Of a stretch of DNA of 64,000 nucleotides, positions 1 through 64,000 are shown piece after piece. The DNA is taken from assembly GCA_965206775.1 (NCBI GenBank), contig CBDBKU010000002.1:1999796-2063795 (forward strand), given 5' to 3'. The translations under genes were made by a program, and so were the position numbers. This DNA comes from Bryobacterales bacterium. Lineage in GTDB: Bacteria; Acidobacteriota; Terriglobia; Bryobacterales; UBA6623. The stretch's first letter is position 1. Every line of letters starts with the position of its first letter. The notes beneath the pieces are model-generated. The model searched no databases and was not told the origin of the DNA. It saw nothing but the letters and a program-made list of their open reading frames with translations.

Positions 1-1107
1 GCCGGCGACGATGTCTGGAAGACGCATGGTTGCGACGAACTTCTGGCACTTGCCGAGAAGCTCGGGATCCCGGTTACCAACCAAGGGCAGGGCTACGACA
101 ACTTCCCGGCCCACCATCCGCAGAATCTGGGGCGCTTCAACCAGAAGCACAAGATGATCTCGGGAGCGGACGTCGTCTTCAGCGTGGGTGCGCCCGACTT
201 CGGCGGCAGGGTGATCCCGGGCGGTCCCGAAGCGCCGCTCGGAGCGAAGTTCATCCGCCTCACGGCGAACAGCGACGTCATCAGCCGCAACTATCCGACC
301 GACCTGGCGCTGGCCGGTACCCCGCGGGAGGGCCTGCGCGATCTGAACGACGCGATCGACTCGATAACCACTGCCAGCCGCCGCAAGAAGATCGCCAAGC
401 CGCGCGCCGACGCCCTAGCGGCCTACACGAAAGATGCCCGGGCGAAGGCGGAGAAGGAAGCTCGGGCGAACTTCGGGAACGGTCCCATTCATCCTGACGA
501 GCTTGGCGCAACGATCGCCAAGGTCGCCGACGCCAACGCGATCATCGTGCCGGAGAACCTCACGGCCAGGTTCGGCTCGTTCAACTTCGGCCATCGCGAT
601 GGCGAAATGATGCGCGTGGCCAACACAGGCAACGGCCTCGGCTGGGGCATCGGGGCGGCTGCGGGCGCGAAGCTCGCCGAGCCCGACCGCCAGGTCATCT
701 GCTCGATCGGCGACGGCTCCCTGATGTACAGCGCGTCGGGCCTCTGGACGCAGGCACGCTACGAGATCCCGGTACTGACCGTGGTTTCAAACAACCGCAA
801 CTACCAGACAGTCAGGAACGCGTACTACCGCTACGGCGGAAAGATGGCCGAGACGGACCAGTACACCGGCATGTACCTCGGTGACCCGGACATCAGCTTC
901 GTCGAGCTCGCCAAGAGCCAGGGCGTGGCCGGCGAGAAGGTCAACGAGTCCTCCGAGCTCGAGGCGGCCCTGGAGCGCGGCGTCGAGGCGACCCGCGAAG
1001 GCCGCCCGTACGTCGTGGACGTCGAGACCGCCCGGTACGGCGGCGGGGCCAAATCGGACTGGCACCAGAAGTTCAGCCTGGCCGACAAGCGGACGAAGGA
1101 CGTCTAG
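1..1107 (+). CDS. Thiamine-diphosphate-dependent enzyme (acetolactate-synthase-like superfamily), 5'-partial at window edge
   Basis: Frame 1 is open from base 1 (AGDDVWKTHGCDELLALAEKLGIPV...) and runs into the listed 154..1107 ORF. It carries the C-terminal TPP-binding block IGDGSLMYSASGLWTQARYEIPVLTVVSNNRNY. Confidence 0.75.
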   Translation, partial: AGDDVWKTHGCDELLALAEKLGIPVTNQGQGYDNFPAHHPQNLGRFNQKHKMISGADVVFSVGAPDFGGRVIPGGPEAPLGAKFIRLTANSDVISRNYPTDLALAGTPREGLRDLNDAIDSITTASRRKKIAKPRADALAAYTKDARAKAEKEARANFGNGPIHPDELGATIAKVADANAIIVPENLTARFGSFNFGHRDGEMMRVANTGNGLGWGIGAAAGAKLAEPDRQVICSIGDGSLMYSASGLWTQARYEIPVLTVVSNNRNYQTVRNAYYRYGGKMAETDQYTGMYLGDPDISFVELAKSQGVAGEKVNESSELEAALERGVEATREGRPYVVDVETARYGGGAKSDWHQKFSLADKRTKDV

Positions 1108-1224
1108 GGCGGCGACCACCGGACGACGGCCGGGGTCCGGCCGCTGCAAGTTGGCTTGGAGACAGCGATCCTTGCGATCGGGACGTCTTCCAGGCCCCTG
1201 GGCCGGATATAATCCCAGCGACGC

Positions 1225-3123
1225 ATGCCGTATCGTCCTACTCGCCGCACCTTCATCAAGAGCGCCGCCCTCTCGTCCGCGGCGCTATACGCCCTGCCAG
1301 GCCGCGCCTCCCTCGGCGCTTCGGACGACTGGCCTCACTACGGCGGCTCGCCCGGTGCCACCCGCTACTCCGAGTTGGACCAGATTGACCGCACCAACGC
1401 TTCCGAGCTGAAGGTCGCTTGGGTCCATGCCACCGGCGACAGCATGACGCGGCCGACCACCAAGATCGAATGCACCCCGATCGTCGTGGACGGTCGGATG
1501 TACATCACCACGGCTCAAGTTCAGGTGCGCGCGCTGGACGCTGCCACGGGCGAGATGCTGTGGAACTTCGACCCTTTCGAGGGGATCCGCATGCGCCGCT
1601 CGAAGGGCGTCAACCGAGGCGTCGCGTACTGGGCCGATGGCGACGATCGTCGCATCTTCATGTCCGGGTCCGCCCAGGACACGATGTATTGCCTCAACGC
1701 CGACACGGGCAAGCTGGTGACGGAATTCGCCGCTGGCGGCATGCTGAACATGAAGGACGGCTTGGACCGGGAGCTGGCCGAATCCACGCGCAGCTACTAC
1801 GCCAGTCCGCCGGTGATCTTCGAAGACCTGCTGCTGATCGGCGGCGGCTCGGGCAGCGAGGGTCCCGCACCGGCCGCTCCGGGCCATATCCGCGGATTCG
1901 ACGTCCGCACGGGCAAGAGGCGGTGGATTTTCCATACCATTCCGCACCCGGGCGAGTTCGGCTACGAGACGTGGGGCAAGGACAGCTGGAAAACGGCAGG
2001 CGGCGCGAACAACTGGGGCGGCATGAGTCTGGATCCCGAGCGGGGGCTGCTCTTCGTGTCAACCGGGTCGCCGACTTATGACTTCTACGGCGCGGACCGC
2101 CCCGGCGCGAATCTCTTCGGGAACTCGGTCATCGCGCTCGACGCCCGGACGGGCGAGCGCAAGTGGCACTACCAAACGGTCCACCACGACCTTTGGGACT
2201 ACGACCTCCCTGCCCAGCCCGTTCTCGCGCGACGCAAGAACAACGGCGAGTGGCAGGACGTCGTGGTGCAGATCTCGAAGCAGGCCTTCTGGTACATCTT
2301 CGACCGCGAGACGGGCGAATCGGTGTGGGAGATCGAGGAGCGGCCCGTGCCCGAGTCGGACGTCGACGGCGAGCATGCTTTTCAGACACAGCCGTTTCCG
2401 ACCAAGCCGCCGCCCTTCGCTCGCCAGGGATTCGGGGAGGAAGCGTACATCACCGACATTTCCGACGAGTCGCGAGAGTTCATCAAGCGCCGTCTCAAGG
2501 ACTTGCGGTACGGCATGCTCTACACACCGCCGAGCAGGCGAGGCACGGTATACAACCCGGGGACGGTAGGGGGGACGATCTGGGGCGGCACCAGCCACGA
2601 CCCGGAAGCCGGGCTGATGTTCATCAATGCCAACAACTGGCCCAAATTCTTCGCGCTGCTCGAAGCGGCGGAAGGGCTCGGCTATCCCTACATCCAGTCC
2701 GCCTATCCGTTCTTCGTGGACCAGGACAAATACTCGGCTGCCAAGCCTCCCTGGGGCGAGCTGCTTTGCCTGGATCTCGCGACGGGCGACTACCGCTGGC
2801 GGCGGCCGATCGGCGAGTACGCCGAGCTCAAGGCCAGGGGCATCGAGGGGACGGGAACGTTCAATGTCGGCGGATCGATCGTCACCAAGGGCGGGTTGCT
2901 ATTCCTCGGGGCAACGCAGGACGAAAAGTTCCGTGCCTTCGACACCAGTTCGGGCGAGATCTTGTTCGAGCACCAGCTCTCGGCCGGCGGGTACGCCACG
3001 CCTTGCACGTATGCGGTCGACGGCAAGCAGTATGTCGTCATCGCCGCAGGCGGCGGCGGACGGGACATCGGGTCGGGCGGCAAGAAGTCCGGAGACGAGT
3101 TCGTCGCCTTCAGCCTTGGATAG
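1225..3123 (+). CDS. PQQ-dependent (quinoprotein) dehydrogenase, glucose/quinate/alcohol dehydrogenase-like, Tat/Sec exported
   Basis: 632 aa. The N-terminus RRTFIKSAALSSAALYALPG is Tat-like. Beta-propeller motifs are present (GGANNWGGMS, HHDLWDYDLPAQP, repeated W/G blocks). Confidence 0.8.
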   Translation: MPYRPTRRTFIKSAALSSAALYALPGRASLGASDDWPHYGGSPGATRYSELDQIDRTNASELKVAWVHATGDSMTRPTTKIECTPIVVDGRMYITTAQVQVRALDAATGEMLWNFDPFEGIRMRRSKGVNRGVAYWADGDDRRIFMSGSAQDTMYCLNADTGKLVTEFAAGGMLNMKDGLDRELAESTRSYYASPPVIFEDLLLIGGGSGSEGPAPAAPGHIRGFDVRTGKRRWIFHTIPHPGEFGYETWGKDSWKTAGGANNWGGMSLDPERGLLFVSTGSPTYDFYGADRPGANLFGNSVIALDARTGERKWHYQTVHHDLWDYDLPAQPVLARRKNNGEWQDVVVQISKQAFWYIFDRETGESVWEIEERPVPESDVDGEHAFQTQPFPTKPPPFARQGFGEEAYITDISDESREFIKRRLKDLRYGMLYTPPSRRGTVYNPGTVGGTIWGGTSHDPEAGLMFINANNWPKFFALLEAAEGLGYPYIQSAYPFFVDQDKYSAAKPPWGELLCLDLATGDYRWRRPIGEYAELKARGIEGTGTFNVGGSIVTKGGLLFLGATQDEKFRAFDTSSGEILFEHQLSAGGYATPCTYAVDGKQYVVIAAGGGGRDIGSGGKKSGDEFVAFSLG

Positions 3124-3226
3124 CCGGCGGTTGCCTGCCGCGATTCGATGTCGGCGCGAGGGTTGCACGTTGCTTGCGCGAGAGCAATTCAGCGTGGAAC
3201 TCACTGCGAGGACCGTATGATGGAGC

Positions 3227-3652
3227 TTGGATACGCAGCGGTTCTCGGTTGCCGATTATGTCGACGTGATTGAGAAGGGTCGCGACGACAGAGAGCGGTA
3301 TCGGATGCTGATTCGCGACCTGCCGCGCCGTTTCCACGCGGCAAGCCACGCGGTGCAGGCTTTCTCGCTGCAGGATGCTCCGAAGCTAACAGCAACACGC
3401 TGGGATGCATTGCTGGCGGCAGTCGCCGAGCATATCGCAATCTTGCACGATCATCCGATTCCGGAATGGGTAGACGAACCGGAGAGATTTCTGCGGATTC
3501 CCTGGATGCCGCTGCATCGCCTTCCTGCGCTCTACGCGGTGGCGTTCATCGACTCGCCAGGTGCCTTTGTCCGGCACGGGACCTTCATCGATCCATCCGA
3601 GCTCGACAAGCGAGGAGGGGAGCGAGACTATGGATGCCTTATCGGCCGATGA
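3227..3652 (+). CDS. Hypothetical protein, possible partner of the downstream nucleotidyltransferase-like gene
   Basis: 141-aa ORF overlapping the next ORF start (3630) by 23 nt. I recognise no family. Confidence 0.4.
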   Translation: MDTQRFSVADYVDVIEKGRDDRERYRMLIRDLPRRFHAASHAVQAFSLQDAPKLTATRWDALLAAVAEHIAILHDHPIPEWVDEPERFLRIPWMPLHRLPALYAVAFIDSPGAFVRHGTFIDPSELDKRGGERDYGCLIGR

Positions 3653-4238
3653 CATGCGCGACGCCCTCGAGGACCTGTCCGAGGAACTGAGGCGGGATGG
3701 GGTCAAAACGCGCCTGTATCTTGTGGGAGGCGCAGCCATCACGATGGCCTTTCGCGATAGCCGACAGACTTACGACTTGGACACATTGATCGTCGAAGGC
3801 CGCGGGCCTGTGACCGAGGCGGCGCGTCGGATCGCGAGGAAGCGCGGGTGGCCGGAAACATGGCTCAACGAGGGCGCAGTTCCCTACATGGGAGAGCTTC
3901 CCGATCGCAAAGCGCGAACTGTCTTCGGAACGGCAAACCTGGTCGTAACCGCAGCTTCCGCTGAATTCCTGCTCGCCATGAAAGTGCGGGCAGGCCGCGC
4001 TATTGATCTGGACGAGATTGCCCTGCTCGCGGATGAACTCGGCTTGCGAACTGCCAGAGAAGTGTACGACGTGCATGAGAAGTCTTCCCCTCAGTGCCGC
4101 TTTTGCCACGCGCGGATCAGACTGTCAGGCAGTTTCTGGCCTCGCGCTGGCCGGGGGATCGATCGCTCGAGCAGTTCTGACGATGCGGCGAGCTGCGATC
4201 GCGCGGATGTCAGTTCCCGAAATTCTGGCACACCCTGA
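3630..4238 (+). CDS. Minimal nucleotidyltransferase-like protein (DUF6036/AbiEii-like fold), possibly frameshifted near 4080
   Basis: ATG at 3630 follows a GAGGAGGGG RBS. Motifs: RLYLVGGAAITMAFRDSRQTYDLD and AEFLLAMKVRAGRAIDLDEI. After ~4079 a more protein-like tail (EVFPSVPLLPRADQTVRQFLASRWPGDRSLEQF, stop 4178-4180) sits in another frame. Confidence 0.5.
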   Translation: MDALSADDMRDALEDLSEELRRDGVKTRLYLVGGAAITMAFRDSRQTYDLDTLIVEGRGPVTEAARRIARKRGWPETWLNEGAVPYMGELPDRKARTVFGTANLVVTAASAEFLLAMKVRAGRAIDLDEIALLADELGLRTAREVYDVHEKSSPQCRFCHARIRLSGSFWPRAGRGIDRSSSSDDAASCDRADVSSRNSGTP

Positions 4239-4583
4239 CTTCCGGCTTGAATTCGAAGACGCGGACTTGTATCTCCCCTACCGGGGGGCCGTGCGAAGCT
4301 CCCCGGCAAGAGAGAGATGCGGACGTGCACCACGCAACCAAGCGATTGGAGATCGAGATCTTGCTGAAGGCGGGACTGCCGAGACGACGGGTGGCGGAGG
4401 TGTCGCTACGGACCGTCCACCGGATCCGGGCCGAGTTCGAGGCGCGGTCGGCCGGTGGGTCTTCGCTGCACAAGCCGATATTCGTGGCTGCCGACCTGAT
4501 TCTGAGTAGACGCAGCGCCGCGCGATCGCAGGCGAGATCCAAGACAGGAGCTGTGCTGCGTTAACATTAGCCAACAGTCAACA

Positions 4584-6929
4584 ATGCGTCGTTACGCACT
4601 CGTAGTCCTAGCGGTGGTCCCTGCATTCGGGCTGCTTCTGGCGGCCGATTCCAAGGGGCGGGGCGCCGTTGGAAGTCCATCCCAGGAAGCCTTCGAGGAA
4701 TCGGTCGCGCCCATCTTCGCGAAATGTACGCCGTGCCACAACGACCAACTCGCCACGGCTGGCCTGAACATCGAGACCTTCGAATCGGTCGGCTCAATTG
4801 CCGGGCATCGCGATGCTTGGGAGAAGATCCTCCAAAAGGTCGCAGCAGGTGAAATGCCTCCGCGAGGAGCGGAGCGTCCCGATCATGACCAGCTCAGAGC
4901 TTTCGTGGCGTTCGTTGAGTCGGAGTTCGATCGCGCCGATACGAGCGCCCCAGCCGACCCTGGCCGCGTTACGGCTCGTCGGCTGAACCGAAGCGAATAC
5001 TCGCGCACGATTCGTGACCTGCTCGGCATCGAGTTTCGCGCCGAGAATGACTTTCCGACCGATGACTCGGGCTACGGCTTCGACAACATTGGCGACGTGC
5101 TCACGATTTCGCCTGTGTTGCTGGAGAAGTACATCAGCGCCGCGGAAGCAATTGCCGCCAGCGCTATTGGCGCCAACCCGTTACCTGAAACACCGATCGA
5201 GGCCGAGTACCACACCAAAGCCAAGACGATTCGACGGATCGATGTGAGCACGATCGAGGCCCGGCATCGTGTCCAGTGGGACGGCGAATACATCGTTCGG
5301 ATCGGCCTGCCAGGTGAGCGCCCCGAGGACGCCGCGCCCGTGACCATGGGCTTCTGGATGGATGGCAAGCTGCTAGCAACGAAGCAAGTTGATACCAAAC
5401 CGTCCGGGCTGGTCTACTTCAGCCCGCTTTCGATCGAGGAAATGCGCCTCTACCTGCCAGCCGGGGATCACGATTTACGTGCTGGATTCATTGATGATCC
5501 GTTCCCTTACACGTTGTCTGAGAAGGATCGCTATAGCCGAGACAAGAACAAGCTGCTTGAGTCGATCACGATCATCGGCCCCTTCGCAACGGATGTCGAG
5601 CCGGAAAGCCGCAAGAAGATTCTCTTCTGCGATCCTGAGTCAGGTCGCTCCTGCGTCGAGCAACTCATCGCTACCCTTGCCCGGCGCGCGTATCGGCGCA
5701 CAGTGACGCGGAACGATGTCGCAGCGCTGATGCGGTTCTTTGACCAAGCGCGGGCGGAAGGCCTCGTGGCTCGGCAGGGCGTCCAACTCGCGGTGCAGGC
5801 GATGCTAGTCTCGCCGCACTTCTTGTTCCGGATCGAACACGATCCGAGCCCGCACGACCCGAGCGCCGTTCACCGCGTTTCCGACTTCGAGCTCGCTTCT
5901 CGGTTGAGCTATTTCCTGTGGAGCTCGATGCCCGACGACGAGCTGCTCGATCTGGCCGAGAATGGCGGGCTGAGCAACCGCGACGCCCTCGATGCGCAGG
6001 TGCGCCGCATGCTCGACGACGAACGCTCCTCCGCATTGGCCGCTAACTTCGCCGGGCAGTGGCTCGAAACCCGCGCCCTTGACAACGCCAACCCCGACCC
6101 CGAGGCGTTCCCTGCATGGAGCGCAGAGCTTCGAGAAGACATGAAGGAGGAGACGCGGCTCTTCTTCGATGCCGTGCTGCGCGAAAATCTACCGATCTCG
6201 ACATTCCTCGACGCCGACTTTACGTTTCTCAACCCCCGACTCGCCAGACACTACGGCGTGAACGGTCTGACGGGCAGCGGATTCCGCCGAGTCACATTCG
6301 AGACCGACCAGCGGGGCGGAGTGCTCGGTCAGGCCGCCGTTCTGACGGTGACCAGCTATCCGACGCGCACCTCCCCGGTGATCCGCGGAAAGTACGTTCT
6401 GGAGGCGATTCTCGGAGCGCCGCCGCCGGATCCTCCGGCGGACGTGCCGGCACTGCAGGAGGAAGCACTGGGGGAGGATGCTTCGCTTCGGCAAATGATT
6501 GAGCAGCACCGCGCGAGCCCCGCTTGCGCGGTGTGCCATGATCGCATGGACGCGCTAGGCTTTGGCCTTGAGAACTACGACGCGATTGGAAGGTGGCGCG
6601 ACAAGGACGGCAATTTCGAAATCGATGCGGCCGGAGTCCTGCCCAACGGCAGATCATTCAACTCGCCCGCGGAAATGAGGCAGATCTTGCTGGCGGACCT
6701 CGATGAGTTCAGTCGCAATCTGAGCGAGAAGATGCTGATCTACGCGCTAGGAAGGGGTCTTGAGCCATATGATAGGATCACTGTGCGAGCAATCTCACAA
6801 AGGGTTAAAGAGGCTGGCTACGCGTTTCAAACATTGATTCACGAAGTTGTGCACAGCTTGCCGTTCCAGCACCGGCGAGGGGAGGCTCAACAGGTGCCAG
6901 CGATGCCGGAGGGAACCGGGTCGCGATGA
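4584..6929 (+). CDS. DUF1592/DUF1588/DUF1585-family protein with N-terminal cytochrome-c-like CxxCH (PSD-type)
   Basis: 781 aa with a signal peptide and a CTPCH motif. Conserved blocks: FLWSSMPDDELL, FAGQWLETRAL, DADFTFLNPRLARHYG, TSPVIRGKYVLE and CAVCHDRMDALGFGLENYD. Confidence 0.85.
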   Translation: MRRYALVVLAVVPAFGLLLAADSKGRGAVGSPSQEAFEESVAPIFAKCTPCHNDQLATAGLNIETFESVGSIAGHRDAWEKILQKVAAGEMPPRGAERPDHDQLRAFVAFVESEFDRADTSAPADPGRVTARRLNRSEYSRTIRDLLGIEFRAENDFPTDDSGYGFDNIGDVLTISPVLLEKYISAAEAIAASAIGANPLPETPIEAEYHTKAKTIRRIDVSTIEARHRVQWDGEYIVRIGLPGERPEDAAPVTMGFWMDGKLLATKQVDTKPSGLVYFSPLSIEEMRLYLPAGDHDLRAGFIDDPFPYTLSEKDRYSRDKNKLLESITIIGPFATDVEPESRKKILFCDPESGRSCVEQLIATLARRAYRRTVTRNDVAALMRFFDQARAEGLVARQGVQLAVQAMLVSPHFLFRIEHDPSPHDPSAVHRVSDFELASRLSYFLWSSMPDDELLDLAENGGLSNRDALDAQVRRMLDDERSSALAANFAGQWLETRALDNANPDPEAFPAWSAELREDMKEETRLFFDAVLRENLPISTFLDADFTFLNPRLARHYGVNGLTGSGFRRVTFETDQRGGVLGQAAVLTVTSYPTRTSPVIRGKYVLEAILGAPPPDPPADVPALQEEALGEDASLRQMIEQHRASPACAVCHDRMDALGFGLENYDAIGRWRDKDGNFEIDAAGVLPNGRSFNSPAEMRQILLADLDEFSRNLSEKMLIYALGRGLEPYDRITVRAISQRVKEAGYAFQTLIHEVVHSLPFQHRRGEAQQVPAMPEGTGSR

Positions 6930-8272
6930 TAGTCGGCAAGAGGCTAGCGAGACGGACGATTCTACGCGGGGCAGGTGCCGCCGTGGCGCTTCCATTCTTC
7001 GAAGCTATGGCCCCGGCCCTTGCATCCAGCCGCATTCCCGGCAAGAAGCCAGTGCGCATGGGCTGGGTCTACGTTCCGAACGGCATCGACATGCGTTTCT
7101 GGAACCCGGACTATAACGGTGCGTGGCGAGGTGACCTCCCGGGAACGCTACAGCCATTTGACAGTCTCCGAAATGACATCACCCTGCTCAGCAACCTCAC
7201 GCAGAACAACGGGCGGGCACTGCTCGACGGCCCCGGCGACCATGGCCGCTGTTGCGCGGCCTATCTGACTGGCGTACACCCGCGCAAGTCTGCTGTTGAC
7301 ATCCGGGCCGGCATCTCCTGCGACCAGATCGTTGCCAATGAAGCGGGCTCTGAAACGCGTTTCCCCTCGCTTGAGATCGGCATTGAGGACGCGCGGCAAG
7401 CTGGCAACTGCGACTCCGGGTACTCTTGCGCCTACACCAACAATCTGGCGTGGCGCGGAGAAACGCAACCGTTGCCGCCGATACTGAATCCGCGCGAACT
7501 ATTCGAGCGGCTGTTCGGCAAGGACGCTCATCTGAGCCCAGAAGCCCGTGCGCAGCGAAACCGTTTCCGCAAGAGCATACTCGACTTCGTGTCCGAGGAC
7601 ACCCGCAAGCTAAGGGGCGGCCTCGGACCTACTGATCAGCGCAAGCTCGACGAGTATCTCTCGTCGATTCGCGAGATCGAGAGGCAGATTGAGAAGACCG
7701 AGATCGAGAACGAGCAGATCGACCCGGGCCTCAACAAGCCCTACGGCGTTCCATCTGATTTCGCCGAGCACTTCAAATTGATGACGGACATGCTGACCGT
7801 GGCCATGCAGGCTGACATGAGCCGCGTGTTCACTTTCCTGGTTACCCGCGAAGGCAGTTCGCGCCCGTATCGTGAGATCGGTATTCCTGACGGCCACCAT
7901 CCGCTCACGCACCACCAGAACCGTCCCGAGCGAATGGAGAAAGTTGTCAAGATCAACCGCTATCACGCCGAGCAACTCGCGAAGTGGGTGAGGAAGCTGA
8001 AGTCAATACAGGAGGGTGACTCGACGTTGCTAGACAATTCGATGATCATCTACGGCGCCGGCCTCTCCGACGGCAACCGCCATACGCACCATGACCTGCC
8101 AACACTGATGATGGGCAGCGGGGGCGGCACGGTCAGGACCGGCCGTCGCGTGACCTACCGCAAGGAAACGCCAATCTCGAATCTCTACTTGTCGATGATG
8201 GACCGCATGGGCGTCCGTGTCGAGCATTTCGGCGACTCTACGGGTCGGCTGAACGGGCTGGACCTCACTTAG
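6926..8272 (+). CDS. DUF1552-domain protein (Tat signal), partner of DUF1592 protein
   Basis: ATGA overlap with the upstream gene. Motifs: RRTILRGAGAAVALPFFEAM, HHPLTHH and HTHHDLPTLMMG. Confidence 0.85.
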   Translation: MIVGKRLARRTILRGAGAAVALPFFEAMAPALASSRIPGKKPVRMGWVYVPNGIDMRFWNPDYNGAWRGDLPGTLQPFDSLRNDITLLSNLTQNNGRALLDGPGDHGRCCAAYLTGVHPRKSAVDIRAGISCDQIVANEAGSETRFPSLEIGIEDARQAGNCDSGYSCAYTNNLAWRGETQPLPPILNPRELFERLFGKDAHLSPEARAQRNRFRKSILDFVSEDTRKLRGGLGPTDQRKLDEYLSSIREIERQIEKTEIENEQIDPGLNKPYGVPSDFAEHFKLMTDMLTVAMQADMSRVFTFLVTREGSSRPYREIGIPDGHHPLTHHQNRPERMEKVVKINRYHAEQLAKWVRKLKSIQEGDSTLLDNSMIIYGAGLSDGNRHTHHDLPTLMMGSGGGTVRTGRRVTYRKETPISNLYLSMMDRMGVRVEHFGDSTGRLNGLDLT

Positions 8273-9362
8273 TGGGGTCGGGGTTCGGCACCGCCTGCCG
8301 TTGCTCCTCTTCCAGCTTCCTCTCTTCTTCCTTCTCGCGCTCCTCGATGATGCGCCTAAGGAATCCCGGCAGCTCCCTGGGGGCTGGCTGGGCGCTGATG
8401 ACCTCGCGGAAGGTTTGGATGACGCGGGCCTTCTCCGACGCCTCGAGGATCAGATAGCGGTGCTTCCCCTCGGAGCCCGGCTTGAATTCTGTTTGTCCGT
8501 CATCGAGTACCTGGATCGTTCCCGGCATGGAAGCGGCGAAGTAGCCGTCGCCCGGGCGTACGGCGTGGAGCGCAGCCGTCAGATCCCAACAGGGGGTGTC
8601 GTAGGGCATCTCTTGGTAGGCGCGATAGGCATCGACGATCGGATGATGCTCAGTCCAGGAGAAGTCATTCTCGATGCTCTCGCCAGGGTAGAGCAGGGCA
8701 TCGCCGACCTCGGCACCGGAAGCGACGATAGGGGCTGGCCACTCGGCGAACAGCTTTTTCGCGGCCGCGATGTCGGATTCAATGTTGTACTCCGGCCCAC
8801 CATGCGGGTACGCGCCGCCCATCACGGAGAGAAACCGCACCTTCGCTGCGATCAGGGCCTTCGCGCCGCGCAGATCGAGCAGTCGAGCCAAGTTCGTTGC
8901 AGGCCCGCTGAGAACCACGATCGCGTTCTGGTCGTGCTGCGCTGTGAGGGCGTTGCGGATGGTTGTCGCAGGGCCTGCCGTGTCCGTGAAACGTTCGATC
9001 TCATGAGAGTAGAGCGGCTTTCCACTGGCATCGCGTTTACGGAGCGGGGCGGCCAGCAGCGGAGTCGCATCGGACGACCAACCTGAATCGGAGAGCCCGA
9101 TCACCAGCCCGCGATATCTCCGATACTGCTCGGGTATCTTGCGGTCAGCGTGATCCGAGTAGAAGCGGCCAGTCGCTTGGGCAAACGCTGCGGCTTGCAA
9201 GTTCGACTTGGTGATGCTCACCGAGACGAGGCGACACTCTGGATTCTCCTGCCGGGCCAGTCCATGAAGAAACGCCAATGCCAAGGTGTCGTCGATGCTG
9301 TCTCCCAAGTCGCAATCGAAGACGATTCCAACTGGCGGTTTCTCTTGTGCATCGACCTGCAT
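8265..9362 (-). CDS. Inosine-uridine-preferring nucleoside hydrolase family protein
   Basis: N-terminal DCDLGDSIDDTLALAFL (DxDxxxDD calcium/ribose-binding signature). 365 aa. Convergent with the DUF1552 gene, overlapping it by 8 nt. Confidence 0.8.
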   Translation of the reverse strand: MQVDAQEKPPVGIVFDCDLGDSIDDTLALAFLHGLARQENPECRLVSVSITKSNLQAAAFAQATGRFYSDHADRKIPEQYRRYRGLVIGLSDSGWSSDATPLLAAPLRKRDASGKPLYSHEIERFTDTAGPATTIRNALTAQHDQNAIVVLSGPATNLARLLDLRGAKALIAAKVRFLSVMGGAYPHGGPEYNIESDIAAAKKLFAEWPAPIVASGAEVGDALLYPGESIENDFSWTEHHPIVDAYRAYQEMPYDTPCWDLTAALHAVRPGDGYFAASMPGTIQVLDDGQTEFKPGSEGKHRYLILEASEKARVIQTFREVISAQPAPRELPGFLRRIIEEREKEEERKLEEEQRQAVPNPDPTK

Positions 9363-9414
9363 CCTTGCAATTCCCCGGCAGTCGCTCTGCTTGCTTTCCC
9401 GTCGTTCCGTTCCT

Positions 9415-9861
9415 ATGCTTCCTCAGGGTAGCTCTTCGGAACTACTTTCTGGCTGGATCTCAGAGCGCGAGGAGATCCGCGCCAGCCTGGCTCGCCAGGG
9501 CATTGATCGATCCTCGCGTCCCTCCGCGCCCTCTGCCGCCGTGCTTGCGAGCAGCCCCGCCGATGCGGAAGGCCAGTACCGCAAAGCAGTCGACTGCGAC
9601 CGCGTCTACGCTGCCGCGCACGAGGGCCTTGGCTCGCTTCTCGACCGCCAGCGGCGCTCCGAAGATGCGTTGGTGTCACTGCGCCAGGCCATTGCGCTCG
9701 ATTCCAGCAATTCACAAGCGCTCTACAATCTCGCGCAAGTGTTGCTGCGGCTCGGACGCGACGACGAAGCCGTTGCGGCGCTGAAGCAGGTAGAGGCAAT
9801 CCATCGATTGGCCCACGAAGAGGAGAAACGGGTCGCCGGGGCCGACGGCTTGGATCGCTAG
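9415..9861 (+). CDS. Small TPR-repeat protein
   Basis: TPR-like repeats (AHEGLGSLLDRQRRSEDALVSLRQAIALDSSNSQALYNLAQVLLRLGRDDEAVAALKQ). The start was chosen at the internal ATG 9415; the listed ORF starts at 9286. Confidence 0.5.
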   Translation: MLPQGSSSELLSGWISEREEIRASLARQGIDRSSRPSAPSAAVLASSPADAEGQYRKAVDCDRVYAAAHEGLGSLLDRQRRSEDALVSLRQAIALDSSNSQALYNLAQVLLRLGRDDEAVAALKQVEAIHRLAHEEEKRVAGADGLDR

Positions 9862-10193
9862 CCGCCGGCGCAACGCTTCTCGATGCCTGCCCCGAAGGTT
9901 CCGCCTTGCCAAGCCGCCAAGGTCGCCGCAGCAACGGCCGGCCAAGTGCGATTCGCCGCGAAGCTGGCACTCCGGCAGAATCAAACTCGCTGCCGACTCT
10001 ATTGGGGACTCCTTTCAAGACCGGTTCGGGCACCCGGTGAGGTCGGTTGTGCTCGGGCCGACCCCGGCTCCTGCAGGGGCTGCCGCTGAACTGCCCACGT
10101 CCCTAGGGCCAGGCCGCCAGCGCGGTCAACGCCCGGATGGCTGCCGCGGCAGCTGCTTTTCGATGTCCGATAATTGGCGTCGGACCTGCCCCT

Positions 10194-10373
10194 CTAGCGA
10201 CGATTCAGCTTCGCGAGAATGTGCTTGGCGAGGTGATCTCAGATCTTGCGGTGGCGCGAAGCGGGCTGGGCAACACCTGTCCCGGGATTGCGGTACCAGT
10301 CATGCCTGGCACCGCGCCGGACCAGCACCCAGCTAGGCTCTTCGATCCTTTTGACGAGCGCGGTTCGTTTCAC
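10194..10373 (-). pseudogene. hicA: HicA-type mRNA interferase toxin with in-frame TGA
   Basis: The GTG start overlaps the hicB stop (GTGA). Translation: VKRTALVKRIEEPSWVLVRRGARHDWYRNPGTGVAQPASRHRKI*DHLAKHILAKLNRR*. The internal TGA is at 10239-10241 and the natural TAG at 10194-10196. Confidence 0.6.
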
Positions 10374-10561
10374 GCGACGGCGATATCGGCCACTCTGCGG
10401 ATTCCTGGCAGCTCGTCGCTAGTGAGGTCCTTGTAGAGATCGCGAAGGTGAGATTCGAGGTCTTCCAGTGTGTCTCCCTGGGTCCAGTAGTCGGGAAACT
10501 CCTGGAGATAGCCGATCCAGGAGCCATCTTCTTCCCAGGAGACAACCTTGACTGTGTGCAT
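10370..10561 (-). CDS. hicB: HicB-like antitoxin (UPF0150/DUF1902-type N-domain)
   Basis: MHTVKVVSWEEDGSWIGYLQEFPDYWTQGDTLEDLESHLRDLYKDL. The internal ATG at 10561 was chosen because the upstream part of the listed ORF looks non-coding. Confidence 0.7.
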   Translation of the reverse strand: MHTVKVVSWEEDGSWIGYLQEFPDYWTQGDTLEDLESHLRDLYKDLTSDELPGIRRVADIAVA

Positions 10562-10969
10562 GCGGCTTCTCTCCAAGCGCACAGTACGAGTGTGCCATGC
10601 CGCGGCGGCATGACGGCGAAACACGGAAGGCCGCTGGTGGCCGGATCGTGCAGTGAAGCCGGCCCCGGCCTTAGTGCCGGGAGCGCGAGGACGGTCCGTT
10701 TCCGCTTTGCTGCGAGGCGTTCCGCGCAAGATTCCGCACGCCCGTATCGAACCAGGAGGCCTGCTGGTACGTCCTCCTCGGTGTCCGATTCCAGTTATGG
10801 GCCAGACAGCGGACTCGGCGACCCTGACGCGTCGGAGTCGACTCAGGTGATCTGCCAGACGAGCGACCGTCGATCAGCCTCTCGACCGCGGGCGATCCGC
10901 CAAAGCGGCCGGTTCGAGCCCACCTGTTAGCAGCCGATCTGTTCCGCCGGGTGAGATAATCTGTCCGCC

Positions 10970-12424
10970 ATGGTTGCATCAATCACTCGACGAGTCTTCG
11001 TGGGGGCTGCCGGAGCGACTATCGCTGCCCAGCAGGCCTCGGCCGACGAGAAGCGGCCCAACATCCTATGGATCTGTACCGACCAGCAGCGCTGGGACAC
11101 GATCCGGTCGCTCGGTAACGAGCACATCCGCACGCCGAATATCGATCGTCTTGTCGCGAGCGGGGTCTCGTTCGAGAACGCCTACTGCCAGTCTCCGATT
11201 TGCACGCCGAGCCGGGCCGGGTTCCTGACCGGGATGTATCCATCGGCGGTGCACGGGTGCATGAACGGCAACGATCGGTGGGACGACGCGGCGCCGCTAG
11301 TCACCAAGACGCTGGCCGACTCGGGCTATGACTGCGGGCTGGCGGGCAAGTTTCACCTGTCGGCGGCGCAAGGGCGCATCGAGCCGCGTGTCGACGACGG
11401 GTACAGGGTTTTCCATTGGAGCCATCATCCGGGTGACGACTGGCCCGAGGGGCACGCCTACATCGAGTGGCTGCAATCGAAGGGCAAGGACTACGGCTCG
11501 ATCTACAAGCAGCTTGGCTACATTCCGAGCGAGTTTCACCAAACGACTTGGTGCGCCGACCGCGCGATCGAATTCATGCAGGAAGAGCGATCCAAGCCCT
11601 GGCTGTTCAGCTTGAACTGCTTCGACCCGCACTCGCCGTTCGATCCGCCGCAGGAGTGGCTGGACCACTACCCCGAATCGGACATGCCGGGGCCGCTGTT
11701 CCGCGAGTCCGACCTAGCGGCCCAGGAGCGGCTGAAAGACATCAATTTCCAAAGGACCGCTCGCCGTCCGGACGAGATGAACGCCAAGTCGTACCAAGCC
11801 AAGTACTACGCCATGGTCGAGCTGATCGACCACAACGTCGGGCGAATGCTCGATGCCCTCGATGAGAGCGACCAGCTAGCGAACACGGTTGTCATCTTCA
11901 CCAGCGATCACGGCGAGACGCTTGGCGACCACGGGCTGCTGCTCAAGGGCTGCCGCTTTTACGAGAGCTTGGTGCATGTCCCGCTGGTGATTTCCTGGCC
12001 GGGACGATTCGAGAAGGGCTTGCGCAGCCCGGCTCTTGTCGAGCTGACGGATCTCGCTCCTACAATGCTGGAGCTGGCCGGACTCGCCGTGCCGGGCTCG
12101 ATGCACGGGAAGCCGCTGACATCCATCCTGCAGGGAGAATCCGCGCCTGACCGACACAGGGAGTTCGTGCGGAGCGAATTCTACCGGGCGCTCGCCGGGG
12201 TGCAGAGCTTCGGCACGATGGTTCGCAGCGAGAGGTTCAAGCAGGTTGCCTACCACGGCCACGGGCTGGGAGAGCTCTTCGACCTCGAGGCCGACCCAGG
12301 CGAGTTCGACAATCTCTGGGACGACAAGCGGATGGCGCAGGTGCGTCATGAGCACACGATGATGAACTTCGACGCGCTGGCAATGGCTTCGGACGTGGGA
12401 CGGCCCAGAATTGCGCGGTACTAG
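10970..12424 (+). CDS. Arylsulfatase-family sulfatase (formylglycine type), Tat signal
   Basis: RRVFVGAAGATIAAQQASA, then NILWICTDQQRWD and the CTPSRAGFLTG (C-x-P-x-R) motif, plus FTSDHGE. Confidence 0.9.
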   Translation: MVASITRRVFVGAAGATIAAQQASADEKRPNILWICTDQQRWDTIRSLGNEHIRTPNIDRLVASGVSFENAYCQSPICTPSRAGFLTGMYPSAVHGCMNGNDRWDDAAPLVTKTLADSGYDCGLAGKFHLSAAQGRIEPRVDDGYRVFHWSHHPGDDWPEGHAYIEWLQSKGKDYGSIYKQLGYIPSEFHQTTWCADRAIEFMQEERSKPWLFSLNCFDPHSPFDPPQEWLDHYPESDMPGPLFRESDLAAQERLKDINFQRTARRPDEMNAKSYQAKYYAMVELIDHNVGRMLDALDESDQLANTVVIFTSDHGETLGDHGLLLKGCRFYESLVHVPLVISWPGRFEKGLRSPALVELTDLAPTMLELAGLAVPGSMHGKPLTSILQGESAPDRHREFVRSEFYRALAGVQSFGTMVRSERFKQVAYHGHGLGELFDLEADPGEFDNLWDDKRMAQVRHEHTMMNFDALAMASDVGRPRIARY

Positions 12425-12718
12425 CGCGACGTCGCTGAAGCATCCGGAGCAGTTCTGGCACCCCTCGCGCTCGCGCCAGACAAGGTCCTTGGTGGGGGAC
12501 TTGAGCCCACCTGTCACGAGATCAGTAGACTGTACGGCGTGGCTGTGCGAAGCGGGAAAGGGCTGAGCAGAATCACCCCCAGCACGCCGCCCGCAATCCC
12601 TCGAAACCCAGGAAATCGCTCGTATTGGACGTGATCAGGGTCAGATCGTTGACTCGAGCAAGTCCTGAACGTGCAGGGGGCGGCCCGCTACCCTGAGCGC
12701 AGGCTGGAGCTACCTAGG

Positions 12719-13522
12719 ATGAGTTCGCTTGGGCAGTCGGAGATCGTCGCGGACACCATCGAGGCAGCCGAGGAGGAACTCGAGGAGATCGACTACCCCT
12801 GCTCGGACGGCGTGGCGATGTCCGAGACCGACTTCCAGGCTCGGGCCGTCATCGACGCCAGGCACTTCCTCAAGACGCACTTCCGGGACCGGCCGGACGT
12901 GTACGTGAGCGGCAACATCTTCGTCTACTACGAGCGCGGGAACCCCCGCCGGAGCGTGTCGCCGGACATCCTGGTGTCGTTCGGGGTGGAGCGCCGGGAC
13001 CGGCGGACGTACCGGACCTGGGAGGAAGGCAAGGCGCCGGACTTCGTGCTGGAGGTGGTGTCGACCCGGACGGCTCGGAAGGACTTGAATGCGAAGCGGG
13101 AGATCTACGCGGGGCTTGGGGTGCGGGAGTACTTCCTGTTCGATCCGGCGGGCGAGCTGATGCAGCCTGCGCTGCAAGGGTACCGGCTGGATTGGGGGAG
13201 GTACGAGCCGCTGGCGGCACTAGAGCCGCTGGTGGTGAAGAGCGTGGTGCTGGGGCTGGATCTGATGGTGGACGGGCGGGCGCAGTTGCGGATGCGGGAC
13301 GCGGTGACGGGGGAGAAGCTGCCGTCGGCGGAAGAGGAAGCAGCGGGCCGGCGCGCGGCCCAGGCACGGGCGGAAGAGGAAGCGGCGGCAAGGCGTCTGG
13401 CCGAGGTGCGGGCGGAAGAGGCCGAATCCCGGGCGGAAGAAGAAGCGCGCACTCGGCGCGAATTCGAGGCCCGCGTCGGCGAGTTGGAGGCGCTGCTCCA
13501 GTCGGGGCGGAGCAGCGATTAG
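12719..13522 (+). CDS. Uma2-family (DUF820) PD-(D/E)xK endonuclease with Ala/Glu/Arg-rich coiled-coil tail
   Basis: VSPDILVSFGVERRDRRTYRTWEEGKAPDFVLEVVSTRTARKDLNAKREIYAGLGVREYFLFDP. The tail is EEEAAGRRAAQARAEEEAAARRLAEVRAEEAESRAEEEA. Confidence 0.85.
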   Translation: MSSLGQSEIVADTIEAAEEELEEIDYPCSDGVAMSETDFQARAVIDARHFLKTHFRDRPDVYVSGNIFVYYERGNPRRSVSPDILVSFGVERRDRRTYRTWEEGKAPDFVLEVVSTRTARKDLNAKREIYAGLGVREYFLFDPAGELMQPALQGYRLDWGRYEPLAALEPLVVKSVVLGLDLMVDGRAQLRMRDAVTGEKLPSAEEEAAGRRAAQARAEEEAAARRLAEVRAEEAESRAEEEARTRREFEARVGELEALLQSGRSSD

Positions 13523-14006
13523 GCAACCGGGACAGGGTGGGATGCTTGGCGGCGAGCCGCGAGACCTCCGTCCCTCGACGGGCAGGACGGGGAGGGTTGC
13601 TGCGGGTTCGAGGAGTGAAGCAGCAAGTCGGGCCGGGCGGCCGGGAGGCAGCGCGCCGGGTGCGAGCCCGCACGGTCGCCCCCGGGAACGGGTGGTCCAG
13701 CCAGACCGAACGACAGGCAGAGCCCGGTCGAGAGGCGATTCATCTGTCTCGCGCAATCGGCCCGGAGGGAGGGCCTTGCGCGGCTGGGGGCGGGAGACAT
13801 GTCTACGCGGGGGGATTCCCGCACGGCCGAGCCCGGAATCCAGCTGCAGACCTGACCCCGACAGCCTGTGTCATGGCCCAGAACTCCCACAACCGAAGCG
13901 ACTTACACTTGGTGAGCGATTTGGGCTAGATCGCGCAGGCGTGATTTCTCCCAGCATTTCGGATGAGCGGGCCGCGAGTCCGGAACCAGACCGCCTCAGA
14001 CCCGTC

Positions 14007-15602
14007 TCAGAGCATCGCCTGCCGGAGGCTGCGTGCCTCCCGGGCGACGGCACCAACCGCCGGATGGTCCCGCCCGAACGCAGACTCGAGAATCCGCAGA
14101 GCGCGCTCGGTGAACTCGAGCGCCTCCTGAAGATTGCCCTGCTCGCGGAGGATCGATCCGACGCTGTTCGCGGCTAGTCCCACGCTCGGATGGTCGGGAC
14201 CCAACGATGCCTCGGCAATGGCGAGGGCCTGTCGGTTGCTTCGCAAGGCCCCGGCCAAATCCCCTCGGGCGCCCAGGACTGCCCCAATGTGACCGTAGAC
14301 GGCGGCGAAGCGGGGATGGCCGCGCGGATAGACCGTTTCGGTGACCGCCAGCGCTCGCCGGGCATACTGCAGCGCCTCGTCCAGATTCCCGAGTGAAAGC
14401 AGCGCTTGGCTGACGTTGAAACATGCCCGGGCGACATTCGGGTGGCGCTCCCCAACGGTCTCCTGCTCGATCGCCAATGCCCGCCGGAATTGCTCCAGGG
14501 CGCCACCGGCATCCCCACGCAATCGAAGGGCTTCACCTAGCGTTGCTGCGGCCGCTGCGACGCTCGGATGGTCAGGCCCCGACGCTTCCTCCGCCACGGC
14601 TAGCGCACGTCGACTGACGTTCGACGCGCCATCGAGGTCGCCTCGCTCCAGCAGGATCGAAGCGACAAGAATCCCATCCCGCGCGACGCTCGCACCTTGG
14701 AGGCCGTACACCTGCTCGTTGATCGCAAGCGCTCGGCGCGCGTGTTCGAGCGCTTCCTCCAAGCGACCTTGCTCCTTGAGAATCACTGCCACGTTACTGA
14801 GGTCGCGGGCGACGTCTGCGTGCTCCCCGCCGTAGAGACCCTCGTCAATCGTCAATGCGCGACGGGCTTGTTGCAATGCGGCATCAAGGGTTCCCTTGGC
14901 CTGGAGTGCCGCACCCAGGTTGTTCAATGCGACTGCCACATTGGGATGCACCGGACCATGGATGTCCTCGACCATCTCGAGTGTGCGCTCGGCGAATTCC
15001 AAGGCTCTGTCCAATTTGCCCTCGGCCTGGAAGCTGCGGCCGAGGTTGCTCAGGCCTCCCGCCAGGGACCCTATCCACTCCACATACTCGTCGACGAGCT
15101 GGGCTAGATCGCCAGTGCTGTCGAACCCGTCCTCGTCCAATCGGCCGACGATGCGCTCGGCAGGTGCGTTTGCTTCAAGCAAATGCCCGCCGAGTTCGTC
15201 GAACTGATTCTTGGAGATCGCGCAGGCGTTGTACTTCGAGATCAGGAAGGCGACAAACGCCCGGCCCTGACGGGCGGATCCCTCCAGGGACTGGGCCTGC
15301 GAGGGCTCCATGGCCGCGCCCGGTATGGCCAGGTCTTCCAGGCGGTCCGCAAGATCCGCGATGCTCGCGGCGTGCGTTGCCACGAAGTCGGCGGGCTCCA
15401 CCGTTTCCCTCGGGCCGTCGAAGCACGCGACCGTGGTCGGCTCGGCTCGGAATTGCTCATTCATAAACCAATAGCTGGCCGCAGCAACCGACAGCGCGAC
15501 GGTCGCCATGGCAACCGGACGCCATGCCCTCGACCGGGAAGGCTCTGACCGCTTTGGATTCGGCGGGGAGCCTCGGCGCTGTTGACGGCGTTTTCTGCTC
15601 AT
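14007..15602 (-). CDS. Membrane-anchored TPR-repeat protein (TPR_10/TPR_12 type)
   Basis: 531 aa with one N-terminal TM segment (WRPVAMATVALSVAAASYWF), followed by about eight ~42-aa repeats of the form LNNLGxxLxxxGxLDxALxxxxRALxI. Confidence 0.8.
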   Translation of the reverse strand: MSRKRRQQRRGSPPNPKRSEPSRSRAWRPVAMATVALSVAAASYWFMNEQFRAEPTTVACFDGPRETVEPADFVATHAASIADLADRLEDLAIPGAAMEPSQAQSLEGSARQGRAFVAFLISKYNACAISKNQFDELGGHLLEANAPAERIVGRLDEDGFDSTGDLAQLVDEYVEWIGSLAGGLSNLGRSFQAEGKLDRALEFAERTLEMVEDIHGPVHPNVAVALNNLGAALQAKGTLDAALQQARRALTIDEGLYGGEHADVARDLSNVAVILKEQGRLEEALEHARRALAINEQVYGLQGASVARDGILVASILLERGDLDGASNVSRRALAVAEEASGPDHPSVAAAAATLGEALRLRGDAGGALEQFRRALAIEQETVGERHPNVARACFNVSQALLSLGNLDEALQYARRALAVTETVYPRGHPRFAAVYGHIGAVLGARGDLAGALRSNRQALAIAEASLGPDHPSVGLAANSVGSILREQGNLQEALEFTERALRILESAFGRDHPAVGAVAREARSLRQAML

Positions 15603-15621
15603 GTCTCGGGTCGAATGCGCT

Positions 15622-16320
15622 CTATTCTGCGGGGCTTCCGGGCCGGGAGGGCTCGATGATGGGGTCGAGAGACGAGGCTGGAACGAACGAGTCCCGATTC
15701 ACCATCTTGACGTTCGCGAGGTTTTCGGCATTCAGCTCGTCAGCCTGTTGCACGATCCCGTTCAGGAACAGAACATACGCAACCACAGCGTAGACCTGGT
15801 CCGGGGGCAGCATCCCCGGGCGATCGAACGGCATTGCCCGATTCACGTAATCCCAGACGGTGGTTGCATACGGCCAGTAGCTGCCGACTGTCTTGAGCGG
15901 CCGAGGGGAGCGCAGACTTCGGTGGCCCCCAACGAGAGCTTCGGCATCGCCTCCCTCGCCGTGCTCGCCGTGGCACTCCGCGCAGCGGACACCATAGATC
16001 GCCTCGCCCTCAAGTGCCGTGCCGCGCCCTTCGGGAAGACCATCGCCGTCCGGGGTGATCGAACGGTCCCATGCACTGATTTCTCGCGCACTTGGCGTCC
16101 GTCCGAGGTTGAACTGGGTGGACTGAGCCAAGGCTGAGCTGCCGAGAGTGACCAGCAGGCAAGCCACCACCTGCGCTGGACGGAACGCCCGTGCGCAAGG
16201 AACACGGAATCCCCGCAGTCTATGCGCCGCAGGACGGACGGTCGAGCACTGGCGCTGCTTGCCCGAGTGGCAGTGCGCACTCGTTCCGCCAGGGGCTTGG
16301 AGCGCCTGGACCCTAGACAT
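15622..16320 (-). CDS. Mono-haem cytochrome c, SoxD/SorB-like partner of the Mo-oxidoreductase
   Basis: ATG at 16320 overlaps the upstream stop (ATGTCTAG). It has a signal peptide (VVACLLVTLGSSALAQ), the haem site CAECH and a YAVVAYVLFLNG block. Confidence 0.7.
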   Translation of the reverse strand: MSRVQALQAPGGTSAHCHSGKQRQCSTVRPAAHRLRGFRVPCARAFRPAQVVACLLVTLGSSALAQSTQFNLGRTPSAREISAWDRSITPDGDGLPEGRGTALEGEAIYGVRCAECHGEHGEGGDAEALVGGHRSLRSPRPLKTVGSYWPYATTVWDYVNRAMPFDRPGMLPPDQVYAVVAYVLFLNGIVQQADELNAENLANVKMVNRDSFVPASSLDPIIEPSRPGSPAE

Positions 16321-17551
16321 TGGGACTCGACACCCATCCGTCCGAAGCGACCTTCCAAGCCTTGACGCCGTTGTTGTGATAGGCCGAGTTCCGCCCTCGC
16401 GCCTTGATGAGTTCCGCAACGGCCGGCTGGCGGTAGCCACGGTCGTCGACCGCTCGCGAAAGGAGAACCGCCTCGGATCCATCCCATTGCCAATCAAACC
16501 GAAAGCGGGTGAATGCCATGGGTAGCGCCGGCTCCTGCAGCTCAGCTTGGAGCCATCGCGCGCCGCCGTCCACGGAGACGTCAACCGCTGCGATCCTGCC
16601 TCGGCCAGACCATGCGAGGCCCCGGATCTCGTGAAAGCCGGGCTGCGCAAGCCTCTGGCGTCCGCTCGGGGACGTGATGACGGATTTCACCTCCATGACG
16701 AAGCTGAACTGTCGCGAACGGCCGTCCGGAAGCAGTTCGGTCTAGCGTGACGTCTCATCCCGCGTCATGTGGGGCTGGTCGGTTACCTTGATGCGTCGGA
16801 GCCACTTGATACTGGTGTTGCCCTCCCATCCCGGCAGCACAAGGCGCAACGGATAGCCTTGCTCGGGTCGCAAGGCTTCGCCGTTCTGCCCGTATGCCAC
16901 GATCGCATCGTCCATCGCCTTCGTCATTGGAATGCTGCGTTGCATCTTGCAGGCATCCGCGCCCTCGGCTAGCAGCCAAGTGGCTCCATCATCGGCCCCA
17001 ACCTCGCGCAACAGCAGGGAGAGCTGCACGCCCGTCCATTCGCTGCAGCTGGCCAGGCCGTGACTCTGCTGCACATCGGGTGCGGTCCTCGGGCCCCACT
17101 CGCTGCCGCCATTTCCGGCACATTCGATGAAGTGAATGCTCGAGACGCTTGGCAATCGCTTGAGTTCCGCGACAGTGAGGATCAAGGGACGCTCCACCAG
17201 ACCGTGGATAAGCAGGCGATGATCGTCCGGATCGATCGATGGCACGCCCGCATGGTGCCGCTCGAAGTGCAATGCGGATGGAGTGAGGATGCCACGGGAA
17301 TCGCCCAGCGGCGTTCGGCTCGACGAGGACTCGGGGGTCCGTGTCGTTCGCAGGTGCCGTGCCGCAGCTTCGCGGGGAGATCGCCGACCGTATCTCGTCG
17401 TCGGCTCGCCAAGGCTCCCGCGTGGCTTCTCGGTCGCGTCAGGAGTTCCGCATGTGCCGATTGAGAGGACGGCTATAGCGCCCGTTCCAAGCAGCCGACG
17501 CCGGCCATCAAACGCATTTCGACAATCCTTGGGCGCGAGTTCCGACTTCAA
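16313..17551 (-). pseudogene. SoxC/SorA-like sulfite dehydrogenase (molybdopterin subunit) interrupted by an in-frame TAG
   Basis: ORFs 16742..17896 and 16313..16696 are in the same frame, separated only by the TAG at 16742-16744 (..HMTRDETSR*TELLPDGRSRQFSFVMEVKSVITSP..). Tat motif FDGRRRLLGTGAIAV. Mo domain HFIECAGNGG plus a dimerisation domain. The TTG start at 17551 is my guess. Confidence 0.75.
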
Positions 17552-17677
17552 ACAAGCCTCCGTAGCGATTCCCGCGCAGGGTCCGGACGCATCCAAGAGG
17601 ATCACATGCGGTCCATCTGGACTGACGGCGGGACAGCGCGGGAGCAATTCGTCGAGCGATTGAGTACGAGTATATAG

Positions 17678-17932
17678 TGGCCGCGACAAAACTCGTATCT
17701 TATTGAAATCAAGGGTGTTAGGTCCAAAATCCCCGGATGAAGATCCGATGGTTTCATCCGGATTGGGCTGAAATCCTGCGATTACCTGAGTGATCGCGCC
17801 AATCTTCGCCACCTTATGCTTGGCAACTCGTCGGGTCGGGATACTAAATATTGGGTCGCTATACCTCATCAATACCATGATGTAGTATGCGATCACGCTT
17901 CGCTAGGATTTTCGGGGGTTTTGACGCAGGCA
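17678..17932. mobile_element. MITE-like 255-bp element with termini related to the adjacent IS
   Basis: Termini are TGGCCGCGACAAAA (17678-17691) and TTTTGACGCAGGCA (17919-17932). They match the IS terminus TGCCCGTGACAAAA at 12/14 and 11/14 (hand count). Flanked by gTATATAG (17670-17677) and CTATATAG (17933-17940). It has no ORF of its own and contains a 9-bp-stem hairpin at 17733-17761. Confidence 0.45.
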
Positions 17933-19787
17933 CTATATAGTGCCCGTGACAAAACCCCCTTTTCTGGCGAATCGGCAGCAGAGAGGCCAGTTTCTGGGCT
18001 GGTAACGGACCGGCAATCATGTCATCTCAATCCTCAATATGGCCGAATTGCGCCGGGATCACTTGCGTGCCAACCTCCGCTTTCACGATGTCGCACACTT
18101 CTCCCTTCCTGAGGTCATTCCCAGGATGCTCCGCTGTGTCCCTTGAATGCTATGCCGCCAGCGGCAGGCGCAGGCCCTTCAGCTTCTCCCGCTCTCTCCG
18201 TTGCAGTATCGTCCCGATCCGGTGTATGTTCGCTGCCAGTACCGATAGTCCCACCATGCGCTCGAACCCATCCGCCCCGTGCGCCAGTATCCGGTCGAAC
18301 CCCCGCTGCTCCAGGTTGTTGATCGCCGACTCCACCGCCGCGTGCGCCCGCCTTGCCTCCACGAACTCCGGCGCTGTCTCCCGCTCCTTGTCCGCCTTCC
18401 CCAGCTTCCCTTTCTTCGGCATTGCGTTCAAGTCCAGCATCCCGTCTAACCGCGTCCGGTTCCCCGGACTGGAGTACCCCTTGTCAAAGCTGCATCCCGT
18501 CAGGCCCGGATGCAACTCCTGCGTTTCCTCGATCATGGACGGTGCCACATCCACGTCCTGCTCGCTCCACATCACCTTGTAATGCATCACGAATTGATGC
18601 TCGCTCTCCACCACGCTCACCGGCACTCCCAGCTCCACCGCTTTCCCGGCCTTCCCCTTCGAGCACCATCGCGTATGCGGCTCGTAGATCGAGTAGATCT
18701 TCTCTTCTTGCGCGATCCTCTCTCCTTCCAGTACTCGCCGCTTAACCTGGTCCGCCAATCGATTCACCAAGTCCAGGAACCACTGTATCTCTTGGATCTC
18801 TGCCTCCGTCGCACCCTTCCCTCCCAACTCTTCCAGCGTCCCCTCCGCTCTCCCTGCGATCTCCCCTGCGAATTGCAGGTACCTCCTCACTCGCTGCGCT
18901 CCCGTCCCTTTCCTGCTTCGCTGCCGCGAGGACCGCACCCGGTTGAACAGCCCCCTCGCCCGCAGACTCAAATGCCTTGCCTGACGCCATCCCCCCACGT
19001 TGCTGCGCTGGCATACCGCTGCCACCACCCGGATCAGGCAGCGCAACGCATCCCACAGCAGGCTCACGTCCGTCGGGTAATGTACATCCGTTTCCACCAC
19101 CACCGAGTCGCATCTCGCTTGCAGCTGTCCCGCCCCATCGTGCCCTGCCAGCTCATGCCCCGCCTCCACTACCAGCCGGTTCACTTCCCCCAGCAGCTCC
19201 GGCGTCAGCAGCGCCACATTCCGCACCAGCGTGCGATGGGAGAAGCCCGGCTCTCCGCAGATGTCGCTGCATCCCAGCATGCGGCGCACGTCCGCGTGCT
19301 TGCAAGCCAGTTCATGCAGGCGGTCGTAATCGCAATTCAGGCCCTGCTTCAACAGACCCAGTACGAGAATGTTCCACAGCTGCATGCCCGGCCGTCCGAC
19401 CCCGGCATCGATCCTGCCGTCCGGCGTATCGTCTTCGGCATCGTCCGGGCCTTCCCCGGAATCGGACCCGGCAAGCAAGTGGCTCTGGAGCAGGTCGAAG
19501 ACCTTGGCGCGCAGTTCGTCGCTGGAATGGATGAACTGGATTCCCTTGAGAACTGCCGGAATATCGTCGCGCGATCTCGGGTCGAACTCGATGTCTTCGA
19601 TGGCGACTTGGCCGAGGATTCCTTGGGTGCTCCAAACGGTTCTCACGGGTGTTCCTACCCGAAGATTCTAACCAATCGGGGCGAACCGCGTGAATCGGCG
19701 GCGGCAGGCCGGATCTTCGATGTCTGAAAACGACTACAAGCGCTTTGTTTTCAATCCGATCCGCATTTTGTCACGGGCACTATATAG
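17933..19787 (-). mobile_element. Complete IS element (ISNCY/IS5-superfamily-like DDE transposase)
   Basis: Perfect 22-bp terminal inverted repeat CTATATAGTGCCCGTGACAAAA (17933-17954, reverse complement at 19766-19787). The outer CTATATAG octamer is itself palindromic. It could instead be an 8-bp target duplication flanking 14-bp IRs, giving an IS proper of 17941-19779. Confidence 0.8.
18150..19646 (-). CDS. DDE transposase of the IS at 17933-19787 (family tentative: ISNCY, ISBst12/ISPlu15-like)
   Basis: 498 aa. N-terminus DIEFDPRSRDDIPAVLKGIQFIH. C-terminus FDKGYSSPGNRTRLDGMLDLNAMPKKGKL...FVEARRAHAAVESAINNLEQRGFDRILAHGADGFERMVGLSVLAANIHRIG. Confidence 0.8.
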   Translation of the reverse strand: MRTVWSTQGILGQVAIEDIEFDPRSRDDIPAVLKGIQFIHSSDELRAKVFDLLQSHLLAGSDSGEGPDDAEDDTPDGRIDAGVGRPGMQLWNILVLGLLKQGLNCDYDRLHELACKHADVRRMLGCSDICGEPGFSHRTLVRNVALLTPELLGEVNRLVVEAGHELAGHDGAGQLQARCDSVVVETDVHYPTDVSLLWDALRCLIRVVAAVCQRSNVGGWRQARHLSLRARGLFNRVRSSRQRSRKGTGAQRVRRYLQFAGEIAGRAEGTLEELGGKGATEAEIQEIQWFLDLVNRLADQVKRRVLEGERIAQEEKIYSIYEPHTRWCSKGKAGKAVELGVPVSVVESEHQFVMHYKVMWSEQDVDVAPSMIEETQELHPGLTGCSFDKGYSSPGNRTRLDGMLDLNAMPKKGKLGKADKERETAPEFVEARRAHAAVESAINNLEQRGFDRILAHGADGFERMVGLSVLAANIHRIGTILQRREREKLKGLRLPLAA

Positions 19788-19877
19788 GGGAACCTTTCCA
19801 GCCGCACCTCACGTGCCAAGGTGCGGAATAGGCCCCGCGATCGCCAGCTTGTGCCGTCGCGGGGACTCGGGCCGCCG

Positions 19878-20015
19878 TCAAGAGATGTACTTGAGGTCAA
19901 ATTGATTCGTTCTCATTTGGCCGGCGCTGGTGATCAAGCCGAAATTCCTCCAGCGAGGGTTGCTGCTGGGGTTGTTCCAGTTCGGGTGATTCGGGAAATC
20001 GAACGACTTGTCGGC
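19878..20015 (-). pseudogene. C-terminal remnant of a TonB-dependent-receptor-like outer-membrane protein
   Basis: The tail ADKSFDFPNHPNWNNPSSNPRWRNFGLITSAGQMRTNQFDLKYIS resembles the conserved ..FNxFNHPNF..FGxIxS..xRxIQFxLKxxF terminus. Nothing upstream is recognisable. It lies 90 bp from the IS right end. Confidence 0.5.
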
Positions 20016-20266
20016 AGACTCCGCAGAGTCCTCTGGAAATGCCGGCGTGCCGAGACCATTTTGGCAAGCACCTGGCCTTACCGGCACCCGTCTGCACCGC
20101 GACGGCTCAGGGCTGCCCCGATTGCTCCGGCCGCTCTGGGTGAAAGGAGGAGAGCTGCCGGCCGGCCGGTACACGGCAAGTCCCTGTCATAATGGCAGTG
20201 GAATTCCTTCTCACCCGCCTCGGCGAGGGCGCCGTCCCCCTGCTTGCCGCCGAGCCTCTGGCTCCT

Positions 20267-21475
20267 ATGCGCACAGCCTGCCTTCTCCTCTCGTTCATCC
20301 TCCTCCCCGCTGGCTTGGCGGAGTGGCATCAATGGCGCGGTCCGAACCGCGACGGAAAGTCGCCTGAATCCGGATTGCTCGGCAAGTGGCCGGATGCAGG
20401 GCCCGCGAGAGTCTGGGAAGTCGACTCGCTCGGTGCCGGATATTCTTCACTGGCCTTTGCCGGCGGCAAGCTCTTCACCCAGGGCGCCAGAGACGGCAAG
20501 CAGCTCTTGATCGCCCTGGACTCCGAAACAGGCGAGACCATCTGGGAAACAGCGCACGGCAAACCATACTTCGATCGACGCGGGGACGGGCCGAGAGGCA
20601 CCCCCACGGTCGACGGCGACCGGGTCTACGCGCTCGGCGGCGACGGGAACCTCATCTGCGCGGACTCGTCAACCGGAGCCAAGATATGGGAAAAGCACCT
20701 GCTCAAGACCTATGGCGGCAGGAACATCAAATGGGGAATCAGCGAGTCGCCCCTGATCGACGGAGATCGAGTCGTCGTCAACGCGGGAGGTCCTGGCGCC
20801 TCGATCGTCGCGCTGCAGAAGCAGACGGGTGCCGAGCTGTGGAAAACGCAGAGCGACGAGGCCGGCTATTCCTCTGCCATGGCCGTCGACATCGACGGGG
20901 TGCGGCAGTATATCTTCCTCACCGGGGAAGGGGCAGTCGGCGTGCTTGCAGAGAACGGCGAGTTGCTCTGGCGCTACAGCCCGGTCAGCAACTCGACAGC
21001 AAACATCGCCACACCGGTCGTGCGCGACAACTTCGTCTTTGTGTCCTCCGCCTACGGCACTGGCTGCGCATTGCTGCGCCTCGAGAAGGACGGCCGTTCG
21101 ATCAGCGCGTCCGAGGTGTACTTTAACCGGGACATGAGGAACCACTACAGCAGCTCGGTTCTGATCGATGGCCACCTGTACGGCTTCTCGAGCCGGATCC
21201 TGACCGCGATGAACTTCGAGACGGGCGAGGTTGCCTGGCGCGACCGTTCTGTCGGCAAGGGCCAGATCATTTACGCCGACGGGAGGCTCTATATCCTCGG
21301 AGAGGATGGCGTGGTCGGTCTTGTCGAGCCCGATCCAGGCGAATACCGAGAGATCTCGCGCTTCGAGATTGGCCGCGGCGACTACCCGACATGGACGCTT
21401 CCGGTCATTGCGGCCGGCCGGCTCTACCTGCGCGACCAGAACCGGCTCTACGCCTACGATGTCAAGGCCCCGTAG
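20267..21475 (+). CDS. PQQ-like (BamB/PQQ_2) beta-propeller repeat protein, secreted
   Basis: Signal peptide MRTACLLLSFILLPAGLA, then WHQWRGPNRDGKS and repeated GDRVYALGGDG, DGDRVVVNAG and DGRLYILGEDG blades. Confidence 0.8.
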   Translation: MRTACLLLSFILLPAGLAEWHQWRGPNRDGKSPESGLLGKWPDAGPARVWEVDSLGAGYSSLAFAGGKLFTQGARDGKQLLIALDSETGETIWETAHGKPYFDRRGDGPRGTPTVDGDRVYALGGDGNLICADSSTGAKIWEKHLLKTYGGRNIKWGISESPLIDGDRVVVNAGGPGASIVALQKQTGAELWKTQSDEAGYSSAMAVDIDGVRQYIFLTGEGAVGVLAENGELLWRYSPVSNSTANIATPVVRDNFVFVSSAYGTGCALLRLEKDGRSISASEVYFNRDMRNHYSSSVLIDGHLYGFSSRILTAMNFETGEVAWRDRSVGKGQIIYADGRLYILGEDGVVGLVEPDPGEYREISRFEIGRGDYPTWTLPVIAAGRLYLRDQNRLYAYDVKAP

Positions 21476-21603
21476 CGCCCCGTCTCGAGAACCGGCGACC
21501 AGCAACCTCTCGTTGCGGTCCCGCTAGCTGCAAGGGGAATCGGGCCAAGTCGAACCGGTTCTCATCTCAGCAGGGGAATGGGCGCCGCGAACCTGCGAAG
21601 CAA

Positions 21604-22770
21604 CTAGCTCCAATCCGCGACTACCCGGCAGAGGTCGCACAGCCCAATCGCTTCGATCCCGTCTGCAACGGGATATCGCTCGGTACCGGAATAGACTGCG
21701 AAGGAACGAGCAGGGTCGATATCCCGCCGCGCATTCTTGAATCCCCTGGCCACCTTCGGAGAGTACGCGTTCTTGATTGCAACCGCCCAAGTTTCGCCCC
21801 GTGGCAACTCCAGGACGAGGTCTATTCCCGCTCCGTCGGCAGTGCGGTAGAAGCTTGGCTGGATCCTACGCGGAGCAGCCGCAAGGATGTTCTCGATCAC
21901 GAATCCTTCCCAGCTGTCTCCTGCAACCGGGTGACCGAGCAGAGCTTCCATGTCGGCAACTCCGAGCAGCGCATGCAGCAGGCCGGAATCGCGCACGTAG
22001 ACTTTGGGAGACTTGACCAAGCGCTTGCGGATGTCCGGAACATGCGCCGGGAGCCGACGGACCAGTAGAAGATCCACGAGCAAGTCCAGGTAGCGAGCTA
22101 CAGTCTTGCCGTCAATCGACAGGGCGTTGGCCAGCCGGGACGCATTCAAGACCTGCCCCTGGCAGTGAGCGAGCATCGTCCAGAACCGGCGGAGAGTCGC
22201 TGCCGGGATGCGGGGGCCGAGTTGCGGGATATCCCGTTCCAGGTAAGTGCGGATGAGTTCCTCCCGCCAGATGGAGCTGCCTTCTTCCGATTCGTGCAGC
22301 AGGCTGGGAGGGAAACCGCCCCGGACCCACAGATCGAGCGGGTCGGTTGAAGTCAGTTCCAAGACGTCAAGCGGCCCAAGTTCCACATAGGCGATCCTTC
22401 CGGCGAGACTCTCACCGGACCGGCGCAGGAGGGTGGCAGATGCGGAGGTTGACAGCAGGAAGCGCCCTGTTCCGGATTGCTGTCTCCCGCCCTCGTCGAC
22501 AATGCCTCGCAGCGCAGGGAACAGATCTGGAGCCCGCAGCGCTTCGTCGAGGACGACTAGCTTGTCGTCGTGGCCCGAGAGGTATCTGAGCGGAGCTGCG
22601 AGCTTGCGGGCGTCGCGGGGATTCTCCAGATCCAGATACACGCTTTCCCGGCCGTCGGCTATGCCGCGGACCACGGTGGTCTTGCCAGATTGACGCGGCC
22701 CGATCAGGGCGACTGTCGGGAACAGTCCGAGCAGATAGCTGACATCTCGGGCGATTCGCCGAGGAATCAT
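21604..22770 (-). CDS. AAA-type ATPase with DUF4143 C-terminal domain
   Basis: Walker A LIGPRQSGKTT; Walker B-like KLVVLDEA; later YLERDIPQLG and VYVRDSGLLHALLG blocks. Confidence 0.85.
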   Translation of the reverse strand: MIPRRIARDVSYLLGLFPTVALIGPRQSGKTTVVRGIADGRESVYLDLENPRDARKLAAPLRYLSGHDDKLVVLDEALRAPDLFPALRGIVDEGGRQQSGTGRFLLSTSASATLLRRSGESLAGRIAYVELGPLDVLELTSTDPLDLWVRGGFPPSLLHESEEGSSIWREELIRTYLERDIPQLGPRIPAATLRRFWTMLAHCQGQVLNASRLANALSIDGKTVARYLDLLVDLLLVRRLPAHVPDIRKRLVKSPKVYVRDSGLLHALLGVADMEALLGHPVAGDSWEGFVIENILAAAPRRIQPSFYRTADGAGIDLVLELPRGETWAVAIKNAYSPKVARGFKNARRDIDPARSFAVYSGTERYPVADGIEAIGLCDLCRVVADWS

Positions 22771-22927
22771 CCCCGTTATTATGGCATAGAAGTCTGAATT
22801 TACGGGGTTGTCCTACCTGCGCGCCGTCAGATTCGGTCTTCGTGCGCCAGCGGCCCAAAAGGTGGTCACCGCGTTGTCTCCGAAGTGGGGTGACCCGGTG
22901 ACCTTGGCGGTCCAGGGCCAAGCCCGG

Positions 22928-23689
22928 CTAGGACCCTGCTTTCGAAGTGCCCGGCGGAACGGGAGGTCTCAACTCACTTAGCAGGGCCTCCAATTCAGCA
23001 ACCCGCGCTTCCGCAGCCCGCCGCGCTCCGGCTTCCTCGTCGCGGCTGATTTCCGCAGCCCGCCGCGCTCCTGCCTCCTCGTCGGAGAACAACAGGTCCA
23101 GCCCTGTTCGCAAGTCCCGCATGCGCACGCGCTTGTCCTCCGCGCGCAACCCCAGCCCCAGCACCTCGCTCCTCACTTCCGCACCGTCTCCGGGCTCCAC
23201 CTCGACCAATCCGCTCCCCCACCGCCGGTACGCCTGCAGCTGGCCGTCGTGCTCCCCGTCCTCGTACACCGGGTCGAACACCAAGTACTCCCGCACGCCC
23301 AGCGCCGCGTACAACTCCCGCTTCACCGTCCGGTCCCGCTTCCGCGAACCTGGCGAACTCACTTCCGCCACGAAGTCCGGCGGCTTGCCCTCCTCCCACA
23401 GCAGGTACGTCCGCCGCCTTCCCGCCGGCACGCCAAGCACCACCATCGTGTCCGGTGCGACGCACTTGCGCGGGTTGCCTTCCTCGTAGTACAGCAGCAG
23501 GTCGCCTGTGACATACGTGTCGGCGCTCCCTTGGAAACGCAACTCCAAGGTCGACAGGATCGAGAGGATGGCCCGGCGATGCTCGTCGTTCTCCGCCATC
23601 GGCAAGCCGTCCGAGTCCGGGTACAGCATCGGGCCCGGCTCACCGAGGCGAGCGCGCGCGCGCTGCTCGGCTATCCGCTCTTCGGCCAT
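22928..23689 (-). CDS. Uma2-family (DUF820) endonuclease, second copy, with coiled-coil tail
   Basis: VAPDTMVVLGVPAGRRRTYLLWEEGKPPDFVAEVSSPGSRKRDRTVKRELYAALGVREYLVFDP. The tail is DEEAGARRAAEISRDEEAGARRAAEARVAELEALL. Confidence 0.85.
   Translation of the reverse strand: MAEERIAEQRARARLGEPGPMLYPDSDGLPMAENDEHRRAILSILSTLELRFQGSADTYVTGDLLLYYEEGNPRKCVAPDTMVVLGVPAGRRRTYLLWEEGKPPDFVAEVSSPGSRKRDRTVKRELYAALGVREYLVFDPVYEDGEHDGQLQAYRRWGSGLVEVEPGDGAEVRSEVLGLGLRAEDKRVRMRDLRTGLDLLFSDEEAGARRAAEISRDEEAGARRAAEARVAELEALLSELRPPVPPGTSKAGS
23009..23084. repeat. 42-bp tandem duplication inside the Uma2 tail
   Basis: ttccgcagcccgccgcgctcCGgcTtcctcgtcg recurs 42 bp later with 2 mismatches. It encodes the duplicated DEEAGARRAAE peptide. 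Confidence 0.6.
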
Positions 23690-24263
23690 GGCTACCCTGC
23701 TAGCGCGACAGTCCCGCTATCCGGGACTGAAGTATAGCACCCGTCGGCGACCCAGCTCTCTCTTCGCAGGCCCCAGCCTCGGCCGGGCCCTCGGCTCTGG
23801 GTCCAGCGTCCCGCTCGCCTCCGCGCTTGTCGGTCCGAGGCGCAGCCTCGCTGGTGCCTAGTCCACAGACTGCGCGGACGAAGCTGAATGCTATAGTCCG
23901 GGCCATCTGCCGGAGCCGGGTGGAAACCGGCCTAAGCCATCCTGTAGAGCAACATGGAACACCAGCGCGGCCCTCGAAACCATGCGCGGCTTGGATACCG
24001 CCAATGACCGCTCAAGTCCTACACATCGAGGAAACGGCGCACGCCGCCGGGCCGCGAGATTCTCGGCTCGAGGCCTTGCAGTTCGACTCGGGTCCACGCG
24101 ACAGGCCTGATCATGGAAGCCGTATAAGTCCGGAGTGCCCGCGAACACCACCGGCGACGCTCGCATTGACACTCCCCCCTCGCGCCCGATCGTATTCGAT
24201 GCGAAGCGAAAGGGCGCCCGCCTGCGGCTTTCCCGTACAAGCCGCCCTTGACGGATTCCGCCG

Positions 24264-24956
24264 ATGCGCGAACACGACCTCTATCCTCCGGTAAAGGCTT
24301 TCCTCGAAGCCCAGGGCTATGCCGTGAAGGCAGAGGTCAAGGACTGCGATGTGGTCGCGATCCGCGGCGGAGAGCCGCCCGTCATCGTCGAGCTGAAGAC
24401 CTCATTCTCCCTGCCACTGGTCTTTCAGGGGATTGCGCGGCAGGGGCTCTCCGACATTGTCTATCTCGCGGTCCCGCCGTTCTCCGGCCGCACCGCCCGC
24501 CGGAAGGACGCGCTTGCGCTCTGCCGCCGGCTCGGGCTTGGGCTACTGACGGTCCGCTTCGAGCCCAAGCCTTTCGTGGAGGCGCTGCTCGACCCGGGGC
24601 CCTACCGGCCGCGCAAGCGCAAACCTGTGATCGGGCGGTTATTGCGGGAGTTCCAGCACAGGGTGGGCGATCCGAACGTAGGCGGGTCGGCCCGGCGCAA
24701 GATCATGACGGCCTACCGCCAGGACGCCCTGCGGTGCGCGATGCATCTTCGCCGTAACGGTCCGGCAAGAGCCGCCGTCGTCGCCAGGACTACGGGCGTT
24801 GCCAGGGCTGGGGCCATGATGCGCGTCGATCACTCCGGCTGGTTCGAACGCGCCGCCGACACGCCCCGGGGGGTTTACTGCCTTACCCCGAAAGGCCGGG
24901 AGGCGCTGGAGGAGTACGCCGATACCGTCGCGGCGCTCGAGCGGAATGACGGCTAG
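24264..24956 (+). CDS. DUF2161-family protein (putative PD-(D/E)xK-like nuclease plus wHTH)
   Basis: MREHDLYPPVKAFLEAQGYAVKAEVKDCDVVAIRGGEPPVIVELKTSFSLPLVFQGIAR matches my memory of DUF2161 N-termini. Confidence 0.65.
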   Translation: MREHDLYPPVKAFLEAQGYAVKAEVKDCDVVAIRGGEPPVIVELKTSFSLPLVFQGIARQGLSDIVYLAVPPFSGRTARRKDALALCRRLGLGLLTVRFEPKPFVEALLDPGPYRPRKRKPVIGRLLREFQHRVGDPNVGGSARRKIMTAYRQDALRCAMHLRRNGPARAAVVARTTGVARAGAMMRVDHSGWFERAADTPRGVYCLTPKGREALEEYADTVAALERNDG

Positions 24957-25300
24957 GCATTTTCCGTCGGTCAACATACTCCGGACCTCGCGCGGAAGTT
25001 CAACCGCCATGTCGTTCCGGGCCGGGCATCAGCGAATGTCCCGGCTCTTCGGGACGATGCGCACGCCGCCGGGGCGCCATTGCTGATTCCCGAGCAATTG
25101 GCAATAGTTACGGCGGGGAGCGTGTACGTGTCCGAATACACCCTCGGCCGGGTGTTAGAGATCGACGCGCAGGGATCGATCTCCGGTGTCACTGGGAAGA
25201 TGCCGGGGCATCGGGTTCCTGCTGCGCAGGCCCTGCCAACGGCCGCCGGAAACCTGGCGCCTGGCAAGAACGGAGCAATCGCAACTTCCAAGGCATCGGC

Positions 25301-25681
25301 CTAGTCGGCAGAGTAGTCAGGATCTTCACCAGCGCCGGGTGCGGAGGATCTCGACCGGTGCGGCGCAACCGAGCCCCGTTCCTCGCTAACGGTACCGCGA
25401 GGAGGCCCGGCTGGCTCCGGTGCCGGATCGATCGTTTCACCGCCGTACACCCACTCCACGGCCACATAGGCGTCGCCGTAACGTCGATAGCGCAGCAGTT
25501 CGACACGGCGGCTGTGACGCTCGCCGGTCGAATACTCCGAAGCAAGGAATTCGACGCCGATCAGGGTGCACAAGTGCTTCTCGAAGAACTCTTGCAGCTC
25601 CCGTTCGTAGGGAAAGGCTCCCCTGTCCGGAAGCTCGTGGACGTTGCCGTGGATCTCGTGGAAGAACCGGATCGTCGCCAT
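25301..25681 (-). CDS. Hypothetical protein; the N-terminus resembles the leader of PD-(D/E)xK/NucS-like nucleases, probably truncated
   Basis: FPYERELQEFFEKHLCTLIGVEFLASEYSTG resembles the N-terminal segment of restriction-endonuclease-like proteins. The remainder is low-complexity. Confidence 0.3.
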   Translation of the reverse strand: MATIRFFHEIHGNVHELPDRGAFPYERELQEFFEKHLCTLIGVEFLASEYSTGERHSRRVELLRYRRYGDAYVAVEWVYGGETIDPAPEPAGPPRGTVSEERGSVAPHRSRSSAPGAGEDPDYSAD

Positions 25682-25903
25682 TCCGTCTCTCTGCGTTTTG
25701 CTGCCTGAGTAGCGGACATCACCGAGTCCCTGGGCAGGAACCGCCCTTGCGCGGCTTGATCACGACGATCACCGGGGCAGCTGCCGGTGACGGCCTCGGG
25801 CTCGACAACGGCCATTATTATGGACCACGTCGTCAAACAGGTCCACGCTGCTACCGGTTCGGCGCGGTGTCGGTGCCATGGTGCGTGAATCCTCCTACCG
25901 GCG

Positions 25904-26026
25904 CTAGCCATCCAGATAAGCCGCCCAGTCGTCCATCAGCAGTCAACGCCGCTCGAACAGGTCCGATTGCGCATCCGCCGGTGCGACCTTGTTCGGCACC
26001 ACGTGCTCGGCATCGCTGGCAGGGTG
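25904..26026 (-). pseudogene. C-terminal tail of a P4-type tyrosine integrase (remnant, in-frame TGA)
   Basis: HPASDAEHVVPNKVAPADAQSDLFERR*LLMDDWAAYLDG* shows the characteristic ..SDLFERRRxLMxxWAxYL ending. The TGA is at 25943-25945. No upstream integrase body is present. Confidence 0.5.
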
Positions 26027-26135
26027 CTTAGCCCGCGGGCCAAGTCGGTCATGCAGCCTTGATCTGATTGACGGTGTTGGCTGACTGTTCCGCTGGAACG
26101 TCGCAGCGTATCGGCCCGGAACTGCGACATCCAGA

Positions 26136-27131
26136 TTACTCGGGCGATCCCTGCCGGCCCTCGAGGTACCTCGCCACGGCCCCCCTCCTGGCAGTTTCCT
26201 TCCGTGTGTAGCGGATCACCATGCCGGCGGACCTCCAGCCGCCCGCCGCGGCGATCTCGTGCGTGGAGGCGCCGGCGCGGCTGAGCTCGGCGGCCAGGCC
26301 CACGCGCCCGGAATGCCCGGAGAAGCCCTCCCCGAGCCCGGCGGCGCGGGCGGCGGCCGCGACGCGCCTTCCGATTTGCCGGCCCGAGAGCCCGAACACG
26401 GAATCCTCCGGGCCCGCGCCTTCCGGGCGGACCGCCTCGAGAGCGCGCACGGCGTCGCGGGGCAGGTAGCGCACGTCTCCCTCGGCTTCCTGGTCGGTCT
26501 TGGAACGGCGCACCCAGAGCAGCCCGCTGCCGTCCGCGGAGGCCTCCACGCCGCCCCACGCCAGCTCCGCGGCCTCCGAGCGCCGCAGCCCGGCATAGAA
26601 GAGCACCGAGCAGAGCGCGATGTCGGCCAGCCCGCGCGCCCGGGCTTTTCCCTCCGATTCGGTGCGCCCGGTCTGCCGGCCCGTGCGCGCCTGGCAGGCG
26701 GTCGCCCGGATCGCCGCCAGCTCCGCCAGGCCCAGGGCCCGGGCCTGGCGCTGCGGCGCGGCCCTTTCGCGGACCAGCCCGGCCAGGGCTCTTCTGACGA
26801 GCTCGCTGCCGGCGGGATCGTCCAGCCCGGAGGCGCGGTGGGCGGCGCCGATCGCGGCCCGGCGCACCTTGAGGGTCGACGCGGAGGCGGCCCCGGCGAT
26901 CGCGGCCAGGTGCGCCGCGACGGTCTGCGGGGCGGCCGGGGCGGGGGCGTAGCCGTGCCGGGAGCACCAGCCCTCGAAGGCTCGCCAGTGGCCCAGGTAG
27001 GCGCGCCGGGTGTTTTCCGCCAGGGACGCTGAAAGCGCCTTCCGGACGCGCTCCGCGTCGCCGGCGGCCAGGCCGGCGGGGGCGGGGGCATCCAGCGCGT
27101 CCGGCGGGGCAGGATGTCCCATAACGTCCAT
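26136..27131 (-). CDS. Tyrosine site-specific recombinase/integrase (XerC/D-like fold)
   Basis: 331 aa from the ATG at 27131. SAM-like N-domain (NTRRAYLGHWRAFEGWCSRHG). Catalytic region LFYAGLRRSEAAEL...GHSGRVGLAAELSRAG...GGWRSAGMVIRYTR (R..HxxR..Y). It sits in a much more GC-rich block than its flanks (by eye). Confidence 0.85.
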   Translation of the reverse strand: MDVMGHPAPPDALDAPAPAGLAAGDAERVRKALSASLAENTRRAYLGHWRAFEGWCSRHGYAPAPAAPQTVAAHLAAIAGAASASTLKVRRAAIGAAHRASGLDDPAGSELVRRALAGLVRERAAPQRQARALGLAELAAIRATACQARTGRQTGRTESEGKARARGLADIALCSVLFYAGLRRSEAAELAWGGVEASADGSGLLWVRRSKTDQEAEGDVRYLPRDAVRALEAVRPEGAGPEDSVFGLSGRQIGRRVAAAARAAGLGEGFSGHSGRVGLAAELSRAGASTHEIAAAGGWRSAGMVIRYTRKETARRGAVARYLEGRQGSPE

Positions 27132-28596
27132 TGGGTATCGTCCGATCCTGCCGTGGCCACGGTAATCGACGGCACGGTGACCGCTGTGGGGCCGGGGAAC
27201 GCAAGCACCGTTGCGACCTACCAGGGACGAAAGGCCGTGGCGGAGATTTCTGTGCACATATCCGCGAGCGAGACGGGTACGGTGCGTGTGATTTACGCGG
27301 CGCCGTCGGATCGTGAGTTTCGATCCGACTACCGAGATGCTATCCAGCATGCCATTGTGGATCTGCAGTCGTGGTATCGCCGACAACTCGGTGGACTGAC
27401 GTTCTCGCTGTATGACGCCACGCCCGAGCTGTGCCAACTGAGCGAGACCTCGGATTACTACGATCAAGATCCGTGGCACAAGGTACTCGAAGGCGTACAA
27501 CACTGCGCCCCCGTCGAAGACAACACATCCACCTTCGCGTGGGTCATCTACGCCGACCTGGAGGCGGTATGTGGTGCACACGGTCCGTTAGGACGCGGCG
27601 GGCCGGGCCTCACCATGGTCGGTCGGAAGGACCTGGAGGGCCTGATCGGCAACAGGCTCGTTTACTACGATGAGTGTGGCGTCGGTCCGTATGACTTTCC
27701 CGTTACCCGCTGGATCGGCGGTATCGGGCATGAACTTGGCCACGCGTTGAGACTTCCTCACCCACCGGGGTGTGACGAAGGGCTTCCGACATGTGACTTT
27801 GAGGCACTGATGCATATTGGGTACACGTTGTACCCGGACACGTATCTGCGCCCTGACGAGAAGCAAGTGCTTTGGCGGTCCCCGTTCATCGAAAAAAATC
27901 CCTCCCAGCGGCAATTGATGGAGGAAGCCGGGATCGTAGCGGCGATTCGGGGCACCGTGAGCGACCCGGGCGGCGAAGTCGTCGTAGGCATCCGTGTCTC
28001 GGCGGGTTCCGATGATTTTTGGGCGTGGGGCGAGACCGCATCGGACGGAATATTTGAAATCCGCCTGCCTGACGGCTCATCGGGTTCGTCAGTCCTGAGT
28101 GTTCACGCGGGCGGCGTTGCGGACTGCGGGTGGCTCGGATATCACGTTGCGGGCGGGCTCACGACGTTTCGGGAACACGCCACGCGAATCGAGCTCGGCG
28201 AGGTCGATCCAGCAATCATTGAGATCAGCCTTCCGGCCATTTCCGGGGAGCTGTGCCAGGGACAAAGGACGGTCAGCGGAACGGTGCTGGGACCGAGCGG
28301 TGATCCCGTGGGGGTCTTTGTGGGGGCCTTCGACCAATGGAGTTTTTCTGGGGACGACGGTCTGTTCGAACTTCGCCTGCCGGAAGGCTCGGAAGTCTCG
28401 TCTCCCTTATTTGTCGATGTGCCGGAGTGCGGGAATGTCGGATTCTACGGCCCGGGCGGCTTTACGACTCGCTTCGCCGATGCGTGGCAATGGGGAATTG
28501 GTGGCGTTAACGTGGCGGGCATCGTGATCCGGCTTCCTGCCACGCCAGAGGAACTGTGCCGCCGACAGCCTACAATCGCGGGGACAGTCGTCGGCC
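27114..28596 (+). pseudogene. Secreted zinc metalloprotease with Big_2 domain and tandem ~105-aa repeats; 5'-truncated and IS-interrupted (part 1)
   Basis: It starts in the middle of a Big_2 domain (VHWVSSDPAVATVIDGTVTAVGPGNASTVATYQGRKAVAEISV). HExxH site GIGHELGHALRLPHPPGC. Repeats run from 27955. The reading frame is cut by the IS end at 28596/28597. Confidence 0.75.
28587..28596. repeat. Target-site duplication (left copy) of the ISAs1-like element
   Basis: GTCGTCGGCC is repeated exactly at 30701-30710, immediately outside the IS inverted repeats. Confidence 0.8.
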
Positions 28597-30700
28597 CACG
28601 GCTGATTCTTGTTCGAGGGTAGTAACCTTGGTCGCAAAGAGTTAGACAAGGGACTGGCTTTTTTGGCCGGGATCGTGTATTGATGGGGCATGACGATGCC
28701 AGTGTGTGCTGCGGAGGTTCCGGTGCTGAGCGAGGTGGTGGTCCGGCCGACCCGGCCGGAGGAGCGGCTGCGCTGGGACGGGTTGATGGACGCGCACCAC
28801 TATCTGGGATTCAAGCAGTTCGCGGGGCGCGGGCTGCGCTACGTGGCGGAGTGGCGGGGCGAGTGGCTGGCGCTGCTGGGCTGGCAGACGGGGGTGTTCC
28901 AGTGCCGGCCGCGCGACCGCTGGCTGGGCTGGCACAAGGCGGTGCAGTTCCGGCGCTTGCACCTGTGCGGGAATAACACGCGGTTCCTGGTGCTGCCCGC
29001 GGGGCAGGGCGTGAAGAACCTGGCCTCGCGGGTGCTGGGGTTGAACCTGCGGCGGCTGAGCGGGGACTGGGAGGCGAGTTGGGGGCATCCGCTCGAACTC
29101 GCGGAGACGTTCGTGGATCCGCGCAAGTACCGGGGCACGGCGTATCTGGCGTCGAACTGGATCAAGCTGGGGCTGAGCAAGGGCTACGCGCGGTCGAACG
29201 GGAAGTACACCGACAAGCACGGGCAGAAGAAGATGATGCTGGTGTATGAGTTGCGGGCGGGAGCGCGGGAGCGGCTGGCGGATCCGCAGGAGCGGGAGGA
29301 GTGGGATTGCGGGCCGGTGGATGTGCGCTACGGGGCGGAGGATTTGCGGTCGTTGCGGAAGCAGTTGGAGGATGTGGAGGACAGCCGGGGGCGCCGCGGG
29401 AAGCGGCATGCGCTGGGGGTGGTGCTGGCGCTGATGGTGTTGGCGAGGCTGGCGGGCAAGCGCGGCGGGAGGGCGGCGGAAGCGTACTCGAAGACACTGA
29501 AGGAGCACGAGTTACGGGCGCTGGAGTGCCGCTGGGACGAGCGCGAGCGGCGGTGCGTGACGCCTTCGGACACGACGTTCCAGCGAGTCATGGAGCGGAC
29601 GGATCCGGCCTCGCTGGAGCGCGTGATCCAGCGCTGGACGCAGCCGCTGGTGCCGCAGCCGCAGGCGCTGGCGGCGGACGGGAAGCGCATTCGGGGGGCG
29701 AATCGGATGGCGGCGGAGGGGCAGCACTGGGAGACGGTGACGCTGGTGGGCCATGTCAAGGGCCTGCCGGTGGCGAGCCGCAGCTACCGCGAGGAAGGCG
29801 GCGAGCAAGGCGCGCTGCGGGCGTTGCTGGAAGAGGTGGATCTGCGCGGCCGGACGGTGACGATGGACGCGGGGCATGCGGGGCAGGAGATCCAGCGGGC
29901 GATCATCGAGCAGCACGGCGGGGAGGTGCTGGTGCGCATCAAGGGCAACTGCGCGCTGACCTACGAGACGCTGACGGGCCTGAACTGGGAGCGGGGCGCG
30001 GAGCGCAGTTGGCAGGAAGGGCGCTGGCAGCGCTCGCGCAACAAGCGCTGGGAGCGGCGCTCGATCGCTGTGTTCACGCCCCATCCGAAACTGCTGCCGT
30101 ACCCGCATGCCCGGCAGGCGTACCGCATCACGCACGAGACCTGCAAGCGGCTGGGCGGGCCGGTGTCGAGCAGCTACAGCTACGGCATCACCTCGCTGTC
30201 GGAGCAGGCCGCCTCGGCTCAGGACCTGCTGGCGTTGCAGCGGGGTCACTGGCAGGTGGAGAGCGCCAACCACTATCGCCGCGACGTCTCCTTCGGGGAG
30301 GACAGCAGCCGCATCCGCACGGGTCACGGTCCGTCCAACGCCGCGGCGCTGAACAACCTGGCGCTGGCGCTGCTGCTGTCGCAGCGGCCGCAGGACACCG
30401 TGCCGGAGGCGCAAACGTACTACGCCGGCAACCGTGACGAGGCGCTGCAACTGCTGCTGACTCCCGGCTAGCGAGGATTCCGCTCCGCAGCCGCGGAGTC
30501 CGGTCCATCGCGGCCCAGGCGGACGGGCCCTCCACGCCCTCGTTGCGGCTGCCAGCGCCCCACTCGGCGATTCCCGGCCCGTCCTGCGTCCCCAGCACCG
30601 TAACAACACCCGATTTCACTCGGCAGACCGCCCCACTTCCCGTGCTCCAACGCCCTATCTGGGCCATCCCTCCCTCCAAGCCAACAAGGAATCAGCGGTG
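28597..30700 (+). mobile_element. Complete ISAs1-like IS element encoding a DUF4338-transposase fusion
   Basis: Terminal IRs are CACGGCTGATTC-TTGTT (28597..) and, reverse-complemented from 30700, CACCGCTGATTCCTTGTT. A 10-bp direct repeat flanks it. Removing 28597-30710 restores the host reading frame (..IAGTVVGP|DGEVMEG..). Confidence 0.85.
28690..30471 (+). CDS. ISAs1-family DDE transposase with N-terminal DUF4338 (DruA-like) domain
   Basis: The N-terminal ~200 aa carry HHYLGFKQFAGRGLRYVAE, RDRWLGW, NNTRFLVLP, NLASRVLGLNLRRLSGDW and LAETFVDPRKYRGTAYLASNW. The body carries DSRGRRGKRHALGVVLALMVLARLAG ... DAGHAGQE ... GHWQVESANHYRRDVSFGEDSSRIRTGHGPSNAAALNNLALALL. Confidence 0.8.
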   Translation: MTMPVCAAEVPVLSEVVVRPTRPEERLRWDGLMDAHHYLGFKQFAGRGLRYVAEWRGEWLALLGWQTGVFQCRPRDRWLGWHKAVQFRRLHLCGNNTRFLVLPAGQGVKNLASRVLGLNLRRLSGDWEASWGHPLELAETFVDPRKYRGTAYLASNWIKLGLSKGYARSNGKYTDKHGQKKMMLVYELRAGARERLADPQEREEWDCGPVDVRYGAEDLRSLRKQLEDVEDSRGRRGKRHALGVVLALMVLARLAGKRGGRAAEAYSKTLKEHELRALECRWDERERRCVTPSDTTFQRVMERTDPASLERVIQRWTQPLVPQPQALAADGKRIRGANRMAAEGQHWETVTLVGHVKGLPVASRSYREEGGEQGALRALLEEVDLRGRTVTMDAGHAGQEIQRAIIEQHGGEVLVRIKGNCALTYETLTGLNWERGAERSWQEGRWQRSRNKRWERRSIAVFTPHPKLLPYPHARQAYRITHETCKRLGGPVSSSYSYGITSLSEQAASAQDLLALQRGHWQVESANHYRRDVSFGEDSSRIRTGHGPSNAAALNNLALALLLSQRPQDTVPEAQTYYAGNRDEALQLLLTPG

Positions 30701-30710
30701 GTCGTCGGCC
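30701..30710. repeat. Target-site duplication (right copy) of the ISAs1-like element
   Basis: GTCGTCGGCC, identical to 28587-28596. Confidence 0.8.
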
Positions 30711-31009
30711 CGGACGGCGAAGTCATGGAGGGGATATGGGTCGTAGCCTTACCGGTTTGGCGCTGGGGAATGAGCGGGGCGGATGGTACCTTCGAAATCC
30801 GCTTGCTCGAAGGCACGACCGGAATGCCCGTTCTGGGCATCCACGCGGACTGCGGACTGGTGGGATACTACGGCCCGAACGGGTTCACGACGAGCCGAGA
30901 GGATGCGACCGGTATCGAAATCGGGGAGGGTAACGTGACCGGTATCGTGATCAGGATCCCGGCAGAGCCGGACGAACTCTGCGTCAAGCCCGAGTTTGAC
31001 AGTTTCTAG
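30701..31009 (+). pseudogene. Metalloprotease gene, part 2 (third tandem repeat and stop)
   Basis: VVGPDGEVMEGIWVVALPVWRWGMSGADGTFEIRLLEGTTGMPVLGIHADCGLVGYYGPNGFTTSREDATGIEIGEGNVTGIVIRIPAEPDELC is colinear with the two repeats upstream of the IS. Confidence 0.75.
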
Positions 31010-31092
31010 ATACAGAAGCCATATAAGTCGAGACGCATCAACATCTTACGGGTTTTTCTCAAAATCCCGATTGTATCTAGGAACTGGCGGCG

Positions 31093-32868
31093 TCAGTCCA
31101 TTTGAAGAATCGGCGAAGGATCGTCTATCTCCATTTGTCGCAACAACTTACGGGCTTCCTCCGGCGGCTCCGTCACCTGCCAGACGGCTCGTCCGTCGCT
31201 CAACAATTGCGCCAGCTGGATCCGTTTCAGGCGGTTCCGAATGTTCCTCCAGGTGTCCCCGCAGGCCCGCTCCGCCACCCGTTCCAGCAATAACGCCAGC
31301 ACCGCCAGCGACACATGCGCGTGAATCCGGTGCGGTGCCCAGTGATACACCGGCCGCAGCCGCAGCCCGCTCTTCAGCGTCCGCCACGCCTGCTCCACTC
31401 GCTGCAGTTGCTTGTACCCCAGCGCCATGTCCTCCCCGCTCAGGCTGTCATCGTTCCCGTGCACCACGAACTTCCCGTCCCGCCGCTCCGCTGCCCGGAC
31501 CTTCTTGCGGTCGATCGCCAGGCACCCGTCCGCCCTCGTCTTCAGATAGCGTCCGTACCGCCCGCTCGCTTGCAACTCGCATTCCCGCTTGCGGTGTCCC
31601 CTGCCGCCTGCCGTCCCCTCCCCGGACTTCCCGCCCGTCGCATCCGGCGCCTTGGCTTGCTCCGCCTTGGCTTGCTTCGCCCGGGCCCTCTCTTCCGCTT
31701 TGCGCCGCGCCTCCGCCAAGCTCGCCAGCTCCGCCTCCAGCTCCTCCAGCACGCGCTCCCTGTGCCGCTTCTGCCGCTGCGCTTCCTGCGGATTGAAGCA
31801 AACCGCGTACCGCCGCCTCCGCTCCCCCTCCCCCACCGTGACTTCCTTCACCCGCAGGTTCTCCGCGACCTTCCGGTAGCGCCCCGGATGGCTCAGCACG
31901 TCCTCGTACGCCTCCCCTCCCTGCCGTAGCGGCTGGCCCACCAGATAGCGCCCGCCCGCCGCCGCCAGCGCCTTCAGGTTCGCCTCCGACACCATGCCCG
32001 CGTCTCCCACGAACACGAACCGCCTCAGCTGCCAGCCCTCCAGGTCCCGCTTCGCTTGCTGCACCGTCTCCACGTCCACCGTGTTCCCCGGGAACACCCA
32101 GTGCCGCACCGGAAACCCGTCCCGCGTCACCGCCAGCCCGATCACCACCTGCGGTGCGTCGCCGCGACCGTTCTTGGAGTGCCCCCGCTTGCGCAGCGGC
32201 TGGTAGGTCTGTCCCCCGGCCGCGGTCCCCGCGGTGATCGCTTCCTCGTCCTCCTCGTCGATCTCCCAGTGCAGCGAGGTCGTGTCGAAGAACAGGATCT
32301 CGGTGTCGAGTTGCAGCAGCGTGGCCGTGTTCCAGAAGACGGCCTCCTCGATCGAGTCGCGGTGGGCTTCGAGGAAGTCCATGGCGCGGTAGAGGTGCTG
32401 CAGGGAGAGGCTGCGCAAGCCGGGCAGGCGGATGTCCTCGGCCAGCCACTGGCGGAAGCAGTGCAGTTTGGAGGCGGGGGCGCAGGCGCGGTTGGCGACG
32501 AGGGCGAAGAGGGCGCGCTCGACGTCGAACTCGAGGCGGCGCGAGGCGCGGGCCTTGGCGATGGCCTGGGGGATGCCGAGACGCTGCCAGAGAGCGTCGA
32601 GGACAAAGAGGTCGCCGAAGGGCCAGGCGCCGGCGAGACGGCAGCCGGGGTGGTCGGCGGCGACCTGCTGGGGGTCGCAGCGGTCGAGGATGCTGCGGGC
32701 GAGGCGGCGCAAGGAGTCCACGGACTGCTCGTCGTCGGCGCGGCCGACGTTGTGGAGGATGCGGACGCGGGAGCGTTTGCGGACGGGGTCCCAGGAGTTG
32801 TGGGCGATTTGGAAGTGGGAGAGAGAGCTGCCGTCCTTGCGTTTCTGGCGGCTGACTCGGAGGTACAT
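31093..32868 (-). CDS. IS1634-family (IS4-related) DDE transposase
   Basis: MYLRVSRQKRKDGSSLSHFQIAHNSWDPVRKRSRVRILHNVGRADD is an N-terminus typical of IS1634. The C-terminus is YKQLQRVEQAWRTLKSGLRLRPVYHWAPHRIHAHVSLAVLALLLERV. Element ends are not resolved (see findings). Confidence 0.85.
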   Translation of the reverse strand: MYLRVSRQKRKDGSSLSHFQIAHNSWDPVRKRSRVRILHNVGRADDEQSVDSLRRLARSILDRCDPQQVAADHPGCRLAGAWPFGDLFVLDALWQRLGIPQAIAKARASRRLEFDVERALFALVANRACAPASKLHCFRQWLAEDIRLPGLRSLSLQHLYRAMDFLEAHRDSIEEAVFWNTATLLQLDTEILFFDTTSLHWEIDEEDEEAITAGTAAGGQTYQPLRKRGHSKNGRGDAPQVVIGLAVTRDGFPVRHWVFPGNTVDVETVQQAKRDLEGWQLRRFVFVGDAGMVSEANLKALAAAGGRYLVGQPLRQGGEAYEDVLSHPGRYRKVAENLRVKEVTVGEGERRRRYAVCFNPQEAQRQKRHRERVLEELEAELASLAEARRKAEERARAKQAKAEQAKAPDATGGKSGEGTAGGRGHRKRECELQASGRYGRYLKTRADGCLAIDRKKVRAAERRDGKFVVHGNDDSLSGEDMALGYKQLQRVEQAWRTLKSGLRLRPVYHWAPHRIHAHVSLAVLALLLERVAERACGDTWRNIRNRLKRIQLAQLLSDGRAVWQVTEPPEEARKLLRQMEIDDPSPILQMD

Positions 32869-33294
32869 GTGATCAGTATAGCAAGGGAAACGACATGAAA
32901 AAAAGGTGGTAAACAACAATTCGTGTATCTAGAGAAAGGAGCCTTGGCGGGAGTCGGAGTGCAATGGGAATCAGCTAAGTCATTGAAAACAGAGAATCGG
33001 GGCAGACAGTCCGGCCACTATATGTGCCCATAAACTGTCAAAGTCGGGTCAAGCTGTAGCGTCAGGAGATGCGTTCGAACAAGGCCTAGACCCAACAGCC
33101 GTGTCACCAGGGGCCATTTAGGGTAGCGACCAGATTGGTATTGAAATACAACATAAGGGCGGTTCGAGCCTTGTGGTCAGTTCGGAGCGATCTTGCGGGT
33201 CTCGATAAAACGGCCTCTGATTTCGCTCTCCGGACCTTCTGCGAAGTCGGCAACCCATCTCGCTGCCAGGGACTCGTGGGTTCTGGTGCCTTAC

Positions 33295-33310
33295 ATACAG
33301 GAATCTGTAT
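33295..33310. promoter_or_regulatory. Palindrome ATACAGgaatCTGTAT 10 bp upstream of the toxin start; candidate TA operator
   Basis: A perfect 6-bp inverted repeat with a 4-bp spacer directly before the ATG at 33320. The function is inferred only from position. Confidence 0.3.
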
Positions 33311-33319
33311 ACTCTAGGA

Positions 33320-33682
33320 ATGGATGAGGGTGTGCGGCCCGTGCGCTGGGTCGGTTCCGCCCTGCGGGACCTCAAAGAGTTTCCCAGGGCTGTACAGCGT
33401 GATATCGGCCAGGCGCTCTACGCCGCCCAGTGCGGTGAGGCCTACCCTTCGATCAAAGCGCTGAAGGGTTTTCCTGGCGCTTCGGTTCTTGAGATCGTCG
33501 CGCCGTTTAAGACCGATACCTACCGGTCGGTGTACAGCGTCCAATTTGGATCGGCGATCTATGTCTTGTGCGCCTTCAAGAAGAAGGCCAAAGAGGGCCG
33601 GAAGACGCCGAAAAAGGAAAGGGGCCTGATCAAGACCCGCCTGGAGGCTGCGCGCCAGGACTACAACCGGAGGCAGAACTGA
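33320..33682 (+). CDS. RelE/ParE-superfamily toxin, phage Gp49/HigB-like (DUF891-type)
   Basis: VRWVGSALRDLKEFPRAVQRDIGQALYAAQCGEAYPSIKALKGFPGASVLEIV...YRSVYSVQFGSAIYVLCAFKKKAKEGRKTPKKE. Confidence 0.8.
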   Translation: MDEGVRPVRWVGSALRDLKEFPRAVQRDIGQALYAAQCGEAYPSIKALKGFPGASVLEIVAPFKTDTYRSVYSVQFGSAIYVLCAFKKKAKEGRKTPKKERGLIKTRLEAARQDYNRRQN

Positions 33683-34047
33683 TGGCCAACAAGACGAACG
33701 ATACGAAGGTGACGGAGAGTAGCGGCAATGTTTTCGCTGACCTCGGATTTCCAAGTGCTGATCGCGAGCAGTTGAAGGCGAAGCTCATGCTGGAGATCTA
33801 TCAGGCCATCAAGGACCGCGGCCTCACGCAAACCCAAGCCGGAGAGATCCTGGGCATTCAGCAGCCGCATGTCTCGGCGCTGATGAACGGCCGCTCCGGC
33901 AACTATTCTCTCGGTCGGCTGTTCGAGTTTCTGAACGCGCTTGGCCACGACGTGGAGATTACGGTGCGGCCCAAAGCTCCACGGTCGCCGACCGCACAAA
34001 CGAGTGTGTGGTGCAACCGGAGCGGGTCGGTGAAACAGTATGAGTAA
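33682..34047 (+). CDS. XRE-family HTH antitoxin (HigA-like)
   Basis: The ATG overlaps the toxin stop by 1 nt (TGATG). Sequence: NVFADLGFPSADREQLKAKLMLEIYQAIKDRGLTQTQAGEILGIQQPHVSALMNGRSGNYSLGRLFEFLNALGHDVEITV. Confidence 0.8.
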   Translation: MANKTNDTKVTESSGNVFADLGFPSADREQLKAKLMLEIYQAIKDRGLTQTQAGEILGIQQPHVSALMNGRSGNYSLGRLFEFLNALGHDVEITVRPKAPRSPTAQTSVWCNRSGSVKQYE

Positions 34048-34165
34048 GCGGTCCGAATCGTCTCTGACCGTCGGCGGCAAGCTCAAGGCGCGCGCCATAC
34101 ATCGACTCAAGAGCTAAGCGCGAGAGGTTCCAGCAGCTTGCACGCCAGGTCCTCGCCCCCGCGCC

Positions 34166-36598
34166 CTGCCGTTTACACACAATTCGGACTTGACAAATGG
34201 GTTCCTGCTGTGCCACTCCTAGGGCATGTACGAGCAACACCGGATTCCCTCCACGCTTTCGGATTCCGAAACCCTAGCGCGTGTCAAGGCCCTGATGGCG
34301 GCCGCCGGCTCGGCCAGCCGCATGGAAATCAGCCGCCGGGTCTGCGTTCTGCTCGGCTTCCTCGACGCTCGCGGGCGGCCCCAGCTGGCCAGTTGCATGC
34401 GGGCCTTGCGCGCTCTGGACGCCGCCGGCCAGATCCGACTGCCCGCACCCCGGCATAACCACCGCCGCTGCCGCCCGCGCTGTATCGGCCGCCCCGTCCC
34501 GCCCCCCGTCGGCGTGCCCGCACGGGCCGACCAGCTGCGCGGATTGGAACTCGTCGAGGTCATCGACCCGGCCCAGCGCGGGATCTGGAACGAGCTGATG
34601 CGCAGCGAGCACCCGCGTGGCTCCGTCCAGCACGTCGGCGCCCAGCTGCGCTACCTGCTGGTCTCCGAGCACGGCGTGCTGGGAGCCCTCGGCTTCGCCG
34701 CGGCCGCTCTCGCGCTGGCCGCCCGCGACACCTTCATCGGCTGGGACGCCGACCGGCGCTCCCGCCAGCTGCACCGGGTGATCGGACTGAGCCGATTCCT
34801 GGTCCGCCCCTCCGTACGCTGCCAGAACCTCGCCTCCAAGGCCCTCGGCCTGGCCTTGCGCCGCCTGCCCGACGACTGCCAGCTCCGCTACGGCTACCGT
34901 CCGCTGCTCGTGGAAACCTTTGTCGAGAAAGGCCGTTACCAAGGCACCTCGCTGGCGGCCGCCAACTGGCTGCGGGTCGGCCAGACCGCCGGGCGCGGCC
35001 GCTTCGCGGCGCCCGGGGCCGAGGTAGGGGTGAAAACGGTCTGGCTCTACCCGCTGGCGCGCGCCTGGCGGGCGCAGCTGGGCGTGCCCGAGCCGCCCGC
35101 GCCGGAGGCGCTGGGTGCGGCCGAGAACCTGGCGGCGGACGTGTGGGCCGGGCACGAATTCGGCGGCGCCCGGCTGGGCGATGTACGCTTGGGCAAGCGG
35201 CTGGTGCAGATCGTGCAGAAGCAAGCGGAAGCGCCCACGAAATCGTTCCCGGGAGCGGCGCAGAACGACCAGGCGGCGGTGCGGGGCTACTACCGTCTGA
35301 TCGACCATCCGGCGGACTCGGAGGGGACGCCGGAGAACATCCTGGCCCCGCACCGGCAGCGCACGCTGCAGCGCATGCGGGGGCAGTCGGCGCTGCTGTG
35401 CATCCAGGACGGCACGGACCTGAATTTCGCGGAGCACCCGGGCTGCGTGGGGCTGGGCTACAGCGGCAAGAACAAGGGCTCGGCGGGGACGCTGGGGCTG
35501 CACATGCATTCGACGCTGGTGGTGAACGGGGAGGGGGTGCCGCTGGGAGTGCCGCAGATCCAGTACGAGGCGCCGGACGGGAAGGCGGAGAGGGGCAAGC
35601 CGCTGGAGGAGCGCAAGACGATGCGCTGGATCCGGGGGCTGCGCGAGTGCGCGGAGCTGGCCGGGCAGCTGGAAGGGGTGCGGCCGGTGTCGGTGCTGGA
35701 CCGGGAGGCGGACGTGTTCGCGCTGTTCGCGGAGCAGCGGCGGCTGAGGAAGGTGGACCTGCTGGTGCGGGCCAAGCACAACCGTTCGCTGGGCGCGGAC
35801 GGGCCGAAGCTGTTCGACTGGGTGCGGGCCGAGCCGGCGCAGGGCCGGTTGCAGATCCATGTGGCGCGGCTGTCGGCGAGGCGGGCGAGCCGGGGGCAGA
35901 AGGGCAGCGAGGCGCGGGAGGAGCGGGAGGCGCAGGTGGAACTGCGCTGGCGGGAGGTCGAACTGGCGGACCCGGAGCGGCAGGAGGCAGGGCTGAAGCT
36001 GCGCCTGGTGCACGTGCGGGAGGAGACGCAGCCAGACGGAGCGGAGCGGCTGGAATGGTTCCTGCTGACGACGCTGGCAGTGCAGACGCAGCAGGAGGCG
36101 GAGCGGGTGCTGGAGTGGTACAAGCTGCGGTGGCGCATCGAGGACTGGCACCGGGTGCTGAAGTCGGGCTGCAAGGTGGAGTACCTGGGGCACCGGCAGG
36201 GGGAGCGGATCGAGCGGGCGGTGACGATCAACGCGGTGATCGCCTGGCGGCTGACGCTGATGACCCTGCTGGGACGGGACACCCCGGAACTGCCGGCGGA
36301 CACGCTGTTCACGGAGATCGAGCTGGCGGCGCTGGAGGATTTCGCGCAAGACCGGCGGCAGCTGCCGCCGGATAATCTGGGGCGAGCGGTGCTAACGCTG
36401 GCGATGCTGGGCGGGTATCTGAATTACAAGCGCAAAAAGTACGCAGTGCCGGGACACAAGGTGATGTGGGAGGGATACACGAGGCTGGCCACGATCACCC
36501 AGGTGGTGGAACGGACCCGTCGGCTAAACGAGGGTAGCAAGCTCTATCAGAAGATGCGTCAAAAGATGCGTCGTGAGTGACTTGTGTGTAAACGGCAG
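34166..36598 (+). mobile_element. Complete Tn5/IS50-like (IS4 family) IS element encoding a DUF4338-transposase fusion
   Basis: Perfect 17-bp terminal IR CTGCCGTTTACACACAA (34166-34182, reverse complement at 36582-36598). The right end CTGCCGTTTACACACAAGT matches the Tn5 outside end CTGACTCTTATACACAAGT at 15/19 (hand count). The 9-bp flanks differ (ccccgcgcc vs gctgcggct), so no target duplication is visible. Confidence 0.8.
34226..36580 (+). CDS. Tn5-like IS4-family DDE transposase with ~290-aa N-terminal DUF4338 (DruA-like) extension
   Basis: N-terminus: SRRVCVLLGFLDARGRPQLASCMRALRALDAAGQIRLP, LRYLLVSEHGVLGALGF, RDTFIGW, LSRFLVRP, NLASKALGLALRRLPDDC, LVETFVEKGRYQGTSLAAANW. Body: WAGHEFGGARLGDVRLGKRLVQIV (Tn5 DNA-binding N-domain), LDREADVFALF, YKLRWRIEDWHRVLKSGCKVE. 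Confidence 0.8.
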   Translation: MYEQHRIPSTLSDSETLARVKALMAAAGSASRMEISRRVCVLLGFLDARGRPQLASCMRALRALDAAGQIRLPAPRHNHRRCRPRCIGRPVPPPVGVPARADQLRGLELVEVIDPAQRGIWNELMRSEHPRGSVQHVGAQLRYLLVSEHGVLGALGFAAAALALAARDTFIGWDADRRSRQLHRVIGLSRFLVRPSVRCQNLASKALGLALRRLPDDCQLRYGYRPLLVETFVEKGRYQGTSLAAANWLRVGQTAGRGRFAAPGAEVGVKTVWLYPLARAWRAQLGVPEPPAPEALGAAENLAADVWAGHEFGGARLGDVRLGKRLVQIVQKQAEAPTKSFPGAAQNDQAAVRGYYRLIDHPADSEGTPENILAPHRQRTLQRMRGQSALLCIQDGTDLNFAEHPGCVGLGYSGKNKGSAGTLGLHMHSTLVVNGEGVPLGVPQIQYEAPDGKAERGKPLEERKTMRWIRGLRECAELAGQLEGVRPVSVLDREADVFALFAEQRRLRKVDLLVRAKHNRSLGADGPKLFDWVRAEPAQGRLQIHVARLSARRASRGQKGSEAREEREAQVELRWREVELADPERQEAGLKLRLVHVREETQPDGAERLEWFLLTTLAVQTQQEAERVLEWYKLRWRIEDWHRVLKSGCKVEYLGHRQGERIERAVTINAVIAWRLTLMTLLGRDTPELPADTLFTEIELAALEDFAQDRRQLPPDNLGRAVLTLAMLGGYLNYKRKKYAVPGHKVMWEGYTRLATITQVVERTRRLNEGSKLYQKMRQKMRRE

Positions 36599-36723
36599 GC
36601 TGCGGCTCCTAGGAGTCCGGGACATCCAGACCCAGTCCCCACTTCACAGGCTCGGCTAATTCCAGCGGCCGCCGGGAGCGACGGCGGATGCCAGGATCCC
36701 GGCACCCTTAAGTTCGCTATCCG

Positions 36724-37847
36724 TTAAGTGGCCGTGTCGCACCAAACCACTCGCTCTCTTGGTTCAGTGTTTGCTACTGGGCGAGCGCCGAGTTTCGGGG
36801 GGCGTTCCGGATCGGCCACCGCTTCGTCGAGCTGCTTCTGAGTGATCTGGACGGCGTCGAGTTTCCCTTCATGGTGTCCGGCCTGGTCAATCCAATAGGA
36901 CGGTCCACGTAGGTCGGCTCCGGTCAGGATGGCCTCGTGCAAACTTGCACCAGTCAGGTCGGAGTTGGGAAATCTAGCCTCGGTGAGGTCGGCCCACTTG
37001 AGGTTAGCACCGACCATTCTTGCGGCCAATGTGGCCCCTCGGAACATGCATGCTGTAGCCTGCGCTTCGGAAAAGTCCGCATCGCTCATTTCGGCACGGG
37101 ACAATTCGGCGCGGCTGAAACGGGCTTGACGACAGTTCGCCCGTTGCAACTGAGACCCCGTCAGGTCCATGCCTTCCAAACAGGCGCACGTCAGGTTCGC
37201 ATTCTCCAGAGTCGTTCCGCTGAGGCGAAGGCCTGTGAGATCGACGCCGCAAAGTTGGGCTTCGCGCAGGTCCAACGGGGATAGAAACCAAGTGTCGTCG
37301 GCGGTGCGGAGTAGGTGCTCCAACCGCGCGATCACATCCACCGCCGCCTGAACGTCCCGCCGCGTGGCGGGTCTTTCAAGTTCAAGCAACCCGTCCCAAA
37401 CGCTGGGCTGCGGAAGGCCGGTGGCGTGCGTACGAATTCAAGAAGGAGTTTGAAGGCTTCATGCCGGAACTCGACAGGGTGGTCCTCCGCCAAGCACTCA
37501 AGGGCAACGATTCCGCCCAGCCGAACCGTGACCTCATCGTCACCCAGCATGCTCGCGGCCTGCCGATATCTCTCGTTCAGGTAAGTCCGTTCCCCGACCT
37601 CCGACTGCCGCTGAGCAGCGGTGGCTTGCCGTTCCGCCACCACGCTGCGCCAAAGTGCGAGCAGGATCGTTACGATGCCGCCCACGACTAACGCGACGTT
37701 CCGAACCGTATCTGAATTGCCGGTGCGATCCGTTCCACCATGGAGCCAGCCGCAATATGCGATTGACAGGAAGACGCCCAGCGAAACAACAGCAGCTACC
37801 GCAAATGCCACCCAGAACCCAAGTGAGTCGACAAGGCGCGCTAGCAT
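36724..37847 (-). pseudogene. Membrane-anchored pentapeptide-repeat protein, split by a frameshift between 37332 and 37389
   Basis: The upstream ORF (37332..37847) has TM helices plus RLGGIVALECLAEDHP...LLLEFVRTPP. The downstream ORF (36724..37389), in another frame, has RRDVQAAVDVIARL plus pentapeptide repeats (ANLTCACLEGMDLTGSQLQRANCRQARFSRAELSRAEMSDADFSEA). In my recollection of homologues these parts form one protein. Confidence 0.55.
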
Positions 37848-39162
37848 CTCTTACCTCGAGTAAACCGTCGAACGTGAAGCCGGGAAACCACGTGACGCAC
37901 ACATAGTGAAGTGCTCTGTGAGCTTGCTCTGCACGCCGAGCATCGAGGATGTCGCGCTGAGTCCCCGAGGAAGATTCTCCGCATGTTACCGCGACGGTGG
38001 ATTCCTGCCATATCGGCCTTCGGGATAGAGGGGCGCTGCGGTGCCAATCTCTTGGTGGCGCCCATTGAGGATCATTCCGTCGCTGCTCCCAACAGTCGAG
38101 AAACGCCGCATCCACGAACTGATTGAGCGGGACATCGTGATCGAGAGCGAAGAAGTCAGCGGCGTAGTGCGCGCGGGAGTGAAGGTCGAGGTCGGCAGGG
38201 TCTTCGTGCGGCCCTACGCCCCTCTGACCACGATTGACAACGGCTAGGTGATCACCGGGGCGATGCTGGGCGTGAAATTCTGATCCGGGCTGGCCCTGCG
38301 ATGGCGGCAGCAACGGACAGTTGTCAATAAGCTGTCGATGCAGTCGTCGAGTCCAAGCGGCTGTTCAGCTGACATCCCGCAGCCGCGCGCTCTGCTTCGC
38401 TACGGTAGGGTACAAGCTCCTCGGAACGCTCCGGACCGGGCGGGAAATCAGACCGTCGTCGCGTTCCTGCCCCTCGCTGTGCTCCCGATGATGCAGCAAG
38501 GTCTGCATCCCGCCCAGTCGGCGAGGGTCCTGCCCCCGAGCGTTCCCCGCGTCGGCCGCACCGCCACCGGGAAGGGCCCCCGGGGCCGTGTAGAACGGTG
38601 CATTCCTTGCGTGGCACCGCGTCCGTCGTCACAATCTGCGCCTCGATCCCGGACTCGACCTTTTGCTGCTCCCGTGGCGAATACTGATGGCGCGGTCGGC
38701 CGGGGCATCGGTCTGGCGGCTCAGGGGTCCACCGTTGCAGGCGGCATCTCCGGATCGAGGCGGATCGCCTCGGTGCATTCGGCGACGACTTCCTGGAACT
38801 GCCCGGATTCGGGAATCGCGCCGTCGGGGTCCGGGGCGGCTTGACGGTTGCCCGGGTTGGGCCGCATCGCCGGCCGGAAAGCTTGGTCGGGCGGTCCGGG
38901 ACTGCGGGAGCGCGTCCCACGGGTCGAAGCCATGGCCTCGGGCGGCGGCCATGCCGGTTTCCGCCTCCGCCGCACCGAAGTCGTGCGATATCAACAGGTT
39001 CTCAAGCCCCAACCGAATCCTGACGCGGTAGCTCGATACTCCGAAACTCTTTCGCACGGAAGATTTTCAGCTCCACGGAGGTCTCCCTTCCTTCATTGAG
39101 TCTCCATTCCGTGTTCAACAATGGGATCCAGAGCTTCTCGATTTCTCTTCACGGCATCTTAC

Positions 39163-39432
39163 TCAGCGGTAGACCTTGTCGCGGCTACCGACCCGCACCA
39201 CAAGCACCCGCAAAACGTCGTCCTCGATGCGAGCGACAACGCGGTAGTCGCCTACCCGGTACTTCCAAAACTCGCCGAGCTTGGAACCCTTTAGGGCCTC
39301 GCCGACGCTGCGCGGATCGTCCAGCGTGGCAACGCGGCGATGCAGAAAGGCAAGGATGCGCCGGGACGCCTGACGGTCGAGCTTGTCCAAGTCGCGGACG
39401 GCGGCACGGTCAAGCTCAACCTTCCATGCCAT
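39163..39432 (-). CDS. relE: RelE/StbE-family toxin
   Basis: MAWKVELDRAAVRDLDKLDRQASRRILAFLHRRVATLDDPRSVGEALKGSKLGEFWKYRVGDYRVVARIEDDVLRVLVVRVGSRDKVYR. Confidence 0.85.
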   Translation of the reverse strand: MAWKVELDRAAVRDLDKLDRQASRRILAFLHRRVATLDDPRSVGEALKGSKLGEFWKYRVGDYRVVARIEDDVLRVLVVRVGSRDKVYR

Positions 39433-39646
39433 AGCGTTTCATCGCTTCTTCAAGCGGTACAGTTTGAGACTTGCCGGCTCGAATGTCGATCAGCCGTTGC
39501 TCGGCAAGGTACAAGTCCTCAAGATCGTCCAGATGCTCCTTGATGGCTTCGATCATGTAGAAGGTCTTGCTGCGGCCGGTCAGGTCGGCCAACCGTTTCA
39601 GGCGTTGGGAGACCTCATCAGGCAAGCGAAGGGCTACGGGCTTCAT
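39416..39646 (-). CDS. Ribbon-helix-helix (CopG/RelB-type) antitoxin
   Basis: MKPVALRLPDEVSQRLKRLADLTGRSKTFYMIEAIKEHLDDLEDLYLAEQRL. It overlaps the relE start by 17 nt. Confidence 0.8.
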   Translation of the reverse strand: MKPVALRLPDEVSQRLKRLADLTGRSKTFYMIEAIKEHLDDLEDLYLAEQRLIDIRAGKSQTVPLEEAMKRYGMEG

Positions 39647-39860
39647 GGCGGTTTCTCTTTACGCCTTGCGCATTTTCTCTCCGCCCAATGTACGTTTAGG
39701 CAGGTCCATTAGCTGTAATACCAGTATTGCAGAGGTCGTCCACGAAGTCCGTAGAGGCGTTTCTCCTGGGTGCGCGACATTTCTGTGAATAGGTCACCAT
39801 ACCTCTGATCGGGCCTCCGCAATCTGGGTGTATTTAATACACTCAGCCGAAGGAGGGCCC

Positions 39861-40678
39861 ATGCCCCAATCCCTGCCCGACCTGGAATCACGCCGCTCCC
39901 AGATCCTGCTCGAAATCGCCCAGCTTGGCGACTTCCGGCGCGGCTCCGTTCATGCCGCCTTCCGCCGCTGCGGCAAGCCCAACTGCGCGTGCGCCCGTGA
40001 CGACCATCCCGGCCACGGCCCCCAAGTGCGTCTCTCCTACAAGCTCCGCGGCAAGACCGTCCAGAAGACGCTCTCCGATCCCGCCCAGGTCCACAAGGCC
40101 GAGCGCGAGGTGGCCGCCTTCCGCAGCTTCCAGCAGCTCAGCGCCGAACTCGTGGAAGTCAATGAGCGCATCTGCCAGCTGCGCCCGCCCGAGACGCAGG
40201 ATCTGGAGCAACGGCCCCCCATGCGGGAAAATAAACGCTGCGCGCGATCCAGGCCGCCGTCCAGGCCGAGGTCGGAAGCCTGCTGAGAGTGATCCTCAAC
40301 GCCCGGCGCAAGCTCGGCGCGTTCGACTTCGAAGCTCTGGAACCGGCCACTCGCACGGCCCTGCACAGGGTCGGTGCGCGGCTGCTGGAAGAGCTGCTGG
40401 AGGCAACTCAGGACGAGGGCCAGCCGCCGCTGTGCCCCTGTGGCAGCCCCATGCGCTGCGAGGGGCCGCGGCCCAAGCGGCTGGTCAGCCTGCTCGGCGC
40501 GGTGAGCCTGCAACGGCCCTACTATCACTGCCGGCACTGCTGGCGGGGTGCGGCCCCGCTCGACCGCGAACTCATCCAGTATCTGGATGATCGCCGAGGT
40601 CCGCGGCAGGGGCCTGATCCTGGCGTCCTCTGCGGGGAAAGCGAACGGGTGCGGCTCGGGACCGGTTGCGGCCACTAG
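39861..40678 (+). pseudogene. ISKra4-family transposase, N-terminal fragment with frameshift
   Basis: GSVHAAFRRCGKPNCACARDDHPGHGPQVRLSYKLRGKTVQKTL (DUF6788-like zinc ribbon). In another frame: LNARRKLGAFDFEALE...CPCGSPMRCEGPRPKRLVSLLGAVSLQRPYYHCRHCWRGAAPLDREL. No catalytic domain follows. Confidence 0.6.
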
Positions 40679-41351
40679 GGCGGCGGCCGATCCGCAGCCC
40701 CGCTGGACCGTCCGGACCACCGTCCGGCTGACGCTCCGGGTGCTTCCCGCCCGTACCAGCCCCGCGGCGGCAGCGGCCAGCGCGCTGCTGGCAGCGGAGA
40801 ACGGTGCCTGCGCCAGCGGATCCGCGAGGACCGCTCCCGCCTGCCGATCGGGATTGCCCGCCACCTGCAAGCCCAGCGAGACTGTCACCGCAACGGCTGC
40901 CGACCCGAGCAACCAAGAGCGCCTCAAGCAGCAGCCGGCAGCATGTCCACACCACCTCGCGAGAGAGCCGCGACTCCTCGGCCAGGTCCCGCCGGTCGTG
41001 CAGCCAGCGCAGTTCCTGCGGGCAGTCGCCGTCCCGCTTTGGGGCACCTTTGACCGTGACGCTCAGCCTTTGCCGGGTCACGGACCCATGTCAAGATATC
41101 GTCGCTCCCGGCTTGTATACCGCTTTCGGTCAGCCGGACTGTCGGCTGCGCCGATACATTCGACCTCTCCTTGGAACCGTGATGGTTCCGGGCCACGTTG
41201 GGAGCCGTGCGCCGCGGTCCTCGTGTGCTAGTCAGGGCTCGGAATAGCCGTGGGCAGCTAAGGTTACCGTAGGTGAGCTCGCGCAACGCCAAAACGCCAA
41301 TGCCTGGGCAGTCCGCGGAGCACCGCATTCGCCCCACGCGACTCCTCGGAC

Positions 41352-41750
41352 TTGCGCATTGACGGGCGCTTCATGCTTGGCCGCTACGGCGGAAGGCCAC
41401 AGGTCGACCTGTTCGGTTTTCCGTCGACCTCGGCTGTCCGGTGCTTGGAGTCACGGGCAACCCAGGCGCACGAGGGCGCTGTTACAATCACAGCAGTGGA
41501 CGGAATTGACAGGAACCGCTTGGTGCAATTGGCGGACCGTCTTCCAAATGAAGCGATTCCCGCGGCAACCCGTTACTTGGAGTACTTGGCCGACCGAGGA
41601 GATCCGTTCGTCCCGCACTTGGTTGAGGTGCCAGAGGAGAAAGAGGACTTCAGTGAAGCTGGTCGGCACCTTCTGGACGAAGCGTACGGTGATATCGATG
41701 CTGGCCGGTTGTACGGGAATGACGAACTGAGGCGGGAGTTCGGCCCCTGA
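41352..41750 (+). CDS. Putative antitoxin (DUF2281-like), start uncertain
   Basis: LVQLADRLPNEAIPAATRYLEYLADRGDP, then an acidic tail. It sits directly upstream of the decayed RelE-like gene. Confidence 0.4.
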   Translation: MRIDGRFMLGRYGGRPQVDLFGFPSTSAVRCLESRATQAHEGAVTITAVDGIDRNRLVQLADRLPNEAIPAATRYLEYLADRGDPFVPHLVEVPEEKEDFSEAGRHLLDEAYGDIDAGRLYGNDELRREFGP

Positions 41751-42001
41751 AGCGACCTGTTTCGTATACGCGCCATGCAGTCCAAGACTTGAAGGGACTT
41801 GATACTTCGGTACGGCAGCGCATCACCAAGGCGATCGATCGCTAGGCACGGACCCAGGCCGGGGAGATCAAGCGCCTGAGGGGGACGGCGAGGAACACGT
41901 GGCGCCTCCGAGTAGGGGACTGGCGAGTGTTCTACACGTATGAATCCGTCAGCAGGACGGTCGTCATTGCCAGGGTCGTGCACCGCAGCCAAGCCTACTG
42001 A
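41747..42001 (+). pseudogene. RelE/ParE-family toxin remnant (no ATG/GTG start, in-frame TAG)
   Basis: LKRPVSYTRHAVQDLKGLDTSVRQRITKAIDR*ARTQAGEIKRLRGTARNTWRLRVGDWRVFYTYESVSRTVVIARVVHRSQAY*. The TAG is at 41843-41845. Only a CTG is available as a start. Confidence 0.65.
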
Positions 42002-42047
42002 CGGCAGAGTCCGGTCGAGCCGTGCGGTTAGTGGCTGGACTCGCACC

Positions 42048-42815
42048 TCATCCAGGAGGGGGAGGGCCTTTGCCCGGTGTTCGAACCCTTTTGCTTCCAA
42101 GCGGTTCCGATCCGACCATCGATGGGTGTTTCGTCTTGCAGCCAACGCAGGCCGCCAGATTCCAGGTGTTGAAGGCTCGCTCCCGACACAGTCGACGCTG
42201 CATCGCGTGGAGGCGATGACGCGCGACCCGGATTGCGTTTCCAATGGCAGAATGGACCGCGAGGAAACGCAGCTCTTGTCCGATCAACTTGAAGTGGCGC
42301 ATCTGGCGTTCCCGCTCTCTGGTGTGCTGGTCGGACACTTCGGCCCGGTTGGTTCGATGGATTGCCATTAGGCCGAGTCCCCTGTTGGCGGCCGCATAGC
42401 TTCCCAGTCGGTCCTTGACCAGCTGCCATGGCAATCCCCCTTGCCCACGCACGAGCGTGCGGTAGAAGCGCTTGGCGGCCCTTGCGTCCCTACGGTTCGT
42501 GGCCAGGATATCCAGGACGTGGCCGTCCTGGTCCACAGCTCTCCACAGGTAGTGGCGTTCCCCGCGGATCCTGATGAAGGCCTCGTCCACATGCAGATAG
42601 CGCCGAGTCGACCTTGTAGGCGGGGCAGGTTGCGCGCGAACGCGGGACCGAACTTTCGACACCACAGCCGAACCGCTCCCCAGGGACACGGTGATGCCGC
42701 GTTCGTCGAGCAGGTCCTCGACATCACGGAAGCTCAGAGTGAACCGGTGGCGCAGCCACACGGCGTGGCTAATGATCTCAGGCGGGAAACGATGACATCG
42801 ATCCAGCGATTTCAC
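42048..42815 (-). pseudogene. IS6-family (IS26-like) transposase with two frameshifts
   Basis: HRFPPEIISHAVWLRHRFTLSFRDVEDLLDERGITVS, then ~30 codons readable only in another frame (AVRLWCRKFGPAFARNL..LQGRLG). It then returns to HVDEAFIRIRGERHYLWRAVDQDGHVLDILATNRRDARAAKRFY...NRAEVSDQHTRERERQMRHFK. Confidence 0.7.
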
Positions 42816-43238
42816 TGATCCGTTGTCGCCGTTTCGGCCAGCGCGGTGGATGGTGGAACATGTCCCGGGAACCTCCCGAGTAGCTTTCCGATCATTTGTC
42901 GGTCGTGCAAGTTGACACTTGGGGGGAGGCAAATCTTCGAATCGCCACCGCGCGCCGCTTCACCTGCTTGGCCTGTCCCGCACCGGGGGGCGTCCTTGTC
43001 GCTCCAGTCGGTCGCGACCGAAACCTTGCCCCGTACCATCCCCGTCAACCACCGTGATGCCGACTTCGCCCCCTGGGCAGACAAGCAGGCCGACGCGATT
43101 CAGACCCCTCGCCGTGAGCGGATTTTCCTGGGGACCCGCGCCGCCGTCTAGCGCCACAGGCGTCGCTGCTTCGCAGCAGCGAGTGGATGGCCCGGATTGA
43201 CTTGCACATACCGCAGAGTCTTATCCTAGACCGGTCTT

Positions 43239-46200
43239 GTGTCTTTTCGTGTTCTCGGATGCTGGGCGGCCGCCGTCGCGGCCACTGCTTGGGCGCAGGC
43301 GCCCGAGGACCCGCCCCTGCCGCCCGCATCACGACAGGGTTTCGAGACAACGTCGAGCGTTGCCCGGACTCTCCCTTCGCGCGCGGCGCTCACGACCGTC
43401 TTCCGTGGGCGCGAACTCCCCTATGTCGTGATCGACGGCATGGCGGTCCATGCTGGCGACATGGTGCTTGGCAGTGTCGAGGACCTGGAGCCCTTGCCAC
43501 CCTTGGCCGAATCGGGAAAGTCCACGGATCGGGAGCTCTTGAGACGACGCGACCTCTCTCCGCACCGCCAGCAGTACCTCTGGCCCGAGGGCGTCGTTCC
43601 GTACCTCATCGACACCGATGTCTCCGCCGAGCAGCGGCAAGGCATTGAGGAAGCAATCCTCGCCTGGAACGACAAGACGGTTCTGTCCCTCCTAGCACGC
43701 TCGACCGAGTCGAATTACGTGCGGTTCTCGAATGTCGCGTCCGGGTACTGCCGGTCGAGGGTGGGCATGGTGGGCGGAGAGCAGGAGATCTCCTTGCCCC
43801 CGATCGGGTGTTCGGCGAATGCAGTTGCGCATGAGATCGGCCATGCTGTGGGTCTCTGGCACGAGCACCAGCGCGAAGACCGCGACCAGCACCTGACAGT
43901 CCTCTTCGAGAATCTCGAGCCGAGCCGCGTGCACCGATACACGGCCGAGCATCCGACTCTCGGTCCCTACGACTACGCTTCCGTAATGCACTACGACCCG
44001 CGAAGCGAAGCGTGGAATGAAGGTGGGGTGTTCGAAACCGTCCCTCCCGGAATGAGCATTCCCTCGGCGGGACTGTCGGCAGGAGACGTCGACGGCGTTG
44101 CAAGGCTGTACGGGAGGCCTCCGGAATCGACCTCGGTCACGACCAACCCGCCCGGGCTGGAGATCGTCGTCGACGGAGCCCGCGTGACCACTCCGGCGAG
44201 CTTTGAGTGGACTGAGGGAACCGCCCACATCCTCGAGGCACCGGTGGCCCAGACGATCGAAGGGACCCGCTACCTGTTCGGGCGCTGGAACGACGGCGGC
44301 AGTCGGTTGCGGAACGTGACCGCCGGGGAAGCCTCGACCTGGCTGGAAGCGAACTTCATCGTGCAGCATCGCGTGCAGACTCGCGTCGAGCCGAGCGATG
44401 CGGGTACAGTCGACCTGGACCCGGAATCGCCGGACGGCTTCTACACGCTGCGCATGCCGGTCCAAGCCGTCGCGACGCCCGGTCCCGCTGCGACGCGCAG
44501 TTTCTGGCGATGGGACGGCGCAATTGCGGGCCAGCACGGTCGCTCAGCCAATCCGGCGACTTGGAGAGTCGACAGTTCCGGTAAGGAATTCGCGGCAGTC
44601 TTCACAGACCGACCTCTCTTCCGCATCGAGGCGAACGTCGATTCATTCGTCCTGCACATCCGAAACTACTACGACGGGGTCGATGAGCATTGGACCTACG
44701 CGCCGACGCATCTAGCAACCGACGTGGCCCGCAAGTCGATCGGGCTCCGGATCGACGAGGTTCAGCAAGCGCCTCGAGCCGAGCTCCAGCGTTACCGCTT
44801 CGAGAACTGGAACGACGGCGGTGCGCGGTCCCGAACCCTCACGCTGCCGTCTGCAGGCGGCTCGGTCTCGGCCAATGTCGCTTCGGAATTCCCTCTTTCC
44901 ACCGCTGTCGCAAACCCCGATTCCGGCACCATCACGGTGGATCCGGCTTCAAGTGACACATTTTACCGGGACGGCGTATCCGTCCGTCTGGCAGCGATCC
45001 CAAGTCCGGGCTGGGAATTCGTGCAATGGCGCGGTGGCGTAGAGAGCCGGGAGTCGAGCGCGACGATAGCAATGAACCGCCCGTCGCATGTCGAGGCAGT
45101 CTTTTCGCAGACCGGCGAAGTTCGGCCCGGCGAGCCTGTTCGGGCCTCGCTCCCTGCAACGAACTACAGATTCATCGTCCACGACAGGGAATCCGGGTAC
45201 CGCGTCGAGCCTCCGTCCGACACGAGCGAGATTCGTATCACCTACGAATCGATCACTTCTGGCGTCGAAGTGGACCTGTTCGTGCGGGCGGGCTCGGAAC
45301 ATCTTCCGTGGGACTACGGTGACGACGGGAGAACACCGGAATTCGGCGCCGACTATCAATCGACTCTGCCGGGCAGTACCGAAACGATCGTCATCAACGC
45401 CGACTCGAATCCGCCGCTGGACCCGTCCGAGACCTATTACGCTTCCCTCGTAGTCTTCTCGCCACGGACCCGGATCGAGGGGTCGATCAGCGCAGAGATT
45501 GACCGCGGACGCTCGTCGGGGCCATCGGCCGAGGCGAGCCCGCATGCGCTGACATTTGTGGCGCCCCCCGATGCGGATCCGGCGACCCGAAAAGTTCGAC
45601 TGACCAACAAAGGCACGAGTTCCTTCCATTACGTCGTAGACCTCGACAGGGCCTGGCTCTCGGCGAACCCGGCGAATGGCACGCTCGGCGGCGGTTTGAC
45701 TGCCGAGATCGAAGTCGGTGCGCTAGCTGCCGGTGCCTGGCCAGACACTCACAGCGGTAGCCTCACGGTCATGGCCTCCCCGCCGAACAGCCAGGTCATG
45801 GAACCCGTCGCAGCCATCCCAGTCACGTTCGTCGTAACGCCCGCAAGTGCCGGCGATTCAGATGTCGTAGCACCGTCTGTGGAATCGGTCCTCAACCGTG
45901 CGAGCAGGGCTCCAGGAGCGGCTCCGAGCGCGAACCTCGTTCTCTTCGGTGACGATCTTGCGCTCGGGGAGGCATCCGCGGAGAACGCAGCCCTGGACGG
46001 GTCCGAGCCCCTGCCCACCGTGCTGCAGGGCGCGAGCGTTACCGTCTCCGACACGCTCGGCACTGCCCGACTGGCCGGCCTGCGGTATGCCTGGCCCGGC
46101 GGGATCAATTTCATTTTGCCGGAACAGGTGTCTCTAGGCACTGCAAGCGTGACCGTCATTCGCGCAGGCGCGGCCTCGGAACCGTTCTCGGTCGAGATTG

Positions 46201-46610
46201 CCGCAGTAGCGCCGGGCCTGTTCTCGGCAAACCTGGATGGAACCGGACCCGCATGGGGGGATGCTGTTCGAGTGGATGCAGAAGGAGAGTATTCCATCGT
46301 GGCGGTCGCCGACTTCGACGTGCCAGTCGGAAGTCGTACAACGGTCCCGCTAAGCCTCGGAGAGGAATCGGACAAGGTGTACTTGCGGCTGATAGGCACG
46401 GGTATTCGTGGGTGGAAGCAAGAGCCGCAGGCACTGGTTGGCGGAGTGGAGGTTGAAGTCGATTCTGCCGCGCCAGACTCCCTGAGTCCCGGCTACGACA
46501 GAGTCGTCCTCGGACCGTTGCCCCGCTCTCTCGCCGCGAGTGGCGAGGTCGAAGTTGTCCTGATAGCGGATGGCCGCTCTTCGAATTCGGTTACCGTCTC
46601 GATTCAGTAG
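43239..46610 (+). CDS. Secreted astacin-family (M12A) zinc metalloprotease with large multidomain C-terminal extension ending in a Solibacter-type (TIGR03437-like) domain
   Basis: Signal peptide. HEIGHAVGLWHEHQREDRD (HExxHxxGxxHE) plus the SVMHY Met-turn. The C-terminal ~230 aa (..VTVSDTLGTARLAGLRYAWPGGINFILPEQVSLGTASVTVIRAG..PGLFSANLDGTGPAWG..VYLRLIGTGIRG..VVLIADGRSSNSVTVSIQ) match my memory of the acidobacterial C-terminal domain. Confidence 0.8.
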   Translation: MSFRVLGCWAAAVAATAWAQAPEDPPLPPASRQGFETTSSVARTLPSRAALTTVFRGRELPYVVIDGMAVHAGDMVLGSVEDLEPLPPLAESGKSTDRELLRRRDLSPHRQQYLWPEGVVPYLIDTDVSAEQRQGIEEAILAWNDKTVLSLLARSTESNYVRFSNVASGYCRSRVGMVGGEQEISLPPIGCSANAVAHEIGHAVGLWHEHQREDRDQHLTVLFENLEPSRVHRYTAEHPTLGPYDYASVMHYDPRSEAWNEGGVFETVPPGMSIPSAGLSAGDVDGVARLYGRPPESTSVTTNPPGLEIVVDGARVTTPASFEWTEGTAHILEAPVAQTIEGTRYLFGRWNDGGSRLRNVTAGEASTWLEANFIVQHRVQTRVEPSDAGTVDLDPESPDGFYTLRMPVQAVATPGPAATRSFWRWDGAIAGQHGRSANPATWRVDSSGKEFAAVFTDRPLFRIEANVDSFVLHIRNYYDGVDEHWTYAPTHLATDVARKSIGLRIDEVQQAPRAELQRYRFENWNDGGARSRTLTLPSAGGSVSANVASEFPLSTAVANPDSGTITVDPASSDTFYRDGVSVRLAAIPSPGWEFVQWRGGVESRESSATIAMNRPSHVEAVFSQTGEVRPGEPVRASLPATNYRFIVHDRESGYRVEPPSDTSEIRITYESITSGVEVDLFVRAGSEHLPWDYGDDGRTPEFGADYQSTLPGSTETIVINADSNPPLDPSETYYASLVVFSPRTRIEGSISAEIDRGRSSGPSAEASPHALTFVAPPDADPATRKVRLTNKGTSSFHYVVDLDRAWLSANPANGTLGGGLTAEIEVGALAAGAWPDTHSGSLTVMASPPNSQVMEPVAAIPVTFVVTPASAGDSDVVAPSVESVLNRASRAPGAAPSANLVLFGDDLALGEASAENAALDGSEPLPTVLQGASVTVSDTLGTARLAGLRYAWPGGINFILPEQVSLGTASVTVIRAGAASEPFSVEIAAVAPGLFSANLDGTGPAWGDAVRVDAEGEYSIVAVADFDVPVGSRTTVPLSLGEESDKVYLRLIGTGIRGWKQEPQALVGGVEVEVDSAAPDSLSPGYDRVVLGPLPRSLAASGEVEVVLIADGRSSNSVTVSIQ

Positions 46611-47289
46611 GGGGATGTCCGCGCCCAGGTGGGTGCGCGTGCCGGTCGTCACGCTGGCGACCGAAACTGCTTCGACAGACCCGACCAAATTGCACTCGGC
46701 GCCCATGCGGAGGAGGGCTGCGGTAAAGACTCAAGAGTCCGAAGGATGAGCGCCTTTCGGATTGATTGCCGCGATCTACCGAGCATCCCGTCGCAAGACC
46801 TCGCGGCAGGAATGATCTAAGTCTGACCTGGGCCTGGAAACTCATTCAGTCAGGGTGCATCGAGAGTTCCCGAATTCTTCAGCGCCTCAGGGCCTGTACC
46901 CTCAACGGCCGGGCTTCCCGAGGCTCCGAGACCATACGGGAGTTCGACCGGCGTGATACAGAAACGTGTGTCCCATCGCCGTTGCAACAGCAAGGGTCGA
47001 TCTTCTTCGATCCGAATGACCGACGTCGGCGCGAATTGGCGCAATCGGATGCCTCCCGTCCTGGAGCTTCGCGGCGTGATGACGCAATGGATCGGAATTA
47101 TAACCGTGCCCATGCCTTCGCACCGAGGGTCGGTTCTCTTTTTCTCGATCGCCACAAAGGCAATCCGATTGTCGACCGAGAGCGACGGGTCAGTGATCCA
47201 AGCAAACAGGTCGATTTGACCCTCGCCTGGCGGAGTTCATCACTTCGGATTCACGTCAAGCCACGGGTCGCTCGTTCCGATGCCGTACT

Positions 47290-47720
47290 GAACACGGCTG
47301 CAGCCGGCCACCCGGGATCTCCGAGGACGGCGAACGCTTCCAGCACTGGCGGTCGAACCAGTGTTTCCGTTCCACCTCGCCGCGTACATCTATGGAGACG
47401 ACGGCGTCTTCGTGATGACGAACTCGGATGCCAGGTCCCTGCTGGCGAACGAGGTCGCGGTCACTTTAGCGGCGGCGTACGGGTGGTCCGGCCCCGTACC
47501 GCGGAAAGGGGGCCAGTGGGGCTGCCGGCTGAGGTGCGGGGGCGGTTCGTGGGGACTTATGTGGTCGCCGAGACAGAAATCGAGTGCGAGTGCGAGCTGG
47601 AGGGGGGGTAGCGCTGACGTGGCGGGGGGACAATGCGGTGCTGTGGGCGCTCCCCGCCGTCGGGCCTTGCAGAAATACTATCGGGGCCGAGTGCCGAAGC
47701 CGCCGCCTGGGCTCATGCCG
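47290..47720 (+). pseudogene. Serine-hydrolase (beta-lactamase-family) C-terminal remnant, multiple frameshifts (approximate limits)
   Basis: Pieces lie in three frames: AAGHPG.., FPFHLAAYIYGDDGVFVMTNSDARSLLANEVAVTLAAAYGW, LPAEVRGRFVGTYVV..ECELEGG, ALTWRGDNAVLWALP. Confidence 0.4.
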
Positions 47721-48189
47721 GCCTGACCCAGCCCGGCCCCGGCCAATCCAAACAGCAGTTCAACGGAGCCGAATCGGCTGCGAACGCCATCCAACAGCGG
47801 AATACAGGATCAACGCGAGTGCGAGAACATGCCCTGCTGGGACCTCTCTGCGGACGAGCTGGACCGGGCAGCGATCACACGAGACTTGGAAGGCACTGAC
47901 TCACCTGGCGCATTGGAGCAGACAATCGCAGTGATGGCAGCCGCTACGGGCAAGGCGTGGGCTGCATGCCAGGAAAGGGGCTGCTATAGGGCCAAAGGGC
48001 TTCCCGAACTGGTCCCGTGACCGCGCTGATCGTGATCCGGCCGACTCGCCGCGCTCGGCGGAACAGAGCTCGTTGCGGAATCGGCCACACTCACACCGTT
48101 TGTTCGCTCCCTGGCGGAGACCTCCCTCCCCAAGGGCGTTCATTCGGCCAAGGGAAACTGTCGCGACCGCCTCCACCCGGCCCGATTCC

Positions 48190-49776
48190 TCACATTCCCC
48201 AGACGGTGATTCGCTCGCCGCCCTGGGTTTCTTCGCGACTGAATACCCGGTCGCTCCACGACAAGCCCTCCGTGCGGTCGAAGATCACTAAGTGGCCCTC
48301 TTTGGCTCCAGCTCGGTCCATGTAGGCGAGCGTCTGGGGCAGGCCCTCGGCCAGCGTCGCCGCCAGGCTGCCTCGCAGCCGCTTGCACTCGATGACGATC
48401 TTCTGGCACCCTCCCGGTCCGGCGCAATCCCCGGCCGTCGGCCAGTCGATCAGCAGATCCGTCCGCATGCGCCCGAGACCGTACTCCCGCTCGATCCGCC
48501 CCCTGCCGTTCACGATCCTCTGCAGGAACGCCTGCAGCAGCAGCTGCGGGCCCGCTTCCTTGTACCCGAAGCGATCCGCCCAGTGCTCGGCGTTCTCTCG
48601 GAAATACTCTTGGAAGCCCCCTAGCAGTTTCGATGTCAGCAAGCGGCCATTGGCGCCGACATACCACGCGGGTTCGTGAGTGATCGTCTCCTGGGCATCG
48701 CTGGCAAGCTCTCGTGGAATGATCTCGCGGTAGATGGGATTGGCGATCGCGAGCGGAGCGCCGGGTGCTACTAGGCCGAGATCGCGAGTGTAGCCGATGT
48801 CGTCGTCCCGGAGCGCGGGCAGGCCGCCGCTCAGCAGCGGCTCGATGACACGCCGCACTCGGGGCTCGCGGAGCTTGTCGACCATCTGGTCGAGGTGGGT
48901 GTCGCGTCGCAGGATGAGTTGCTCGCGCGCTTCTTGGATATTGTCGAGAGTGATCGGCTGGCTGCGGTCGCGCGCGGCTTTGTTCCGGAAGCAGGCTTGA
49001 TAGGCCAGCGCATTCACCAGCCAGGGCTGGCCGCAGGTAAGTTCCCAGAACTTGTCCAGGGCCTCATCGGTAATGGCCTGGCCGGTCTCGCCGACGTGCT
49101 GGCCGAGCAAGTCGCGCATCTCGACCTCCGAGAAGTCACCCAGGCGCAAGGACTCGGCCTTGATGTTGAAGGCGCTGCCCCCAAGCACGATCTCCCCGCT
49201 AGAGGAGCGAATGCGATAGTCGCGCACATCACGCACGCCGCACAGAACGACGCATTGGGGGAAATGCCGCGGTCGGTCGCGATATCCGCTACGGAGCTGC
49301 CTGAGAACGGAGATCAGGGTGTCGCCCACGAGGGAGTCGATCTCGTCAAGGAACAGCACCAGCGGCTTCGGATCGGCGGCCGCCCATTCCGATAGCACGC
49401 GATTCAGAGCGGAGTGGGGGCCGGAACTGTCGAGAGTGCCCGACCACGTTTCCGCTACCGTACGGTCTCCGATGGTGCGTGATGACTCCCTGGCAAGAAC
49501 GTCGAGAATTGCCCTCATGGCCGCGCCCACGTCCTCGCGGGCCGCTTGCGCAACCTCGACATTCACGTAGACGCACCGGTACCGGCCGCTGCCGTTCAAC
49601 TCATCCAGCAGCGCCCCCAGCACCGTGGTCTTGCCGGTCTGGCGGGGGGCGTGGAGGACGAAGTACTTCAGCCTCCCAATCAGCGTCAGCACTTCGTCCA
49701 GGTCGATACGGGAAAGCGGCGGAACACAGTAGTGATGCTCCGCGTTGATCGGTCCCTCGGTGTTGAAGAAGCGCAT
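48190..49776 (-). CDS. AAA-ATPase_like / PDDEXK_9 fusion protein (predicted ATPase plus PD-(D/E)xK nuclease)
   Basis: MRFFNTEGPINAEHHYCVPPLSRID...FVLHAPRQTGKTT N-terminus. The C-terminal part YGLGRMRTDLLIDWP...IVIECKRLRG is a nuclease-like core. Confidence 0.8.
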   Translation of the reverse strand: MRFFNTEGPINAEHHYCVPPLSRIDLDEVLTLIGRLKYFVLHAPRQTGKTTVLGALLDELNGSGRYRCVYVNVEVAQAAREDVGAAMRAILDVLARESSRTIGDRTVAETWSGTLDSSGPHSALNRVLSEWAAADPKPLVLFLDEIDSLVGDTLISVLRQLRSGYRDRPRHFPQCVVLCGVRDVRDYRIRSSSGEIVLGGSAFNIKAESLRLGDFSEVEMRDLLGQHVGETGQAITDEALDKFWELTCGQPWLVNALAYQACFRNKAARDRSQPITLDNIQEAREQLILRRDTHLDQMVDKLREPRVRRVIEPLLSGGLPALRDDDIGYTRDLGLVAPGAPLAIANPIYREIIPRELASDAQETITHEPAWYVGANGRLLTSKLLGGFQEYFRENAEHWADRFGYKEAGPQLLLQAFLQRIVNGRGRIEREYGLGRMRTDLLIDWPTAGDCAGPGGCQKIVIECKRLRGSLAATLAEGLPQTLAYMDRAGAKEGHLVIFDRTEGLSWSDRVFSREETQGGERITVWGM

Positions 49777-50032
49777 GGCGTGCGATTGGCTCTCACGCGA
49801 CGGCCCGCGAAGCAAAACCGGCCGCATAGACAGACGAATTGGCCTCTCGGATTCCTACATGATTCTAGCGGGTCGATATCGAGAGACGGACGCACTCCCG
49901 GAGACTTGGCTGATATGCAGGGAATGGCTGGCGTGTAGGATTTCAGGGCTCGTGATCTCCAGCTCAGGCTGCGAGTCTCGATAATTCAAGGCGTGAAGTG
50001 ACGACTGGGTCAACGCTCGTGCAGTCACTCTA

Positions 50033-50093
50033 GGGCACGAGCACGGGCGACGACAACCTGCCGATCCCCTCACGCTAGCGGACGACGAATCGG
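50033..50093 (+). repeat. 61-nt repeat, copy A (see copy B at 56036)
   Basis: gggcacgagcacgggcgacgacaacctgccgatcccctcacgctagcggacgacgaatcgg matches 56036-56096 at 50/61 positions (hand count). Weaker similarity continues about 70 nt further. Confidence 0.6.
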
Positions 50094-50295
50094 CATGTCC
50101 TGACCCGGACTAGAAGCCGGCGGGGCCGCGGAATTGGCGATGGCGCTGGACGAGTTCATCATGTTGAGTCGCTACAAATGTGGAGTCGGGTACCGAAACT
50201 CTTGCGGTAGCAGTTTCTGGAGGATTCCAACTCAACATAACTAAGCTCGTGACCGGCGTTCCTAGCCGACATCGACCGGACCACGGCGATCGGAC

Positions 50296-50385
50296 GGCGT
50301 GGAAGAGCTCGACCTCGGCTTCAACCCGCTGGCGGACCTGCGGCCGCTGGCACGGCTGCAGGCGCTGCGGCTGGGCGGCAACTAG
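50296..50385 (+). pseudogene. Leucine-rich-repeat gene fragment
   Basis: GVEELDLGFNPLADLRPLARLQALRLGGN*. The frame is closed 30 nt upstream by a TAG, and there is no start. Confidence 0.4.
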
Positions 50386-51335
50386 GTCCCGTGCGGCACC
50401 AGTCGGCAGCCGCCCTGCGGGTGGTACAGGCAGGCCGGCGGGCTTGCATCCCACCACGCCTTGCACTTGACGCAGTCTTCGACAACTAAGTCCGTGCCGT
50501 ATCGAATCCGGATGGTGCCGTCGACGGCCCGGCGACTCGTGCTCGCGGGCCACCTCTATTGAACCCGGCCCGTCCCCTGAGCGCAATCGCGCCGGGCCTG
50601 CGCGGTTCCCCCGAGACCCGCACGGCGGCCGGAGCATGCGGCCCCTGCTGCTAACGGCTAATCCCTCTCAGGCTCGGAACCCACACCACCAGCCTCGAGG
50701 CTACGGCCAGCACTCTACCCTCCGGTGCCAGATTGAACCGCTTTTCCAGCCAGTCCGTAACGAGACAATCAAGCCAGGAAACCTGACGATTTCAAGAATC
50801 AATCCGGGATACTACAGCCGACAGCTGGGCCAAGGTCCGCCGCAAGCTGGCCGGCTGGGCACGCCTCACGACCACGCTGCGCACGGCGGGCGGGGATCTC
50901 ATCGTGGGCCGCCCGGATGCCGAACCGGGTGCTTACCCGGACGGTTCCATCCTGAGTGGGCAACGACCAATCTTGTAGTGACATACTGTCTTGGGGCTGA
51001 ACTACATCACCTTTCTATTCAAACACTTCCAGTTTCGGACGGCCTCAGAATGGCGAAGTCAGGTTACATATCATGAACTCGCAACGGACCCTAGCCTTGA
51101 GGTTCGGGCTAACGCTGACCGCGTCTGCGTCACCAGCACAGAACAGCAAGGACTTGACCGCGAGCTGCCACAAGTCGGCCGGCCGCACGGCGAAAGCGTT
51201 CCCAAGCGACGCTGCCTCCGACGATCGACAAGGCAGCGCCAAGCGGGAGCAGGCCGCGTGATTCTCCCAAGACGGCTCGCTCATTGGAGCAACACGTAAC
51301 GATCCCCCGCTATCGGCCGGGTCTCAGAACCCTAG

Positions 51336-54299
51336 CTAAGGCGTACCCTGCGCGTCCGGGGTCGCGGCCCCGGTATCCCCGCATGGTCGCAGCAGCACCT
51401 CTGTGCTCATTCCGTCGTGGCATTGCAGTTGTAAGAGCGTCTCGCCGAAGAAGGAGACGGAGTCGGTACCGATGGGCGCGGTCGCCTCGTCCGGACACCA
51501 TGTTCCGCGCAGCACCAGCCTCAGCGTATGCTCCTTGGCATGCTGGAAGGCGAAATGGCTGGACGCATAGTTCAGGCCGCGAGAGACGATGTCGTCATCG
51601 AATTGCCATCCAATATCCGGGACGCTTGCAGCGAGCCGCACAGGTGTCGCTGCTTCCTCCGCCTGGTGCTGCGTTCCTTCTTCCGCCTGCTCCTGAATGA
51701 TCACCGTCGCGGATTGATTGACCGTTCGGATCAGTTCGTCCTCGGGCGTCTCCACGACCTCGTAGAAGGCATAGGCCTTCATGCTCTGTTGCGGAAAGCT
51801 GACTAGGTGCATTCCGCTCTGGTCCAGCACCTCGTAGTAGGCCGAGGGGTCGGATGCGAGCTCCTCCAGCTTAGTGGCACCGGTATCGGCTGGGATCACC
51901 ACATACTGGTAGCTGTCGCCGTCGGGCTTGATCCCGTGATTGAGATAGGCCTTGGCATAAGCCCCCTCGGTCGTCTCATGGTCTTCCGTCATACTCTCCT
52001 GAAGGTTTCGGGATACCACCAATGTCGCGGTGCTCGTCGCCAGGAAGTAGCTGTTCCCCACGCTGTCGGTCATCTTCACCGCCGTGCCTGCGGGGCGCTC
52101 GACCGAACTCTCGAGCCCGGTCAGTTGCTCACCGTTGACCTGAGTTGCGTAGGTGGTGTCCTCCAGGTAGGTCTGGAAGATCGTCGTATGCGTTTCGTCC
52201 TCTTGCGTGCCTCCGTAGATGTGCGTCCCCAAGGCCAGGACTTGGTCGCCGACGAAGAAATAGCTTTTCCGCCCGCGCAGGTCTGTCGGTCCGATGAACG
52301 GGACAGCCTCCAAGTCCTGCACGAAGAGACCGTGGTCTCCAAGGGTCACGCCGCCCACAAAGGTCTTCGTGTTGTAGTTCCGGTGCGTGTCCCGCTGCTT
52401 GATATCCTGCTCCCTCCGCGATGCGCGCACCGCTGATTCCCTCCGCTGCTCGATGGGATAGTGACTCGCGGTCGTTCCCGGGACGTGGTACCAGTCCCAG
52501 CCGCTGAAGAGGGCGTAACCGGAGCCCTGCTCGCTGACCGGATTGCCCGCGCTGAAGACTGTCAGCGATCCGTACGCCCAGTTCTGGCCGAAGTTGTTCT
52601 GGCGCGTGTTCAACGGCCCCTCGTAGTCCCAGAAGTACTGGCTGAAGCCCTTCGCGGTCACCAGCCAGTCCCCGCGACGGAAGAAGCCCGCTGCGGCGTA
52701 GGGCTTGATCCAGGCGCCTGACGGAGGCTCGGCCGCGGCGATGTTCTGGGCCTGCAGTTCCGCGATCAGCCGGTAGATCCCCAAGCCGCGGATCGAAAGT
52801 CCGCGCTGTCCCTCGTGGTAAGGGTTCCGCCGTTCGTCGGAGAAGTAGTAGTCCGCGTCGAAGAATTCCCCGAAGCGGCCCTTCATGTCCAGGTCATCCA
52901 TGCCGTCCGAGTGGGCGAGGAATGCCATGGCCTTGGAAATCGCGCCGGAAATGCCCTCTCCGCTCCCGCGAATGAGGCGCCCTCGAAGCGCGGCGGACGG
53001 CTGGTATTTCTGCACCATCACCCGATAGCTGTCGAGTGCCAGCTTGAGGGCGTCGACGTGCTCAGTCCGGTAGAAGGCGGTTCCCTTCAACAGGTAGAGC
53101 AACCGGGCGAAGGCTTCGAAGGCGAACGGGCTGTACGCTCCCACATACGCGGTGGCATGGTGAAACCCCGTGCCGTCGGGCTTGATTGTCCCGAAGACAC
53201 CCGGCTTGATCGCGATGTTCGTGTCGATGACGTGGTACAAGATGGCAGCCATGCTGCTCCGCTCGCCGGCATCTTCGATCAGCAGGTAGTACGGCCAGAA
53301 ATAGTCGGAGAACAGCCGCACGCCATCTGCATTGAGATGGTACTGACGCTCGGTTTTGAAGGGCTTGGCGTAGGAGACGCCCGCTTCCTCGCGCGCGACC
53401 TGGAAGAACGCCCCGTACATCGAGCCGTGATTCACCGCCAGATTGCGGACGACCGCTCGATACTTTGCCAGCAACCCGGCTTCGGCGAGAGCGTCGCGCA
53501 GGAGGAAGACGCTCTGGATGTATCCCCCCAATCGCAGGGACTCCTCGGAGAAATCGCCGGAAGTTCGGACGAGGCCCTGCGTGAGAGCCTCAGCGCTCGC
53601 GTTGCCCGCGTGATCGGGGAGCCACGCGTCTTCGGTGAGCCCGCGGCTGTAGCTGTAGTCAAGAATCGAGAGGCAAATCAGCAAGACAAATGCGTTCTGG
53701 TAGTACGGGTTGGCCTCGTCGGAGGTTCCGGGAGTGTGGTACGCGAACGCCAGTGTCGGAAGGACCCGGTTGAACAGGTCGTGAAATTCGCTGTTGGCGT
53801 CCTCGCGCGCCTCTCGTTCCTCGTCCGTCTCATCGGTCTCGCCGCCCAGGCTCGAGACAAAGTAGGCGAGCTCGCCGCGGCGTTCGTACGGAAACGAGCT
53901 GGCGTCGCGAAGGGCCCTCTGGAAGCGGATCGATAGATCGTCCTCGAAGGCTGCCTTGGCAGCGTCGGAACTCGCGTAGTCGGTGGACTTGAAGAGCAGC
54001 AGGCTCTCGTACTTCGCGACCAAGTCTTCCAGGTTTCCTGAATTCGCATGCAGCGGTCCTGCCAGGACCAGGCACAGCCAGGCCACGAACGTGCGGAATC
54101 TTGATGCATGGACCGTCGGCCGAGTCTCGGATCGCCTGTCGGCCTCCGCTATCTGGCCGTGTCCAAGTAGCGTCACTTCCTTGCGCACTGGGCTCCTGCC
54201 TCCCAGACGTGTCGTAGTCGCAGGCGTGGCACGCGGGATAGGGACTGGAAGGACTGGTTCAAGTTCGCGGATTCGATTTGCTGCCTTAAGCACACCCAT
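51336..54299 (-). CDS. Chondroitinase-ABC-like polysaccharide lyase (PL8 family)
   Basis: Colinear by eye with Proteus chondroitinase ABC I: GWDWYHVPGTTASHYP, KSYFFVGDQVLALGTHIYGGTQEDETHTTIFQ, GNSYFLATSTATLVVSRNLQ..TEGAYAKAYLNHGIKPDGDSYQYVVIPADT, AYAFYEVVE..IRTVNQSATVIIQEQ. The hydrophobic leader FRTFVAWLCLVLAGPLHA is internal to the listed ORF, so the true start is probably downstream of 54299. Confidence 0.8.
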   Translation of the reverse strand: MGVLKAANRIRELEPVLPVPIPRATPATTTRLGGRSPVRKEVTLLGHGQIAEADRRSETRPTVHASRFRTFVAWLCLVLAGPLHANSGNLEDLVAKYESLLLFKSTDYASSDAAKAAFEDDLSIRFQRALRDASSFPYERRGELAYFVSSLGGETDETDEEREAREDANSEFHDLFNRVLPTLAFAYHTPGTSDEANPYYQNAFVLLICLSILDYSYSRGLTEDAWLPDHAGNASAEALTQGLVRTSGDFSEESLRLGGYIQSVFLLRDALAEAGLLAKYRAVVRNLAVNHGSMYGAFFQVAREEAGVSYAKPFKTERQYHLNADGVRLFSDYFWPYYLLIEDAGERSSMAAILYHVIDTNIAIKPGVFGTIKPDGTGFHHATAYVGAYSPFAFEAFARLLYLLKGTAFYRTEHVDALKLALDSYRVMVQKYQPSAALRGRLIRGSGEGISGAISKAMAFLAHSDGMDDLDMKGRFGEFFDADYYFSDERRNPYHEGQRGLSIRGLGIYRLIAELQAQNIAAAEPPSGAWIKPYAAAGFFRRGDWLVTAKGFSQYFWDYEGPLNTRQNNFGQNWAYGSLTVFSAGNPVSEQGSGYALFSGWDWYHVPGTTASHYPIEQRRESAVRASRREQDIKQRDTHRNYNTKTFVGGVTLGDHGLFVQDLEAVPFIGPTDLRGRKSYFFVGDQVLALGTHIYGGTQEDETHTTIFQTYLEDTTYATQVNGEQLTGLESSVERPAGTAVKMTDSVGNSYFLATSTATLVVSRNLQESMTEDHETTEGAYAKAYLNHGIKPDGDSYQYVVIPADTGATKLEELASDPSAYYEVLDQSGMHLVSFPQQSMKAYAFYEVVETPEDELIRTVNQSATVIIQEQAEEGTQHQAEEAATPVRLAASVPDIGWQFDDDIVSRGLNYASSHFAFQHAKEHTLRLVLRGTWCPDEATAPIGTDSVSFFGETLLQLQCHDGMSTEVLLRPCGDTGAATPDAQGTP

Positions 54300-54639
54300 C
54301 TCTCCTTAACAGTGCCCCACCGGCATTCGTGCGGTCGCGGCAGTCCCGAAGCAGTTGCGAAATCGTGTCCGACAACCTTCCAGCGGCTCCAGGAAAAGAC
54401 GGCCGGGGCAAACGCACTTCCCGGAGGTCAGCGGCGGCCGAGCAGGCATGCCGGCGCTCGTCAAGCAATTCGGCGAAAGGAAACGGGAATTCCGACTGAG
54501 CTGGAAGAGGGCCAGCGAATTCGGCGTCCCACGCACGTAAACCACTCCCACCGCTTATAGCAGTTCTCTTGCGGAGGCAGTGTGAACAAGAAAGCCAGTT
54601 CCGTGGTGTTCTCATGTATTCTGGCCTTTGATCGCAGCG

Positions 54640-54790
54640 AGGCGCTGGACCTGGGCGCGAACCGCCTCCGGGACCTGCACTCCGTAGCGGGGCTGTCCCA
54701 GCACGGGACGCTGCGTCTGGGCGGCGACGCCCTGACCCGGCTGGACCCGGTGTCCGGGCTGCGGCGGCTCGACCTCAGCGGCAACGCGGC
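54640..54790 (+). pseudogene. Leucine-rich-repeat gene fragment
   Basis: EALDLGANRLRDLHSVAGLSQHGTLRLGGDALTRLDPVSGLRRLDLSGNA. It abuts the antisense integrase fragment. Confidence 0.4.
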
Positions 54791-55344
54791 GCGGGACTTC
54801 GGGTGGAAACGGACCCGCTGGCCCAAATAGCGCTCCAGTTCGCACACGGCGTCGGCGGAGAGAGCGACGAGGCGGGATTTGTGGAATCTCGAAGCGCGAA
54901 CGAGCAGCGTGTGCTGGGTCCGGTCGTAGTCGCCGATCCGCAGCCGGACCAGTGCCCGCGGCGCAAGCCCGCTGTGTAGAGCAGCACAACGGCGAGGCGA
55001 TAGACGGTGGCGCGCAGCGGGGAATTGGCCGTGGCCGGCAGTTGCGCGGCCTTCTCCAGTAGCGCTAGGATCTGCAGCTCACTGAAGATGAATGGGGGTT
55101 GCGCGGGGCCCCGGGCCGGGAATTGCTGCGGATCGGGCACGAAGGAACTGGGGTCGGTGCGCCGCAGGCAGAGGGCCAGCTTGCGGACAATGCGCATGAA
55201 CTCGCGACGTTTCTCCGGCGTGAGGCGGGCCAGCGTGCGGTCCCATGCCGCGAAACGGTCCGGGACCGCACGAGTGCCGACACTTATAGCGACTGAACAT
55301 GACGCAGGCCCCTGCAGCTGCCGATGGCGGAGGAGCAACGACAT
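54790..55344 (-). pseudogene. Tyrosine recombinase fragment (frameshifted, 3'-truncated)
   Basis: FIFSELQILALLEKAAQLPATANSPLRATVYRLAVVLLYTAGLRRG. After a 1-nt shift near 54955 it reads LVRLRIGDYDRTQHTLLVRASRFHKSRLVALSADAVCELERYLGQR. The His/Tyr catalytic half is missing. Confidence 0.6.
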
Positions 55345-55406
55345 CTTTCACGTTTCCGTTAGAAATCACAAGTATAAATGTACGACATTAAGTTTATCAA
55401 TATACG

Positions 55407-55845
55407 ATGCATGACGACTGGCAGCGGTCCAGCAGTCTTGCATCTGTAAATTGGGCTAAAAGGAGTTTCGTTCCGAGCGACTACCCAAAGGACATGCCCG
55501 CGACAGGCGCTGTCACCGTGGGCGGCACTATCGAGGCTCAAGCGGCCGGTGGCTGGTTCGCGGTAGAGCTGATGGAAGGCCGGATCTACGCGATCGACCT
55601 TGAGGGCGGCACGCCGGGCCCGACGGTGCTGCGCGGGTTGCACGACGCGAACGGCTAGCGAATCGACGGGACGCAGGAACATGGGCGGCGAGGGCAACAA
55701 CGCGCGTTCTGACCTTCACCGCCGAGTTGAGCGGCACCTCATGCATCCACGCAAGCGCCTATGGCTCAGCACAGGAACCTACACGGCTTGCATGACGGAC
55801 GCGAAACCGGAGACAGCGGGCACGCCCGATTCGGCCCCCTTCTGA
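55407..55845 (+). pseudogene. Pre-peptidase C-terminal (PPC)-type domain remnant, nonsense plus several frameshifts
   Basis: DYPKDMPATGAVTVGGTIEAQAAGGWFAVELMEGRIYAIDLEGGTPGPTVLRGLHDANG*. Recognisable pieces then alternate frames (GGEGNNAR, LTFTAELSGT, IHASAYGS, GTYT..TDAKPETAGTPDSA). Confidence 0.5.
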
Positions 55846-56035
55846 TCCGGAGCGGCAGCGGCGGAGCCAGGTCGGGACCACGGCCTTCCATGCAGATCCG
55901 GGGCGCGATTCGCATGCTTGAGTCGGCAGCGGGGATCGCAGGCAGCACCGCGCCGGACATCCCCAGAGAACGCTGGAGCCGGGGTAGCAGCCAGCATGAC
56001 ACACCGACTTCTAGGAGGGGAAAGACCGGTCCCGA

Positions 56036-56096
56036 GGGGACGAGAACGGGCGAAGACTAGGTGCCGACCCCCTCACGCTGGCAGACGACGGACCGG
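56036..56096 (+). repeat. 61-nt repeat, copy B
   Basis: ggggacgagaacgggcgaagactaggtgccgaccccctcacgctggcagacgacggaccgg. In one + frame both copies read G[HD]E[HN]GRR..ADPLTLADD. Confidence 0.6.
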
Positions 56097-56388
56097 CGCC
56101 TGCAGAACCGGGCCACGAGCCTACGAGGCCAGGCAGATGGCAGAGGCGCTGAACGACTTCTTCCGCAGGCGCAGGCAGCTCCCGATACAGGGCAGTCGCG
56201 GCATGGTTCATCTCTCCACTGGAATCCACTTATAGTTGTGTATGATATCTACACTAAACAATAACCACACATCTACACTCGTGGCTGCCCAGCAGCCTTT
56301 CATCCGCAACTTGGCGGACAGGAGAGTCTCTTCGGGTGAGACTCGGGCCTGAAGGCAGCTGTGAGAGGGATGTGGGAATCATCGGAGG

Positions 56389-57648
56389 GTGGTCTTGCAT
56401 ATCGAGTTGGAGACGCACATGACCTTGGACGATCTCCGGGGCTTTCTGGAAGGCAACGCGGAAGGGGCGGTGCTGGTGCCGGATCGGAAGCAGGCCTACG
56501 AGCACATCGGACAAGTACTACAGCGCTTTTCGTACTGGTGCCTGGGCAAGGCAGACAAGGGGTTGCTGCGGCGCTATCTGGCGCGCACCACAGGCATTTC
56601 GCGGGCTCAGCTGGCGCGGCTGATCGCGCGATATATTGCGGACGGGAAGCTAGTGGACCGGCGCAAGGGAGCGGCCAAGCCGCGCCGGCGCAAGTACGGG
56701 CGGGCGGACATCTTGCTGCTGGCCGAGACGGACGAGTTGCACGGGACGCTGTCGGGTCCGGCGACGCTGGAGATCCTGCGACGGGGCTGGAAGGTATTCG
56801 GCGACGCGCGCTTCGAGCGCTTGGCGGAGCTTTCGAACGGGCACCTGTACAACCTGCGGCGCTCGACGAAGTACCTGCAGCGGATGGGCGAGAAGGACGC
56901 GACAGGACTGCCCCAGGTTGCGGTCGAGGAGCGCCGGCCGCCACGCCCGGAGGGCCTGCCGGGCTACCTGCGGGTCGATTCGGTGCATCAAGGGGACTTG
57001 GACCGAGTTACGGGTGTCTACCAGATCGACGTGGTGGACGAGGTGACGCAGTTCCAGTTCGTGGGGAGCGTGGAGCGAATCAGCGAGGACCATCTGGTAA
57101 CGGTGCTGGAGAGCTTGCTGGAATCGTTCCCGTTCCGTGTGCGCGGCTTTCATTCCGCCAACGAATCCGAATACGCGAGCTACCGAGTGGCGGGGCTGCT
57201 GGAGGAGCTGCGGGTGGGGGAGCTCACCGAGTCGGGGCCGCCGCGCAGCAAAGGCAACGCCCTGGTGAACAGCGAGAACAGAACTGTGGTCCGCAAGCAT
57301 CTCGGCTGCGGCCAACCCCTGGGGCGGTGCGCGGAGCGGATGGATGCGTTCAACCGCGAGGTGCTGTTGCCGTACCTGAACTATCACCGCCCGTGCTATT
57401 TCCCGAGCGAGGAAGTGGATGCGAACGGCACGGTTCGCAAGCTCTACCGGCGGCAGGATCTGATGACGCCATACGAGAAGCTGAAGTCGCTACCGGGAGC
57501 GGAGGCCTGCTTGCGGCCCGGGATCGACTTCGCGTCCCTAGAGGCGCAGGCGCGCGTGCGGAGCGACAACGAGGCTGCGCGGCGGCTGAACGAGGCGCGC
57601 GACGAGCTGTTCGCGGCGATCCGGAGGGATCTGGCGCGCGCGGCCTGA
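56389..57648 (+). CDS. rve-type (retroviral-integrase-fold) DDE transposase homologue with substituted catalytic residues
   Basis: PGYLRVDSVHQGDLDRVTGVYQIDVVDEVTQFQ, FHSANESEY, NALVNSENRTVVRKHLG, LNYHRPCYFP, MTPYEKLKSLPGAE. The family normally reads HSDNGSEY and NALxESKNG at the second Asp and the Glu (from memory). Confidence 0.7.
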   Translation: MVLHIELETHMTLDDLRGFLEGNAEGAVLVPDRKQAYEHIGQVLQRFSYWCLGKADKGLLRRYLARTTGISRAQLARLIARYIADGKLVDRRKGAAKPRRRKYGRADILLLAETDELHGTLSGPATLEILRRGWKVFGDARFERLAELSNGHLYNLRRSTKYLQRMGEKDATGLPQVAVEERRPPRPEGLPGYLRVDSVHQGDLDRVTGVYQIDVVDEVTQFQFVGSVERISEDHLVTVLESLLESFPFRVRGFHSANESEYASYRVAGLLEELRVGELTESGPPRSKGNALVNSENRTVVRKHLGCGQPLGRCAERMDAFNREVLLPYLNYHRPCYFPSEEVDANGTVRKLYRRQDLMTPYEKLKSLPGAEACLRPGIDFASLEAQARVRSDNEAARRLNEARDELFAAIRRDLARAA

Positions 57649-57719
57649 GGGCGGGGCTGACTATCGGCCACAGTTTGCCGCTCGGTAGGTGCCGTCGCTG
57701 CAGCGGTGGCTGCACATCG

Positions 57720-58000
57720 AAGGCCTGATGCTTGCGTCCTACGCCGTGCGGCACTTCCTGCACGCGGTCGCGCGGCCGGGCGACGAGGACCCTGACCGCT
57801 ATTTGTTCAACCATGCCGCGAGGGTTGTCCGTCGCCGGGTCCAGATTCCCGGGGCTTCCCCCTGGGGGCCGCAAGCAGGCGATCGAGCAGGCCGCCACAC
57901 ACGAAGTTCTCGAGGAACGCGCCGAGTCGAGCCGAGGCCAGAGTAAGCCGCGCGGCGTGAAGGGGACGATGAGCGAATACGAGGTTCGTCATCGGCAGCG
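57720..58000 (+). pseudogene. C-terminal remnant of an IS4-like transposase (frameshifted, approximate limits)
   Basis: ASYAVRHFLHAVARPGDEDPDRYLFNHAARVVRRRV. In a second frame: RKQAIEQAATHEVLEERAESSRGQSKPRGVKGTMSEYEVR. Confidence 0.4.
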
Positions 58001-58121
58001 GTGCATGCGCTCCCCGCAAGGCGTGCTACGCTGGCCTTGGCTGGTACCGGCCCCGCGTCCCTGAAATCCGTAGGGTATAGCCCTGCCAGACTGCCGGGCG
58101 GCCGCGTCGGATCGGGAAATC

Positions 58122-58829
58122 ATGGCGGCGCAAGAAGAGCTGGAGCTTCCAGGGCGCCTGCGCGGGCTCTTCGACAACGCGACAGGCTTGCTCGCCGAGT
58201 TCATTGACCTCGACAAGGTGCTGCTGGGCGGTGGAACGGTATTGGCCGCAAGGTGGCAGCACCGTCAGAGTTTCGACATCGACCTGTTCATGGATCCTGC
58301 GGTCTTCGAGACTGCCATCTTCCACAAACTGACCGAATTCGAGGACAGGTTGGCAAAACATCCCTTCGGGCAGATCTCGAGTGTCGGATCGACAGGATGC
58401 ACGATCATCGGCACTCCTGAAGGAAACGTCGACATCGTTGGCAGCCGGCCGGCCACCGGTTGCAGCTGGTCCGCCGAGCGCGTGGCCGGCAGTCCCGTTC
58501 ATGCCGAAACAACGGCCGAGATCCTCGCCAAGAAGCTGCATCGCCGGATGCTCGAGCAGGGGCGCGTGGTTCCACGCGACCTATACGACATCGCGGTTGC
58601 TCGGCAAGTTGATCCACGCGCGCTGGAGACGGCATGGGCAGCCGAGCCGATTCGCTCCAGCGGCCCCCTGCTGGCCTGCCTGAACAGCTTCGGAGCGCGA
58701 TGGATGGAGCGTCAGAATGAGCCCGTGATCCAGGCGCGGTACCCGCGCCTGGAACGCAACGCCGTCGCGGCGATGCTCGATGATGTTCGCACCCGGACGG
58801 CGTCGATCATCGAGATGCGCGGCAGGTAG
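58122..58829 (+). CDS. AbiEii/AbiGii-family nucleotidyltransferase (type IV TA toxin-like, DUF1814)
   Basis: LLGGGTVLAARWQHRQSFDIDLFMD (NTase G-x-x and DxD region) and VVPRDLYDIAVARQVDP. 235 aa. Confidence 0.75.
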   Translation: MAAQEELELPGRLRGLFDNATGLLAEFIDLDKVLLGGGTVLAARWQHRQSFDIDLFMDPAVFETAIFHKLTEFEDRLAKHPFGQISSVGSTGCTIIGTPEGNVDIVGSRPATGCSWSAERVAGSPVHAETTAEILAKKLHRRMLEQGRVVPRDLYDIAVARQVDPRALETAWAAEPIRSSGPLLACLNSFGARWMERQNEPVIQARYPRLERNAVAAMLDDVRTRTASIIEMRGR

Positions 58830-58833
58830 CGCC

Positions 58834-59454
58834 ATGCCCATCAACCTCGAACGAGTGCGCGAGGCCTTCTATGGCCCCCGGCTGGCCATCCCGCTGGATC
58901 ACCGGCCCACCGCGGAGGAAGTCCTTGCAGAGCACGAGCACGTGGCAATCGAGTCGATGCTCTCCCTCGGCCTTGACCCAGCCCGGGCGGGGCTGGGCGA
59001 GCACGGCTCGCTCATCGGCGGCCCCGGGAAGCCCTTGCGGGTGGTCGGCCGCCCCATCCATCGCCTGTTGCGCCTGCCACCCTTGCCACTGGAGTGGTTC
59101 GACTACCCCGAGGCCAGGTGCCACTGGACCCCTCGCGGAAGCGCGCGGGATGCCGACAGGCGACAGGCCGAACTGCTGAAGAGCCTGGTGCAGCGACACC
59201 TCGCGGGGTTCCCCGTACGACCGGAGCCGGCCACGTTGCGCGCGTGGATCCAGTCACCGGAGACGTCGTCCCCGAACAGGCCGGCACTTTACAACATCTT
59301 TGAGAACATCTCGATGATGGAGTGCATGCAGCTGCTGGACCAGGGGCGCTTCTCGGTCTACGAGGTCGCCCGCGCCATCACCTTTTCAGAGGCTGGCGCG
59401 CCGGACCTGATCCAGTGGCTGCACCAATTCGCATGGGACCCCCGCCAACGCTAG
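58834..59454 (+). CDS. Hypothetical protein, 4 nt downstream of the AbiEii-like gene
   Basis: 206-aa ORF with ATG at 58834. I recognise no family. The C-terminal segment MECMQLLDQGRFSVYEVARAITFSEAG could be a helix-turn-helix (guess). Confidence 0.5.
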   Translation: MPINLERVREAFYGPRLAIPLDHRPTAEEVLAEHEHVAIESMLSLGLDPARAGLGEHGSLIGGPGKPLRVVGRPIHRLLRLPPLPLEWFDYPEARCHWTPRGSARDADRRQAELLKSLVQRHLAGFPVRPEPATLRAWIQSPETSSPNRPALYNIFENISMMECMQLLDQGRFSVYEVARAITFSEAGAPDLIQWLHQFAWDPRQR

Positions 59455-59944
59455 AGCCCCCACGCCTGCGCGGACACGCCAGCGATGCGAGCACGAGACC
59501 CCCGACCCGCAAGATGTCGATGGCCGCCTTAAAACCCCGGCGGACCGACAGGCCGGCTCCCCAGTTGACCCGTTGCGGGCGTTCCCCCTGCACTCACAAG
59601 CATCGCCGCCAGGTGGCTGCCAAGCGAGATCTGATGAACTCCTGAAGAGCAATCTGCACCATCAGTGCAGGCGCTTGCCAGGCTTCGGATATGAGACCAG
59701 TCCCGGGAGCCGCCGAAATCGGGTCGCCGCGGGCCACGCGGCTTCCGCCGTGACGCAATCGCCGAAGAAATCTGGGTTTGTTTGCCATGCCCCGCGCGCA
59801 GGCGCGATCGCACCGCTTGAGCCCCCGTTGGGAAGGGACAGTCCAGGGGTACGAAACGGGATCCGGCTCGCTCGCGCGCTGGGCGGACGCAAACGGCCTG
59901 TCCAGCCTCGAGGGCCTGGACGAGAGCGCGATGCGGGCGTGGAT

Positions 59945-60067
59945 GGAGAGCTGGACGTCTACTCCAAGCCCCCCTTCGCCGGTCCCGCCCAGGTCCTCGC
60001 CTACCTCGCCCGCTACACCCATCGCGTCGCCATCTCCAACCACCGCCACACGCACACGGCCGAGTAG
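59945..60067 (+). pseudogene. IS91-family (Y2/HUH) transposase C-terminal fragment
   Basis: LDVYSKPPFAGPAQVLAYLARYTHRVAISNHR. Confidence 0.55.
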
Positions 60068-60147
60068 GAGTCAACTAGAAACACGTCCGCGACATTGCCG
60101 ACCGCGAATCGGAACACTGGCAGCAGGATTGACCGCAAGGCACATTT

Positions 60148-60168
60148 AGACCAGTCTGAATATGGTCT
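60148..60168. promoter_or_regulatory. Inverted repeat AGACCA-n9-TGGTCT upstream of phd/vapC; candidate operator
   Basis: It lies 38 bp upstream of the GTG at 60206, with a GAGGAGG RBS at 60191-60197. The function is inferred from position only. Confidence 0.3.
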
Positions 60169-60205
60169 GTTTTGCCGACCCCTAGGAATTGAGGAGGCTT
60201 GACGC

Positions 60206-60448
60206 GTGTCCGTGATCGGTGCATTCGAGGCAAAAACGCATTTGCCGCAACTTCTACGACGAGTTCAGGAAGGTGAACGATTCGTCATCACAAAACACCA
60301 TCGTCCGGTGGCCGAACTAATTCCATTCAGACAGCGCGACTCCGCAAGAATCCGCGCTGCAATCGATCGATTGGCGGCGTTTCAGAAAACTCACAGCCTG
60401 CGGGGGCTGCCAGTCCGCCAGTTGATCGAGGACGGACGTCGTTTCTGA
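60206..60448 (+). CDS. Phd/YefM-type antitoxin
   Basis: VIGAFEAKTHLPQLLRRVQEGERFVITKHHRPVAELIPF. GTG start behind a strong RBS. Confidence 0.85.
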   Translation: MSVIGAFEAKTHLPQLLRRVQEGERFVITKHHRPVAELIPFRQRDSARIRAAIDRLAAFQKTHSLRGLPVRQLIEDGRRF

Positions 60449-60864
60449 TGGCGTTCGTGCTGGACTGCTCGGTGACCATGGCGTGGGTTTTCTCCGACGA
60501 GGCCAGCGAAGCAACAGGCCGATTGCGTGAGACCCTGATCGAAGACACCGCGTTCGTCCCGGCGCTCTGGCCGATCGAGACCGGAAACGTCCTGTTGATG
60601 GCGACCCGCAGGGGACGGATTGCCACGGATGACTGGCATCAGATTCGGGTGGATCTCGAGGCATTGCCTATTCACATCGATCCCGTCTCCACAGATCGGG
60701 TGTGGGGTGCCGTGCTGGATCTCGCCCACGCGCACCGGATCTCGGTGCATGACGCGATGTACCTCGAACTAGCGCTGCGGATGCGGCTGCCCCTCGCGAC
60801 ATTGGACCGGGCGCTCGCAGCCGCCGCACAGGCTAAAGGGGTCGAAGCGCTGTGGGCCACCTAG
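60448..60864 (+). CDS. vapC: VapC-type PIN-domain ribonuclease toxin
   Basis: The ATG overlaps the antitoxin stop (TGATG). MAFVLDCSVTMAWVF..LWPIETGNVL..ISVHDAMYLELALRMRLPLATLD has the acidic PIN residues in place. Confidence 0.85.
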   Translation: MAFVLDCSVTMAWVFSDEASEATGRLRETLIEDTAFVPALWPIETGNVLLMATRRGRIATDDWHQIRVDLEALPIHIDPVSTDRVWGAVLDLAHAHRISVHDAMYLELALRMRLPLATLDRALAAAAQAKGVEALWAT

Positions 60865-61633
60865 CCGCGGAGAGATTCGGACTTCGCCGAGCTGTGACTT
60901 GCATGCGAAGCTTCGCCAGGCGAAGTGCCGCGATCCCAGTCCAGCGTGCTTCCGAAAGTGACAGGTCCCGATCACGACCCCATTGGAATGTACGCCGTAG
61001 ATTCCAGGGTCAACAGCGTTGCGCCACCGTTGTTCGTGCACGCCCTCTCCAATGACGGTAGGGCCCGCGATGCCACGATTGCGCTGCTGCAGTTCGAGAA
61101 GTGGTGGATCGCGGTTCGCTCCCTAGCCATTTTCGAAGATCAGGAGTCGATCAATCGAAAAGTGCTGGTGCGCTCCAGCGACGTGTGCGAGAAGCAGTAT
61201 TCCAGCCTGACCCCGAATCGGGAGCGGGTCACCCGCTTTCTGAGCTAGAGCAGTTTGCGTTGACCGCGAATTAGCGCCTGCAGTGACTGGGGCCGGGGGC
61301 AGCAGAGACGGGCTCTGCCCAGTTTCCGACAGTCTTCCGTGCTGATGAGACAAGCTGGATCCGGTCTCGCCACCCGGGGACCCGTGCCAGCCTGGTGGAC
61401 AAAGACGTTTCTTGCAGTCATCCATCGGGCCTTCACGAAGTCGGCTGCCGATCCGGTCGGTTGTGCTGCCGATTACGGGCACCAGGGAAGGAGACTCAGT
61501 GGTGCGGACCGGCACGGCACAGAGGAGCCGCGAGCCTGCGCCCGCTATTGCACTCCAACCCTCGCATCAGCCCCCAGCTGTGCGGCAGCTGCGCCAGTGG
61601 CACTCCAATATGTGGAATGGCTGCGTTTCCATA

Positions 61634-61774
61634 GCCGCCCCAAACTCGGCGGCGCTGAACAACCTGGTGCTGCCGCTAATCCTGCCGCAGAAGCTCGGCA
61701 CGGTGCAAGACGCGCAGATCCTCTACGTCGCGAACACTGGCAAGGCGCTGCAGTTCCTGCTCGCGCGGGCCTAG
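61634..61774 (+). pseudogene. ISAs1-family transposase C-terminal fragment
   Basis: AAPNSAALNNLVLPLILPQKLGTVQDAQILYVANTGKALQFLLARA parallels the end of the 28690..30471 transposase (GPSNAAALNNLALALLLSQRPQDTVPEAQTYYAGNRDEALQLLLTPG). Confidence 0.55.
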
Positions 61775-61915
61775 CTGGCCGGAAGGCCCTCCCCGCCGAA
61801 GCAGTTCGTCCAGATTCATGCTTGACAGGGTCGCCGATGTAGAGTTCCGGCAGGTGTCCCGGACCGATCTGAGTTCGCCCCTCCAGTGCGAGTTCCCGCT
61901 GGCGGCGGTCGGCCT

Positions 61916-63398
61916 CTACCGCAGCGTGTTTCGGTTGTTTTCGGACGCTGTGTAGCCCACGAACCGGGTCGGGTCGGTGCCGTTCAGGTATTCCTCGACC
62001 TCGGTGTAGCCGTCGCGTTCTCTGTCTAGCGTGGGATCCGCGGCGGCGCGAGAATCGAGTCCGAACTGCTCTTCCCACGCGTCGGGCATCCCGTCCCCGT
62101 CGCTATCGGCTGGCGGCGGCAAACCTGCTAACTCCGGCCATCCCCCCACATCCTCCGGCGAGTCGACAATGCCGGACGGCTTGGATGCATCAATTTCTGG
62201 ATGCGCTTTCTTGTATCCCGTTCCTTCGTACGTCGCGTCGCCTCGGCGTGTCTTCTCGACGACACGTCGATCGACGACATCCCGTTTGGGCAAGCTCGCG
62301 CCCGCATCGCGAAGGACGTCACGGTAAGCCTCTTCCGCTGATTGCTCGTGGATCGGCATCGCCGGCCAGGGCTCGTCGAGCTTCAAGACGGAAACGTGAG
62401 CATTCCCGTGCTGCGGTTGCACCCCGCCCTTCCAGTTATCTCGCGAGACGGCGGGACTCCCATGCATGAAACTGCCGGCGATGAACCACCTACCGAAGTC
62501 GTCAGCCTCGTCTTGCGACGAGGAGTTCGCGATCCGGCGCGACACCGTGCCGGCAATCGTCGCGGGGCCGGGCTTGTAGTAGTTGCCGACCATGTTGACG
62601 ACACACTGACTGAACTTCGGGTTGCCTTGCTCCTGTTTCTCGCCTCCGGAGGCGCTGTTGATGCCCCAGTTGAAGATCACGTTGTTGCGATGGTCCGTAT
62701 ATCCGCAGCCTGAAGCGAACCCAGGATTTCGGCTGCTGTGGTGCGCCAGCAAGTTGTGATGGTAAGTGCTGTAGTTGGACCCTCAGATCCCGCCGAATCC
62801 ATGATGGCCTTTGACGTGGTTCGATTCGTACAGGCTTTCCGAGATCAGGCACCACTTGACCGTCACGTTTTCACCGTGATAGAGCGAGACGGCTTCATCG
62901 ATGCTCCAACTAGCGGAAAGATGATCAAGAATGATGTTCTTGTGGTAGCGGCTCGATATGGCATCGGTGTCGTCGCCGGACTCGTCGCCGAGCCGGACGC
63001 GAAGGTATCGGATCACCACCTCGTCGGCGTCGAGCTGAATCGGATGCTTGCGCACGGCGACGCCGTCTCCGGGGGCTGTCTGACCGGCGATGGTGACGTA
63101 AGGATTGGAGATCTTCAGCGGACTCTCCAGGATGATCGTGTCCGAGACACGGAAGACGATGACCCTCGGCCCTTCGGCTTCAACAGCCGCGCGCAAGCTC
63201 CCCCGGGCCGCTATCGTCCAGGTTCGTCACCGCGATCACCGGTCCTTCCCTGCCGCCTCGGGTCATTGAGCCGTGGCCTTCCGCTCCCGGAAAAGCAGGA
63301 ACGCGCGGAACCTGCCCAAGCGCTTCCGGTCCGGCGATCGCCACGAGAAGGCCGCTTAGAACGGCGAGAACAATCCGCATGGGAGTAAGAGAATTCAT
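61916..63398 (-). pseudogene. Pectate lyase (PL1-like, right-handed beta-helix) with one frameshift and one in-frame TGA
   Basis: Signal peptide MNSLTPMRIVLAVLSGLLVAIAG, then AFPGAEGHGSMTRGGREGPVIAVTNLDDSGPG. A frameshift in the C5 run at 63200-63204 follows, then SLRAAVEAEGPRVIVFRVSDTI...HGFGGI*GSNYSTYHHNLLAHHSSRNP. The TGA at 62783-62785 sits where homologues have Trp. Confidence 0.75.
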
Positions 63399-63627
63399 CT
63401 TGGATCTTTCGATGCTACTGCGAGCCGAGACTGGCTCTCGCCGCCTCGTTAGGATCATGGCTACTCGGATTCCGCAGAGCAAGCGCGGACCACCAGAGCG
63501 ATGAACGCCGTTGCACCGAAGGTATTGCAGCCAGAGTCGGGCGAAGCGTACCCCTATGGTCCACCCGCTCGGAGTCCCGACGGCGTGATCGATGTGGGCG
63601 AAGGGGTTCCCTTTTGCCCACTTCAGA

Positions 63628-64000
63628 TCAGTTGATGGTTTGTCCCCGGCGCAGCTCATCGAGCGTGTAGCCTTCATCGAGCAATTCGTGCAGCCAGGTT
63701 GGTCTGCGGCCCCGGCCAAACCATCGCAAGGTATCGTCTTGCGGGTGGACGAAGCGCCGCTCAGCGCCTTGCGGTGATCCCTCGCCTTGGAATGGGATTA
63801 GCAGTACGGCTTCTTCATCAACCCCGTGCGCCTGTTCCTTCCCGTCTCGCCACAACGGTTGGTTGGGGTTTCTCTTGAGGTGCTCCCATCGTTCGAAATG
63901 AAACTTCCACTCCAAACATAGCGTTCCGCCTTCCGTCATCTGGTCCCCACATCCATTTCGAAACAGGAACAGCATCAACAGCGGGGCACCTCGGCCAGTC
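63628..64000 (-). CDS. Hypothetical protein with H-NS-like C-terminal DNA-binding motif; possibly 5'-partial (frame open to window end)
   Basis: The C-terminus RFVHPQDDTLRWFGRGRRPTWLHELLDEGYTLDEL fits the H-NS/MvaT-type W-x-GRGR-x-P-x-W motif. The N-terminal part is unrecognised and does not look coiled-coil. Confidence 0.35.
   Translation of the reverse strand, partial: TGRGAPLLMLFLFRNGCGDQMTEGGTLCLEWKFHFERWEHLKRNPNQPLWRDGKEQAHGVDEEAVLLIPFQGEGSPQGAERRFVHPQDDTLRWFGRGRRPTWLHELLDEGYTLDELRRGQTIN

What the first reader, a model, noticed from the sequence alone, without database searches (positions are those of the whole stretch)
28690..36580. A DruA-like DUF4338 module is fused to the N-terminus of two unrelated DDE transposases (ISAs1-like and Tn5/IS4-like)
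ORF 28690..30471 has an ISAs1-type transposase body preceded by ~200 extra residues. ORF 34226..36580 has a complete Tn5-type transposase, including the WAGHEFGGARLGDVRLGKRL DNA-binding N-domain, preceded by ~290 extra residues. The two extensions align with each other by eye: RDRWLGW/RDTFIGW, NNTRFLVLP/GLSRFLVRP, NLASRVLGLNLRRLSGDW/NLASKALGLALRRLPDDC, LAETFVDPRKYRGTAYLASNW/LVETFVEKGRYQGTSLAAANW. I recognise these blocks as the DUF4338 signature, the domain that defines DruA of Druantia anti-phage systems and has no known biochemistry. Two transposase families 3.7 kb apart have each acquired it, and both host elements have intact inverted repeats. This suggests DUF4338 may be a portable module of mobile elements (target recognition, end binding or host interference) rather than a dedicated defence component. 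I am not aware of a functional description of this architecture.
Basis: partly seen in the sequence, partly recalled or inferred. Interest (0 to 1): 0.75.

Follow-up and report, generated by a model that had tools for sequence, protein, structure and literature searches.

The report
Transposases carrying a Mom-like acyltransferase domain
Two recently mobile insertion sequences of unrelated families each encode a transposase with an extra N-terminal domain (Pfam DruA/DUF4338), which is better conserved than the catalytic core and whose nearest characterised relative is phage Mu's DNA-modifying enzyme Mom, so these transposons may chemically modify DNA as well as cut and paste it.

Summary
ORF 28690..30471 is DUF4338/DruA (PF14236) + ISAs1 transposase. 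ORF 34226..36580 is DruA + a complete Tn5-type transposase. The two extensions are 37% identical (E 9e-23).

Both ORFs sit in bounded IS elements. The ISAs1-type element (28597-30700) has a 10-bp target duplication. Its 95%-identical copy elsewhere has a different one. The Tn5-type element (34166-36598) has at least 7 near-identical sister copies in one Bryobacterales genome, each with its own 8-bp duplication.

Both fusions are large, old clades, not accidents. An IS66-family element carries the module as a separate coupled ORF.

New here: the module is the most conserved part of both proteins. It has a GNAT fold. Its closest characterised relative is phage Mu Mom, by profile-profile comparison (E 1e-9, shuffled controls 0.09-0.8) and as top PDB fold hit for ORF1. 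Counterparts of Mom's W48, H58, R111, N121, S124, D149 (Asp or Glu), G156 and Y159 (aromatic) are kept in 73-99% of 182 module sequences.

Best reading (inferred): a transposase-tethered acyl- or aminoacyl-transferase acting on nucleic acid. It is only a distant relative of genuine Druantia DruA, and no Druantia genes lie nearby. I found no literature on this architecture.

The parts
28587..28596 (.). Left copy of the 10-bp target-site duplication GTCGTCGGCC of the ISAs1-type element
   Evidence: Sequence read directly. The same 10-mer follows the right end. The sister copy L012 has a different 10-mer, GCTGCTGAGG, at both junctions.
28597..30700 (+). ISAs1-family insertion sequence (2104 bp) encoding the module-transposase fusion
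   Evidence: Homology with L012 (95% identity) starts and stops exactly at these coordinates. Terminal inverted repeats lie at 28597-28613 and 30683-30700. The element is inserted in a repeat-domain gene (27114..28596 and 30701..31009).
28690..30471 (+). ORF1, 593 aa: Mom-like GNAT module + ISAs1 transposase
   Evidence: At least 100 full-length homologue clusters carry PF14236+PF13808+PF01609.
28753..29214 (+). DUF4338/DruA-family GNAT-fold module of ORF1 (aa 22-175), with no N-terminal helical domain
   Evidence: Pfam E 1.1e-17. AF2 model pLDDT 86, pTM 0.84. The top PDB fold hit is Mu Mom 8bv8_B, E 1.5e-7, TMq 0.59. Counterparts of Mom residues: H37, R98, N110, S113, D143, Y152, N156.
29362..29640 (+). 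DDE_Tnp_1_assoc DNA-binding region of ORF1 (aa 225-317)
   Evidence: Pfam PF13808, E 8.7e-16.
29809..30369 (+). DDE catalytic domain of ORF1 (aa 374-560)
   Evidence: Pfam PF01609, E 5.5e-15. NCBIfam ISAs1 model covers aa 245-562.
30701..30710 (.). Right copy of the 10-bp target-site duplication GTCGTCGGCC
34166..36598 (+). IS4/Tn5-type insertion sequence (2433 bp) encoding the module-transposase fusion
   Evidence: Perfect 17-nt terminal inverted repeats CTGCCGTTTACACACAA at 34166-34182 and 36582-36598. In a Bryobacterales MAG, 8 sister copies are bounded at the same CTG by perfect 8-bp duplications that differ between copies. 7 of these copies are 2421 bp long and 99.3-100% identical to each other.
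34226..36580 (+). ORF2, 784 aa: helical domain + Mom-like GNAT module + complete Tn5-type transposase
   Evidence: 68 end-to-end fused relatives of 700-850 aa occur among the top 150 representatives.
34226..34423 (+). N-terminal helical domain of ORF2 (aa 1-66), possibly a winged helix
   Evidence: AF2 model: helices 4-12, 14-27, 32-43 and 54-66, pLDDT about 88-93. Only faint PaaX/AsnC-type HTH hits in relatives. The winged-helix assignment is an inference.
34541..35077 (+). DUF4338/DruA-family GNAT-fold module of ORF2 (aa 106-284)
   Evidence: Pfam E 1.6e-30 for aa 106-261. AF2 alpha/beta domain spans aa 108-284. All 27 PDB fold hits at E<1e-3 are GNATs, and Mom has the highest TMq, 0.40. Counterparts of Mom residues: H129, R190, N201, S204, E234, L243 (Tyr in most relatives), N247.
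35144..35311 (+). Tn5-type transposase DNA-binding domain (aa 307-362)
   Evidence: Pfam PF14706, E 5.7e-14. The profile aligns to Tn5 transposase residues 9-107.
35312..36520 (+). DDE catalytic core and Tn5-type dimerisation region (aa 363-765)
   Evidence: NCBIfam IS4_3 model covers aa 354-759, 305 bits. DDE_Tnp_1 and Dimer_Tnp_Tn5 hits. The YKLRWRIEDWHRVLK (YREK-type) motif is read directly from the translation.

Best explanation
SHOWN. The interval holds two separate, structurally complete insertion sequences whose families moved recently. One belongs to the ISAs1 family and one to the IS4/Tn5 family. Each transposase has a DUF4338 (Pfam 'DruA') module placed upstream of its own DNA-binding domain. 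The module has a GNAT acyltransferase fold. It is the slowest-evolving part of both fusion proteins. It belongs to the same branch of the GNAT superfamily as phage Mu Mom, the enzyme that transfers glycine from Gly-tRNA onto N6 of adenine in double-stranded DNA. The module keeps counterparts of the Mom residues needed for catalysis, including the Arg that is specific to the Mom family.

INFERRED. The module is a working transferase. Because it is part of the transposase, it is brought to the DNA that the transposase binds. There it transfers an acyl or aminoacyl group, from acyl-CoA or a charged tRNA, onto a nucleic-acid base.

Most likely purpose (speculative): a self-written DNA mark at or near the element. 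Such a mark could control when the ends can be used, as Dam methylation does for IS10 and IS50. Alternatively it could shield the DNA from host nucleases, as Mom does for Mu.

The module is not needed for DDE chemistry itself, because a nested relative without it also transposes.
For: Anatomy and mobility:
- Domain hits above curated cut-offs.
- ISAs1-type ends and the 10-bp duplication are confirmed by a second insertion with a different duplication.
- The Tn5-type family has 7 copies of 2421 bp at 99.3-100% identity in one Bryobacterales MAG. Six of them have an intact 780-aa fused ORF, and each has its own perfect 8-bp duplication.

Selection on the module:
- ISAs1-type: mean pairwise identity 0.74 for the module against 0.59 for the DDE core (n=110).
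- Tn5-type: 0.386 against 0.333 (n=65).
- Polar residues H129, R167, W173, R190, D217, E230 and K270 are kept in at least 85% of the sequences in both fusion families. All of these except K270 are invariant in the 7 IS66-linked sequences, where K270 is the majority residue.

Fold: all significant PDB hits are GNATs.

Mom link:
- 16 of 62 members hit Pfam Mom PF25680 colinearly (best E 3.8e-5), and none hits a generic GNAT family.
- hhalign of the module profile against a 13-sequence Mom profile gives probability 96.5%, E 9.9e-10, over 133 columns.
- Each of the three subsets separately gives E about 1e-8, while reversed or shuffled Mom gives 0.09-0.83.
- Mu Mom is the top PDB fold hit for the ORF1 module.
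- Mom-like phage proteins rank above generic GNATs in BFVD.
- The positions aligned to Mom W48, H58, R111, N121, S124, D149 (Asp or Glu), G156 and Y159 (Tyr or Phe) are kept in 73-99% of the 182 pooled module sequences.
- R111 and S124 are essential in Mom (PMC13219725). R111 is conserved in Mom homologues but not across GNATs (PMC7261163).

Dispensable for transposition chemistry: the module-less relative P0445 sits inside an IS66 gene with no room for the module, and it nests within the fused clade.
Against: - No activity, substrate or donor has been measured. The link to Mom is remote (about 16% identity).
- Mom's essential R151 has no conserved counterpart. Mom's essential HTH-like insertion (residues 175-209) is absent.
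- No member reaches Pfam's Mom gathering score.
- S124 and Y159 also match general GNAT cofactor contacts. Their conservation shows a cofactor site but does not identify a DNA substrate.
- ORF2 and 11 of 65 Tn5-type relatives have Leu at the Tyr159 position.
- Nothing in the sequence says which molecule is modified. A protein or small-molecule acceptor is equally allowed by the fold.
- The 'epigenetic timer' and 'anti-restriction' purposes are analogies, not findings.
Confidence: 0.4

Rival explanations
1. The module is an acyl-CoA-dependent protein acetyltransferase. It acetylates the transposase itself or a host nucleoid or replication protein, and so tunes transposition to metabolic state.
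For: GNAT fold with many protein N-acetyltransferases (RimI, RimJ, Naa60) among the fold hits. A Ser at the N-terminus of helix 3 and a Tyr after strand 5 are conserved, and these are general CoA contacts. The module is strongly conserved.
Against: No member hits any generic acetyltransferase Pfam family, whereas 16 of 62 hit Mom. The canonical Q/RxxGxG/A CoA loop is replaced by N-L-A-S, the same arrangement as Mom's R-N-S-E-S. The Mom-specific Arg is kept.
Confidence: 0.2
2. The module has lost catalysis. It serves as a binding or assembly domain for DNA ends, target DNA, a tRNA or a host factor.
For: It always sits next to a DNA-binding element: its own helical domain in the Tn5-type and IS66-linked forms, and the transposase HTH in the ISAs1 type. 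The Tn5-type element has a marked target preference for SSCGCGSS. ORF2 lacks the Tyr159 counterpart.
Against: The best-kept residues are the counterparts of Mom's catalytic set, not surface patches. Inactive GNAT domains usually lose these residues. A module-less relative keeps transposing, so the module is not an obligatory end-binding part.
Confidence: 0.2
3. The module is a captured defence or counter-defence function that benefits the host or the element during phage or plasmid conflict. It would act like DruA in Druantia or like Mom as anti-restriction, and has no role in transposition itself.
For: The family gives its name to DruA of Druantia type I. DUF4338 is also fused to DndF as a variable N-terminal domain. 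Mom is an anti-restriction enzyme. The IS66-linked form is a separate ORF, so physical fusion is not required.
Against: No Druantia partner genes lie in the window: the largest ORF is 1123 aa and is an astacin-type protein. PADLOC DruA models barely match. A cargo gene would be expected as a separate ORF, not fused in frame in front of the DNA-binding domain in two families for the whole depth of both clades.
Confidence: 0.15
4. The long ORFs are artefacts: a chance read-through, a frameshifted pseudogene or an assembly chimera joining a DUF4338 gene to a transposase gene.
For: Many database relatives are truncated or split. One apparent 'IS66+DruA' protein (P0041) is a chimera.
Against: Hundreds of independent full-length fusions of constant length exist. 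Six identical-length intact ORFs occur in one genome. The short relatives are decayed copies of the fusion, shown by tblastn across frames.
Confidence: 0.01

Closest known systems
Phage Mu Mom (Pfam PF25680; PDB 8bv8), a Gly-tRNA-dependent N6-adenine DNA-modifying GNAT
   Same: GNAT fold. Top PDB fold hit for the ORF1 module. Profile-profile homology at E 9.9e-10 over 133 columns. The N-x-x-S motif replaces the canonical CoA loop. Counterparts of W48, H58, R111, S124, D149 and Y159 are conserved. Both are encoded by a DDE-transposing mobile element.
   Different: About 16% identity. No member reaches Pfam's Mom threshold. Mom R151 and the HTH-like insertion at 175-209 have no counterpart. Mom is a free-standing late phage protein, whereas here the module is fused to, or coupled with, a transposase. 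Donor and acceptor are unknown here.
DruA of Druantia type I (Pfam PF14236 / DUF4338)
   Same: Both ORFs pass the Pfam family threshold.
   Different: PADLOC's DruA models, built from real Druantia systems, give no hit for ORF1 and a 48-residue hit at E 4e-4 for ORF2. There are no druB-E neighbours. The IS module covers only profile positions of about 49-232 out of 297.
Tn5/IS50 transposase and element
   Same: Tnp_DNA_bind, DDE core with a YREK-type motif, and dimerisation region. The ends begin with CTG and match the Tn5 outside end CTGACTCTTATACACAAGT at 15 of 19 positions (outside-end sequence from my own knowledge).
   Different: About 300 extra N-terminal residues. 8-bp rather than 9-bp duplications, and a strong SSCGCGSS target preference.
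ISAs1 family (H-repeat / YbfD-YdcC type transposases)
   Same: NCBIfam equivalog hit, DDE_Tnp_1_assoc + DDE_Tnp_1 domains, short terminal inverted repeats, 10-bp duplication.
   Different: About 220 extra N-terminal residues give a 593-aa protein and a 2.1-kb element. Family members are usually about 300-380 aa in 1.2-1.5 kb elements (my own knowledge of ISfinder descriptions).
Dam-methylation control of IS10 and IS50 (established knowledge)
   Same: Conceptual only: a DNA base modification at transposon ends or promoter gates transposition.
   Different: There the modifying enzyme is the host's. Here the element would carry its own. No evidence yet that the ends are modified.

Membership tests
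Pfam PF14236 (DruA / DUF4338) | HMM score above the gathering threshold (27 bits) | tested here: met
   ORF1 64.6 bits, ORF2 106.7 bits. 62 of 62 sampled relatives hit.
Druantia type I system (DruA as a system component) | Match to DruA models built from genuine systems | tested here: not met
   PADLOC: ORF1 no hit. ORF2 E 4.4e-4, 17.5 bits, over 48 residues only.
Druantia type I system (DruA as a system component) | Neighbouring druB-druE genes, including the roughly 2000-aa DruE helicase | tested here: not met
   No ORF longer than 1123 aa in the 64-kb window. The large ORFs are PQQ, PSD/PSCyt, sulfatase, TPR, astacin and lyase proteins.
ISAs1 family IS | Transposase matches the family equivalog model above its cut-off | tested here: met
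   NF033564, 144 bits against 70, covering the whole profile 1-314.
ISAs1 family IS | Terminal inverted repeats and a target-site duplication | tested here: met
   Inverted repeats at 28597-28613 and 30683-30700. 10-bp duplication in the window and a different 10-bp duplication in L012.
IS4 family, Tn5/IS50-like | Transposase matches the family model; N-terminal Tn5-type DNA-binding domain; DDE with YREK motif | tested here: met
   NF033590, 305 bits against 160. PF14706, 52 bits against 24. Alignment to Tn5 transposase residues 9-107. The YKLRWRIEDWHRVLK motif is read from the translation.
IS4 family, Tn5/IS50-like | Tn5 dimerisation domain | tested here: inconclusive
   PF02281 gives 22.9 bits for ORF2, below the 26.7 cut-off. 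28 of 62 sampled proteins match it at E<=1, best E 1.6e-18, and the sample holds about 31 Tn5-type members.
IS4 family, Tn5/IS50-like | Terminal inverted repeats and a target-site duplication | tested here: met
   17-nt perfect inverted repeats in the window. Perfect 8-bp duplications in 8 sister copies. The window copy itself lacks a matching duplication.
GNAT superfamily | GNAT fold | tested here: met
   Foldseek: all 27 hits (ORF2 module) at E<1e-3 and all 50 listed of the 272 hits (ORF1 module) at E<1e-3 are GNATs. Models have pLDDT 82 and 86.
GNAT superfamily | Canonical acyl-CoA pyrophosphate loop Q/R-x-x-G-x-G/A | tested here: not met
   The corresponding loop reads R-C-Q-N-L-A-S in ORF2 and V-K-N-L-A-S in ORF1. 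N-L-A-S is nearly invariant. Mom has R-N-S-E-S at the same place.
Mom family (PF25680) | HMM score above the gathering threshold (27.1 bits) | tested here: not met
   Best member E 3.8e-5. The listed examples score 12.7-18.8 bits.
Mom family (PF25680) | Homology by profile-profile and fold comparison | tested here: met
   hhalign probability 96.5%, E 9.9e-10, with controls at 0.09-0.83. 8bv8_B is the top PDB hit for ORF1.
Mom family (PF25680) | Catalytic residues R111, S124 and D149 | tested here: met
   Counterparts R190/R98 (176 of 182), S204/S113 (169 of 182), and D or E at 234/143 (154 of 182).
Mom family (PF25680) | Essential R151 and the HTH-like insertion at 175-209 | tested here: not met
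   The position aligned to R151 is variable. The alignment ends at Mom residue 173 and the module has no equivalent insertion.
Mom family (PF25680) | Aminoacyl-tRNA-dependent modification of dsDNA | not testable with these tools
   Needs biochemistry.

The most novel reading that the evidence does not exclude
DUF4338 is a second, cellular branch of Mom-type enzymes that write acyl or aminoacyl marks on DNA bases. Three IS families (ISAs1, IS4/Tn5, IS66) have recruited it, so that the transposase marks the DNA it binds. This would be a transposon-encoded epigenetic system for self-regulation, immunity or protection against nucleases. By extension, DruA would be the DNA-marking component of Druantia type I, filling the role that the methyltransferase has in type II.
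Probability: 0.25. Interest if true: 0.88.

Novelty: new variant of a known kind. Interest (0 to 1): 0.7.

Why it matters
1. DruA/DUF4338 is a named component of a widespread anti-phage system, and its activity is unknown. The link to Mom gives a concrete, cheap test: nucleoside mass spectrometry, or long-read kinetics after expression, with Ser and Arg point mutants as controls.

2. Transposases are known to carry extra DNA-binding or regulatory domains. A conserved enzymatic transferase domain that evolves more slowly than the DDE core, in two unrelated IS families and coupled in a third, is not part of the current description of IS biology. It suggests that these elements do something to DNA, RNA or proteins beyond cut-and-paste.

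3. Defence-annotation pipelines that rely on the Pfam name will label these very abundant transposase domains 'DruA'. This inflates Druantia-related counts in environmental genomes.

Tried and rejected
- A third fusion with IS66 (P0041, PF03050+PF14236) turned out to be a chimeric ORF. It was made by the Tn5-type IS inserting into an IS66 transposase gene, because it reads through the IS left end.
- The many 260-540-aa and 200-376-aa hits suggested a two-ORF or frameshifted organisation. tblastn showed them to be decayed copies with frameshifts or deletions. Full-length fusions appear once the whole protein is used as query.
- The 36-nt 'extended' inverted repeat of the Tn5-type element (I2) is not part of the element. 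Eight sister copies show that the similarity outside CTG comes from a palindromic target preference.
- The direct repeat D16 (30482-30518 and 36599-36635, 70%) lies inside one IS and outside the other. I treat it as chance in G+C-rich DNA.
- Sequence searches of the PDB with module profiles found nothing for the module. A single-sequence hhalign against Mu Mom was weak (E 0.0024) until a Mom profile was built.
- Exact look-ups of ORF1 and ORF2 found no record.
- Promoter and terminator scans gave nothing above background. There are no tRNA genes in the window.
- The 498-aa ORF after the IS66-linked module has no Pfam, PADLOC or PDB match and lies outside the element.
- The plasmid collection holds only two records with the module, both in Thiodictyon. 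One is disrupted by an IS91 insertion.
Full report
**1. What is in the sequence**

Both ORFs are present as described.

ORF1 (28690..30471, 593 aa):
- Pfam DruA/PF14236 at aa 22-175 (E 1.1e-17).
- DDE_Tnp_1_assoc at aa 225-317 and DDE_Tnp_1 at aa 374-560.
- NCBIfam ISAs1 transposase model, 144 bits against a cut-off of 70.

ORF2 (34226..36580, 784 aa):
- DruA at aa 106-261 (E 1.6e-30).
- Tnp_DNA_bind at aa 307-362, then the DDE and Tn5 dimerisation regions.
- NCBIfam IS4_3, 305 bits against a cut-off of 160.
- A profile including its relatives aligns to solved Tn5 transposase from residue 9. A whole Tn5-type protein therefore follows about 300 extra residues.

The two extensions align at 37% identity over 146 residues, E 9e-23. 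There is no further copy of the module in the window.

**2. Both ORFs lie in real insertion sequences whose families moved recently**

ISAs1-type element:
- It spans 28597-30700 (2104 bp).
- Its inverted repeats are CACGGCTGATTCTTGTT and AACAAGGAATCAGCGGTG, flanked by the 10-bp direct repeat GTCGTCGGCC.
- A 95%-identical copy on another contig (L012) has the same ends but a different 10-bp duplication, GCTGCTGAGG. These are two independent insertions.
- In the window it interrupts a repeat-domain gene (27114..28596 and 30701..31009).

Tn5-type element:
- It spans 34166-36598 (2433 bp) and has perfect 17-nt ends, CTGCCGTTTACACACAA.
- A scan of species-representative genomes for this end found 77 stretches, many of them in Bryobacterales (Acidobacteriota) MAGs.
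- One such MAG has seven 2421-bp copies that are 99.3-100% identical to each other. Six of them have an intact 780-aa fused ORF (87-88% identical to ORF2).
- Eight copies in that MAG (those seven plus a 2356-bp copy) are each flanked by their own perfect 8-bp duplication.
- The duplications read CCTGCGGG, GGCGCGGC, CCCGCGCC, GTCGCCGG, CCCGCACC and so on. This is a strong SSCGCGSS target preference. It also explains the apparent 36-nt 'extended' inverted repeat.
- The window copy has non-matching flanks (CCCGCGCC and GCTGCGGC), probably from recombination between copies.
- Weak non-IS similarity to the same MAG (82%), together with PSD/PSCyt, sulfatase and PQQ genes, suggests the window comes from a related acidobacterium.

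**3. The fusions are large, old clades**

- With full-length ORF1 as query, more than 100 clusters of 590-610 aa carry PF14236+PF13808+PF01609 at 51-94% identity. Many are multi-copy within one genome.
- With full-length ORF2 against 1.84 billion representatives, 68 of the top 150 are fused proteins of 700-850 aa. These align end to end at 29-64% identity.
- Shorter hits are decayed copies.
- Apparent module-less sequences are scattered singly inside the fused clade in a neighbour-joining tree.
- One of them, P0445, is a genuine 1.5-kb Tn5-like IS. It sits inside an IS66 gene with no room for the module. The module can therefore be lost without abolishing transposition.
- A third association exists. 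In L003-L007 and L071 (70% nucleotide identity), an IS66-family DDE gene is followed by a 284-285-aa stand-alone module gene with overlapping stop and start codons. Homology ends about 25 nt after that gene, at an IS66-like ...TTAC end. The left ends are off the contigs, so this remains partly verified.
- The 'IS66+DruA' protein P0041 is a chimera, not a fusion.

**4. What the module is**

Fold:
- AlphaFold models are confident: ORF2 aa 1-306 at pLDDT 82, and ORF1 aa 1-215 at pLDDT 86 with pTM 0.84.
- Foldseek against the PDB returns only GNAT acyltransferases at significant E-values.
- This agrees with a one-line assignment of DUF4338 as a GNAT in PMC10853773.

Mom is the closest characterised relative. 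Four independent results support this:
- (a) 16 of 62 members give weak, colinear hits to Pfam's Mom family (best E 3.8e-5). None hits any generic acetyltransferase family.
- (b) I built a Mom profile from Mu Mom and 12 phage homologues. Profile-profile comparison gives probability 96.5% and E 9.9e-10 over 133 columns. Each of the three module subsets alone gives E about 1e-8. Reversed or column-shuffled Mom gives 0.09-0.83.
- (c) Mu Mom (8bv8_B) is the top hit among 350,542 PDB chains for the ORF1 module (E 1.5e-7, TMq 0.59). It also has the highest TMq for the ORF2 module.
- (d) In the viral structure library, Mom-type proteins rank at E 1e-7 to 1e-6, whereas generic GNATs rank near 1e-3.

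What Mom does:
- Mom glycylates N6 of adenine in dsDNA using Gly-tRNA.
- R111, S124 and R151 are essential. H58, Y59, D149 and Y159 are important (PMC13219725).
- R111 is conserved among Mom homologues but not across GNATs (PMC7261163).

How the module compares:
- The module aligns H129/H37, R190/R98, N201/N110, S204/S113, E234/D143, G240/G149, L243/Y152 and N247/N156 (ORF2/ORF1 numbering) to Mom H58, R111, N121, S124, D149, G156, Y159 and N163.
- The counterparts of W48, H58, R111, N121, S124, D149 (Asp or Glu), G156 and Y159 (Tyr or Phe) are kept in 73-99% of the 182 pooled module sequences.
- Mom R151 and its HTH-like insertion have no counterpart. ORF2 has Leu at the Tyr159 position.

**5. 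The module is under stronger constraint than the transposase core**

Mean pairwise identity by region:

| Family | n | GNAT-like module | HTH / DNA-binding region | DDE core |
|---|---|---|---|---|
| ISAs1-type | 110 | 0.74 | 0.58 | 0.59 |
| Tn5-type | 65 | 0.386 | 0.314 | 0.333 |

The module is therefore not decaying baggage.

**6. Relation to Druantia**

- The Pfam family is named after DruA. However, PADLOC's DruA models, which are built from real systems, give no hit for ORF1 and only a 48-residue hit at E 4e-4 for ORF2.
- The window has no candidate DruB-E genes. The largest ORF is a 1123-aa astacin-type protein.
- The IS module is thus a distant branch of the family and not part of a Druantia system.

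**7. Mechanism**

Shown:
- Two IS families that have transposed recently.
- A fused GNAT-fold module of the Mom branch.
- A conserved catalytic-type residue set.
- The module is dispensable for DDE chemistry.

Inferred:
- The module is an active transferase tethered to the DNA bound by the transposase, and it modifies a nucleic-acid base.
- The donor (acyl-CoA or charged tRNA), the acceptor and the purpose are open.
- I favour a self-written mark that either gates end usage, by analogy with Dam control of IS10 and IS50, or protects DNA, by analogy with Mom. My confidence in the mechanistic core is about 0.4.

Rivals: protein acetylation (0.2), a non-catalytic binding role (0.2), or a defence or counter-defence cargo function (0.15).

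**8. Novelty**

- Searches of 8 million papers found only four that mention DUF4338.
- None link DruA with transposases or with Mom, and none describe a Mom-like or GNAT domain in ISAs1 or Tn5-type transposases.
- One preprint notes DruA-like folds in Synechococcus phages. A Synechococcus phage Mom-like protein appears among Mom homologues, which fits the link made here.
- Databases label these proteins 'ISAs1 family transposase', 'DUF4338 domain-containing protein' or 'predicted transposase YbfD/YdcC'.
- I could not query ISfinder.
- I classify the finding as a new variant of known IS families. It is abundant but undescribed, and it carries a testable biochemical hypothesis that also bears on DruA.

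Noticed in passing
window 30989-33048: A third insertion sequence, of the IS1634 family, lies between the two module-bearing elements. Its transposase is at 31093..32919 (-), 404 bits against a cut-off of 100. It has a 26-nt imperfect inverted-repeat pair at 30989-31014 and 33023-33048. It abuts the 3' remnant of the gene that the ISAs1-type element interrupts.
   Followed up: partly
window 33320-34047: A toxin-antitoxin-like pair lies between the IS1634 element and the Tn5-type element and outside both: Gp49 (PF05973, E 1.7e-15) and an HTH_37/XRE protein (E 3.9e-24).
   Followed up: partly
window 27114-28596 and 30701-31009: The host gene split by the ISAs1-type insertion encodes repeated modules of about 100 aa (weak CarboxypepD_reg and Big_2 hits). 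The repeats explain direct-repeat families D4-D6. A tyrosine recombinase ORF (26136..27581, -) lies just upstream.
   Followed up: partly
window 61643-61762: A short remnant matches the C-terminus of an ISAs1-type transposase (54% identity to ORF1 aa 550-590).
   Followed up: no
window 34158-34165 and 36599-36606; loci L073, L083, L102, L106, L122, L129, L138, L140: The Tn5-type element makes 8-bp duplications and inserts into G+C-only, roughly palindromic 8-mers (SSCGCGSS). The window copy has two different such 8-mers at its ends, which suggests recombination between copies.
   Followed up: yes
L003 38-2600; L004-L007; L071 2-1070: IS66-family elements carry the module as a separate 284-285-aa ORF. 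Its start overlaps the stop of the DDE transposase gene. The element appears to end about 25 nt after it (...CTTAC or ...TTTAC). The left ends are off the contigs.
   Followed up: partly
ORF2 residue 243 (window 34952-34954): ORF2 and 11 of 65 Tn5-type relatives have Leu where Mom has Tyr159 and where all ISAs1-type and IS66-linked modules have Tyr. This may mean altered or reduced activity in this subclade.
   Followed up: partly
L014 2401-3892: A canonical-length Tn5-like IS (P0445, 451 aa, no module) lies inside an IS66 transposase gene. Its transposase nests within the fused clade, which suggests secondary loss of the module.
   Followed up: partly
L064 395-1128 (Microbacterium phage Dropshot): A tRNA-Gly(ccc) gene lies directly after the phage's Mom-like acetyltransferase gene. 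This fits the Gly-tRNA-dependent chemistry reported for Mom.
   Followed up: no
BFVD hits (e.g. A0A7T3KDC2, I7KLM9, A0A6J7WV48, A0A8S5L6I5): The same GNAT-type fold is matched within larger phage proteins annotated as homing endonuclease or restriction-endonuclease-like. This hints that the fold is repeatedly joined to DNA-cutting enzymes.
   Followed up: no
L147 2965-4776; L112, L114, L117, L129, L148: The same Bryobacterales MAG also holds a divergent full-length ISAs1-type fusion (38% identical to ORF1). Further module-bearing fragments lie directly next to Tn5-type copies, so these elements form nests.
   Followed up: no
L009 3965-8737 (Thiodictyon plasmid pTs485): A module-Tn5 fusion is split by an IS91/integrase insertion. 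It is annotated as separate 'DUF4338 domain-containing protein' and 'IS4 family transposase' genes, which shows how annotation hides the architecture.
   Followed up: partly
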